NCBI RefSeq assembly: GCF_032191835.1
Contig: NC_083224.1
Coordinates: forward strand, 97,836,001 to 97,900,000
DNA from: Heteronotia binoei
Lineage: Eukaryota
DNA: 64,000 nucleotides
Direction of reading: 5' to 3'
Part shown: piece after piece, positions 1 to 64,000 of the stretch
Layout: every line of letters begins with the position of its first letter
How positions within the stretch are numbered: position 1 is the first letter of the stretch
Notes under the pieces: generated by a model
Told to the model about the DNA's origin: nothing
What the model saw: the letters and a program-made list of their open reading frames with translations, nothing else
Database searches by the model: none
Translations under genes and position numbers: made by a program

Positions 1-174
1 GATTTAAGCATGTTTTAAGTTTCTTAAAAAAATATTTGTGTTTGTGTTGTTTATAAAGTTTATATCTCTGCTACCTAATATTAAATAGGTACACACACAG
101 CCTGGCCTGACATGGCTTGGCTCAACAAAGTCTCATTTATGTCCGATCCAGCCCTCATGAGTTCGACACCCCTT
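1..174. mobile_element. hAT-type MITE, partial (CAGGGGTGTCAAAC TIR family)
   Basis: Ends in gagttcgacacccct (TIR). Reverse-complement similarity to the copy starting at 63760; fragments also at 40908-40968 and about 42400-42535. Confidence 0.7.
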
Positions 175-964
175 GTATGGTATATTTTTATGTGGAATGC
201 ATCACCTCTTCAATTCATTCAGAATTCAACTTTTAATATTAATTGAAATTTAAGAGCCCCAGGACACAATTTACTAAGAACTTACCTTTTGAGTTGAACT
301 TCCATTCCTGTTCCAAAAGTGGTGAATTTTTGTATGCTTTGTATGAATTGTATTTGATTTTCTTTGGAATTGACTAACTTGAATGAATGACAGACAAAAT
401 ATTTATTAGTGAGACTGAGATGTAATAATTATTTGGAGATTGTTCAAAATATACATATATTAAATTTTGTCCTATTTTATATAAAGAGCTTTGTATGTTC
501 ACAAATGGTGGGTTTTGCTGAATGTTGGTATGATTTGTTTCATCATGATGGACTGCAACATATAGAATGCTGTTATGCTCTGGCTTGGATTTTATGCTGC
601 AAAAAGATTTGCCATCTAATACCAGGTATTCAATATATTAGAATGGCTCACTTTTTTATTTTATCTGTTATGAAGGTGTAGAGATTGTACTGCATAGTGA
701 AACTTTTTTACCCTTTAATAAACTTTTATATATAAGGTCTGTTTTATTTGTGTGCATTCAACCTCAAAGACCCATGGGGCTGAGTATTGCTCAAAGGACA
801 AGGATCAATAACCCAGGGGGTCCTAGGTTTGGATTTCTGACAGAGAGCATCTTGCATTAGCAGAAGGCACCATCAACTGATGGAAATGCACAGGCAACAA
901 CTGAACAAAATTATATTATCCAACCAATTGTGGCAATGTATGCTGTGACAAAAAATGGCAGAGA

Positions 965-1110
965 AAAGAACATAAGAAGAGCCCTGCTGGATCAAATCAG
1001 TCCTCCATATAGTCCAGCATCCTGCTTCACACAGTGACCAACCATTTCCTTTTAAGGTCCAATAGAGGCTGAGGCCTTCCCCTGATGTGGCCTCCTGGCA
1101 CTAGTATTCA
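965..1110 (-). mobile_element. CR1-like LINE 3' end fragment
   Basis: aagaacataagaagagccctgctggatca...tagtccagcatcctgcttcacacagtg, the reverse of the tail type seen at 19000-19070. Confidence 0.55.
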
Positions 1111-1331
1111 GAGGTTTATTGCCTCTGTTTGGAAACAATCCCGAACAAAACCATTCTTAGAAAGCTGGAGTATTATGAATTAGGCTTCTCTAGGGTTCCT
1201 TACAGTTATTCCATGAGACATTCTCTGCATCCTGAAGTTAACACTATGAGTATTGAGGTGTGTTTGAAACAAAGGACAGCATTCACATTTGCAAAGACAA
1301 GAAAAGACTCCAAGTACATAATGTCAGAAGA

Positions 1332-1337
1332 TTTATT
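1332..1337 (-). terminator. Candidate SELENOP2 polyadenylation signal
   Basis: AATAAA on the minus strand about 310 nt downstream of the SECIS; position only, no transcript evidence. Confidence 0.4.
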
Positions 1338-1647
1338 TCTGCTAGAATATATTTTCACTTTTTCCATTTCAACACCCAGTAAACCACTTTTACCAAGGCT
1401 GACCTTGAATCTTCCTACTGAGTCAGATGTCTATAGAAATAAGAAATCCCCCACACTGCCTAGACTTGGCTAATTCCATGTCACCAACTTCAATCTATGT
1501 ATGGATCTCGATGTACAAAGCCTTGCGCTCCAGGCAAAAAGCCAGCTTTGCTCTGCTTTCACTTTTTCATATGCTAGCAGTTAGTATTATCCATCTGCCA
1601 AAACTGGTTTCTGATCCTGTCCCTCTAGTTCCTTTGACATACTTTTC

Positions 1648-1712
1648 TGTACAGTGTCAGCCTGCAGAGACTAGAATATTCTAGTTTACACTGCATACGT
1701 CATTAAATGCAG
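1648..1712 (-). promoter_or_regulatory. SECIS element (form 2) in SELENOP2 3' UTR
   Basis: Minus strand: tgcattta-ATGA-cgtatgcagtgt-AAA-ctagaatattctag-tctctgcaggc-TGAC-actgta. Shows the AUGA/GA quartet, helix II (gtatgcag/ctgcaggc), unpaired AAA and an apical mini-stem CTAGAA-TA-TTCTAG. Confidence 0.9.
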
Positions 1713-1777
1713 AAAAGCAGGAAATATGAAAGGGAATCAAGCCTGGCTTCCCAGCAGATAGCAATTGTAACACTTTT

Positions 1778-2558
1778 GGGTGCAGTCACACGTCACATTA
1801 AAAGCGGGTGTGTAGCGCTCAAATTTGAACCGCAGAATATTGATTCGATGCAGGGTCGTTCAGACGAGCATCCAAGAATGCGACTTATTCTGTTGTTGAG
1901 CGATCAGACATCCAATACTATCACGCTCTTTTCTTGGAGCATGAGTGATCAGATGGTGATTTCTGGGATGGGGGGGGGGTCCATTGAACATGTGCCCAAC
2001 TGTTTGGAGGTGGGAAATCAAACGTTGCTTCAGAGGCAGGGGGGACGGGGGGAAGTTTCCAGAATTAACGTTGCCGATTCAAACCAAGGAACTGCCAGGA
2101 ATTACTTTCCTAGAAATTGGCAGTGACAATAATATCTGGAAATCCTCCACACTGAAAAAATTTTTTTTTCCCTGTTCTGAATGGTGGGATAATGTCCCTC
2201 CCCCCTCCGATCCTGTGTTGATTGGAGAAGCAGAAGCGTCACCTCAGATTCCCGGATGATCTGGCAATGCGCATGTCTGCTGGGGCTTTTTAAAAAAAAA
2301 AGGTGGGAGGGGCGGTAAACATTCCAAGGGGCAGTATCGTGCGTGAGCTGTCCAAACAGGAAAAAGCTGATCTTGTGCTGCTTTTTTGAAAAAGGGCCGG
2401 ACTTTCTGCGCTGTCAAATTAATGCAGCACTGATCCGCAGCAAGTCGGAATGACCCTGGATGACGCTCGATTGCCAGATGTGGATGTCTGGACGAACATA
2501 TTTAATCCGTCAGCGAGACGGAGCTGTGTTGCCACTAATGGTACGTCTGAACGCACCC
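1778..2558. mobile_element. Non-autonomous DNA transposon (MITE, PIF/Harbinger-like TIR) in SELENOP2 3' UTR
   Basis: Imperfect TIRs gggtgcagtcacacgt (1778-1793) and acgtctgaacgcaccc (2543-2558), 13/16 match, with TTTT on both flanks. CpG-rich interior. Superfamily assignment is inference. Confidence 0.65.
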
Positions 2559-2683
2559 TTTTGTGACCCAAAGAAGGCAAGATGGCCACTGTCACCACAG
2601 GCAAAGTGAAGAATAAAAATTGCTTTGATATCTCAGCTCCAGGGCATTGACACTGTTGGCTTTGTGAAACACAGTTCTTGATA

Positions 2684-2795
2684 TAAAGCTACATCCATAC
2701 ATCATTGGCTATTGCATATAATTGGCTATTGCATATATACATCATTGGCTATTGCAAATATAAAGCTACATCCATACATCATTGGCTATTGCATG
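2684..2795. repeat. Short tandem/nested repeat (attggctattgca x4)
   Basis: aaagctacatccatacatcattggctattgca occurs twice, plus two shorter internal copies. Confidence 0.85.
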
Positions 2796-3215
2796 CTGAT
2801 TGCACTGTTGCAATCATTAGCAACTGAATTAGCTTGTCCACACAGGAAAATCCAGTTGTGAATTTTTGCTGTGACACAGCAATTGCACTGTATCCAATGA
2901 TATGTGCCTGTAACCCAAGTGTAATCACAGACTGATTCAAAATGAGAAGCCAGATTGCATCAAGTACAGTACATGCAGTTAGACTTACGATGGTGTGTGC
3001 CACATAACAAAAAAGCCATGTTCTAAAAGGGGTTTTGTGTTGATTTAGGAAGGGAACAGAAAATTCAGTATCCTTGCTGCTCTGAACATTGAACCATCTA
3101 ACTATTTATTCTGAAACGGTAGGTTTGACCTATGGTTTTAAAATATAGGCCCTCCCCCATTTAAACTAAAGCTATTTGCCTCACAGTTGGATCTTGCCTA
3201 CATAAAAACAAATTT

Positions 3216-3467
3216 TTATGATTCTGATTCCTGTTGTTTCTGTAGTTGGCTCTGAGAATGGGGAACTGGCTGGGATGTACCGGCCAAATCAAAGGCCCTG
3301 TGGTTGCTGCTCACTATATGATGCAAAATGTGATGGGTTACACGCTCTGCAAAGTTGGGTGCCTCTTTGGTCTTCCCTTCATGCTTGTGGCTGGAAACTT
3401 CCTGGCTCTTTTCACTGTGTCTGGAAGCCTCAGTTGTCATCACGCTAGTCTCTGCTGTGCTATTTAT
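3216..3467 (-). CDS. SELENOP2: SELENOP2 terminal coding exon (His/Ser-rich tail, no further Sec)
   Basis: Acceptor ttttcacag|ata, phase 0. INSTAETS...HKHEGK...HHILHH...ESES then TAA at 3216-3218. A single-Sec short form, consistent with SELENOP2/SelPb rather than multi-Sec SELENOP1. Confidence 0.88.
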   Translation of the reverse strand: MNSTAETSVMTTEASRHSEKSQEVSSHKHEGKTKEAPNFAERVTHHILHHIVSSNHRAFDLAGTSQPVPHSQSQLQKQQESES

Positions 3468-3914
3468 CTGTGAAAATAGCATCAAGTTCTGGTTTATTAT
3501 ATCAGTGGACAAGGTGAAAATAGATATATGATAGTTTTGTGCAAGGGGTTTGAATAGGCATTATCTTCATCCTTTGTTTTTAGGGCAGAAAATGCATGTC
3601 CATTTAAAATGTGACATCTGTGTGTGTAACCTAAGTCTAAATTGATAATTTCAGATGGTACAGATGCTTTGCAGTATTCCAACAACTTTTTAGCTTGCTG
3701 GAAAATTGTCCCAATTTTCTGTACACTAGACTAGCACAGAGACCTACTGAACAAGGATATGCAGTCCTCCTTCTACCCTATGCACCTCACTGTAAGGAGA
3801 ATGCAAGAAAAAATCTTACAGAATTTCTGTTCAGAAGATCAGGCTGGACCAATGTCCAGAAAATGAAGAAGCTTCATCAAGTGAGCAAGAGGGAGCAAGA
3901 ATTCAAATTCCTAC

Positions 3915-4053
3915 CTCTTGGTTGCTGTTAGAACGGTACCAGGAACAATTGCCACAGTAGTCATTGTAATATGTGTAGTGTACAGCAGCTTCAACATAAG
4001 GGAAGTGCAGGAAACTGTATGGCAACTGGATGTGGAAAGTCAGCTTGCTGCAC
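3915..4053 (-). CDS. SELENOP2: SELENOP2 coding exon 3
   Basis: 139 bp, gttatag|g ... gag|gtagga. CSKLTFHIQLPYSFLHFPYVEAAVHYTYYNDYCGNCSWYRSNSNQE contains the family motifs LPYSFLxFPYVE and CGNC. Confidence 0.95.
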
Positions 4054-5019
4054 CTATAACGTCCAAGAGTCATGGAAGAAAAAAAATTACAGAATTGGTG
4101 TCAGGATCCATTCACACCAGGAACGACTCTGGCCTGGTCTAAACTGGCCTTATGTTTTTTATAAAGTAAGACAATAATAAGAAAAAATGCATAACAAAGG
4201 CAATGAGTTGGTTGGAGAGTGACACAGGAGCACATTCATCTTTTGGCCCCTCATTTCAAAAGCTAACTCATTCAAGCTTTATGCTGTTTCGCTTCTCAGT
4301 CTTCAAGCTGCCCCAGTGTGTGCTGCAGAATATAATGCAGACATACCATCTCCACATTTTCCCCCCTAGACATCTCCACAAGCAGCCAAAGTTCAAGGCC
4401 CTCTGGTGCACGTGATGTTTGGAAAAGAAAGCAACAACAAGCTACTTTACACAATTCTCAAACCCTTGGAGCAAGTTAGGCAGGATAGAAATAAACTTTG
4501 CTGTCCAATGGAGACAGAAAATGGCAAGGGAGTGCAGTCTGGCCATCCCTGAGTCGGTACCAGGCACCACGTCAGGACAAAGATCAGAGCTTTTGATTGG
4601 TAGTTTAGATCCTATATTGAGGAACGGAAGATTGGTATCACTTACCGTGAAGCTTCCTTCTCGGTGGACTGGCAGTGGGTCGGTCCGACTACTGGGTATA
4701 GGCTCCTCCTCCTCGTCACAGGGTCGGGTGCTCCAATCGATCCGGAGGGGGAGTGGCCTATACCACCCAGGACGCGCCAGTTGTATCCAAGCCGCATCCC
4801 CCTAATAATAAAAATTTTCACCACCTCCCCATTCACGTACAGAGACGAATAAATGAGAAGATTAGTTTATTACAGTTCAACACACCATACAAATGGCAGA
4901 TTGAAAGAAAGTCACTGTTAAGCAAAGCAAAGGTAACATCCTCCCCACAGGGAAAGCACCATTGCTCCAGGATCCATCTCCAAAACTCAGGAAGCCGCTC
5001 AACCTTTAACGGGAGGGCC

Positions 5020-5122
5020 GGACCGACCCACTGCCAGTCCACCGAGAAGGAAGCTTCACGGTAAGTGATACCAATCTTCCGTTCTCCGGTGGTCTGGACA
5101 GTGGGTCGGTCCGACTACTGGG
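5020..5122. repeat. DIRS internal complementary region (ICR)
   Basis: 5020-5083 is the reverse complement of 4623-4686, and 5082-5122 is the reverse complement of 10063-10103. The two halves join at ...CCGTT|CTCCGG..., reproducing the circle junction. Confidence 0.95.
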
Positions 5123-5166
5123 ACGTAACAAAGCTGAACATCCCCGGGCGGGACCGGCTTCCCTGT

Positions 5167-6200
5167 TTAGAGTGCATGCTGCAGCACACGCCTCCCAAAG
5201 GCTGCCTCCGCTGAAGCCCATTTATCCACTTTATAGTGCCTGGTAAAGGTATGTACCGATTTCCAAGTCGCTGCCTTACACACAGCTTCTAAGGACGGAA
5301 AGGACCGGTACACAGCTGATGTTGCAGCACCCCTTAGAGAATGGGCCGTGATCCCATCTGGAGGGGTTTGACCTTGGGCCTTGTAAGCCAAAACAATACA
5401 CTCCCGTAGCCACCTGGCTAAGGGAGGAAGTGGAGACCTGTCGTCCCTGCGACTACTTGCTAAATGAAACAAACAATGCATCAGACTTCCTCCAGTCTTT
5501 TGTGCGATCAATGTAAAAACTAAGTGCCCTCCTAACGTCTAAACAGTGCAGCTCCCTTTTCTTGGGAGACTGGGGGTTGGGACAAAAATTTGGAAGAACC
5601 AACTCCTGGGACCTATGAAAGACAGAATTAACTTTAGGAATGAAAGATGGGTCTGGCCTCAGCACCACCCTTTCATTATGGAAAACACAAAGCTCCTAGT
5701 CGACCGACAGGGCCCTTAACTCAGACACTCTCCGTGCTGTAGTGATACCCACCAGAAAAATTGTTTTTAGAGTCAGTTCCTTCAGTCCACAGGAAGCCAT
5801 AGGTTCGAAGGGACGCCCACACAACACAGTTAGTACTATATTCAACTTCCACGAGGGGAATCTATGTACCTGTGGGGGCTTAAGGAGAGCAACACCCTTC
5901 AGGAACCGTTTAATGTGCGGATGCGCTGACAAGGACTTACGTCCCCGCACCCCCTGTATAGACGATATGGCCGCCACCTGATGCCGTAGCGTGCTGGTAG
6001 AAAGCCCCTTGTCTGCCCCTTCCTGAAGAAAACCTAGAATACCATTTACCTTCACCTTCATCGGATCCCACCCCCGTAAGGTAGACCACGAAGCAAAAAC
6101 CTTCCAGGTGGTATTGTATATCCTATTAGTGGAACACTTACACGATGCTAACATAGTGTCCACCACTCTGGTGCTAAAACCTAGTTCCTTGAGCTGTAAC
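5167..6200 (-). pseudogene. DIRS tyrosine recombinase
   Basis: STNRIYNTTWKVF, TTARRVSELRAL (catalytic R), AHSLR (HxxR), AATW, TRHY (catalytic Y). In-frame TAG at 5696 and 5453 and a +1 frameshift near 5425. Confidence 0.92.
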
Positions 6201-7965
6201 CGCTCAACTTCCAAACTGTCAATTGCAACATGTCTGGTTGAGGATGAGACATGCTGCCCTGTGTCAGAAGGTCGTCCCTCCCTGGCAGCCGCCAAGGAGG
6301 CTGAATAGACAACCTCAGGAGCTCCTGGAACCATGACCGTCTCGGCCAGAAGGGAGCCACCAACACCATCTCCGCCTTTAGTTCCACCACCCTCTGTAAC
6401 ACCCTGGGTAATAGAGGAAGGGGCGGGAAGGCCTACACTAGTCCCGTCAGCGCTGAGGGCATCGTTTCCTTCTGCCCTTGTGTCTCTGACCTTGGCAAAG
6501 AACCTGTCCACTTGGCAATTTTCTGCCGCGGCAAACAAGTCCACCGACACAGGTCCGTACCTGTCCACTATTAGACGGAAGGTGTCCCTGTGTAACATCC
6601 ACTCTGTTTGGTCCAGCCAGCGTCTGCTGAGCCAATCCGCTAGCAGATTGTCCTTCCCTGGAACATGCACCGCTTTGATTGACAGGAGATTGACTTCGGC
6701 CCACTCGAAGAGAGCCTTCGCCTCGGCATGAAGTGATTTCACCCTGGTTCCTCCCTGTCGATTTACATATGCTTTGAGTTGTCTGTTTTCACCAGGACAT
6801 GGTGACCCCTCAGAACTGCCTGCAACCCTAACCGGATCGCCCTGAGTTCCAGGAAGTTGATACTGCGCTTCATCTCGTGAGGCTCCCACTGACCCTGGAT
6901 CATTTGATCCTGTGAGTGAGCCCCCCAACCCCATAAACTGGCATCTGTAGTCATGCAAACCCTCTGAGGTTCGCAAAGCGGGTAACCTGGACTGAAAAGA
7001 CCCGGGTTCAACCACCACTGTAACTGGGACGTCACCTCTAACGGTAGTGTCACCAGTTTGGGAATTTTGCTCCTTATAATCTCCTGAAAAGGCCGCAGAA
7101 AAAATTGTAGGGGATGAGTGTGGAATCTGGCCCAAGACAGTAGATCCTGAAAGGATACCATCATCCCTAAGACTTGTGCTAACTTCATGACTGGCACCTT
7201 CGGTTGCTGTAACACCCCTTGCAGAAGGAGGCAAAACTTCTCCCGTCTCTCTGGGGTTAAGAAGACTCTGTCCACCTTTGTATTTATTTCCACTCCCAGA
7301 TGCACTAGTATCTGAGAGGGAAGCAGATTGCTCTTCTCTAGGTTCACCACGAAGCCGTGAGAGCGCAACATGGTCACTGTCTGCTGCATGCCCTCCAGGC
7401 ATTGCTGGTGGGACCCTGCCTTCACCAGAATGTCGTCCAGGGAAGGAAATAGGGCCACACCCCGTAATCTCAGCTCCGCCACCAGGGTCACCAGAATTTT
7501 TGTGAATACCCGGGGCGCAGACTGCAGACCAAACGGCAGGGCTCGATATTGAAAATGCTTCCCCCCGTAGGAGAAACGTAGAAAACTTCTGTGTGATTCC
7601 CGAATGGGAACATGCAAGTAGGCCTCTGACAGATCCAAGGAAGCCAGAAAATCCTGAGGCTGAATGGCTAGCAATACTGACCGTAGTGTCTCCATCTTGA
7701 AATGTTTTGTCAGGATGAACTTGTTGAGCCATTTCAGATCCAGAATGGTTCTGAACTCCCCGTTCTTTTGGGGAACTAAAAATATCACCAAATAGACCCC
7801 CAAACCCTGTTGAAGTACCGGGATGGCCTCCACTGCCCCTATATTCACCAAGTGCTGAATGGCCGACAACATTGCTCTGTGAGCAGATAAATCTTTTTTC
7901 CGGGGAACCCCTCGAAAATGGTTGGGGGGAAGAGAGTGGAATTCCAAGGCGTAACCTTGTTCCAC
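6181..7965 (-). pseudogene. DIRS pol: reverse transcriptase, RNase H, methyltransferase-like domain
   Basis: RTILDLKWLN, LDLSEAYLHVPI, LPFGLQSAPRVFTK, SLDDIL (RT). TTDASLWGWGAH, INFLELRAI, KTDN/KAYVNRQGG, NLLADWLSR (RH). AFPPLPLLPRVL, VLVAPFWPRRSWF (MT). Frameshifts near 6770 and 6450; YLDD reads SLDD. Confidence 0.92.
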
Positions 7966-8060
7966 TACTTCTAGAACCCACTTGTCCTGAATTGACTGAT
8001 TCCTCTGTGAAAAGGGAAGGACGACCCCCTATTTTGTTTGTCGGCTGGTGAGAGGCATAG

Positions 8061-9429
8061 TCACTGGGATCCTCCTTTCTTGGAGGGGTTTTTGGAACCC
8101 TGATCTGCCTTCCCAGAGTAATATGGTTTGGGATCACGCCCCTTCTGCTGCCACTTGCCTCTGAAGGGACGAAAGGAACCTGGTCTGGATGGTTTCTTCG
8201 AATCTCGAAAGGAAGGAAAGGACTTCCTCTGTTTCGACTCTTTACTCTTGGAAGGTAAAACCTTTTTATCCTTGTTCTCAATGAGGTATCTATCTAGACC
8301 CTCCCCGAACAACAAGGCTCCTTTAAAAGGCACCGCTGCCACCCTGGCTTGGGCTGCAGTGTCTACCTCCCAATTACGCAACCAAATGTTGCGTCTGGCA
8401 GCTACCCCACATGCCATGGCCCTGGCCGCCAGTTGCATGGTGTCTAATGAACTATCTGCCACGAAGGCAGCGGATAAAGCAATCTTTTTTAACTCGTCCT
8501 TGAACTCCTTAGGAGCTCCACTGTCTGCTGCTGCCAAGTTATTAGACCACGTGCACATTGCTCTGGCAAACAATGAAGACGTAGTGGCTGCCTTGATGGC
8601 CCAAGATGTCGCTTCAAACTCTTTGCGTAAGGCCTGCTCAACCCTCCTATCGCATGGATCCCTGGGTAAACCATCTGCGTCCATAGGAAGGACCGAATTG
8701 GAAATCAGGCTAGTTACAGGGTCATCCACTGTTGGTAACTTTAATCTCTTAGTAGCCTGTGGAATAAGCGAATAAAGTTTGGAGAGAACCTGTTGGTTTG
8801 CTTTAGGCTTAGTCGGACGTTCCCATTCCGCTTTGACTAAGGCAAAAAAGGCCGCAGGCAAAGGAACCCCTGTCTGCACTGCTCAATTTTGGCATCATCT
8901 CCCCTGAACCTGTGGGGAGATCAGGATCCAACTCCTCATTTTCTTTAGGAGTGGGTACAAAGTTGAAGGTCCTCAGTACTTTGGGAAGCAATTTTGAATA
9001 GTATTCAGAAGGAAAGAGCCTAGATTGAACAGTGTCAGTCTGCTCCTCCTTGTCTGACAGTTCACCCTCCTCCTTATCTGACTGCTCAGAGTTTTCTGAT
9101 TCCTCAGCTGAGCTCAAGAGGGGGGAATCCAAACCCAAAGGAGGCTTGATCTTAGAGCGTCCTTCCATAGTGTCACTGGGACTAGTATCTCTGCCCCTTT
9201 TCCCTCCATCCTTCTTTTTTGGTTGTAGGGAAGCAGGGGAGTCCAGCTGCTGACGAAGGTCCTGTCCCAACTCTTTTAGCAGCTCTTTCTTAAGCCAAAG
9301 GACTAAATTTGACTTGGCATCCTCTCCTGTGAGGTCAAGATTCTGAGCCTCCTGTTGAGGAGTCAGAGCCCCAGACAGAAGAGGTAGACCACATTCGCTG
9401 TGTGAGTTGCTGTGTGAGCTAGCCGCCAT
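8061..9429 (-). pseudogene. DIRS gag-like ORF1, frameshifted near 8880
   Basis: ATG at 9429 (MAASSHS...). The second part VPLPAAFFALVKAEWERP...LPTVDDPV...DPCDRRVEQALRK...LFGEGLD resembles vertebrate DIRS1 ORF1. Confidence 0.8.
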
Positions 9430-10397
9430 TTTGTAGCTTCTCACGTCCCTATAAGGGAAGGAAAGGCAAAAGCAACTAAAAAAGAAGCGGGAAAAGGCTC
9501 AGAATGGAAGACAGAATGTCTCCGTTGCACCCTCTATTGGGCCTTTTGGTATCTTGCCTTCCAGTCAGGAACAAACCCCCTCAGAGGCCTCTCTCTCTCA
9601 CTCCTTTGCCAAGCCTATACGACTAGGCAGTCCGAAGGAGAGACAACGCGGGCAGCCTGGGGACCCATCTGAAGCCCCGTGGACTCGCGCGCAGCCCTGT
9701 TGCTGTAGGGCGGCTTACCGCGCTGCCTCTGCGCTTACCGCCTCTCTTTCCTTCCGGCTTGGTTCCAATCGCGACTGCGAGGGAATGAAGCGCTGCGGGC
9801 GTCTGCCGTTCGCTCAAGGTCTACTCGTGAGTAGACCCCGCAGACTGCCGCCACCGGTGTTGTTGGGACCGATCCCAACGCTTCCGGTCTGTTTTGTTTC
9901 AGTAATCCGGATCTTCTGCGCTTCTCAGCAAGCGCCTGGAGAAAAACCGTCCTGCCTCGTGCAGGGCCGGGAGAAGAACTGGCGCGTCCTGGGTGGTATA
10001 GGCCATTCCCCCTCCGGATCGATTGGAGCACCCGACCCTGTGACGAGGAGGAGGAGCCTATACCCAGTAGTCGGACCGACCCACTGTCCAGACCACCGGA
10101 GAATTTGGGATTTCAATCCCCACCATGTACTATCATTCTCATAGCTCACTTCTGTCTGCATACTGTGTTAGTCACCTTTCAAATAGAAGCAAGAATAAGT
10201 GTAGGCAATTCCTTGGAGAGCCATCTTGTCCTGATAAATGATTGAAGTTTGTAACCCTGCAAACTGCCTGGCAAGTTACATTGATGGTTCATGGTCCTTT
10301 AAGTTATCTAGAGCCTGGGTTCTACTAAGGAGAGAGACATAACAATGTCCCTTTCCTTGCTATAAAGACAGCAGAGGAAATTAGTTTAAACACTGAC

Positions 10398-10610
10398 CTG
10401 TCATAGATCAGGAAGTCATCCTTGTCCCCATGTAGAATTTGCCAGACATCAGGTTCCAAGATCTCCTGCTGGTAAACAGGCATTCCCTCTGGAGCATGCC
10501 GCTTGAGCTCCCAATACATTGCCCGGGAAAAAGGAGTCTTCTCATTCACAATCATGAAGCTTATATTGACCATCCCTTCATGGGACAGTTTCTTCTGCAA
10601 GTTGCCAAGG
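10398..10610 (-). CDS. SELENOP2: SELENOP2 coding exon 2
   Basis: 213 bp, ctaccag|c ... gacag|gtcagt, phases 2/2. SLGNLQKKLSHEGMVNISFMIVNEKTPFSRAMYWELKRHAPEGMPVYQQEILEPDVWQILHGDKDDFLIYDR is typical of SELENOP. Confidence 0.95.
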
Positions 10611-10824
10611 CTGGTAGTAGAAAGCAGCAAGAAAATTCAGGAAATGAGGAGAACTCACCCCTTCCTCTGCATACACACTAAAGACAGTCATTTCCACAGG
10701 CTGGCTCACAAAACTCACCTATCTGGCAAAAGCAGTTACAGAGTCCAATTCTACATAGCTCTTGTTCTACACAACATTAGAATATGTATAAATTCTAATT
10801 CAGGAGCAAATTACATCCATCTTG

Positions 10825-12493
10825 GGGTTTTTTTGATAAAACAATTTTATTAGTAACATATGGTAATAAATCTATATCTATATCTTACATCTTAAAAATT
10901 TATTTTATCTACCCCATATATTACTTTCCAACCCCCCCCCATTACTTGACCCCCGCCAGTGTTATTTACTTTAAAAAATATATTAAAGGTACCCTTAACT
11001 ATTAAAACAAGAATTTATATTCTTCTTTTTAAAACTTAATTATTGTCAAAAATTGTCCAATGTCCTTTTATTTTCCACTCTTTTTCTATATATCTTCTAA
11101 CCTTTTTCCACTCCGTCTTAAAAACTTCTAACTCATAGTCTCTTAATATTCTTGTTAATTTGTCCATTTCACTCCATGTCATTACTTTTATAATCCAATC
11201 CCATTTCTCTGGTATTTTTTCTTGCTTCCACAACTGCGCATACAATGTCTTAGCAGCTGAAAGCAAGTACCAGATTAAAGTTTTATCTTCTTTTGGAAAT
11301 TTTTCCATTTGTAATCCCAATAAGAAAGTCTCTGCAACTTTCATTACTTCATATCCCAATATCCTAGAAATTTCTTGTTGAGTCATTTGCCAATACTGTT
11401 TTGCTTTTTCACAAGTCCACCATATATGGTAGAAAGAACCTTCATGCTTTTTACATTTCCAACATCTGTCTGGCATCTTTGCTAATTTTTTAGGAGTCAT
11501 ATACCATCTATACATAATCTTAAAACAATTTTCTTTAATACTTTGACATGAAAGTTTCATAGAGTTCTTCCACAAATATTCCCAAGTTTCCATCTGTATT
11601 TTTTTATTTACATTAATTGCCCACTTGATCATTTGAGATTTCACTACTTCATCTTCTGCAGACCATTGTAGAAGTAATTTATATACTTTTGAAATTAATT
11701 TATCATTGTCTCCAAACAGAACTTTTTCCATTTCTGTTTGCTCTTTCCTTATTCCTTCAGTTTTAATATCCTTCTCCACCAAGCTCTTTATTTGTTGCAT
11801 TTGGAACCAATCATATTTATGATTCAACTCTTCAGCAGTTTTCAGTTCTATTTTGCCACTTTGTATTTTTAATAATTGATTATATGACAACCACTTTTCT
11901 TCACCTATCTCAGCCATTATTTTTATTACTTCAGCTGGCACTATCCATAACGGTCTTCTCTCATCTCCATATTTCTTATATTTCATCCATGTATTTAGCA
12001 AATTATTTCTTATATAATGGTGAGAGAAAAAACCGTCCATCTACTTTTTTCCATAATACAAATACGTGTGCCAGCCAAATTTATTTCCGTGACCTTCCAG
12101 CACTAAGAGTTTTTTGTTTAACAGCGTTATCCATTCTTTTATCCACACTAAACAAACTGCTTCCTGATATAATTTTAAATTCGGTAGTTGAAATCCACCT
12201 CTCTCTTTTGCATCTGTCAAAATTTTCATTTTAATCCTTGGTTTCTTCCCAGCCCACACAAATTCTGAAATTTTCCTTCGCCATTTATCAAATTGTTTAC
12301 TATCTTTCACAATGGGAATAGTTTGAAACAAATACATTATTCTTTGTAGAATATTCATTTTAATTGCAGCTATTCTACCCAGCAGTGACAAATTAAGTTT
12401 ATTCCATTTTAACATATCTTCATCCACTTTAAGCCACAGCTTCTCATAATTATTTTTATTTTTAAACAGATCAATATTCTTCATGGTTATCTC
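10825..12493 (-). mobile_element. 5'-truncated L1 LINE (ORF2 C-terminus) in SELENOP2 intron 1
   Basis: LSLLGRIAAIKMNILQRIMYLFQ, WAGKKPRIK, RWYMTP, CWKC...HIWWTC zinc knuckle. AATAAA plus A-tail at the 3' end. Perfect 18-bp TSD caaattacatccatcttg at 10807-10824 and 12494-12511. One frameshift in an A-run near 12040. Confidence 0.95.
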
Positions 12494-12714
12494 CAAATTA
12501 CATCCATCTTGTGTATGTGAATTGTATCTGGCCAATGCAGCTACTGTTTGTCTGAAGTTCAGTAGCCTTTCTCATGCTCAAAGATCATATCTTGCTTTTC
12601 CCAGAATTTCCAAGTGCTTTAAGAGAACTACATGTATATTCAGTTACACACACATAAACTTCATGATGCATTCCAATTAATGCTAGAGAGTTACCTCTGG
12701 TGTAAAGCTGCCAA

Positions 12715-12897
12715 CTCTGGGTTGCAAAATTACTGGAGATTTGTGAGTGGAGTCTGGGGAGGTGGGGTTTAGAGTCTACTATCCATACAGTTCACCTTCC
12801 AAAGCAGCCATTTTCTTTAGGGGAACTGATCTCTGTAGGGTGGTGAACAAATGTAATTTTGGGAGCTCTCCAAACCCCACCTGGAGGTTGGGAAGCC
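12715..12897. mobile_element. Degenerate MITE (TAGGGTTGCCA family)
   Basis: Shares ccttccaaagcagccattttc...ggaactgatctctgt...cacctggaggttgg with the element at 35393-38035. Confidence 0.6.
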
Positions 12898-13044
12898 TTC
12901 TCTGGTGCAGTGATGTCCCTTTCAGGTCTACCCTGAACAATTGCTTAGGGCCACCTAGGAGATGGACAATTCCTGTTTGGGGATGGAGCTTGCTGCCATT
13001 ATTCTTCCCTTATCTTCATTTTCCTGTATTCCCCCTTAGAACAG

Positions 13045-13172
13045 AGATTCAGGGAGGTAGCTGACCATGTTGGTCTGAAGCAGCAGAACAAAGTTTGAGT
13101 CCAATGGCATCTTTAAGACCAACACAATTTTATTCAAGATAGCTTTTTTGTGCATGCACACTTCTTCAGATA
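13045..13172. repeat. Dispersed repeat, Penelope-like terminal-repeat fragment
   Basis: ttggtctgaagcagcagaacaaagtttgagtccaatggcatctttaagaccaac...cacacttcttcagatac. Related copies at about 18130-18250 and, reversed, 62020-62105. Family assignment is from memory of reptile repeats. Confidence 0.45.
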
Positions 13173-13678
13173 CAGAAGAACAGTGATACTAAGTGGCTGA
13201 GGGGCCACTTGTGGCTCTTCTGAGCACAGTTCTGCAGTTTGGACCTGGTCCATGTTTCAGGGAAGTGGGCAAGGCCTTTGTCTAGTGGGCTTATTATTGA
13301 CAGATTATTCCCACCCTGCAACAACCAATGCCAGAGGAATAACTAAACTGCAGATGCACCCATTCCCGGCCAGTGGCTGGGGGACTTGGCAACCCTAGCC
13401 AGGGACAGAAGTAAATGTAGCTCTTTTGCTTGATGGCAATTGCAAATGTGGCTCTCCATAAGTGAGTACCATTGTCTTAGAATATTTCAAAAGGCCTATG
13501 GAGCTATGGAGGACTTATTCAGTTCAATATTTTATGGCAGAGAGTAGTCCCTCCTGATCCAAATGCATGATTCTAGGTTCACCATGATGTTAGTGAATTC
13601 TGACATGTATGTGATACTGCATCTTGCACTCATTTACAGCCCCAGGGACAGGTGGTTTTCTCCATATAGTGAACTCAC

Positions 13679-13915
13679 CTGGCAGCTTGCTTGAGACAGA
13701 ATTGTCAGCTGGCTTTTAACAGTGCCACTACTGTCACTTGGCCCTCCATCCAATCCATTGGGACTGTCCCATTGATCTTCCAGAGTGGTGCAGGCTGGCA
13801 TATTTGGCTCCTGTTCTCAGCTGCTTCTACCAGTGTGGCGGTAATCACCAATCCTACCAAGAAGGTTGTTGTGGCTAAGGCGGGACACAGTTCATCTTTT
13901 CCATATCCATGCAGC
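13679..13915 (-). CDS. SELENOP2: Selenoprotein Pb (SELENOP2), first recognisable coding exon: signal peptide and UxxC motif
   Basis: Minus-strand translation LCPALATTTFLVGLVITATLVEAAENRSQICQPAPLWKINGTVPMDWMEGQVTVVALLKAS-TGA-QFCLKQAA. This matches the SELENOP family motif GQVTVVALLxASUxxC. TGA at 13705-13707. Acceptor ttattgtag|13915, donor ag|gtgag after 13679. No in-frame ATG inside the exon as assembled (see findings). Confidence 0.92.
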
Positions 13916-14274
13916 CTACAATAAGATAAATACAGTAGGATTAAGAATACAACAGCTCCCTTTGCAGGTCAGACTCAGGCTGCAATTCTCAACAGATAAA
14001 ATAAACATAGTAGGATAAGATAAATAGAGTAGGATTATAACCGCTCCCTTTGCAGGTCAGACTCAGGCTGCAATTCTCAACAGATTTATTTCTGAGTAAA
14101 CTCAGTTGAGCTTAATTTGTAAAGATCCATATTCTTTGATGTCTTGTTTCTGAATGTGGTCAATTAATGATGGATGCTAAAGGTGAAGTCACATGGCAGC
14201 TACCAAGGCTTGAGCCCCCTTGTGTCAAATTCAGAATTGTTAAGGGTTCAGTTATACTAGAGATCTATAAATAC

Positions 14275-14609
14275 CTTTGTATTCCCTCAGATATGAGCTC
14301 CAGGAGGACAGCATTTGTATCAGAAAGCATTGCGAGGGAAGATGCAACTGTCTTGATCCATAGCAGCCCTGTTGCAAATTGCTCCCTCAGGGATCTCCTG
14401 AAACCATGTGTAAATATATCCTGAATCAACTTTCCCCTGAGTTCTTCCCTTCTAGCAGCATAACTAGGCTGATTCTTCCAGTTCAGCAAATTTAATATCC
14501 TCAACACGCTGCACAATTTCTCAGATGTTGCAGTCCAATTGTTTTTCAGCAATAGCAGAAACAGATATGCAATGGGGTCAGTTTTCCTGACATTTTTGTT
14601 TTAAATTAC
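14275..14609 (-). other. Candidate exon upstream of SELENOP2 carrying an open frame of about 105 codons
   Basis: Acceptor ctccccgcccccacccgcag|14609, donor aaag|gtattt after 14275. Frame ...DPIAYLFLLLLKNNW...AMLSDTNAVLLELISEGIQR. No family recognised. Confidence 0.4.
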
Positions 14610-17384
14610 CTGCGGGTGGGGGCGGGGAGGCACAGATTTTAATTGCGTTTTAATCTAATTCAGTTCAATTTAATTTGAGAGAACAAATGTTTAATCCTTA
14701 GGGTAAGGGCAGTGGGTATGCTGAACTTGAACTTTTTCAGCCCATGTAATAATTTGTAAAAAAAAACCCCAAACATGTTGTTTCTTCCCCTTTCTCTTCC
14801 TTCAGTTCAAATTTGCTATCAGTTGTATAAACTGTGCCTTCCACACAATGCAGAAAGTACTCTTACAGTTTAAAGAATTAGAGCTTGTTTTTAGGCTAGA
14901 AAACCGTTGTGGCTGTTAAACAATGATAACTAACAAGAGATAGTCTCTCCATATTTGTAGCATCCCAAATTCCACACTCTTAGCCTGCACAGTTCTGTTC
15001 ACCAAAGATCCCTTATGGTCAGCTTTTCAAAAACACTATCTCCTATGCTATGATCCTGAAAATAATCCCTCTTTAGCTGATATGATTTAGTATAGCAGGT
15101 TGCTCCAAAGTGGGTGATTCTAAAAGCTTCAAGGGGGTAATGGGTAACTAAGAAACTAACCATCTATTTAAGGAATGTGTTCATTATAAATAGGTGAAGT
15201 TTTATTAATTAAAAAAACAACAACCTCCAAGTAAATGCATTTCTGATACTAACAATTCACAGACAATAAAATACACAAAAGTCCTGGGCTTGGCAATGTC
15301 ATGGTCATGAACATTTCTGTTGGTTGTAATACTGATTTTGCAATAATTTCTTTGAAACCCACCAACAAATGTGGCAGCCACGTCTAGGGAAGAAGGCTGC
15401 CTACACCTGTGTGTTTAACTTTTTAATCCAAGGAAGCTGCTATTAGCCTGCAGAGAGAAAAACCACAACCATGATTCAAGTCCCTGTAATTTTTTTCCTG
15501 CTGCAAGGTTAAGGCAACTTCAGGGTATGTGTAAGATTTAGACTGGTAAAATAGCACTGTATGGGGTTGTTCACAGGCCTGGAGAAAACTGTCCGGTCCC
15601 TTTACTGGAGGCCTAATGTGTGGAAATAGGCAGCTGAAGCTTTTCCTGGCATCCTGTTAAGACTCAAACAGGACTCCCCTCCTCCAATCAGCTGCAACCT
15701 GACTGTTGAAAGAATTAAATACCCCATACTTTTATTCATCTTGAACCCATCTTACCAAAATGTAAAAAGATATTGGGAGGTTTTATTATGTATGTCCCAT
15801 GTGTATCACATCTATTTCAACCTAGTCGAAGATCACTGTATTTCAGAAGCAGCATATGGGAACATATTGCATAAAACCTCCCTAAGCCCCAAGTAATTAG
15901 AAGATCCTTTCTCATGTCTGTATAAAGTTCCTCTTTTTCTGTTACTGAACTGCCCCATCTAAATCAGGCTTGGAAGAAAGGAATCCTACGCTGGTCTACT
16001 CAGAAGTAGATTCCATGTTATTCAACTGGGCTTTCTCAAAGACTGCAGCCATATACATTGTCTTACCTAACATAAAAGTCAAAATCACACTCTCATATTA
16101 ATAATTTTTAAAAATGCAGAAATGGAAGTTGAAGAGAGTAATAAGTACCCCTTTTAAAATTTGCTAACACAAAACAGGTTCACATACATGTTACCTTGAG
16201 AAAATGATCTTGACAGGTCTTCTCATGTACTTACACCCTGGAAAAGGATTTAAATGAGTCTGGATTCAGCCTTATTGTTACTGTAGTGGTGTTACAGTAT
16301 GTGCCAGCATGAGGAATATTTGTGCAGAAAAATATGCCCAGATTTTGAGCCACCATATGCTCTTGCATATATACTGACCTCTTTAACACATCCTTCAAAA
16401 GGCTGATTACAGTTGTGTTATTCTTTTGAAAATCGTTCTGGATTAACTTTTTCATAGACTCACTTCACACATGACAAGGTAGGAAATCCATGTGCAAAAA
16501 ACTAATGCCATAATGTGTGTGTGTGGGGAGAGAAAATAATTTTGGTACAATTTAACACCAGTAGCGCACAGAAGCTATTGTGACAAAATGGTATATGCTT
16601 GGGCCAAAACAGATATACAATTTTCACATGATAAAGTCAGCAGTAAGTATAGGAACTGTAAACTTCACAAGTAGAGCTAGGAAACAATATTTAAGAAAAG
16701 AAGTAAATTCAATACTAAATAATCATAGAAGCAAAACTTCCTATATCATATCTGCAAGGCGCCTCTGCTACTTCAAAAATTTAATGAAGAACTGGTGGCC
16801 TGGTGCAACTGCTTGAACTTGTAGGTTCCAAAAGCATAGAATTAGTCACAGTTCTAGTAGATCTTGCAAGCAGAAAAAGCAACTCCTGGAGAACCTGTGA
16901 ACAAATATGACTAATCATAGATGCATGTCAAGGGCGAAATCTTACAGAAACCCAACACAGAAGCACATAACAGAACAAAGTTGATTCAGACTTTGTTCTG
17001 TTGCTTCAGACCAATGCAAATAGGCACCAGAAGCACACAATATAACTCTCTTCATTCCCTAACATAATCCTAGTAAGGAATTGCCAGCATCTTTTCTCTG
17101 TTATGACAACCCTTTGCCTTCCCTTCCTCTTCAAACAGTTCAAGTGCTGCCCGTTTTCCTCCCTTCTGTCTTTGTTCTCTGCAGCTTGCACATTTTGAAA
17201 ATTCTATACTCTTAGTTTTTATTTGAAGTTTGGCAAACTAAAGCAAAAATTATCACAAGAAGATTGATGTAATACACTGTCTAGATGCCCAGGACTGCTT
17301 CTGTGAAGATCATGTTAGTGAAACCTCAACAATTTTCATCCCCCTAGTTAAAAAAAACAAACCCACTAATCCTTCTTATACTAG

Positions 17385-17561
17385 TAGGATTGCCAACAGG
17401 TCTAGTGAGAAATGTTCTACGCCTTTAATAGAGGCTTAATGTGTGGAAATAGACAACTGAAACCTTTCATAACAAGGAGGTAAATAACATCACCTGGTAA
17501 ATAACACCTCATTCTGTTAAAGGGACAGGATTTTTTTCTCTCCAAACAGTTGGCAAACCTA
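17385..17561. mobile_element. MITE (TAGGATTGCCA...TGGCAAACCTA)
   Basis: Imperfect TIRs; a fragment of the same interior lies at about 15570-15660. Confidence 0.5.
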
Positions 17562-18719
17562 AGGTCATGTCAATCAAACCTTGCCAGTCTTATGCCTCAG
17601 GAATCCAGAGGTCTTTAACCTAGGGAAAAATAATGATTGCTTACATCCCTCCTTCCTTCCCTTTTGTGTCAAATCTCACAGCTAGATAACTTACAGAATC
17701 TAACCCAGATGACACCCTCCCCAATTAATTTCCACACAAAATTCCTAATGTGATACTCTGCCTTTTCCCCGATGACTCCAGCTTTAGTTCTATGCCGTCC
17801 TTTGAGGGAACTCTGCTTTCTCTAACCTTCTACCCGTATGCTGGCTCCAGCGTGCTTTTTCTCCCATTTCAGTCCTCTTCTCCCAAAAGGGGCTGGGACA
17901 GGATGTGTGTGTTAAAGTGGCAGTTACCCACCGAGATGTCCCTGGGAAATCACATAGCAGTATGCATAGTGCTCACCACTGCCAATCAACAAGCAGTACT
18001 TGTTTACTCAGGGATCAAGTGTAGTAGCTTGAAGAGATATCTTTCAGTGCTATACAGTCAATGCTGGGAGAGCATTATCTCCTTCCAGAGCACTGGCAAG
18101 CCACCTGACAGTTGCCAGTTACATCTAAGAATACGTAGAACAGATTTTGAGTCCACCTTTAAGACCAACACCTTTAAGACCAACAAAAGTTTATTCAAAG
18201 TATGAGCTTTCATGTGCACACACACTTCAAACACACACTTCAGACATATAGAGATGGAAGCTAATGTTTCATATATATAGGCAGATGCCTCCACATAAGT
18301 GAAGAACAAATTAACATACAACTGAATGAAGATGTTTTGACATATGCAAAGCAAAGACTAAATAAGAATTGGTACTATTGGTACAACACTCATGACGTGA
18401 CAAGAAGGAAACAGCTTGAAAAGGAAGTTCCAGAGGGTATACCACATTTTTGCATTCAAATTGCATCTCTTTATTTGTGGTCATGCTGCTTGTTTTCCTA
18501 CAGGTAAAAAAAAATCCAAGATCAGCTGTGCATGATAAGATATTAAAAGATTAAGCATATAGGAAATAGAGTTCCTTTGTGTCTCCTGCTCTGGCATGAA
18601 CTTCCTAAGCTTTTATCTCCAAAACATTCCAAGGCACAGATGGAACAATAAACTGTTCTCCTTAGAGTAATTTTGCAATTGTCTTTGCCAGGCTGCTTCC
18701 ACTAGTAGGGCATATACAT

Positions 18720-19070
18720 GGGATGGAGAAAGTAGAGAAAGAAGTACTTTTCTCCCTTTCTCACAATGCGAGAACTCATGGGCATTCAATGAAATTGCTG
18801 AGCAGTCAGGTTAAAACGGATAAAAGGAAGTACTGTGGAATTCACTGCCACAGGAGGTGGTGGCGGCTACAAGCATAGCCAGCTTGGATAAAAATATGGA
18901 GCAGAGGTCCATCAGTGGCTATTAGCCACAGTATGTGTATATATATGTGTGTGTGTGTATATACACACACATATACACACACACACATATATCGGTCACT
19001 GTGTGACACAGAGTGTTGGACTGGATGGGCCATTGGCCTGATCCAACATGCCTTCTCTTATGTTCTTATG
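18720..19070 (+). mobile_element. CR1 LINE 3' fragment with internal (TG)n/(CA)n microsatellite
   Basis: tctcacaatgcgagaactcatgggcattcaatgaaattgctgagcagtcagg...gatgggccattggcctgatccaacatgcc...tatgttcttatg tail. Confidence 0.7.
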
Positions 19071-20743
19071 TTGTGTGCATTGCCCAGCTTTAAGAAAAAT
19101 TTGAAAGTAGGAGTCTACACAGAACGGGCAGCGCAATCCAGAAATAAGTAGCGGCTGGCTGTGGGGTAGCTGCCACGCCGCTAGTAGATTTCCTGAGGAC
19201 TTCGGAAGGCTGGAGCGTGGGGAGGGGAGAGGCGTAGCTTGCCGTGAAGGAGACGGTCGTCATGGCAATGCCACTGGCATAGGCACGCAAGGAAGGCAGA
19301 GGCAGCTGGAGGGGAGGGCCAGCCCACCCCCCCATTGGCCAGTGCTGGCGCATGCGCCACAACTCATGACAGTCAGGGATGGGGAGAGGCGGCCCCAGAG
19401 AGACTGATAGCCATCCCCAATCTGCCCCCAAACAGAGAACAGAGCCAATGATGGGCAGACCATCAAAGGCAAAGGAGAGACGTCCCACCAACACAGGGAG
19501 GAATCAGGAGTGAGGCTGGGCATGCGTGCATGAGAAGCCTGGCTTGGTGGCAAGGTGGGGGTGAGGGCAAGACAGGCCTGCACGGGACCACGGAGAAGCC
19601 ATCAATCCCCTCACACCCTCCCGCTGTCAGAGACTTTGCCAATGGCAGGTAGACAAGCAGGAAGTACCAAGTGCATGAGTTCGCTGTCATAGACAGCTGC
19701 TGGAATGTGTGTCTGGGAGTGAGCAGCCCAGCAGCAGACACCCCCCCACCCAGAGACCCCCTGTGTTGCCCTGATGCCCCCTGCCATGTGCACGGAACTC
19801 CTCCCCCGGGGGCCGCAGAACTCAAGAGTGTGACTGCATCAGCTGCAGAACTCTGAGTCCACTTCATCAGCCCCCCCCTTAGTGCCCTGCGCACAACAGC
19901 ACTGTGGGGCTGGGTCGGCTGTCAGCCCGGGCAGGCTGAGGGGCGGCACTCCCCTTCCCTGTCCAGCCACGCAGGGGGCAGTGTGGCAGCTCATAGACCG
20001 TTTCCCCCCCAAAAACCCCAAGTCTTCCCAGCCTTCCAGGCATTTCCCTCAGAGAGGCCACTGCCGGGGGCGGGGGTGGGGCACGGTTTGCCCAGGGAAC
20101 ATGCAGCAGATGCCAAGAAGGAGAGACAACAGAGGGCACAGCTCAGACTTTATTTTTCCGGAACAGAGCACAACAGTCTCCCTGGCACATGCTGGGCAGT
20201 CTCGCTGTGGGCGGGGCGCCATTCCGAGTGGCGGGCAGAAACAGCTGAGGGAGTGGGGGGGCGGTGGAGCGACACACGCGGAAGCCTCTGTGTTGGAGTC
20301 CCACCTGCAAAATGGAGATAGAGATCAAGAGCACCTGCAAGGGCGGCAGCTGGAAGAGCAGGCTGTGTTTCAGCCAGGTGCTCTCTTAAAGGGACAGTCT
20401 CTGACCCACCTCCCTGCAACGGGGCAGCTGCCACACACACACACCCCTGTGCCCTGCCAGGGGGTGGGAACGCGGCAGAGGGCAGACCAAGGGAAGGGAG
20501 CAGGTGGCAGCACAGGGGAGCAGGGCAAGCAAATGCCCCCTGCCGGAGCCCACTGCCTGGTTCAAGTGCCGGAGATGCTCGCAAACCGAGTGGTCGAGAG
20601 TGAAGGGAGGGGGAGGCCGGGGGGGGGGGGGGGGACAGTGGAATTTACCCAGCCATGGGTGACAGTCCTCACATGCAGAGCCTCTGGGAGCCCGAAACCT
20701 GTGGAGACCTGGAAACAAGAGCAGTTAGCCCCAGGGAAGAGAC

Positions 20744-23700
20744 TAGGGGTGTGCAAAAAAATAAATAAATTCAGAATTAATTGGATTCGGAAATATATGA
20801 GGCCAAAAAATTCGGAATACCATATATTTCGAATACAGGTACTCGGAATAGCCGCATATACGGTAGATGCATGGCTATTTCCGAATATATGGCCCCATTA
20901 TACCCTATGGCCATTGAAATCAATGGCAAAATAGGGTATATTGGAAGCCGCGTGGAGGCGAGGGGGTTTGAGGGAGAGCCCCCAAATTTGCTGGGGACCT
21001 GCAGGGGATTCTCCCCTACAAACTCCCCAAGTCCCAAAAAGATTGGGCCAGGGGGTCCCATTCCAGAGGCACCCAAAGAGGGTGCCCTTATCCCACCATT
21101 ATACCCTATGGGCCACTGAAATCAATGGCAACATAGGCTATAATTAGGGGCTACTGGGGGGCACCCAATTACTGGGGCACCCAAAGCCAAACCTAACTTC
21201 ACAGAGAATCTCTATAGGACCCAAATGCACTACATCCATCTATCTACTCTATGAACGCTGTTAGCCTGGAACCAATATAAACCCAGTTGCTAACATCACT
21301 GCTACACAAAACACAGTCTGCTCAAGGTCTGCTCTGCGCAGACCTGGCTGCAGCAAACCCAGATGCCAGCTCTCCAGCCCTGCCTCAAACAACACAGGGA
21401 GAGCTGGCCAAGCACAACAAACATGCTGGTTCTGGGTCTCTCACCCAGGTGCCAGCTTCCCTGCCACAGAACACGCAATCTACAGATGCCAGCTCCAAAC
21501 AACACAACTCTCAAAAAAGAGAAGTGGTGGACCACACCTAGCTCCACATCATTCTGTATCTGACACAAAGCAAGAAGCATTTAGACTTACCTGGAGTGAT
21601 GGATGGTTGACTGGTCCAGGCTCTTTTGCGTTACCCAGGGTGCACCACGAGGAGGCGAGCCAGAGTTGCAACCCAAATGAGAAAGATCTCTGGGAGGGCC
21701 TCAGATTGTGTGAGAAGAAGGGAACCATTCCTTCTCTCTCAGCTCAGCAGCAACACACCAGCTATCACTGTCCCATTAGAGGGACCTCAGCATTGGTATG
21801 GCTGCTGGCTGCCTGTCATCATCATTGGCACTTCCCTATTTCTTCCTCCTGCCCCTGAAAAAAAACCCTGTGTTATCCTGGCTGGGTCTGTGGGTTCTGT
21901 TGGTTAAAGTTGGGGGCTGCAATGGCCCTTTCAGTATTATTAGGCATGTGTGGATGGGAACTGTGGAAATTTGGATTGCTTTGCAAATTTTAAACCAGCA
22001 TTCATTTTTGGATTGGGGATAAATGAGGTGGGGGGGGGGGTTCACTGCCAATCAATTTGTGAGTGAGGTTTTGGGCTGTCTTTGGATTCCAGTCTATGTT
22101 TTGTGGGAGAGTGTTTTACAACCACCTTCCAAGCACGGGCCAAGAGAGGATGCAGGCACAAGTAGGTGCTCACTTCATTCACTCTCAAAGTCTACATTCA
22201 GGGAGCTGAACAGAGGCAAGTTGACCTTCAGGAAGACCAACTGCTCAACTGTCTAGGGTTGCAGACGACTGCGATGTGGGCAGACAATGTCGCCCATATG
22301 CGAAAAGACAAGCTCGCTCTGCACGCTCGTCAGTGAGCATGAGAGGAACACCTTGGCCACGGAGGAGAGGGCCTGCCAGACCCCCTCCTTCGTGACCCAG
22401 TAGTCCAAAGGAGACGTTTCCTGCGACTTGTTGGGCTCTGAAAGGTAGTCCCTCACCATCGCAGCACCCATCTCCGCTCTCAGGGGCCTACCGCTCCCAG
22501 AGGGGCCAACGAGCCGCACAATGAGTGTCATCTCGGGACTCTTCGTGGCGTGAGTCTGGTGGGAAACACTGCCTAGCCGGGGAGGTTGGGGATGAACAGC
22601 AGTGGAAGTGGCAGATGAGCTGCTTCCACCCCCCCTCCTCCTCAGTTACCGGCACTGGGTCGCCCCTGACTCTGCAATGCTCGACCTTCTGGGAGAGCTC
22701 GTCTCGCCAGCGATTGAGCTCGTTGGCCTGCTCGGTGACTGTGCCCTTAAGGCACGGGTTTAACATGGTCGCCATCATGTAGACCTTATCCTGGGTGAAA
22801 GTCTGAAACTGGGCCTCAAGCCCTTCCTGCAGCCTAACAACCAGGGCACACACCACTGGAAGAAAATCTGCACGGCCTTGAGCTGGCACTAGAAACGAGG
22901 CCAGGTCCTCACAGGCCATGTGGACCATGGGGACGACCAGTGTGATGCTCGCCGTGTCAGACGAGAGCATTTCTGTGTGGGTCTTGAAGGGCCCAAGAAC
23001 CTCCACAGTCTGAGAAATGACCACCCAATCCTCTTGGGTGAGACAGTTCTCATCCCGATAGACCCTTGTCTCAGAGACAAAGGCATCCAGGGCTGCTCTC
23101 TGCTCCACCATGTGCTTCAGGATGGCACAGGTGGAGTTCCAGCGTGTGCTGACATCACCGATCAGGCGGTGCCCTGGCACGCCTGTCAGTGTCTGTTTCT
23201 CACGCAGCAGATACGAGTCTGTAGTGCTGCGTGAGAAGTGACCCGTGATGTGCCAACACTTCTGGAGCAGAAGTCAGTACTCATGGGTCGCGGCTAGATA
23301 CCGACGATCCTGGCTTTTTGTCTGGCCCAATATGTCCTTAACCAAGAGGTGGAGAACGTGAGCCATGCAAGGAAGGCATTGTAGGCCCTGACACTGGACA
23401 GCCGCCTTGAAGTTGGAGCCACCATAAGTCACCATGAAACTCGTGGTGACGTCCCCGCTGCCTACCCAGCCCTCTAACTGCCGTGAGAGGATGGCTCTGA
23501 GAGTGTCCGCCGTGTGCGGCGCATCGACTGCTTCGGTGTGCAGCAAGGCTCAGCAATAGCCGGCCTGGCGGCCCTGACCCTGCCTGCCACTACTGCCATT
23601 CCCACCCTGCAGCTTTCTGGGTTGCCACCAATGCGTAATCAGGGAGAGATACCCCTCGAACGCATGTTGGGAGCTCCAGATATCTGAGGTGAAATGAATA

Positions 23701-26700
23701 GCCCCCCAGCAGCATGGGACTAATGCGCCTTCACCACAAATCTGGTTGCCCTGAAAACAGCTGGCACAATGGTCCTGCTAATGGTGATTCAAGCAGGAAC
23801 TTTGTACCAGGGCGCCAGGTACTTTAGTAACACTAGCACCCCAGGATTCTCGATCACTGAAAATGGAAGCCGATGGGTGACCGGCCTGGCAAGGTTCCAG
23901 GCGATCACCCTCCTGCCGTACCTGATTCCCCCTCTTGGCACACAGGTGCCACACCTACCAAACATCTCAGGCAGAGATGCCTGGCGTCCCTGCACTGCCA
24001 CAGAACTCTCTTTGAGAGCTCTGGAGGTAGTCGTGATGGGACAGACCTCCTGGCTGGGTGGCGTTAGCCACTTGGGCACCCCAGCACCAGCCTACTTCTC
24101 CCCCTTAAGAAGCACCGCCGGGTGGTGCTTTCGCAGGTGGTTCTGCATCCCCCCTGGAGTCAGGTCCCGCCCACGACTGATCCGGGCCCTGAACAGCTGA
24201 TCCGGGCCCTGAACATAGTGTGGATCCTCCATAAGTTGGAAATGCTTCCAGACTTCGGAGGTGTATGGATGCCCAAGCTGACTGGCAGCTTGGGTGTCTA
24301 GAGCCACCTCCTGTGAGGGGTTTGGGGCAGACACATCGTGTCTTGGGGTGGCAGGAGGGGCTGGCCGCCAGGGGGAAGTGGACGGAGATGGAGGCACCTT
24401 ATGTTTCTCCATCTCTTCCCCCTCCATCCCATGCGGCCTCCCCTCCTGGCCATCCCCTGAAGGACTGCTGGTGCCCGAAGGAACCGAAAAAGAGGGCTGG
24501 TCCTCCTCAACCAGATTCTCCTCCAGCTCCTGCATGACACTCTGCACCCTCCTTGGGGGGATTGTTTTGGACAGAAAACTGTCCCCAAAGCTCATCTCCA
24601 AGGAAGGCTGCTCTTGCTGCCCCTCCTCTGGCTGCTGAGGCCGAGCGACATCAGCTGGAGGAGAGACTGCCTGAACAGCAGACCCCTGCTCAGTGCCAGC
24701 ACCTAATGGCACCTCTGCTGGGGGCACCCCAGCAGCAGCCTCGATGAAGGGCCCAAGGCGGGCCTTCTTCTTCATCACACTCCGGCTAGAGGTCGGAGTG
24801 CTGGAAGGGGGCTGTGGAGTGGCCCTATGCACAGGTAGGGGGGAAACCTGGGTCCTCCCCCTCCCCTCCACCCTTCTAGTCTTCTCCTTGGCCTTGCCCT
24901 CAGGGCCCCTCTTCTGCTGCCTGACACTCATGTCACCCTTGGCCAGTCTCACACAACCTGAACTGACTCACTGCACTGTACCCTGAACCAACAGGTGCCC
25001 TGACTTCTTTTTAAAACCCCTCCCATCAAAACTTGTTTGTTTTTTTGGTTCCTAACCTGTCCTTTGGGTTGGGGTAGTAGTGATCTGGTAATGTTTAGGA
25101 GACTAACTCACTGCACTGTACCCTGAACCAACAGGTGCCCTGACTTCTTTTTAAAACCCCTCCCACCAAAACTTGTTTGTTTTTTTTGTTCCTAACCTGT
25201 CCTTCTTTGGGTTGGGGTAGTAGTGATCTGGTAATGTTTAGGAGACTAGGTGATCCTGCCTCTACCTGGCTGCAGTTTTTAAAAGGCTACCTTGAGATGA
25301 AGGCAATCCTTGTTATATCCTCCTAGTTAAACTTCCCCTAACTAGATCCTGGGACAAACCGGATTTCCTTGCAAACTAGAAATCAGGTGTCCCCCAGAAT
25401 GAGAGAAGCTGTGGTTTACCCTATGGAAATCTAAGGATGCACCAGATTTCAGTGGCTGAAAGCAAGATGCACTGCAACCCTAGTCTCTTTAAAAGGGAGC
25501 CTGATGTGGCCTAGTAGTCACACTGCCTTTTATGAGAAACCTAAAATCTTTTTAAATTGCCCCTATCTGGCCTAGTTGAATTTTGAAAGAAGATAAATCC
25601 CTAAACTGGATTAATTTTTTTTTACATTTCAAAAAACACAATCCCTAAAAACATCCTTTTTTTTTTGGGCAGCCTATTTAGTGGCCCTAGCCAAACCGAA
25701 AGCACCCTCAGACTCCAAAAATAACTCTACAAAAACATGAAAGTGACCCACCTCACACAGCCCACATACCAACCCCCATACCAACCAGAGGTAATTTTAA
25801 AAAAACAAAACGTGACAGAAAGAAACTTAACTTTACCCCCCCACCCCCCAAAAAAAGACCAGAACCAGGAAAAGGTACAATAGGACAGGAGGATGCAAAA
25901 CCAGCAGCAACAGAGAATAGATCCAAACAAATCACTGGGAAAAGGCCAACAAACTCAACTGTTAAAAAGTGACCTTTTTAACAATGAAAATTAGGCCAAA
26001 CAGCACCCCTGCAACAACCAGAACCAGAAGAGAAAAGGAACAACAGCAGCACAACACAGCAGCAACAAATCAAACACAGAATCCTTTTAAAACAGTAAAA
26101 AACTTGACTTTTAACAATACAGGAACTTTACCAACCCCTTTCCCCCCAAAAACCTCCACCCTAACCCCAAGAAATCCAAGCCGCCCAAATCAGGAAAAGT
26201 AAAAGGACACTGCACTTTTAAAAGTTCTCTCACTAAAGTAAGATATGGGCAAATTGGCAAAAAACGCCCCCCATCCCCAGCAGAATCCCTTGACCCTAAC
26301 TCCAAATAAGCTACCCAGTACTCACCCACCCAAATCTGGATAAGTAAAGGGACTCTGTCTTAAAAAGTCCTTTTATTAACTAAAATAATAACAAGAACCC
26401 CAAGACTGTCTTACCTTAGATGTCTTCTCTTCTCCAGGCAGGTCAGGCAAGGCTGAGAGAGAGCAGCAGCAGCTGAGGCCAAGGGCCAGTGCAGCAGAAT
26501 CTCTCTCTCACACCAATACACCAACACAGCAACAATGGAATGGAGTCCAGTCACGCAGACTCCTTAAAAGGGTTCTCTGGCCCTACACAGAGCAGTTTAA
26601 AAAAAATACCACTGCTCTGTGATTGGCCAGAGAACACTGCTTACTTGGATTCCCAAGTAAACAAAAGAACAAAAAACAACAACAATGTTGCTGCTGGGGG

Positions 26701-27087
26701 ATTAGCCCAGCCATCAGCTACACAACAGTCCTGCAAAGCATGCATTTGCAATGCATTGAATTTTCAAATGCATCCTTTGGATGGGCTGCTGGGCTCCTCT
26801 CCCCCTCCCTCCCTGAGCCTAGGAAGGCTATGGGAGAAGTGGGAAAAGGCTTCCAAAGGTGGGAAAGGAGTCAAACAGCTCCCCTGAGGCTGCAGAAGCT
26901 CCTTTCCCGCCTTTTCCATGGACTTCCGTATACTTCCGAATATCTATTCGGAAGTATACGGGGAGCTGTATACTGCTCCTGTATAATGGGTCCCAATTGG
27001 ATTCGGAAGTATACGGTGCCGTATACTTCCGAATCAGGGGTGATTCGGCGGTTTCTTTGATTCAGCCGAACCGAATGCAGACCCCTA
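20744..27087 (-). mobile_element. Full-length hAT (Ac/ZBED-like) DNA transposon
   Basis: TIRs TAGGGGTGTGCA and TGCAGACCCCTA. 8-bp TSD gaagagac (20736-20743) / ggagagac (27088-27095). Subterminal clusters of ccgaat/attcgg motifs at both ends. Transposase remnants inside. Confidence 0.93.
22253..24931 (-). pseudogene. hAT transposase, multiple frameshifts and stops
   Basis: ATG at 24931. BED finger SEVWKHF...NHLRKHH; LPFSVIENPG; HFTSDIWS (1st D); VTYGGSN (2nd D lost); CMAH; DVSTRWNST; PLDYW...SVQSELVFS (E, hATC dimerisation domain). Confidence 0.92.
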
Positions 27088-28020
27088 GGAGAGACCTCTC
27101 TTTTCCCCTCGCAAGTCAAAGATACTGTCAAAGCAACTGTGCAGTGCAAAACCCATCACCAACGTGCCTGCCTGTCCCTCACTCTAAGTCTGTATGGCTG
27201 GGAGCTCGCCAGCAGAGCTTCCCACCACGCACTCCTCTCCCTAACAGCTGAGTTGTGTGAGGCCAGAGTGGAAGTATTTCTAGGAGGGGGGCGACCATGA
27301 TTGGGTGCTGGTAAGGGGGCTTGTCAGCCCGAGGTGCGAGGGGATTGGCGAGGCAATCATGCCGCTCCCTAAGGGGTTTGCGAGCTTCCGCAGCGGCAGA
27401 GGTGACCTTTGTTTTTGCTTTCAACGAGTGCCTATGGGACACGCCGCTATTTCTGCCGGCGTAATGTTGCGCCTCTTGGGGGGGCATGTCATGGGCCAAA
27501 CTACCGGTACTCAGGAAGCTGCCTAAGCCTGGCCGCGCCCCCAACTCCAACCCCTCCTCCGCCTGAATGCCGCGCTCTGCTCACTTCCACCCACGCTCGG
27601 GCACAGCCCTCAGACGCCGCTGCTCTCAGGTGGAACAGTGCTCGGGCGGCCCCCCCCACCCATGTAACTCCCCTCCGCTGTGGCGGCACTGGTCGTACGT
27701 CAATGCAAACCCTTCCTGTGCCCACATAGCGGCTCGTCTGCTCCCAAAAGACTTTCCACACAAACACCCCGGATTGTACTGTAAATGCAGCACTATATTT
27801 CCTATAAAATTCAATATCCCACCAAATATTTATTCACCAGTAATAGTTCAGCTTTTTAAAACAATTATCTTCTTATTCATTAGTTTTGCAGACTTTCTGT
27901 TCTCCCTTGAGGCTTCAGGATTCATGATATGATAGCAAGAAATTGCGGGGGGGGGGGGGGGGGGGAGGGAATCAATCCTAAACACAGTTATTATGTCTGT
28001 CTAACCCCATTTACTTCAGT

Positions 28021-28399
28021 TAGGGCTTCTGGGTCCCAGCAGGGGTTCCCCTGCCTTTGAGGGCTTTGAATCAGCACTGGGCAGCAGGGGAAACCCCACC
28101 CCCAAACAGGGCCATCAACATGTGACATCCCCAATGCGATGATGTCACTGGAAATGACATCATCATGTTATTGCCATGTGGTGACGCTCTAGTTTTTGGG
28201 CAAACGCTATGGTTTTGAAAGCAAAAAACCCACAGAGTTTTGCCCAAAAACTATAACTTAATTCCTCAACATTGGCAATGTGATGATGTCACTTCTGGGT
28301 GATGTCATCATACTGTGCATGCTTTGCGCACACAGCAGAAAATCCTTGAAAGGACCCGGGAGCTGCCGCCTGCTGCCAGGTAGGACCTGGCAACCCTAA
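28021..28399. mobile_element. hAT-type MITE (degenerate TAGGGTTGCCA TIR)
   Basis: tagggctt... and ...tggcaacccta ends; flanks acttcagt/atttcaat partly match. Confidence 0.5.
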
Positions 28400-29255
28400 T
28401 TTCAATTTACTTAGAAAGGTGAACCTCTGTTTGGAATTGCACTGTTAATTCCTGCTTTGCATTTTGCTGTCAAAGCTACTGGTCATTTCTAAAATTTTAT
28501 TATTATTATCTTAATAACACAATTACAAAAATAAAAAATTAAGATTAGCAGTGGTTTTGCCTGCAGAGTAAAAGCTATATTTAATTTCTCCCTCCTGAAT
28601 GATTATAGGTATTTAACAACTGATTCAGGAATGCTATTTGTGAGAGAACAGAAAATAATTAATTGTGCTGTAAAAAAGGGAAGAAACAAAATATAAAGAA
28701 TGGTATGCCAGTGAAACTTTAGTACTAGTTTGACTATCCATATGGGTCAGCCTTTCACTGCAGTTGCATTTTACTATTTCTAACTCACCACCTCACCAAC
28801 ATAGGTGTCTGTGGGGGTGGCCCTTCAGTGGCTTTCCTAATTTTTCCATGGTTGGAGACAGAGGGTGGTGCTGGGAGAAGATATGTCCTCTCTAGGCAAC
28901 CCTTACTATGTGGGGTTCCTCAGGGGGCACTCCTCTCTCCAATGTTATTTAACATCTACATGTGCCCCCTCACTCAGCTGGCATGGACTTTCAAGCTTGG
29001 GTGTCACCAGTATGCTGATGACACCCAGCTTTATCTGTTACTGGACTGCCATCTGGCTACCACACTGCGAAATCTGACTGAGGGTCTGGAGGCTGTGGTG
29101 GGATGGTTAAAAAACAACAGGCTGAGACTGAATCCAATGAAGACAGAGATTCTGTGGCTGGAGGGGAGAGCTTCAAGATTGGAATCCGGGTCTTCAGCTC
29201 TTGATGTGGTGCTGCTGACACTAGCACTGTCCACCAAGAGTTTGGGTGTGATTAT

Positions 29256-30651
29256 AGAATCATAGAGTTGGAAGGGACCTCCAGGGTCATCTAGTCCGAC
29301 CCCCTGCACAATGCAGGAAACTCACAAACACCTCCCCCTAAATTCACAGGATCTTCATTGCTGTCAGATGGCCATCTAGCCTCTGCTTAAAAACCTCCAA
29401 AGAAGGAGAGCCCACCACTTCCCGAGGAAGCCTATTCCACTGAGGAATCGCTCTAATGGTCAGGAAGTTCTTCCTAATGTTGAGCCGGAAACTCTTTTGA
29501 TTCAATTTCAACCCATTGGTTCTGGTTCTACCTTCTGGGGCCACAGAAAACAATTCCCCACCATCCTCTATATGACAGCCCTTCAAGTACTTGAAGATGG
29601 TGATCATATCACCTCTCAGCCGCCTCCTCTCCAGGCTAAACATCCCCAGCTCCTTCAACCTTTCCTCATAGGACTTGGTCTCCAGATCCCTCACCAACTT
29701 TGTTGTCCTCCTCTGGACCCATTCCAGCTTGTCTATATCCTTCTTAAAATGTGGTGCCCAAAACTGAACACAATACTCCAGGTGAGGTCTTACCAGAGCA
29801 GAGTAAAGTGATACCATCACATCATATGATCTGGACACTATACTTCTGTTGATACAGCCCAAAATTGCATTTGCCTTTTTAGCCACTGCATCACACAGTT
29901 GACTCATGTTCAGTGTAATATCCATTAAGACCCCTAGATCCTTTTTGCACATACTACTGCTAAGACAAGTCTCCCCCATACTATAACCATGCATTGGATT
30001 TTTCCTACCTAAATGCAGAACTTTACATTTACCCCTGTTAAAAATCATTTTATTGATTTTAGCCCAGTTTTCCAGCTTGTCATCCTAAATTCCAGGGGTG
30101 GCCAACGGTAGCTCTCCAGATGTTTTTTGCCTACAACTTCCATCAGCCCCAGCCATTGGCCATGCCAGCTGGGGCTGATGAGAGTTGTAGGCAAAAAACA
30201 TCTGGAGAGCTACTGTTGGCCACCCCTGCGTGTATTCTGTTTCTGTCTTCTACTGTATTTGCAACCCCTCCCAATTTAGTATCATTGGCAAATTTAATAA
30301 GCATTCCCTCTTTTCCTTCATCCAAATCGTTGATAAAGATGTTGAACAAAACAGGTCCCAGGACAGATCCTTGAGGCACTCCACTTGTCACTTCTCTCCA
30401 AGAGGATGAGGAACCATTCACAAGCACTCTTCGGGTGTGATCTGTCAACCAGTTACAGATCCACCTAACTGTAACAGGATCCAAACCACATTTTACCAAC
30501 TTGTCAACAAGGATAGTATGTGGAACCTATCAAAAGCCTTACTGAAATAAAGATAAACAATGTCTACAGTATTCCCCTGATTCAGCAAGGTATTCACTTT
30601 CTCAGAAAAAGAGATCCAGTTAGTCTGACATGACTTGTTCTTGAGAAACCC
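29256..30651 (-). mobile_element. 5'-truncated CR1 LINE
   Basis: [65 protein letters not shown]. gattctat tail. Possible TSD attat (29251-29255/30652-30656). Confidence 0.92.
30093..30228. mobile_element. Palindromic hAT-type MITE inside CR1
   Basis: caggggtggccaac...gttggccacccctg; near-perfect 136-bp inverted repeat. Confidence 0.85.
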
Positions 30652-32892
30652 ATTATGGATGCCTCCTTAATTATGGAGGCCCAAGTCATGCACATATCCT
30701 GGCTTCCACCTTCACCAGGCTCAGCAACTGGCTCCTTTCTTGTCATGCCCTGACCTAGGCACAGTAATTCATGCAACCGTCACCTCTAGGCTTAACTACT
30801 GTAACTCACTTTACTTTAGCCTACCCTTGAGACTGACCCAGAAATTCCAGCTGATCCAGAATGCAGCAGTGTGAGTTCTGATGGAAATGTCACAGATGGC
30901 ACATATTCAACCTGTGCTGCACCAGCTACATGACTTCCAGTGGAGTCCTGAGTCAGGTTCAAGGTATTGGTATAGACCTTTAAGGCCTTGAGTGGTCTGG
31001 TACCAACCTATCTGTGGGAACGTCTCCTCTGGTATGCTCCACAGATAACAACCTGCTGGTGATCCCTGGCCCCAAGATGTCCAGTTGTCCTTGACCAGGG
31101 CCTTTTCGGTCCTGACCCTGACCTCGTGGAACACTCTGCCTAATACTATCAAGGCACTGCAGGATCTTATGCAATTCTGCAGGGTCTCTAAGGCAGAGAT
31201 GTTTCACCAGGCTTTTGGCTGAGGCCAGCAACAGTCCCTTTTTCCTTCCCCCAGTTCTGATCTAGTGTTTCCTCTCCCCCTACCCGGAAAGTGGCCAGGC
31301 AGACCATAATCAGGATATAATTCCTAGGGACGCCATCTTGTACTTCTTTTTAATCTGGTCTCTTTTAACTTTTTATTTTAATCTTGTTTTATTGGCATTT
31401 AAATGTTTTGTGGCTTTATGCCTTTTGTTTTACATCACCAAGAGCCCTGTGTAAGTAGGGATAGGGCAATTAGTAAATCAAATAAATAATAATAAAAATC
31501 ACCACAAGCCTGGTCTGAAAAAGATGGGAGATAATGGCTGCTTCCACAGACTAACATTTCTCGGTGTGGGCAGCAGAATGCTCTTGCTGTTCTAAGGGGT
31601 ACCCACAAGATGTCATGTTCGTTCTGGGTATGACATGTGGGTATGTATGACATGTGGCATTCCTCTCTGAGACAGATTAAAGGAAAACCATCTTTGATCC
31701 TGTTTAGAGGAGGAAGGGGGGACTGAGGGTGGAACAGCCTCATGGATGCTCTGCCTCCATCCACTTCAGAGATGGATGCAAAACTAAGCTTTGCCTCCAA
31801 AATGGCAGGACTAAACTGTATCTCCCCTTTTAGCCTTTTTAATTGGCTTTTCCCCCTTCTCAGGTATGAAGGGGGAAGCGGGTTGCCTGGCACAAGGGGC
31901 ACCTGGCATGATTATTGCCATATTAATGTTTTTGCACCTATATAACAGAAGAAAAGAGGGCGGGACAGGTGATGGAGCAACATCAGCAGGGTTTGATGAA
32001 CTTCTTGTGCCACTCACTAGGCATCTTTTTCTGCCCGTGTGGAAGCAGCCAACAGGGAAGACAGGCATTGGGATGCCAATTTTGTTATTTGACTTCTCAG
32101 TTAATTGGTGTTTGCAGATTAAAAGGCTAGAGTGGAAGCAACCACAGAGTACAGACTACAGAGGAATGAGTCTTCATTAGGCCAGAGGCACAATTCCTAA
32201 TTAAAAAGTAATGTATTCTGTACTGTAGTTGTGTGTTGCTTCAGACCAAAGGTGATTACTTTTTATGTCAGCCCTAGCTGAGGCACTGGCTGTACATGGC
32301 CTTGAAACTAGCCATTGTGTGAGATGTTTCTGTTATCTTCCAAAGCACAACAGCCTTTCTGTCACAGGATAGAATCTTGTAACAGAATAACAAGCCTTCA
32401 ATAGAAACAGCCATTCAAAAGGAGAATATTTATCAGTCAGAAAACTAGAATTAAAGCCACATTTTAAAGCTACACAACTGAAGTCAACTAACCCAACAGT
32501 CAAACGGAGCAAAAACTAACAAACATAGATGTGGATTCAGGTCAATAAAGTGTATTGTTATAGTAGAGAGCTAAAAGATAGTAAATAAAATCAGGAAAAA
32601 AATACCAGGCACTTAGTCTTGGTTTTTAGGATTAATCCTATGCACACATTAGACGTTCATCCCTTCCTATGTGTGATCACCACCTTGTGGCCACAGAATC
32701 TACATATGTTGGAAGTGTATGCGCATTCAGGCTCCTGTACACATCAGGCTCAATTGCTATGATCAGAAAGGTTCCTAGCAGGAAAGAGAAGTCTTGCTGA
32801 TCTCAGAATCTTTCTTTTTTTGTACCTATTATTTTTGTGCCTCTTCACTGAGATCAAGAATTTGCAGTATGTGTGTGAGAGTGTAGATTCAG

Positions 32893-33374
32893 TAGGGTTG
32901 CCAATCCCCAGGTGGGGGCAGGGGATCCCCTGGTTTGGAGGGCCTCCCCCCACTTCAAGGTCATCAGAAAGCGGGGGGGTGGATGTCTGCTGGGCACTTC
33001 ATTATGCCCTATGGAGACTGATTTCCATAGGGTATAATGGAAAATTGATCCACGGGTATCTGGGGCTCAGGGAGGGCTGTTTTTTTTAAGTAGAGGCACC
33101 AAATTTTCAGCATAACATCTAGCGCCTCTCCCTAAAATACCCTCCAAGTTTCAAAATACCCTCCTGGTCCAATCCTATGACCCCCCCCCCCAAAAAAGAA
33201 GGTACTCCTAACCCTCATTATTTCCAATGGAGGGAAGGCATTTAAAAGGTGTGTGGTCCCTTTAAATGTGGTGGTCGGAACTCCCTTTGGCGTTCAATAG
33301 TGCTTGTCACAACTTTGCTCCTGGCTCCACTCCAAAGTCCCCAGATATTTCTTAAATTGGACTTGGCAACACTA
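32893..33374. mobile_element. hAT MITE with perfect 8-bp TSD
   Basis: TAGGGTTGCCAA...TTGGCAACACTA flanked by agattcag at 32885-32892 and 33375-33382. Confidence 0.9.
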
Positions 33375-33434
33375 AGATTCAGTAATACTGAACCTGCAAG
33401 TCCCATCCCCCTTTCCAATAATTAAGGATTCAGG

Positions 33435-33600
33435 CTTTTTTTGCAGCAGGAACTCCTTTGCATATTAGGCCATGCACCGCTGACGCAGCCAATCCTCCTG
33501 GAGCTTAAGTAGGACCTGTACTAAAAGCCTTGTAAGCTCTTGGAGAATTGGCTACATCGGTGGTGTGTGGCCTAATATGCAAAGGAGTTCCTGCTACAAT
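33435..33600. mobile_element. Palindromic MITE
   Basis: ttgcagcaggaactcctttgcatattaggcc...ggcctaatatgcaaaggagttcctgctacaa inverted arms. Confidence 0.8.
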
Positions 33601-35392
33601 TACCTGGAAGCGATGCTTATTTTGCTTGGGATTAAAAAAAAAATACCCCGCAGTATAACTGCAGTGATACTAACACTGATCAAACACATCCTAGAGGTGC
33701 AGGCATTTTCTGCTGCAACCAACAACATACCCAATCGTGGCACCCTTAGAGTAACGAATAATATCATAACTTTCCTAAGTAAGGGCCCACTTGGACCAGG
33801 TCACGCATTTTAGGAACAGTCTACCTTTCACCGTTTTTCCCTTGGAGCACGAGGACTCGGCCCTAGCACGTTCAGAAAACCCATGATTTACAACGACAGT
33901 TCCGGCAAGCTTGGTACGTGTGTTCCTGAAGGGCAACTAGATAAGATGTCCCTTCCCCCGCATATCTGGCTGGATGCCTTGAAGCTCCTCCTTGAGATTC
34001 AAGTCAGCGGCGGGAGGAAGAGTTTTGCGCCTGCTTTCTGAAGCCGATGATAAAGCCCCCCACCGGCATCAGGAATCCGAGACCAAGACAAACGGCCTGA
34101 GGCAAGTTATGAGGGGGGAAAGGACGGATGGAGATGGGGACTTGAAAACTTGTCAGGAAGCGAGGAACAGGGCCAGAATTAGAGAGAGAGAGAGCGTGTG
34201 ATGATAATGCTAAATTCATGGACTACATTTCCCATCAGCCCCTGCTGCTTGACAATGACCTTCAAAAACAGAGTTGCCTTTATTCAGTGGCAGGAAACGA
34301 AGACGGAAGGGGAAAAGGAGAACAGGAAAGAGGGATCGGGAATGTTTGAAAGAGTTCAAGTGAAAAAAGCATTATCAGTGATAATTTAGCACCAAGCATA
34401 TTGAAATAAAAATGTAAGCTGACGCGACTGATTGCATAAGGGAAATACTGGAACAAAAGCGTTTGATACAGCGCTGAACCTGACTGCAAATCTGCTGCTG
34501 CATCGTCTGGTTAAAGCAGTCTTAGGGACGGACTGTAAAGTGCTCACCCCCGCCCCGTTTTAAGACTGGTCATTCATTGTTAACCCGGTATATTGAGCTC
34601 TCTTCAAACAAAAATATCTGTGTAGAAGCCAGAGTACTTAAATGAAAAGTGGCTGAGCCTAAGACTTCATAGAAGCCACGCGTATCTTCTAGTGCTCTGC
34701 AAGTGCGTATCTTCCAGTGCGCTCTGCAAGGTACTAACGTTATTGGTGGAATCCACCAGAATTAATATAAAAAGTGGTGGTAATGCCTTAAAGCCTAGTA
34801 CTTGCCTCCAATACCGGCTTCCACAAGCGCCCTCCCAGATTATGGTCGTGGTATTTTAAAAATGGAACCTAGGTGCATGGTGGAGGAGAAATGGAAACTT
34901 AATGAGGCAGGAAACAGGAAGGAATTAAGAAAAAAAATAGTTCTGTTTTGATATAGGAATTGGAAGTGGGGCCTGTGAGGAATGCTGTAGTAAACCTGGA
35001 GAAAAGAGGGGTGATGTGAACAAAAAAAAACCATTTAAAAATGTGTGTGGAAGAAGCAAATTGTAAAAAGAAATTAGTAAAATGGCTGAAATTAAAAATT
35101 GTTTTATTTTTTCATATTCCCAGACAACCTTATAGGTGGCCTTCTTGATTGGAAAGCCCTTGAAAATTGTTTATTTAAAAAGCAACAAGTGTACCCCCCC
35201 AGCTCCCACTGAGAATAGGGATGAGAATTAATTTAAAACATAGAATGGCAGTCTTATAGCAACCAAACACCCTGCCCAGAAAGCTTGATTCAAAGGCATA
35301 CGATTCCAGTCAGTATCACAAAAGAGTCAATACGGACAATACAATGAACCATGACACTTCCAAAGAACTTGCTTTTCAATGTCTGTCCTGGA

Positions 35393-38035
35393 TAGGGTTG
35401 CCATCTCTGAGTTGGGAAATTCCTGGAATTTTTTTTTTGAGGGGGGCAGCAAGAGCATGGGAAGGGTGGGGTTTGGGGAGAATAGGGATCTTTGTGGGAT
35501 ATAATGCCATAGTCCCCCCTCCAAAGCAGCTATCCCGTTTAGGCGGTGAGCAGGTTTTAGCTCGCCCGCGTGGCCAGATGGACCCGTTGCGGCTTCAAAT
35601 GGCCATGCGGGATCCCTGGCCCTCTGGCGATTCGTTAGATGAGCTAGTGGAGATCTGGAATGACCAGCTCTCCACGGCCATCGATGAAATCGCTCCCCGA
35701 CGTCCTCTTCATCCTCGATCACGATCCGCTCCATGGTATACCCTGGAGCTGCGATCAATGAAACGGTGATTAAGACGACTAGAGAGACAATGGCGATATA
35801 CTCGCGATGAAGCTACGAGAACATCATATAGGTCATTTATGCGGACCTATGAGATGGCAGTTCAGGCCGCAAAGAAGGCTTACTTTGCGTCCAGAATTGC
35901 ATCTGCGACCTCGCGCCCAGCACAATTGTTTAGCATAACTCGGTCATTAACAAATTTGCCGCAGGGCAAACAAAATATTAGAGAATTGGAAATAGGCTGT
36001 GAGGCTTTTGCGAGTTTTTTCGCAGATAAGGTCTCGTCGCTCTGACGCGACTTACCCGCCATAATTGATACAGTAGAAGAACTTGAGGCACCAAGCGCGT
36101 CTTTTGGTCCAATTTTGGATTCTTTCACTCCACTCAGCCTGGAGAAGGTCGACAGGATCCTTGTAGCTGTGCGCCCTACGACTTGTAGGTTGGACCCGTG
36201 CCCGTCTTGGCTTATAAAAGCGAGCCAGACGTGGCTGCGTGAACCACTACAAGGTATTGTCAACAGGTCCCTAGTAGAAGGGATCTTTCCCACGCCTCTT
36301 AAAGAGGCAGTGGTCCGCCCTCTCTTAAAAAAACCATCAGCGGACCCGGCCATATTGGCGAACTATCGGCCGGTATCGAACCTTCCCGTTTTGGGTAAGG
36401 TTATAGAGCGGGCGGTGGCAATTCAGCTACAGGGGTTCCTGAAGGACACTTCCGCACTGGATCCATTCCAGTCCGGCTTTCGGCCAGGTCACGGGACGGA
36501 GACGGTTCTGGTCGCCCTCATAGATGACCTCATGCGACATCTGGATCAGGGCGGCTCAGCGGTGCTGCTGTTATTAGATCTGTCAGCCGCGTTCGATACG
36601 GTTGACCATCAGCTACTGACTAGCTGCCTTGCCGATGTGAGAATCCAGGGATCCGCCTCACAGTGGCTGACCTCCTTTCTCCAAGATCGGGGACAAAGGG
36701 TGGTGATCGGGGAGGAAGTATCCCAGAGGCACTCTCTTAGTTGTGGGGTGCCACAGGGAGCGGTTCTATCACCGATGCTATTTAATATCTATATGCGCCC
36801 CCTTGCCCAGATTGTCAAGAGGTATGGACTGGGTTGTCATCAATATGCGGATGACACCCAGCTTTATCTATTGATGGGTGGCCAGTCCGACTGTACCCCG
36901 GAAAATCTAGACCTGGCTCTACAAGCCGTGGCATCTTGGCTCAGGCTGAGTCGACTGAAACTGAATCCGACAAAGACGGAGGTTCTCTACCTGAGTCGGG
37001 GTGGTCCAAGGGGAGAGATCCATCTGCCGACTCTTGACGGGGTGCCATTAACACCGGTCCCTAAGGTCAGGAGTTTAGGCGTGCTCCTTGAGTCCTCCCT
37101 TACAATGGAGGCCCAAGTAGCAGCCACTGTTAGATCTGCCTTTTTTCATCTTCGGCGGGCACGGCAGCTGGCTCCTTTTCTGGAGCACAACGATTTAGCG
37201 ATGGTAATCCATGCTACGGTCACCTCAAGAATAGACTACTGTAATGCTCTCTACATGGGGCTACCCTTGACGCAAACCCGGAGACTACAGCTAGTGCAGA
37301 ATGCTGCGGCACGGCTGCTAATGAGGCTGCCACGATGGGAGCACATTCAGCCAGTGCTGAAAGAACTGCACTGGCTACCAGTTGTGTTCCGAGTTCGCTT
37401 CAAGGTGTTGGTATTGACCTTTAAAGCCCTTTATGGTCAGGGACCTGCATATCTACAGGACCGCCTTTCTCCGCATATCCCCCAGAGAGCACTGCGTTCA
37501 GGGGCAAAAAACCTACTCTCGGTCTCTGGACCAAAAGAAGCCAGGCTATGCGTGACAAGATCTAGGGCTTTCTCGGTGGCAGCACCAGAGCTTTGGAATG
37601 CTCTTCCAGAAGCCATACAGGCCCTGCGTGATCTGTCTGCATTCCGCAGGGCCTGTAAGACCGAGTTGTTCAAGCAGGCCTTCGAGGCTTGACGAAGATG
37701 GCTGCCACCGGACATCACACAGAACGCCGGTGTTCACGGCTTGGAATTCTAATGCCGCTATAATGTATTCAGCACTATATAATGGTTTTAATAATCTCGA
37801 ATTGTAATACGTTTTTAAACTGAAAATGTAAATTATGGTTTTATATATTTTATTTGTTTAATTGTGTAGATACTGTGAGCCGCCCAGAGTCCGCTTGCGG
37901 AGAGGGCGGGATATAAATCAAATGTAATAAATAAATAAATAAATAAATTTTCTCCAGGAAAACTGAATCTGTCACCTGGAGATCAGTCATAATTCCAGGA
38001 GATCTCCAAACCCCATTTGGAGAATGGCAACCCTA
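35393..38035. mobile_element. hAT MITE split by an L2 insertion
   Basis: TAGGGTTGCCA at 35393 and TGGCAACCCTA ending at 38035. The left half ends gcagctat (35533) and the right half resumes ttttctccagg (about 37948). Flanks gtcctgga/gttctggg. Confidence 0.75.
35534..37947 (+). mobile_element. 5'-truncated L2-type LINE with uninterrupted 525-codon RT-containing ORF (36115-37692)
   Basis: NYRPVSNLP, QSGFRPGHGTET, LLDLSAAFDTVDH, GVPQGAVLSPMLF, YADDTQLY, LHWLPV. (TAAA)n tail at 37926-37947. Confidence 0.93.
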
Positions 38036-38119
38036 GTTCTGGGGAATAAGTAGGTTTGGAAAAACAGCCAATTTTACACTAGATTGTGTAGATTCCTGAA
38101 TTATTTTTATCTATTTTCA

Positions 38120-39830
38120 TGTTGATCCCTGTCATCAGAGGTATTTCCGGCCAAGCTTAAGGATGCAATGGTCCGGCAGCTTTTGAAGAAGCCATCTTTG
38201 GACTGATGACCCTTGCCAATTATCGACCAGTTTTGAACTTACCGTTTCTGGGCAAGATAATTGAGAAAGTGGTGGCTGAGCAGTTCCAAGCTTTCCTGGA
38301 GGATGCATCCATCCTTGACCCCTTCCAGTCCGGCTTCTGTCCTGGTCATTGGACGGAGACTGCTCTGGTCGCCCTCACAGATGATCTTAGAAGGCATCTG
38401 TATCAAGGCGGATCAGCGCTGCTATTGCTTTTAGATCTTTCAGCAGTATTTGATATCGTCGATTGTGATCTGATGACCCACCGCCTTGCTGACATTGGAG
38501 TTCAGGGCATAGCCTTACAGTAGTTTTCCTCCTTCCTCCATGGTTGGGGACAAAGGGTGGCAATTGGCGAGCAGACCTCCCTGCGTTATCCACTAGAATG
38601 TGGTGTACCGCAGGGAGCTATTCTCTCGCCATGTAGATGTTTAACATCTACATGCGCCCCCTTGCCCAGATTGCCAGAGGTTTTGGGCTGGGTTGTTACA
38701 AATATTAAGATGACACCCAGCTCTATCTGATGATGGACGGTCAGTCAGACTCTGCCCCGGACCACCTGACCGGAAGCAGTGGCTGCTTGGCTACAGCTGA
38801 GCCGGCTGAAGCTTAATTCAACTAAGACAGAGGTCCTATACCTGAGTCGCGGAGGGCCAAGACTGGGCATCTGGCTCCCCACCCTGGATGGTGCATCTCT
38901 TGTGCCAGCTCAGAAGGTGAGGAGTCTGGGTGTGATACTGGATCACACCCTTTCTATGGAGAACCAGGCCACAGCTGCTGCACGATCTGCTTTTCATTAT
39001 CTTTGGCAGGTCAAACAACTAGCACCTTATTTGGCTTCTCGGGACTTAACTACAGTGATCCATGCAACAGTCACTTCCAGGTTGGACTACTGTAACTTGC
39101 TCTACGCAGGCTTGCCCTTGAGACTGATCCGGAAACTCCAGCTGGTGCAGAATGCAGAAGCACAATTGCTAACTGAATTGCCTGTATGGGCAAGCAGTCG
39201 TCCGATGCTGTGCAGTCTGCACAGGCTACCAATTAAGTACCGGATCCGCTTCAAGGTTTTAGTATTGACGTTTAAAGCCTTGCATGGCCTGGGACCGTCT
39301 CTTCCTATATGAGCCCCGAAAGCCATTACAATCGGCCAACATCTGACCATCCCTGGCCCAAAGGACGTCCGGTTTGCCTTGACCAGGGCCAAGGCTTTTT
39401 CGGCCCTGGCTCTGACCTGGTGGAATAAGGTCCCTATAGAGATTCGGGCCCTTCTGGATTTGTTACCATTCCGGAGGGCCTGTAAAATGGAGCTGTTCCA
39501 TCAGGTCTATGGTTGAGGCAAGCAGACAACCTCATCTTCCTATTATACCATCTAACTGGCCTCCCAGCAATGACTGCCATTTCTACTGGGGTCAATACTG
39601 TTGACATCTTAGGGCAACTTAAGGCTGCCCATGATAATTACACGCCATGTGGTAAAACCATCCATGCCATCTTAAATAATTAATTTTAATGTATTGACTT
39701 AATTGTTTTAACTATTCTGATGTTTTATTGTTGATTTTACTGTTTTAGCATGTTGGAATCTGCCCTGAGCCCTTATGGGAAAGAGCGGACTATAAATGTA
39801 CAAAATAAATATAAATAAATAAATTTATAC
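38120..39830 (+). mobile_element. Decayed L2-type LINE fragment
   Basis: NYRPVLNLPFLGK, FQSGFCPGH, LDLSAVFD, TSRLDYCN, with stops and frameshifts; ends in an (AATA)n tail. Confidence 0.85.
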
Positions 39831-39889
39831 AAGACATGAATTTTGCTGATTGGGCTGTATCTGTTATACATCTTTGGAATGTTATTGAA

Positions 39890-40520
39890 TACAGAAAAAT
39901 GATGTAGCCAGTTATTGCCCTGTCTCTAATCTGCCCTTCCTAGACAAAGTATTGAGACACCTGTAGCAGACCAACTCCAGGTCTTCTTGGATAACTTGTC
40001 TGCTCTAGATACTTTTCAGTCTGGTTTCAGATTGGGCTATAAAATGGTCATGGCACTGCTGGCTTTAGTTGACAACTTCCATGTAAATGTAGACAGAGGT
40101 CAGACCTCCTTGTTGATCCTACTGGATTTATCTGCTGTCTTTGATACAGTGGACCATGTCGTTTTGCTGAGGAGGCAGAAGCAGGCATCAGGGGTTATAT
40201 ATTGGACTGGTTCAAATAATTCCTCATGGACTGGACCCAAAGAATTGCCATTGGAGACCAGTTATTGTCAGTATGGGACCTATCCTGTGAGGTCCCCCAG
40301 AGTGCAATCCTATACCCCATACTCTTCAATCTTTACGTAAAGCCCTTAGACCAAATTATTTATAGTTTTGGGGTTGGTTGTTTTCAATATGCAGATGATA
40401 CACACACATCCTTATCAAAATTTCCTGGGGATACAGTAGAGGCCCTAAATTGTTGCCTGGCTGTGGTTAAATAGCTAAGAGTGAATAAATTGAAACTAAA
40501 TACTAGAAAGACAGAAGCAG
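39890..40520 (+). mobile_element. Old L2-type RT fragment
   Basis: FQSGFR, LLDLSAVFDTVDH, VPQSAILYPILFNLY, QYADDT. Confidence 0.75.
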
Positions 40521-43307
40521 GATGCATTGCAGTAGTCCAGTCTAGATGTAACTAAGGCATGGATCACTATGGCTAGATCTGACTAATCCAGGAATGGATG
40601 CAGCTTATGCACCAGATGGAGCTCGGCAAAAGCACTTTGAGCTGCAGCAGCTACCTGGTTTTCAAAGGTTGCTGCTGGGTCAAGAAGTACTCCCAAGCTG
40701 TGAATCTGGCTTTTCAAGGGGAATGTAACCCCATCCAAGATGGGAGATCTTAGCTCCCTAGTCTGCCGTTCTACTAACTCAGAGAACCACTGTCTTGTCA
40801 GAATTAAGTTTCAGTTTAAGGCCTCATCCAGCCCATTACTGACTCAAAGTGCTGGTTCAGAATGTCAACAGCATCATTAGAAAGGAAAGGTAGAGCTGGG
40901 TATAGATCAGGGGTGTCAAACTCATTTGTTATGAGGGCTAGATCTGACATAAATGAGACCTTGTCAGCAGTGTTCTCAGCTGAGTTAGCATGAGCTAGCT
41001 CACAGATTTTTAGACTTCAGCTCATATATTTTTCTCTTAGCTCAGGAAGAATGACCCCAGAAAATCCCAGATGTTTGGGTTTGCAGCACATGAAAGGAAG
41101 AACTTGAAGGATTTCACCTAGTAACTATAGCACACCACACAGTTTGCTCTCCAAAGCTGCCATTTTCTCCAGGGAACTGATCTCTGTACCATTTGGAATT
41201 CTGGGAGAACTGAAGTTTGGCTACCCTGGCTCCTCCCCAGCTGCTGGGGTAAGGGTTCACTTCTCCCACACTTGAATACTCATATGCCTCCTGTTTATTT
41301 CAGTCAGATTCTACAAACGTGAATAATTTTAAAGTTTGGAAACTCTCTGAAATCCTAAACACATTAGAAAAGTTTATTTATTAGATATATATATTTGCAC
41401 TGGCCAGGATAGGGCAATTCATCAAATACAATAAATAATAATATCTATTTATACCTTGATTTTCTCTTCTGTAGGAACCCAAAGCATCTTATAACACTGT
41501 TCTCCTTTCTTCCATGTTATGTTCAAACATTACCCTATGCAGTAAGTTAGGCTGAGAGAATGATTGGCTCAAGGTCACACAGCAAGATTCTGTGGCAAAG
41601 TCTTATACGTTCACAACTGCACCCTAATTTCAGTGGGACTTGAATCAGCAGAGACATGCAATTAACGTATAAAATTCACTGCCACAAGATGTAGTGATGA
41701 TGACCAGTGGTATGGTGACTTGAATAGGAGGTTAGGCAAATTCATGAAAAACAGTTTTAGCATAGTTACTGTATGGTGGGTAAGTGGAACTTCCCAAGTT
41801 CTGGGGTAGTGGACCACTGCATGTTAGTTACTACAGGTTAACAGTGGTGAGAGCCAGGCTGCAATCTTTCAGGTGGGAGCTGAAATCTGGAATTGTGACT
41901 GATATCCAGATCAACAGAAATCAGTTCCCATGGAAAAATGGTTTGCTTTGGAGAGTGGACTCTAAGGCATTATACCCTGCTGAGGTCCTTCCCCAAACCC
42001 CACACCCCCATCCTCAGGTTCCACCTCCCAGAAGTTCACAACCCAAAGTTTGGCAGCCTTAGCTTCCCTATCCTGCTTTCAGTTGGCTCCTATGAGAAAC
42101 AGGATATTCAACTAATGGACCATTGTTCTGATCCAGCAGAGCTCTTTTTATGTTTTTAAATTCCTGTTTACAGTCATTGTTCCTGTGTGCTTAGGTGTTG
42201 TATATAGTTGCTGAGAATAACAACTCATATATTCATAAGTGGATGCCACAGTTCGTTCACAAATACATGCTTTAAAGTACAAAAAAAGAGGAAGGATGAC
42301 CCCAGAGCACATGCAGTAGCTCACAACTTTAATGCCAATACTTCACAAAGTAGAATTTTTGTTCACAAGACTCTGCCGCTTAGAGGGAACACTGCTTGTT
42401 GGGCTGGGCCATGTATGCCATAAAATGCAATGCAGCAGAGATATAGACTTTATAAAGGACACAGAGAAACATTTAAGTTTTTTTAAAAAAAACTTAAAAT
42501 AAAACATGCTTAAGAGATTAGCACTATTGCAGTATTGTTTAACATTCTCTGATAACTGACACTTCTTGCTCTGAATTACTGTATCAAAATCTGGAGACAA
42601 TGTCTATGCTGTAGCAATCTTGAGTATGCTGCTCAGGTATTGATCTGTAAGTTGCAAACCTACTTTTGATTTATTGCTTTAAGCCTAAGAGCCAGAGGAA
42701 GACATGAAATGGCTGGGCATTGTGAGCTTTTGTACATAAATTACTTCATGTGCTGATCAAGAACATGTGAAAGCACTATGACACAGACTAAGGGCTATTT
42801 GTTTATAAAACTATAGTCTTCCCCACAGAAATAATTACAACTCCTATGAGGCAGTGCAAGAATACAGAGACAGCAATGTATAGTGGTATCAGCCTACTTA
42901 CATGGGAAGCCTCAGCCAATAGAGAAAATAGAGGCTTTGCGACTGAACAAGCTTGGCAAAGCAATCTGACACACAGAAGGAAGCAAGAGAGGGAGAAGGA
43001 AGCAGACGATAGTGAGTTGCTTGTGGACCTGATTTGGCCCTCAGGCCACATGCTTGACAACCCTGATATAGATATTAAATAGCATGGGTAATAAGATGGA
43101 ACCCCGCAGCACAGCTGTTATCAGCCAGGAAGGGCAAGGGTTGAGAACGCAGGGGGTAGGTCTCACACTGTCTGCATCATTGGGGTCCACAAGCTGAAAA
43201 ATGTCCATAGAAATCATATTTTTTTCTAAACAATTGTGATAGCTGCAGTAGTATCTCTCTGGTATTTTAACAATTCCATAACCCACTTAAATAGTATGTG
43301 ATACTGC

Positions 43308-43579
43308 AGAGCCAGTTTAGTGGAGTGGTTAAGTGTGCGGACTCTTATCTGGGAGAACCGGGTTTGATTCCCCACTCTTCCACTTGCACCTGCTGGAATG
43401 GCCTCAGGTTAGCCTTAGCTCTGGCAGAGGTTGTCCTTGAAAGGGCAGCTGCTGTGAGAGCCCTCTTCAGCCCCACCCACCTCACAGGGTGTCTGTTGTG
43501 GGGGGGGGGAAGGTAAAGGAGATTGTGAGCCGCTCTGAGACTCTTCGGAGTGGAGGGCGGGATATAAATCCAATATCTT
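43308..43579 (+). mobile_element. tRNA-derived SINE (gecko-type)
   Basis: A-box-like tagtggagtgg and B-box-like ggtttgattcc. Reverse-complement copies at 55256-55520 and 56888-57165. Confidence 0.85.
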
Positions 43580-44395
43580 CAAATGTCCCAATGTAACCAG
43601 GGATAGGTGTATCTTGTCATCTTACTAGTGTTAATTTGGAATTCAGAATGCCTGTAAAATTAGAGGACTACAAATGGAACTATCATCTGCAGACTATCCT
43701 AGTTTATGTTGGTAATTTATTATTTTGGCTGATAGTATTAGCTATACATTGTTGCAAATAATACAGGAGTCAGGAGACTTTTAAATGTCATGCCCTAATT
43801 ACTCTGAAAATATAGGGGGAAAAGCCATTAACTGAGATGTAGGCTTGTAAAGTGGAATATAACATGAAGGTTCTACAAAATTTGGGTCCATTTTTGCATT
43901 TCGATTGATTAAAGGTATTACGTGGTAGGTGTTAGGACTTGCTGAATCTTTAGCTGGCTTTGGGATAATTGCCTCTTTTCAGTTTCTGATGTATGTCTAT
44001 GACAGGTCAGAGGAATGGTGAAATGAAGACTACAAAGTGTCTTTTACCTAAAGAAATGCAGACCTACAGGTTCCCTTTGATTATTTATGTCTAAATAAAA
44101 AAAAACCCAGTTGGCTTGATCCTGTGCCATACAACCCAAGTGCTGTTTTATGTAGGTGAATATTTTAATTGGCCAATTACTCCAGTTTCCTCGACATGCT
44201 CTAGATTGCTTTGGCTTTTTTATAACACAGAACAAAAGAGGAGGTACCAGAGTTTTTCTCTCCTCCTGTCCTCTGAAAGATGGGAATGGCCGCAGTCTCT
44301 CTCTGACCAAGTCATCTAACCACTGAGTTTGCTTTTATTTTTTTGTAGCTCTCCCAGAAAAACTGTTTCAGCCCACCACCCTATCCAACTCCATT

Positions 44396-45595
44396 ATGTC
44401 TGTGAAGCAATTGTGCTACATCGGTTTCCATGTTCCTGAGAAACAGCAGTTGGCCAAGAACCTAGTACAAAAGTTTGGGTTTGAACTGTTTGCTGCACGG
44501 ATGACAGCACGGACCAAGCAGCTGGTTTTAAGAAGAGGAACTGCTGTCTTTGTTGTCAATGAGAGACTGAACGCAGCAAGAGACGTTCCATTTACATTCT
44601 CTTCTGGTCCTTGCAAAGATCAAGGAATCCTGTATGATGTCGATCTGCAGTATGGAGTCAGTACAGCTTCTAACATTTGTTTTGAAATGGAGAATGTACC
44701 TGGCATCTCTCAGAGCCTTCAGAAGCAAGGTTGCCAGATCCTTATCCCTCCTACTAACATAACAGATGAGTGTGGTTGCGTCACTTATGCAGTGGTGAGG
44801 TCCATTGTGGGCAACATCAGTCACACTCTGCTTGACCGATCACGATATTGTGGACCTTTTCTGCCTGGCTTTTGTGGAGTAGAGTGCGCCTCGGAAAACT
44901 TTAGTGGAGTCAGGGAGGTTACACATTTTGACCACATCACCTATGCTTGTCTCCCAGGTAGTTCTCAAGCAGTACTGGATTGGTACAAGAACTGTTTTGG
45001 TTTCCAGCGCTTCTTTGTCCACCAACAAGATGGTGCTGCTGAAGGTTATAGTATTCAGGGAGCTGGCATGGGCCTTCGTCTTACTGCCATGCATTACAAT
45101 GAGAGTGCCTTGACTCAGTTAGATTGTGACTGTAAGCTTGTTCTCGCTGAGTCATTGCCACAACAAAGGAAGAATCAGGTAGATACTTTCTTAGAGCAGC
45201 ATGGTGGGGCTGGCATCCAACATGTGGCACTTTACACCACTGATATCATAAGAACTGCTGCAGCCATGGCAAAGTCTGGTGCAAGCTTTGTAGAACCTCC
45301 CTTAACCTACTACAGTGAGAAAGGGAGAGAGAAAGAGATACAGCAAGTTGGGCATGATCCTCATCTTCTGGAACACTATGGCATCCTTCTGGATTCTGAG
45401 GTAGCTGGGGAAGGAGGCAACATCAGCCCTAGCTTTCATGGTAAACAATACTTGATGCAGATATTCACTAAACCTCTCTTTGCAGAGAACACATTCTTCC
45501 TAGAGCTCATAGAACGGTGTGGGGCTGTAGGTTTTGGTGAAAGAAACATCCGTGCTCTCTGGAAAGCAGTGCAGAACTACATGGACAAGCAATAG
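44396..45595 (+). CDS. HPDL: 4-hydroxyphenylpyruvate dioxygenase-like protein
   Basis: 399-aa uninterrupted ORF: LCYIGFHVP, FDHIT (Fe His), GGAGIQHVAL (Fe His), YLMQIFTKP, FFLELIER (Fe Glu), GFGERNIRALW. Adjacent to MUTYH/TOE1 as in human. Confidence 0.96.
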   Translation: MSVKQLCYIGFHVPEKQQLAKNLVQKFGFELFAARMTARTKQLVLRRGTAVFVVNERLNAARDVPFTFSSGPCKDQGILYDVDLQYGVSTASNICFEMENVPGISQSLQKQGCQILIPPTNITDECGCVTYAVVRSIVGNISHTLLDRSRYCGPFLPGFCGVECASENFSGVREVTHFDHITYACLPGSSQAVLDWYKNCFGFQRFFVHQQDGAAEGYSIQGAGMGLRLTAMHYNESALTQLDCDCKLVLAESLPQQRKNQVDTFLEQHGGAGIQHVALYTTDIIRTAAAMAKSGASFVEPPLTYYSEKGREKEIQQVGHDPHLLEHYGILLDSEVAGEGGNISPSFHGKQYLMQIFTKPLFAENTFFLELIERCGAVGFGERNIRALWKAVQNYMDKQ

Positions 45596-45632
45596 AGACT
45601 TCAATTTCCTCTCAAGAATGAACATTAATAAT

Positions 45633-45638
45633 AATAAA
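45633..45638 (+). terminator. Candidate HPDL polyadenylation signal
   Basis: AATAAA 38 nt after the stop codon. Confidence 0.45.
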
Positions 45639-45644
45639 GTGCAG

Positions 45645-45830
45645 TCAAGTCACAATCAACTTAGGGCAACCCCTCATTGGGCTTTCCAAGGCAAGAGATG
45701 AGCAGAGGTGATTTGCCATTGTTGCCTTCCTCTGTGTAGCAACCTTGGTTTTTTGGTATTCTCTCATCCAAGTTCTAACCATGGTCCATTCTGTTTAGCT
45801 TCCAGGCTCTGGCAAACCCAAGCTAGTCTG
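45645..45830 (-). mobile_element. Sauria-SINE-like fragment
   Basis: gtcacaatcaacttagggcaaccc...caaggcaagagatgagcagagg...ttgccatt...tctcatccaagttctaacc resembles squamate SINE 3' ends (from memory). Confidence 0.5.
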
Positions 45831-47400
45831 TTCGGGCAGTTACAAGAATGAACAAATTCAGTTTTGGGGCCTAATTGTTGGGCTGCCCATCTTTGTGATG
45901 TGGGTGCTGCTACAAACTCGCTGTGGTTGGTTTTTGTACCACATCAATATGTATAGAAGTTCTAATTAATGCATCTGCAGCAGAGCCACTTATAGTGGTG
46001 TAGAAAGTATAAGTGAGGGCCCATAAAATTTGTGGGGGGGGACACTCTTGATGAGCTCAGTGTGCTCAGGCTCTTCAGCAGCTGTAGCTGGATCGAGCAT
46101 GGAGCTCTGGGTGCCACTGTCAGGCCCAGCCCAGCTTCTGGGCTTCAGTGGCAGCCTGCCCGGCACAGCTCTCAGGCTGTGCTGGCAGCAGCATGCCTAG
46201 CATTTCTCCTAGGCTGTGTAGTCCCTGTCAAGCCCAGCACTACTCTCAGGCTGTGGGACCACTGCCACTGGGCTCAGTGTGGAGCCCCAGGCTGTGCAGC
46301 CACTGATCACCTGAGACAAGTGCAAAGAACACTACTTTATTTTTCAGGGGATTTAACACCCCCCCCCCCCCCCGGTATATTTTCTTCTCCTGATTTTTTT
46401 GCAAACCTAGGGAGTTTCTGTGAACAGCTGCCTCCGTTTCCAGGCATGGATCTGTTGTAATGAGTCTTTGCCACATAATGTATTGAATTAGGCTTTCAGG
46501 TTGCTAGTCAATGGAATGCCAGGAGGGGCACTAACATGTTGGGCCTTGGTTCAAGGAAGATTAACAAATCATTTGACCAAACCTCGCTGTGTTGATGAAC
46601 CAATTCACTTTTATGGAGGCTGATACAACTGAATAACTGACACTGGTGTAATCTCTGTATGAAATCATTAAAAGTTTATTAGCATGACTGGAAATAAAGA
46701 AGAACATTGCAAGCTCTAAAAACCATTGACTCATTGAACTACACGAATGCTGGCATTTAAGACGGTGTTGCATTATTGGGTTTTTGTGATAATTGTATAC
46801 AGTTATTTGCCTAGGGGAAGCAGTTGCTCTAAGAAAACAATATTGGATGCATAAGATATCTCTTGTTGAACTGTTTTGCTCAGTGGACACCAGAGAAGGG
46901 GAGTCGTCTCACCCCACTATAGTTAGTCTACCCCCACGCACTTCAGTTTTGTTACTATATGGCATACCACAGTGAGGCCAAGAAATCCCTACTCTCTTCT
47001 TTCCAGTTGATTGCACGATGTATGTAAACAGAGCAGCCTGATAAATCCTCAGCATTCTCCCACAAAGTGCTTGCTCTGATCACAGCCATTTCCCATCAAG
47101 ACATCTGCAAGTTTGTTGAAAACCCATGTCTATTTCCTCTTATCATCTAATCTATAGGATGAGATACTCAAAGGTGGGTGGGGAGGAGACCCCCCCACAA
47201 TTTAAGCTTTGCTTATACTGTTAGATGCTGCCCACACCATGCAGGCACACCTCACTGCGTCACCAGGAGAGTTCTAGACCTTGTAATTCTAGTTACAGCC
47301 ATCTAAGGGAGCCACCAGTGGTGCTCTTAGTACCATTAATTATTGCTTGGCTTGATGTATTCCTGCATGTGTTAGTTCAGGAAGGTTACAAATAGTATTG

Positions 47401-47520
47401 TTAGCTCTTGGGGTGAGGTACAATAAAAGAATCCAGGGAAAGTTGCTTCTTGGAAGAGCTGTTCTCTGCTTCAAGTACTGGCTTCCTGGCACACAGAGAG
47501 TCCCGTTTCCTCTTGGCAAC
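47401..47520 (-). CDS. MUTYH: MUTYH last coding exon
   Basis: VAKRKRDS...KKQLSLDSFIVPHPKS-TAA; QxxLxxF PIP-like box. Confidence 0.9.
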   Translation of the reverse strand, partial: VAKRKRDSLCARKPVLEAENSSSKKQLSLDSFIVPHPKS

Positions 47521-47789
47521 CTGTTAATGTGCACATGTTTAAACACAGCAGGTGGGTGGGAGGGGGGGGGGAGCCTGCAGCTCTCTACATGCCTGGCACT
47601 TCTAGGCAGCCTTTTCTAAGCAGAGTCAAACAACTAGAAACAATCTGGTTTAGCTAGAAGGAATTGTAATGGACAAGTCACAAGCTGACTGCTTCTGATC
47701 ACAGGACCAGTGTGGAGGTTCAGTAGGAGGGGGGACAAGATGCTACCAATAATCATAAATCTGCCGGTGAGAGAAAAGAATTAACCCAC

Positions 47790-47837
47790 CTTGGAAACAC
47801 TGATTGTAGAGCTCCATTTTTCATAGGCTTTCAAGAC
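47790..47837 (-). CDS. MUTYH: MUTYH exon (48 bp)
   Basis: ttttttcag|VLKAYEKWSSTISVSK|gtgggt. Confidence 0.85.
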
Positions 47838-48217
47838 CTGAAAAAACAAGACAGTTCACAAGATGTTCAAATCATCTTTAGCATTGTAGTGAAGTAAACA
47901 GTTTGAGACTAGTTCCTCTATCCTGGGAGCAGGCTATTGGCAGCTTTCAAAGAAAGTCAACTGTATCAGACATCCCAAAACAGCTTGCTTGAGCCACAGA
48001 GACAGTGAGATTGAGAAAACAGAGTTCCTGGAAGAGGGCCAGGGTATCTCTTATCATTAGCCGTGTACTACCACATTCCTGGTAGTAGTGAAGACTTGTT
48101 CCTTTTCAGGTTTCAGTGGCTAACATTTCTTGTTGTCATCACACATTTAGTACTCTGGAGAAAAGTACATGGATCTAGTGGGAAATCTGAAATAGCTGAT
48201 GCACAGATTCTCAATAC

Positions 48218-48379
48218 CTTCTTCATAGCAGTAGAAACAGCCGAAGTCTGGAATTCTTCTTTGGTCACCCATTTATATGGTGCCGATGCGGCTTCCATTT
48301 TGCAATTTCCTTCATACTTGTCCAGGTTCAAAAAGTAGATTGTGTATGTTTGGCGAATGTGGGAGAAGATATGAAGAAC
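48218..48379 (-). CDS. MUTYH: MUTYH exon (162 bp)
   Basis: VLHIFSHIRQTY...WVTKEEFQTSAVSTAMKK. Confidence 0.95.
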
Positions 48380-48943
48380 CTACAGGACAGGAAGTTTTGC
48401 ATGTGAGGGCAGGGAAGGAAGAAGATCCCATGGCTCAACAGCACCTCCTTCATCTCTTGGCAGGCAGGCAGAACTTCAGAGACTGAACAGCCAGGGTTTG
48501 AATAGAAAAGGACCTCTCCTTAACTCTCAGTCACCATTGCTTCCAGACAAGGAAATAAGAGCGGGTGGTATTGTGTGACCCCAAGCTAAGGATAATCTTG
48601 GAGGTGAATGGCTGGAACATCAAAACTAATTTTACCTGGCCCCTCTGTACTATGACAGAATTTTTTAATCTGTTCCCTTTAGGTACCGATTCATTTGGTA
48701 TTTAGGTAACAAATTTCCTTACTGAATAAAAACAGCCCCATACACTGCACACATCCTGATACCTTGCTAAGATCCTAAATGGCAACACAGCCTCGGCTGC
48801 TACCTCCCTCCACCCCTGCTGGTGGGTTGTAAATACCATGCAGTATAGGGGTGGGGATAGGAATGTTCATGGGGAGATGTGGGTAAACAATGGCCAGTCA
48901 CCAACCTTGATAATACACAAAACATTTAACCCAGCAAATTTAC

Positions 48944-49086
48944 CTCTCCAACGTGCTGCAAGTGTCCCACAGTCACGTCACTGCCAACCCATACTTGAAT
49001 GTGATTGGCCATGGTTGCTTTTTGCTGCTTCTCCTGCCCCGGGCTAAGGAGGAAGCTAGGAAACTCCCACAGCCCTGCCAGCAGAC
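48944..49086 (-). CDS. MUTYH: MUTYH exon (143 bp)
   Basis: GLLAGLWEFPS...LQHVGE. Confidence 0.95.
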
Positions 49087-49862
49087 CTGTGAGAAAAGGC
49101 ACAACTCCATGGTCAGCACAAATTGATATAACATAATTTTTAGAGGCTTGATCTGGAAATCTCTGGTGCAATCTCACCCTGGGTATGAATGAACACAGTG
49201 CCCTCAGAGAAATCTACCTGCTCTTAACCTTAGCTAGAAACAGGATGATTGTAAAAATTCTTGTGATAAGCTATGCTAGATAACTTTTGGCACTTAAGGA
49301 AAGCAATAAACAGTGAAATATTTATTGCTTTACTGAAACTCAGCTTTCCCCTTATCAGGCAGGCAAGACATAGATTAAGGAAATAATGTTTCCATAGTAA
49401 CAGTGCCACTTCCAAGGCTGGCCTTTGCATGCTCTCTGCTGGCTAGTGCAGGAGAAACAGACTGTGCCTTAAATAATTCAGTTTGCTTCCTTTCAGTTTA
49501 GTTGCAACATGAACTTTGAAATCGCTCTCTCAGAAAGATCAGGTTGCCTATTCCCCAGGGTATTAACTTGAGATGGATAGGACCCAGCTCTGATATGCAG
49601 ACATCCAAAGTCTTCAAGCTCTTGCCCAAAATCACCACTGTGTTCCAACTTAGAAGTGGCTGCCTCATTTAAATCAAATGGCTTGAAGGCCTTTACTGGC
49701 AAAGTCAATTGCTCCATACAAGCAATGCAGTTTTCTGACCAAAGGGATATACTGTTTGATATAACATCCAAGTTTACTTAAGATTTATGGGGAACCAAGA
49801 CTGCAAAAATAACTTCAGACTTATCCTCTCTCAACCCCTCCCCCCCCTTATGAACTAGTTAC

Positions 49863-50054
49863 CTGTGCTGGGTCTCTGTACAATAAGGTACTCTGGCTTG
49901 TCGTCATGGCATTTCCTCTGGAGCACACATGTGGCTGTGCTTTCTATCCTAGGCGGTTTCTTGGCAGCTTTCCTGGGGAAGTTGGTCACACCAAGACTAG
50001 GGTCCCACAGTTCTGAAGGAGGCAGGCAAAGGGAGCAACTTCCTGCAGGGCTGT
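49863..50054 (-). CDS. MUTYH: MUTYH exon (192 bp)
   Basis: [46 protein letters not shown]...YLIVQRPST. Confidence 0.94.
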
Positions 50055-51559
50055 CTACATATCAGAAGAACAGAGCAGGTAAGATGCTTGGTTCTGAAGT
50101 CCTAGCAAAACCCCAGTGATTTCAGGCATATTCTGTAGTAGCAGGGTTTAAGTTGCTAAGGCTTGGCAATACAAGCCAGAACTCATCTGACATTGCCTAC
50201 CTCGTGATGGCAACGTTCACCCAGGCCAAATCCCCTATGAGAACGTGACTCTAAAGATTTTTGCAACGAACATTTAGGGGCTTGAACCACAAAACACCTG
50301 AACTGTTCTTTTAAGCAGTTATTCAGAGATAGGAGAGTTCAGAAGACCACCTAATTTGATGTGCCACCCAACCACCAGCCCGTAAAGATCAATCTATACA
50401 ACCAAGACAATACAATAACGTATCAAAAGCAGTGAGTGTCTTGCAGAAAGTTATCTATAGCACAAATAACCCCAAGACAAAACATACTGGGGATAGCAAA
50501 TCTGTTGCCCCTATCATTCCTTTGCTGCTGCTTCTGATTCAGTTAAGACTAAGCACCAATCTATTTTTTAAAAAATGCTCTGCCTTTCTAATAGCTTACA
50601 ACATAACAGAAAAAAAATCCATAAAATAATGTTAAACTTCCTGTAAACAAGATGAAGTTATAACCACCCAAGGCAACACTATCATGAATCATCATAAAAA
50701 ACCTACTCAGACAAAAAAGCTGTGTACTTCTTTCAGAAAACTGGGTCAAGGCTCAGTCTCCTGCTTTTGTCCCTCACATGCACTGGTTCAGTGTCTTGGG
50801 GGCTTTTAAACTGAGAAACCCAAGAGCTGAGTATCATCAGTATATTGATGGCACCTCAATATACAGTTGTAGACTCTCTCATCCAAACACCACACAGAAC
50901 TGTTCAGTGCTAATACTGACTGCAGAGGAATATTCCCTATGAATGGCACAGTCTTTTTTCATGGCCACTTTTGGAGAATTAAAGGTGAAAAAACAAATCA
51001 GAGCCCGATCAAAACCATCTCTAGAACACCTACGGTTTTGTTAATCCACCCTAGGAGAATCTGGCAGTTCATAGCACTGAATGCTGCTGAGCAGTCTAGG
51101 AAAACCAACAAAGTATTCCTCTTGTCCATTTCCAAATGCTGGTAGTCTAGAAGGACTATCAAGACAGTCTTGGCTCCAAAACCAGATTGAAATGTACGTT
51201 CAATCTAGTCAAGTGAGTTTTACGCATGCAGGCTTCCTGGAGCTTGAAGGCCATTAGATACTTAATCCATTTTATACTAGAAAGAGAAGGCTGGTCTATA
51301 GCTAGTGGGGTCATCTGAACAGAAGGATCACTATATCAGAAGGATTTGTTGGTTGCAAGTTTGGTTTTCCCCTTCCTATAAATCAAGTATGTTGAATAAA
51401 AAGAAGAACAGTGGGTGGAAGGGAAAAGATGAAAAGAGATGTGTTTGGAGTCATGAGCTGTTGGGGTTTTTTTCCCCTCCACTCTGAAAAAACTTTGAAA
51501 GAATGCAACTCTATATCCCAAAAAGTCATCCTGAAGTATCAAACCTTCTCAGCACTTAC

Positions 51560-51647
51560 CACACTCTTCTACATCCAGCACCCAGGAACACTTAGAGGCA
51601 GTTCTTTCTGTCAGTCTTTTGGCAGAGTCCTCCAGCTCCTTCTCCAC
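51560..51647 (-). CDS. MUTYH: MUTYH exon (88 bp)
   Basis: VEKELEDSAKRLTERTASKCSWVLDVEEC; ctgcag|gtg ... tgtg|gtaag. Confidence 0.92.
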
Positions 51648-51973
51648 CTGCAGAAGAGAATGTCTGTGTGTCAGAATGTCAGAAGAGAATGTCTGTCTGT
51701 GACAGCCAGAGGTGTGTGTCTAATAATCTGGTACATTTTTAGTCTGCCTTTCCTCCAATGAGCTCAGGGTGGGGTACATTTTTTCTGCTTTCCTTCATTT
51801 AAGCTCACAACAGTCTTGTGAGGTAGGTTAGGCTGAGAAAAAGAGAGACTTGCTCAAGATTGCTTATTGAGCTTTGTGGCAAAGTGGGGACTTGAACCTG
51901 GTTCTTCCAGATCCTAAGCTTACATTCTACACTAAGCTGGTTCTTCAGGCTTCCTCCAGAACTCCCACAACTC

Positions 51974-52446
51974 TTAATACAAGCGGTGTCTGCAATTAGA
52001 ATAATCTTTGCGAAATATTGGAAATTGCATGAAATACCAACAAAAGAACTATTAGCTAAGCTACTAGACCTTGCAGAAATGGATACCTTGTCAGCTAGAG
52101 TGAAAGATGTTAATCTGTGTGAAACAAAAAAAATATGGGAACCATTATATAATTGGTTATGGTACACTGTATAAACTTCCAAAATAAGAAAATATGATAT
52201 AAGACAAATATTGCCGTATAAAAATATATTCTTGTTTTAGTAGGAGTTTTAAGAGATGTTGATGATTATTGAATCACAAGATGGAAACGCAGAAAAAATG
52301 TTATAAGATGAATGATCTTGGTTACGAAGATCTGAGATGTATAAGTAGAAATATTACGAAACTTTTCAAATTCATTTACCTTGCCCTTTCCCCTTCCCTT
52401 TTACCCCCTTCCTATTTTACCTGAAACGTAATAAAATTATTTAAAA
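51974..52446 (+). mobile_element. Short 5'-truncated L1 in a MUTYH intron
   Basis: ORF2 tail SAIRIIFAKYWK...AEMDTL...WEPLYNW. AATAAA near the 3' end. Perfect 17-bp TSD cagaactcccacaactc (51957-51973, 52447-52463). Confidence 0.9.
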
Positions 52447-52574
52447 CAGAACTCCCACAACTCCAACAAAAAACCATATGTTAAATCCGTCACAATGTCA
52501 CGATCTAAACCAACCTAAGTTAGAATAGAACTGAGAAATATATGATACATGCCCAATGCTAAGAAAAATTATTT

Positions 52575-54139
52575 TCACTCTATTGGAACGGATCTACCTA
52601 GTCAAGTCTTTGATCTTGCCTAAGATAGTGTTTTATTTGCGTGCTGTCCCTCTACATATCCCGGCATCTTTGCTGCATAAATGGCAGACTCAAGTGAATG
52701 GATTTGTATGGCAACATCGGAAGCCAAGGCTTTATTTTGCGTCTTGCAGGCGATCTACTTTGAGGGGTGGTTTAACGGTCCCAGATATCTCCAGATATCA
52801 TGATGCTATCATCCTCTCCACCTTAATTAAATATTACAGGCCTTCCTATGTGGCAGACTGGAAGCTGATTGAAAACTCCTATCTTAAGACCTCTTCTTTT
52901 CAGGAGGAGCTCTGGGGCATCTCTAGATGGGCTAAGTCTTCTTTTTCTTCCATTCCTTTTCTAGCTTCTCTCCTGCAAGTTTGGCGCAAACACTGCAAAC
53001 TGCTAGCCCCCCCCCCCCCAACTTAGCCACATTTGTCGGTCAACCCTGGTTTACTCCAGGTTTGAATAAACACTCTTTCACATCATGGAAACAGTTGCTG
53101 CTGACCCGCTTTGCTGATGTCCGCTCCAACAGGGTTCTGAAAGATAAAGTGACCTTGGAGGCAAACTCTGAAATTCGACTTCCCTGGTTTGAGTACCTGC
53201 AGCTTAAGCATTTATTAGACACTCATCACTTTAGCCCTTCCTTGCGGATTCATCTTGGGGAGTTTGAGAAATATTTGTATAGTGATGAAACCCCTATTAA
53301 GGGATTGATATCGAAAATTTACAAACTGTTACTCCACTCCGTTGACACAAAACCGCACTCCTATCAAGGGGCCTGGCACCGAGATCTGGGCACCGAGCGA
53401 ACTAAGGAGCAGTGGCAGGTTATTTGGGGCTCCTCCATATATAAAACGAAGGCACTAAATGTGCAACTTCAAGCCATTAAAGTTCTCACACGCTGGTATA
53501 TGACTCCAGCACAATTATCACACTCTTCCTCTACTTCACCTCTTTGTTTTAAGAACTGCGGCCAGAGAGGCACATTTTTCCACTCCTGGTGGCTCTGCCC
53601 CGTCATACAAAGCTTTTGGAGGCTAATTTACCAAGAAGTGCATGCCCTCACCTCATACTCTCCACCATTCACGCCAGAGTACGCTCCTCTGAACCTTGCA
53701 GGCGCCTCACGCGCTCCTGACCACACAGAAGAACTAGTTTCACACATGTTCGTAGCAGCTAAATTCGCAATTGCCCTGGTTTGGAAGCAACAAACTCCTC
53801 CTTCGAGACAGGCATGGTGGCTGAAATTGTGGGATTATTTTGTCTTAGATAAGCTCACCTATGATTTGGATCCTCGTTGCTCCTCCCAAACCGCTTCCCT
53901 AGACTTTATGTGCAAATGGCGTCCCTTTATTGATAAAGTCTCGAAGGACAGCAGGAACCCTAATGACTCATACCATGCTATTTTGATGTCATGTCAACTA
54001 ATGTTGTAATTAGCCTTTAATAGCTAACCTTGTATGTTTCCATTTCCCTATTTTATATTGGTACATGCTACACATCTGTTGATGTCTCATCACTATTGTA
54101 CCTTGAACTTTATATTAATAAAGCTTTTCAAAATTAAAA
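52575..54139 (+). mobile_element. 5'-truncated L1 (different subfamily) in a MUTYH intron
   Basis: LLERIYLVKSLILPK, FVWQHRKPR, RWYMTP, CFKNC...HSWWLC. AATAAA plus A-tail. TSD aaaaattattt (52564-52574, 54140-54150). Frameshift in a C-run near 53010. Confidence 0.9.
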
Positions 54140-54524
54140 AAAAATTATTTGAGAGATAAAGTAATATAGAAGAAACCTGTGCTTTAGAATCTGATGGAGA
54201 AGAAAAGTTATTCTTTAGGATTTTTATTAGATTCACAATGCAGTGCTATGCAGGAGTTTCTCCAGTCTACATGCATGAATTTCAAGGTATTTATAGGTAT
54301 AGGGCAGTCTTCTCTTTCAGTAACTCTGAAAATGATTGCACTGTAAGTGTCCTTCCACACAGTGATGGTGGGCATACATATATTTTAATTTTTATTAAAG
54401 TTTAAGACAAGTGGCAGCTGGGCCAAATCCATCATAGAACAAATTCCTTCCTGTCAGACATCAGTTTGACTTCACAACAAAACAAATTCTTGTGCAGGGA
54501 AAAGAGAAAAAGGTGCCCACTTAC

Positions 54525-54669
54525 CCTGTGGTGAGCTCTGCAGTGCTGCCTCACAGGACATTCCATGCACAGCGGGACTCTGGGAGTGCACACTGTTGCC
54601 CCCAATTCCATCATAGCTTGGTTAAAGTCACCTGGACAGGCTGGATCCACCAGCATGTGTGATAAAGCC
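54525..54669 (-). CDS. MUTYH: MUTYH exon (145 bp, Fe-S cluster loop)
   Basis: [48 protein letters not shown]. Confidence 0.96.
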
Positions 54670-55255
54670 CTAAGACCAACGGCAACCTACATTGGTAAGT
54701 ACAACAGGGAAGCTCAAGGCAGCCAGGAGAAAGACATTCTGAGCCTTCTCTGTCTACAACCACAGTCAGGGGAAGGATGCAGAGAAGTGCATCCAGGTAA
54801 ACTCTGTGTGAATTAAGGGACTGAGAAAATGAAGTACAAGTTTTGCATAGAACTGTCTTAGCAACATGCAGTAGGAAAGTACTGCTTAAGAAGGTAGACA
54901 GTTCACTAGTGTCTAACAGAGTCTGATGGTCCTGGAAGAATCCTGGCAGTTATTTCTGTGATTGCTTCTTTTTTTCTTAAAGAGACCACCTTGTCCTAAA
55001 CTATGTAAACAGTATCTTCTAGACTCACTGTAATGGACTGCACTTTAAAATCTTTTAAGTGCTGTGTAAACACGTAAAGAACTGTGAAGGGTTAATTTCT
55101 CACAGAGCCAGAGAGCCTTGAGTGACAGGCTGCAGAAAACGATCTGATTGGCTGGCATCAATTGAGCAGAAAGTTTTCTGAATATTGAGAATTCAGTCTG
55201 AGTCTAGCCCTAATGGAAGAGTGTAGTACTGACAGGGTTTATGCTTAGCTCAGAC

Positions 55256-55520
55256 AGAAGAAGAAGAATTGCAGATTTATACCCCGCCCTTCTCACTGAA
55301 TCAGAGAGGCTTACAATCTTCTATGTCTTCTCTCCCCACAACAGACACCCTGTGAGGTGGGTGGGGTTGAGAGGGCTCTCACAGCGGCTGCCCTTTCAAG
55401 GACAAGTCCTGCAATAGCTATGGCTAACCCAAGGCCATTCCAGCAGGTGCAAGTGGAGGAGTGAGGAATCAAACCTGGCTCTCCCAGATAAGAGTCCGCA
55501 CACTTAACTACTACACCAAC
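55256..55520 (-). mobile_element. tRNA-derived SINE copy
   Basis: Reverse-complement homolog of 43308-43579. Confidence 0.85.
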
Positions 55521-56887
55521 AGGGTACTGAGGAGTGGGTAGTCAGATAAATATTGGCAGGAGTGGGTAGTCAGATAAATATTCTCATTCAGGCAAGAAAA
55601 GGGGATAGATCTTCAGTGAGAAAATAATTTCCTTACCCAGTTAAAACAGGTAGATAGTTCTGAAGAGTGGATAAATCCCTGCTCTGGTGTGTTTAGAAAC
55701 TGCCTTTTAAACCCTGAGGAGTCAGTTATAACTCAAGAATAGTACTGGTGTGTTTAGTGAAGGAGTTTGGGTACTGGATGGAGTACCCAAACTTCTGGAA
55801 ACCAAAAGAGCCAGATATGCTAAAGAAAGTACACTGGAGTGTGTGGGCAACACTAAAACAAAAGCCTCTCATTTTAAAGATTCTAAGTCACTCTCAATTG
55901 CTTGAAACATATGAACTGTAGTCTGTGCCTATATTGAATTACCTCAAAGTTCTATATTTATTTACCTCAGAAACATTACCCCTGATTTTACCTGAACTTT
56001 ACCCTCTACATTGAATAAAGTATTTTGCTATTTTTGAACTTCAAAAAGCCTTGAGTGCCATTTCAGTGGTTTAAGTTAAAGGGGGATCTCAACCCTTCTC
56101 TCAGGTTCCATGGCTGAGTCGGCAGTAAAATGGCATACTGTGACAGGGTGGGACAGCCACTATTCTTCAGAAAGGAAGAAAACAGATTCAAAGGGCTGCT
56201 CAGTGAGAAAGGGAAAGAAAAACAGAGGGAAAATCTTGCCTCTGAGGGAGGAAAGTGTGCAAGGTTGTCATACTCACCTTAAAGGGGTTTTTTATTGGGG
56301 GTGCAGTCCCCAAAGATTTATTTGTAAGCTTTGTGTAGTGTCCCCCTTCTACAGCCCCTAACTTTTGCCAGGAACAATTCTCACCCTAATCCTGACAGTA
56401 CTTGGCTGGTAGTTAGTCTTACTGATTTGAGTGGAATTTATTTATTTAAATATTTATAACCCACCTTTCTTGATGGCTCAAGGCAATTTACAAATTTTAA
56501 AAAGCAAAACAAAATACAACCAACTCCCATGTAACCCCCCTGCTAAAAATGCAGGCTGCTTGCATCCCTTTGCCCCAACTGTCCTTCCCCCTGTCCCATC
56601 CCCAGTTCCTAGTCGTACAGAACACCACATTTTTTCAGTGCAGAAATTACAGCCTTTTGATTTCAAGGATCAAGCCCCCTTGCTCCACATCAGTGGACGT
56701 GGCTAATCCAGACTCAGGAACCTCTGCCTAAATTACTAGAGAGGAAGACCACTTTAAAACATTCTGCGTTCATTAAAGGGCTAGGTAGGAACCATCCAAA
56801 CGAGTAGGATCTTGCCAGGTAGCTGCCATTATTCTCTACCTGGGATTTCAGATGAGAAATAAGAGATAAAAATCTGTCTCCTTATCT

Positions 56888-57165
56888 AGAAGAGAAGATA
56901 TTGGATTTATATCCCGCCCTCCACTCCGAAGAGTCTCAGAGCGGCTCACAATCTCCTTTACCTTCCTCCCCCACAACAGACACCCTGTGAGGTGGGTGAG
57001 GCTGGAGAGGGCTCTCACAGCAGCTGCCCTTTCAAGGACAACCTCTGCCAGAGCTATGGCTGACCCAAGACCATTCCAGCAGCTGCAAGTGGAGGAGTGG
57101 GGAATCAAACCCGGTTCTCCCAGATAAGAGTCCGCACACTTAACCACTACACCAAACTGGCTCTC
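56888..57165 (-). mobile_element. tRNA-derived SINE copy
   Basis: Near-identical reverse complement of 43308-43579; ctccttat occurs at both ends. Confidence 0.88.
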
Positions 57166-57228
57166 CTTATTTAACCAATGCATCATAAAGTTACACCTGC
57201 ACTATTACAACCACATCCCTTTTCTTAC

Positions 57229-57326
57229 CAGAATCTATCAGTAACACCAGAATTGCTGGGGTCAGCCCCAATGGCTCTTACACGGCACAAGACCCGAATT
57301 ACATTTCCATCCACCACACCTGTCAC
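57229..57326 (-). CDS. MUTYH: MUTYH exon (98 bp)
   Basis: [33 protein letters not shown]. Confidence 0.96.
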
Positions 57327-57725
57327 CTGAAAGTATTGAGCAACAACAACAGTCAGTGATCATCCTTGTAAGAGTTCATACTGAAGTGTCACTTAGCCAA
57401 GGGAAAGGCTACATAAGGCTACATTTGCTTATAAATCTACAGCATTGTTATCGAATACGATAGATAATAGGTCCCAATCTTTTAGTAAATCATTGTATCT
57501 TCCCACTTGTTGAACTTTTCCAGTGCGATTACCAAGAGAAGTACAACTCAATTCATGATCTTTAATGGCATTCTAAAGACCTCCCCACACAAGCAAATAT
57601 GGAATCAGCTGCAAAGAATAGTTGGGCAGAGAAGAGAGGTCTATGTCCCTCAACTGATGGTGGGTTCCGTGTGTTCTGCTTCATGCATATTCTCTAAGGC
57701 CTAACAAGAGTGCAACCTTATTCAC

Positions 57726-57839
57726 CTGGCCAAATGCTATGGATGCAATAGCTCCTGCAGTGTACTTCCCTACTCCTGGCAACAGCTTCTGCAGCTCCTC
57801 TGCTGTCCTGGGCATATGACCCGCCATCTCTGATACAAT
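57726..57839 (-). CDS. MUTYH: MUTYH exon (114 bp, HhH)
   Basis: [38 protein letters not shown]. Confidence 0.96.
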
Positions 57840-58787
57840 CTGCAAAAAATCAGTGAATTTATTTATTCACTTCATTTATACCCTGCCTTTCTCCACACTG
57901 GGTTATGTCACCCGGCAATTTCATTATGCACATCTCTAGTTTATATGGAAACATATAACTGCCAACACAACAATCAGTGCAGTGAATTAGGGACAATCCA
58001 AACAAAAGTAAGGAAGTGATACAGTGGCAGGCAAATCTGCTATGAAAAGGGCAGCTATGCAAAGGCCAGCTTAGCAACAGAGGGCGTGCTACACAACGAA
58101 CAACAGTAGCCAGCTGTGCCCACAGGAGCCAAAGCCACAAGAGCAGCAACATTAACAAGGACCACCTTTTTATATACACTGCTTTTGCTCACACCAGCCT
58201 TTTAACAAGGACATGATCCAACTACTGAGTGTAACAGTGGTGGGGGAAGTATCTATACAGGCATAACAATGTGTCAGTACAGTGCAGCATCTCATGCATT
58301 GGAACAGGATATAGAAAAGCCTTTTCCATATCTGTACTTGGCTATAAAAGCTCATTACATGGCCAAATTATTTTCTCCCATCCTAAAATACCCTGCTCAG
58401 TCTTGGGTAGCTAAAATATTCCTCTGAAATTCTTGGGAGGAAGGTGGGACACAAACGTAATACATGTATTTGAAGATCTTACCCATAAATTTTTAATTTA
58501 CCTTCAGAGAGCTGCTCAGAGTAGGTCCTCAATAGTAAGCTCTTTGTAGATCCTGATCTTGTCATCTAAGAACATTTTCCACTCTCCTACTAGTCAGACA
58601 AACTATGACATGAGTAACAAGAGCTAATTATCTGCTCTGGCTCCCTTCGAAAGTGGCTATCTATAGTCAACAACCTTCTTTATCTCCAGTCATTAAAGGA
58701 TGGGGATGATTCCCCTTGCCAAAACCAAACCCCACCAAGCTACATGCACACAAACAAAGACTGATCCATGCCTATAGAGTACGGTAC

Positions 58788-58859
58788 CTTACGTGCACCT
58801 TCCTGGAGCCGCTTCCCTCGAGAATAGTAGCCAAGCCCTGCCCATAGTTCATTCACTTC
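58788..58859 (-). CDS. MUTYH: MUTYH exon (72 bp)
   Basis: [24 protein letters not shown]. Confidence 0.96.
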
Positions 58860-58996
58860 CTATTCCCAAACAGAAGGAGATGTTAGAGGAAAGCTGAACA
58901 AGGGGAAGGAAAGATTGGTCCTTCTTGAATACATGCAAGTGTACTCTTGTGTATCTGTGTGGAAACACAGTTACAATCTTGCATTCTCTTTCTTAC

Positions 58997-59038
58997 CTCC
59001 AGTGAAGCTCCAGCTAAATCCTGTAAGGTTGGCCATTT
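58997..59038 (-). CDS. MUTYH: MUTYH exon (42 bp)
   Basis: [14 protein letters not shown]. Confidence 0.95.
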
Positions 59039-59152
59039 CTGCATCACAAAGAAAAAGAGCAGCTTGTTTACTGATCTGCAAAACAGATGGCATGAACCTG
59101 TTCCAAAAACCAAAAGCAAATGAGAAGTTGCCACAGGGTAATTTAGCATCAC

Positions 59153-59226
59153 CTGCATCCAGCGATTGTAGTAACTGATCACAGAAGCCACTTGTGTCTG
59201 TTGGAGCATGATCTCAGATACCCACA
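59153..59226 (-). CDS. MUTYH: MUTYH exon (74 bp)
   Basis: [25 protein letters not shown]. Confidence 0.96.
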
Positions 59227-59701
59227 CTGCAAACACATACCAGAAAATGTATGCATTAGGGATTCTCTGATTCCTTTCAGAACCTTCGCAGTCTTGCCTA
59301 GCAAACAGGAGTTGCTGCTCCGGGAATAATAGAATAGAAAGGAAACTATTGGTCTATTTTAGTATCCCTCAATTGCAGTGAGGCAATGCAGCTGAGGATA
59401 ACTAATTCTGCTTGCCATTTTCTTCTTTCCCTTTGACTGGTGCTGACCACATGTTGTGGCTGTATGGATTTGCTGCCTTGCTTTTTTCTGGGACCCCAAA
59501 TTACTCTAACTGGGCTTAGTAGGTGAAATACACAAAATGATTTTCCCCGCAGTGAAACAGATTACCCACCCCTTGCCTACACATCCCTGAAGCTGCCAGC
59601 AGGACACTTTTATATACTGCTTGTGCAATTGGCTCCAGAGTAGCATAAAGGCAGATCATTGACAGGAATGCCCAGTCAGATTCTTTCACATTCTCTCTCA
59701 C

Positions 59702-59741
59702 CAGCATAAGCTCGTCTGTCAACATCAGCTTCAGTTGCAGC
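59702..59741 (-). CDS. MUTYH: MUTYH exon (40 bp)
   Basis: AATEADVDRRAYA; acag|gct ... ctg|gtgag. Confidence 0.93.
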
Positions 59742-59856
59742 CTGTAATAGCATAAAAAAGGCAATTCATGAAAAAGGACACAACACAGCTACTGCTCACA
59801 CCTTTCAAAAAGGCTATTTTCTGAACTGCTTGGAATCTGCATATAGCAGGCCATAC

Positions 59857-59978
59857 CAATTTTCTCCAAGGAAGGTCCCGTTTGCAGTTACTGTACCAGG
59901 CAAGCAGCCTTTTCCGAAACAGTTCAATTTCAACTGCACTGCTGAATGTATGGAATGAAGACTGCTGGCTGGGCACTC
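59857..59978 (-). CDS. MUTYH: MUTYH exon
   Basis: GVPSQQSSFHTF...LLAWYSNCKRDLPWRKL. Confidence 0.93.
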
Positions 59979-61068
59979 CTGCAACAGTAACAGAATAATT
60001 ACATTTTTCTAGGAACCATTTGTATAAGTAACTAAAAGATAGAAATAAATTTTGTCTGAGCAGGAAGTTCTGCAGATGCCATCCTGTAAATGGACAAGAT
60101 GACAACTGCCTGTACATGTGTATTCTCTGTAGTGGCCTCAGCTTTAAGGAATGGACTGCCTGAGAATGTTTTCCCTCATTCTTTTATTAATTAATTAAAA
60201 TTTAAATTATTTTACAAATAATTTCAAACATTTAACAACAGCAATACAAATTAAACAAGTATAACTAGAAATATCTGAATGCTGGCATGTAGTATTACAA
60301 CACAAAGCATATCAGGAAAAATGCTGTCCTTAATGATAGTCATCTTCACTTCAATATACTACATTAATAGTATCTACTGAAGCACATTCTTTTTTTGTGG
60401 GCAAATAATCTAGGAAAGGAAATCATGCTGGAACAAAGCTATATACAAATCTGTGTCTCCTTTAATAAAATGCAATCAGTAAGTTTGTTCCTTATACAAA
60501 ACTCACACACCTTTCCATCTACTCAGAAAACTGCATGTTGCTTTTCCAGGATTTGGCCAGTGTAACTCTAAAGTTTGAAAAAAAAACCCAGCCAGACGAC
60601 CCTTTGTTTGTGCTTCCAATAGTATTTGTAAGAATCCACCATACATAAAGTTGAAGGATAACATTGCAAGCAATAGTCCCAGCAATGAGCAGTCAAGGAT
60701 AAATGAAATTGGTTACATGTAATAATCTAACACCTATCCAGGAAAGAGCCCCTGTCATATATACAATTAACATCAACCTCTGATTCTCCATTTGAATATG
60801 CAAGCAAACCAGAAGTTAAAGTGAGCTCAGAAACTGGTATACTAAGATTATTTATCATATTTATATCCCGCCCTTCCCTGACAGGCTCAGGGTGCATAAC
60901 AACAGTTTAAAAGCATTAACAATTTACAAACATATTAAAATTAAATATATAAAAAACTCATAATGAAAACAGAGCCTCAAAGATTCCTCTTTTCCTGTCC
61001 TTTATGCAAGATGTCCTTTACGCAAGATGGTTGTGGTACCAGACAAGATATTTTTGTAGCCTAAGCAC

Positions 61069-61177
61069 CTTTGTAGAGCATGATACTTTCTTCGAACTTC
61101 CACGGTGATTTCTGTGATTTGCCAATGCCATGCTGAATTCCTTGCTTGCTGCATGTTGCCAACCGACTTTTACTCAT
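61069..61177 (-). CDS. MUTYH: MUTYH first coding exon
   Basis: Acceptor ttcctag|61184, ATG at 61177, MSKSRLATCSKQG...LYK, donor aaag|gtgctt (phase 1). Poorly conserved sequence, supported by phase. Confidence 0.7.
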
Positions 61178-61689
61178 CGCTACGCTAGGAAAAGCAGAAA
61201 GCATGATAGTGTGAGAGCAGATCTTCACCCCCTTTCCTCTCTCCAAATACAAAACCAGCAACATACATAACTTTCTATGTATGCTACCTTATACTTTTCC
61301 AAAACAGACTGTAATATAGGAACTAGTAACACAACGACTCATGTCTACAAGGGACAAAGACAGAAGTGCAGTAGACAGTCCACCTTCATCGTTCTACACA
61401 AGCAGCAAAAATGAGGTAGCATCATCATGCAGGCAGGGATGCTATTTGGGGAGAGGATGACTCCAGCACATAAGCATCACAAAGATCCCATTCTAGTCTA
61501 ATAACACTAGCTTTCCGCCGCAGGAATATTTTTTTAAACAGAAGGAATAATTCAAAAAAACATTTTCCCCTTCATTTTGCTGCAAGCAAGTATACTTGCC
61601 AGCCTGCACAGTGGCAACAGAGCACAAGTGCCCTCAGAGCCAGCTTACTGGAGACAATGGACAAGTTGACAACTTTCGTAAACTCCTAC

Positions 61690-62634
61690 CTGCGTCTTTT
61701 TGTTACTTTCTTTCTGGGCCCGCCATATGTTTTCTCCGCGCCCTGACTAGCACAGAGCCAATCAGAGCAAGCCTCAACGACGGCTACAATTAAAGACGTA
61801 GGCAAGGGGTGAGACATACAGACCTCTAGCCAATCCGCACCATATGCGAGTATAGTCTTGAAACAGGCTATTTTTCTGCTTGCGAGAGGAAAAGTTCTTC
61901 CGGGCGGCTGCGTCCCGGTGAACGCCTGAGCAAATCAGTAGCGCGTACAAAGGAACGCCAGAACAAAGTTCTGAGTTCAGTGGCATCTGAAGACGGGAGC
62001 ATGCACACAAAAGCTTATACCCAGAATAAAATGTTGCTGGTCTTAAAGTCGCCACTGAGCTAAAACTTTGTTCAGCTGCTTCAGACCAACACGGGTATGT
62101 ACCTGAAAAGCACGCCAGTTTAAGATCATAAATTTCAATGGACGCAGACCGGAGTAACTTAATATAGTATTGCACTATTCCGTTGCGGTCCTATAAACCT
62201 CAGTTGTGAGTAAACATACATAAAATTGCTCTGTAAAGCTCCAATCCTTCGTGCTGGTAATTAGCGGCAAATTCCGCTGAGTTTGTTGGGACTTAATCCG
62301 AGTTAGCATGCTTTGATGAGGCTGTGTAGCGGCGGCAAGCCACAGGCACGGGCTGTCAAAATATCCCAGTTGCTTGTGTATGTCGGCAGAAAGCCGAACG
62401 TCTTTGAAAAATCAGCATTTCTTAAAACGAAACTGCAAAACAGCTCTTCCAGCCCACCTCTTTACAGGCACTCACAAGGGCAACTAATTCCACGCGCCTC
62501 TTTCAGAGAAAGACCCTCATACCGCGCGCCATGCGCCGGAAGTCAGTGAGGGGAGGTGGTGTGGTGAGGTTTTGATGGGTTCGTGGTGGACATCCTCTGG
62601 CGGCAGGAAAAAGCGTTTCTGCCGCTTTTGACAG
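61690..62634. promoter_or_regulatory. MUTYH/TOE1 bidirectional CpG-rich promoter and non-coding first exons
   Basis: MUTYH exon 1 donor acgcag|gtagga after 61690. CCAAT boxes near 61758 and 61830. ETS-type CCGGAAG near 61900 (minus) and 62536-62543. TOE1 exon 1 donor gacag|gtactt after 62634. Locally high CpG. Confidence 0.8.
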
Positions 62635-63013
62635 GTACTTTAACCGAATCTGGCGTACCGAGAATATGTGAATTTTCTTCAGCGGCCCAGTCAGAGAAAA
62701 TTGTGGCGTCTTGCAAGGTCCTGCCTGTGGTTGGGATTTGTAAGGAGCTGATCGCTTTAATACTGATTGCTTCTACTGTTGTTGTCTTTCTGTGGACTGT
62801 GACGGGGGGAAAGTTCCTGTTGACAGTCGCAGTTCTTTAGGCTTTTGGTTTTGTGATCTAGGAAATATCCGTTTTTAAAAAGTTGGGTTACGTAAGTGGC
62901 AGTCTCTGATTAGGAATGTTCGCTTTAGTCACTGCCTTCTCCAACGGTAATATTAGCCTATGAATTTTTAAATCATCCACTGTTTGCTGCTTGATCCCTT
63001 CAGCTGTTTGAAG

Positions 63014-63124
63014 ATGACTTCCATGAAGGTGCCAGTAATTGATGTTCAGAACGATAATTTCAAGGAGCTTTGGCCATCTATGCTCTTGGCAATCAAAACT
63101 TCTAGCTTCATTGCTCTTGATACG
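63014..63124 (+). CDS. TOE1: TOE1 (target of EGR1, DEDD deadenylase), first coding exon; gene continues beyond the window
   Basis: Acceptor cccttcag|63004. [37 protein letters not shown] then donor |gtgggt. Matches human [32 protein letters not shown]. Confidence 0.92.
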
Positions 63125-63759
63125 GTGGGTAGCTCTTCTAGAGTGAGTTACTAAAGGGTGTGTGTATGAGAGGGGTGAAGTTGTGTGTAATAAGGCTGTA
63201 ACTTAGAAATAATATTGGATGGTGGGAAGATAGCTTCTCTCACTTTGGAAAGTAGATGCTATTATCTCCAGTGGGTTCTTGGAGACAAAAGGATCCAGCC
63301 AACTTTTTCAGTGAGTCTCACACAGTTCCTACCTTACTAAAGCCCAGGAGTGGCTACATAGAGTAAATGTCAGATGTTTGAGAGCCACAAGACATGAACG
63401 TCAGATGACAGGAAGGAAGGAAGATAGATGGAGAGGTGGAAAGAAAGCAGTTTTAATTTTAAATGCATTCTCCAAGCTGCTGGCTGGCTTGGTTTGGAGA
63501 AGTGCTTTGCATCAATCATAAAAGCCACCCAAGCCAGCTGACAGGGCGGTGGGGGCTTAGAGAGCCACATAGTGGCTCTGGAGCTGCAGTTTGGCCAACC
63601 CTGCTATAGCTCTTGGTCCATGTTCCTTTTGTATATTTAGGTCCTGTGATCCCTAGCATAGCCTTTTTGGGGTGGTCTGCTGGGGTTTCACCAGCGGAAA
63701 AACTGGATGCAACCTAGAGTATTAAACTGTAATAAGGCATTTAGAGTGTTCTGCTAAGC

Positions 63760-64000
63760 CAGGGGTGTCAAACTCATTTGTAATGAAAACTGGATCTGAC
63801 ATAAATGAGACCTTGTTGAGCTGGGCCATATTGGGCCAGGCCATGTGTGTACCTGTTTAAGAATAGGTAGCAGAGATATAAACTTTTTAAGGAACACAGG
63901 CAAACATGCCTAATTTGTTTAAAAAAGAAACCCTTAAAATAAAACATGCTTAAAAACATTAGCACTTTTTGGTCTTAAAGGGGCTTTCTTTGTATTTCTC
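63760..64000. mobile_element. hAT-type MITE (CAGGGGTGTCAAAC), truncated by the window edge
   Basis: TIR at 63760; same family as 1-174. Confidence 0.75.

Follow-up and report, generated by a model that had tools for sequence, protein, structure and literature searches.

How is a secreted selenoprotein to be started when the exon that encodes its signal peptide has no ATG in the corresponding frame? This question is raised by a SELENOP2 gene on the minus strand of the window, by which we mean the whole 64,000-nucleotide stretch of DNA analysed here (coordinates are counted from its first letter, and the gene is read from higher to lower positions). SELENOP2, also called SelPb or SEPP1b, is a single-selenocysteine (Sec) paralogue of non-eutherian vertebrates. 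An earlier sequence-only reading of the window had drawn attention to the missing start and had proposed two ways of restoring it: an adenine absent from the assembly, or an alternative upstream exon.

A five-exon lizard SELENOP2 with an intact body

To recover orthologues, word searches were run first with the exon 2 peptide and afterwards with the best match that it gave. The matches were short open reading frames ending at the Sec TGA, located on two lizard-like genomic contigs (P0001/L001 and P0002/L002), on a spliced transcript (P0003/L003) and in three turtles; the first of these searches returned two relatives only and no closer species. Exons were analysed and searched one at a time, never joined, and hydropathy was counted per exon.

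Exon 2 (13679-13915), the first coding exon in the orthologues, contains the leader, the start codon, the signal peptide and the beginning of the SelP_N domain, as delimited by RNA contigs and by a Pfam match in the signal-peptide frame (PF04592, E 5.8e-08). The UxxC redox motif is located at 13696-13707, with the Sec TGA at 13707-13705 and the cysteine at 13698-13696 (LLKAS-TGA-QFC), and the residues flanking the Sec codon, QFCLKQAA among them, are identical in L001, L002 and L003. Exon 3 (10398-10610) and exon 4 (3915-4053) are open, match SelP_N (Pfam E 2.4e-25 and 7.4e-16, respectively) and share 92% and 95% identity with L001. The coding part of exon 5 (3216-3467) is open and His-rich and ends at TAA 3218-3216; it contains no further TGA and gave no match to SelP_C or to any other Pfam family. 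Exons 3-5 are bounded by standard ag/gt ends, and no second stop or frameshift was found in about 820 coding bases. Compared with L001, the summed exon pieces gave a pS of 0.196 and a pN of 0.043 (pN/pS 0.22), a pattern of substitution indicative of purifying selection on the coding parts relative to these relatives.

Like other SELENOP2 genes, the locus spreads SelP_N over exons 2-4, places its one in-frame TGA within UxxC and ends in a His-rich tail that carries no more Sec codons; its exon 1/exon 2 joint is that found in a relative's mRNA, and one candidate type-2 SECIS lies downstream. Based on the single-Sec architecture and on the turtle and lizard best hits, the gene is assigned as a five-exon minus-strand lizard SELENOP2.

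This candidate SECIS is located at 1640-1710 on the minus strand, about 1.5 kb past the stop codon, the corresponding distance at the turtle locus (L004) being about 370 nt. It was detected by scanning for the AUGA...AA...GA helix pattern, with the turtle locus as the positive control, followed by folding; the same scan recovered a textbook SECIS in L004 at about 17436. The predicted fold of the window element comprises helix I, an internal loop and helix II, with the AUGA and GA of the core, an AAA bulge and a mini-stem. About 97 nt can be aligned with the turtle element without internal gaps, the core letters being kept and both helices showing compensatory changes. Rfam reported no SECIS, either at the gathering threshold over 1-20000 or in E-value mode over 1-3400, a result that is uninformative because the turtle SECIS was missed likewise. 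Poly(A) signals are present at 3110, 2506 and 1337, and length arithmetic places the ends of the two RNA contigs described below near 2766 and 2501, short of the candidate element.

Scans of 2300-3215 yielded additional SECIS candidates that were rejected as weak, namely a hairpin at 3175-3099 and ATGA copies within a tandem repeat at 2700-2800. This repeat, on the minus strand of the putative 3′ UTR, has a unit of ~20 nt (GCAATAGCCAATGATGTAT...), and each unit includes an ATGA that mimics the SECIS core with no helix behind it.

The ATGs of exon 2 are out of frame with the signal peptide

Reading and translating the minus strand confirmed that the signal-peptide exon has no ATG in the frame of the signal peptide, as had been claimed. 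Its three ATGs, at 13910, 13904 and 13895, are in phase with one another, in a frame that encodes MDMEKMNCVPP over 11 codons before it is closed by a premature TAG at 13877-13875; this translation, too, agrees with the sequence-only reading. The neighbouring frame, one base off, encodes LHGYGKDE followed by a 21-residue uncharged hydrophobic segment and then CQPAPLWKING...LLKAS-TGA-QFC. On the minus strand, neither exon 2 nor the part of exon 1 that is known has an ATG in the signal-peptide frame before 13758, and the earliest ATGs of this frame (13758 and 13749) are both past the signal peptide. A cleavable signal peptide initiated at an AUG is thus not encoded, since the exon 2 AUGs ahead of 13758 are all out of frame. 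Two of these AUGs are well placed for initiation: AUG 13904 carries G at both -3 and +4, and AUG 13895 carries A at -3.

The recovered orthologues begin M-G-(C/Y/L)-P or M-V-F immediately before the hydrophobic core, with the turtle proteins beginning M-G-L-P. The ATG aligned with 13895 is the start codon in four orthologues, squamate-like and turtle, in agreement with the earlier choice of this ATG as the relevant one, and the codon at 13893-13895 is the ancestral start. Because each recovered orthologue has an ATG directly before the hydrophobic segment, the missing in-frame start is a real anomaly.

Two extra bases follow the third codon

In a DNA alignment (A1) the ATGs of L001 and L002 line up with the window ATG at 13895, and the leader elements aaaag and ccagg are common. 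Directly after codon 3 the window reads CTGTGTCCC, compared with C--TGTCCC in L001 and C--TATTCA in L002. The window therefore carries two extra bases relative to the two lizard-like contigs, which are the orthologues alignable at this site, and the lesion of SELENOP2 is, on this alignment, a 2-nt insertion causing a +2 frameshift right after codon 3. The insertion falls in the TGTGT run at 13885-13889 (alignment A1 and gap-free RNA contigs), in which the assignment of the two extra letters is ambiguous. Unlike in other SELENOP2 genes, two extra bases after codon 3 here part every AUG from the signal peptide.

The ATGs at 13910 and 13904 (13902-13910) are derived: the aligned positions of L001 and L002 show none, and both arose through substitutions in the leader. 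Sharing the frame of 13895, they would have done no harm before the insertion.

Spliced RNA carries the insertion and defines the upstream exon

Four RNA runs were mapped on 13400-19399, two as raw reads (X12 and X13) and two in contig form (X2, with the label organism A, and X3, with the label organism B). X12 and X13 gave almost no depth on the gene and yielded no transcript starts, ends or strand. X2 and X3 each contributed one spliced contig: that of X2 measures 1336 nt and has a depth of 43, that of X3 measures 1589 nt and has a depth of 94. Both span 13679-13913 with no gaps and one other letter, a single-letter difference from the assembly somewhere in this interval that cannot mend the frame. 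The disabling lesion is accordingly seen in RNA that is independent of the assembly, and it is absent from the alignable orthologues L001 and L002.

Both contigs jump from 13913 to 17760, skipping 3846 letters with four ambiguous letters at the joint, and continue past it for 47 (X2) and 35 (X3) letters. Only a shift of 2 within this ambiguity yields standard intron ends, which defines a GC-AG intron 1 at 13916-17761 with donor gc 17761-17760 and acceptor ag 13917-13916 (AAAAG|GCAGAG ... TTGTAG|G). GC donors form a small minority among vertebrate introns. The acceptor at 13915 is real, and the upstream exon joined to exon 2 ends at 17762, 3.8 kb upstream.

The known part of exon 1 (17762-17806), recovered from the X2 and X3 contigs, contains no ATG. 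Its counterpart by alignment is the 5′ end of L003, the spliced mRNA of a relative, in which exon 1 and exon 2 meet at an identical GGGAAAAG|G joint, and 17806-17762 is therefore best described, from its sequence, as a conserved non-coding first exon. The signal-peptide frame is open through exon 1 back to a TAG at 17832-17830, and it stays open from 17829 to the Sec codon.

These RNA contigs bear directly on the two rescues proposed before. According to one, the assembly is short of one A after ATGAA (13891-13892), and the true gene would read ATGAAACTG and encode MKLCPALA.... One base added there would indeed restore the frame. However, the contigs of two runs are gap-free over 13679-13913, and since they are independent of the assembly they contradict an assembly error as the source of the frame problem. 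The orthologues, moreover, point to two extra bases in TGTGT 13889-13885 rather than to a missing A, and their aligned residues are M-x-C-P, not M-K-L-C-P. We regard this explanation as highly improbable; both the lesion and the assembly error were misjudged, while the accompanying suggestion of a real null allele survives as one of the possibilities that had been named.

The other rescue would splice an upstream exon at 14275-14330 on the minus strand into 13915, giving an N-terminally extended, signal-anchored SELENOP2. Its elements exist as described: an ATG at 14330, an open frame, a phase-compatible gt donor at 14274-14273 just past 14275, and the acceptor at 13915. Their use in splicing found no support in RNA. 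Depth was zero over 14000-14599 in X12, X13, X2 and X3, none of the four runs gave a joint from the 14275 donor, and the sole joint into 13915 comes from 17762, the end of an exon orthologous to the 5′ end of the relative's mRNA. As the upstream exon ends at 17762 and not at 14275, the proposal is unsupported in these samples, and there is very little chance that it is correct. For annotation, these features mean that gene predictors will either truncate SELENOP2 here or invent an upstream exon of this kind.

A young null allele or a gene rescued by unconventional initiation

An insertion present in the spliced RNA of two runs, behind a true exon 1 and splice joint and ahead of intact downstream parts, is best read as a real, transcribed and evolutionarily young SELENOP2 allele that is null or strongly reduced (probability about 0.6), with the loss of protein inferred. 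In the corresponding model, two bases were inserted in the TGTGT run just past codon 3 of the ancestral frame. Ribosomes starting at the three exon 2 AUGs would stop after 11, 9 or 6 codons, and most ribosomes would be expected to make only these short peptides because two of the AUGs, 13904 and 13895, lie in good context. The signal peptide and the Sec-containing thioredoxin-like domain would then not be made through normal AUG initiation. If the allele is null it must be young, because it combines a single lesion with constraint that is visible against relatives. Because contigs drop minority alleles, the population may also contain an intact allele.

One lesion in about 820 coding bases, together with a kept SECIS and an abundant mRNA, also fits a gene in use through a rescue. 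The main candidate is a CTG in the signal-peptide frame of exon 1 (17779-17781, context AAGCTGG). In this explanation some scanning ribosomes would start at CUG 17781 (AAGCUGG), or at CUG 13914 or 13890, and make a reduced yield of secreted SELENOP2 with an extended signal peptide. CUG 17781 lies ahead of all the AUGs in a context with A at -3 and G at +4, and no stop intervenes before the signal peptide; reading from it gives LESSGK, a split Arg codon, LHGYGKDE and the 21-residue hydrophobic segment. This core of 21 uncharged residues equals that of the orthologues in length and hydropathy, and continued use would suit an otherwise intact gene with a SECIS and abundant mRNA. However, chance alone would leave a frame of about 17-30 codons open in about 25-45% of cases, the L003 mRNA lacks a CUG where it aligns with this site, and CUGs 13914 and 13890 are located at, or come after, strong AUGs. 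CUG starts are, in addition, usually several-fold to tens-fold weaker than AUG. We therefore hold rescue from these CUGs to be a tentative possibility, and its stricter form, in which secreted SELENOP2 would be made solely from CUG 17781 and the former 5′ leader would become the n-region of an extended signal peptide, to be rather doubtful. Initiation further downstream, by re-initiation or leaky scanning to AUG 13758 or 13749, would instead produce a cytosolic protein without signal peptide that keeps UxxC. Both AUGs are in frame, and upstream open reading frames of 6-11 codons permit re-initiation, but the out-of-frame AUGs 13801 and 13772 would be encountered earlier. The product would also begin ~18 residues into SelP_N, without the conserved cysteine of CQPAP, and an unexported secreted-protein fold is unlikely to be useful; this outcome is very unlikely.

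Two further ways of changing frame at GGAAAAG were considered and rejected. Ribosomal -1 frameshifting lacks an X_XXY_YYZ heptamer there, and the run of four A is probably too short for transcriptional slippage.

Relation to known losses of SELENOP2 and to known CUG starts

SELENOP2 was lost in Eutheria and underwent Sec-to-Cys conversion in Anura and sharks, according to two studies (PMC3316567; bioRxiv 10.1101/2025.05.29.656587), and it is consequently dispensable in some lineages. Squamates are not mentioned for SELENOP2 in the passages of these two sources that were searched. The null or reduced allele proposed here would resemble the known losses and conversions in being a lineage-specific change that removes or reduces the use of a selenoprotein in a tetrapod. 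Unlike in those cases, the gene is present, transcribed and otherwise intact and has kept its Sec, and the change is a start-proximal frameshift in place of a deletion or a Cys conversion. A frameshift so near the start is an ordinary kind of lesion. Were the allele both null and fixed, the loss of SELENOP2 would have been caught in progress in a squamate, a reptile case would join the convergent trimming of the selenoproteome seen in eutherians, frogs and sharks, and the lizard would be a natural knockout of a poorly understood gene.

In FGF2 and MYC, CUG-initiated N-terminally extended forms coexist with a form started at an AUG in the same frame. As in these genes, the SELENOP2 candidate is an in-frame CUG in good Kozak context, upstream of the AUGs, that could add an N-terminal extension; unlike in FGF2 and MYC, it would be the sole route to the protein. 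Should initiation at CUG 17781 prove true, the locus would provide a natural example of a selenoprotein gene in which non-AUG initiation makes up for a frameshift near the start. Should the protein still be made, it would offer a clean natural test of how far non-AUG initiation can sustain a secreted selenoprotein.

Repeats and neighbouring sequence

Intron 1 contains a tandem duplication just upstream of the exon 2 acceptor, with copies at 13939-13997 and 14027-14085 (88-nt period, 59-nt core, 92% identity). The relative L001 has a single copy of this 88-nt-period unit, which aligns to both window copies. Upstream of exon 1, an interspersed repeat at 18700-19075 is broken by (TG/TA)n at 18927-18997 and reaches a summed RNA depth of 10^4-10^5, with all four runs contributing. 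Its many loose ends and back-joints point to a very abundant SINE or LINE-tail family and not to local expression; ARAGORN found no tRNA and Rfam no family in this repeat. Between 18 and 26 kb of the window the open reading frames look transposon-like. In the turtle locus L004, a 414-aa glyoxalase-domain gene (3037-4281) lies ~6 kb upstream of SELENOP2 on the opposite strand.

Introns 2 and 3 of the window gene are swollen by retroelements, at 11036-12535 and 5696-9444, respectively. Intron 2 contains LINE-like open reading frames of 334 and 164 aa. Intron 3 contains a DIRS-like element with long reverse transcriptase and gag-like open reading frames, and measures ~6.3 kb compared with ~0.9 kb in L001.
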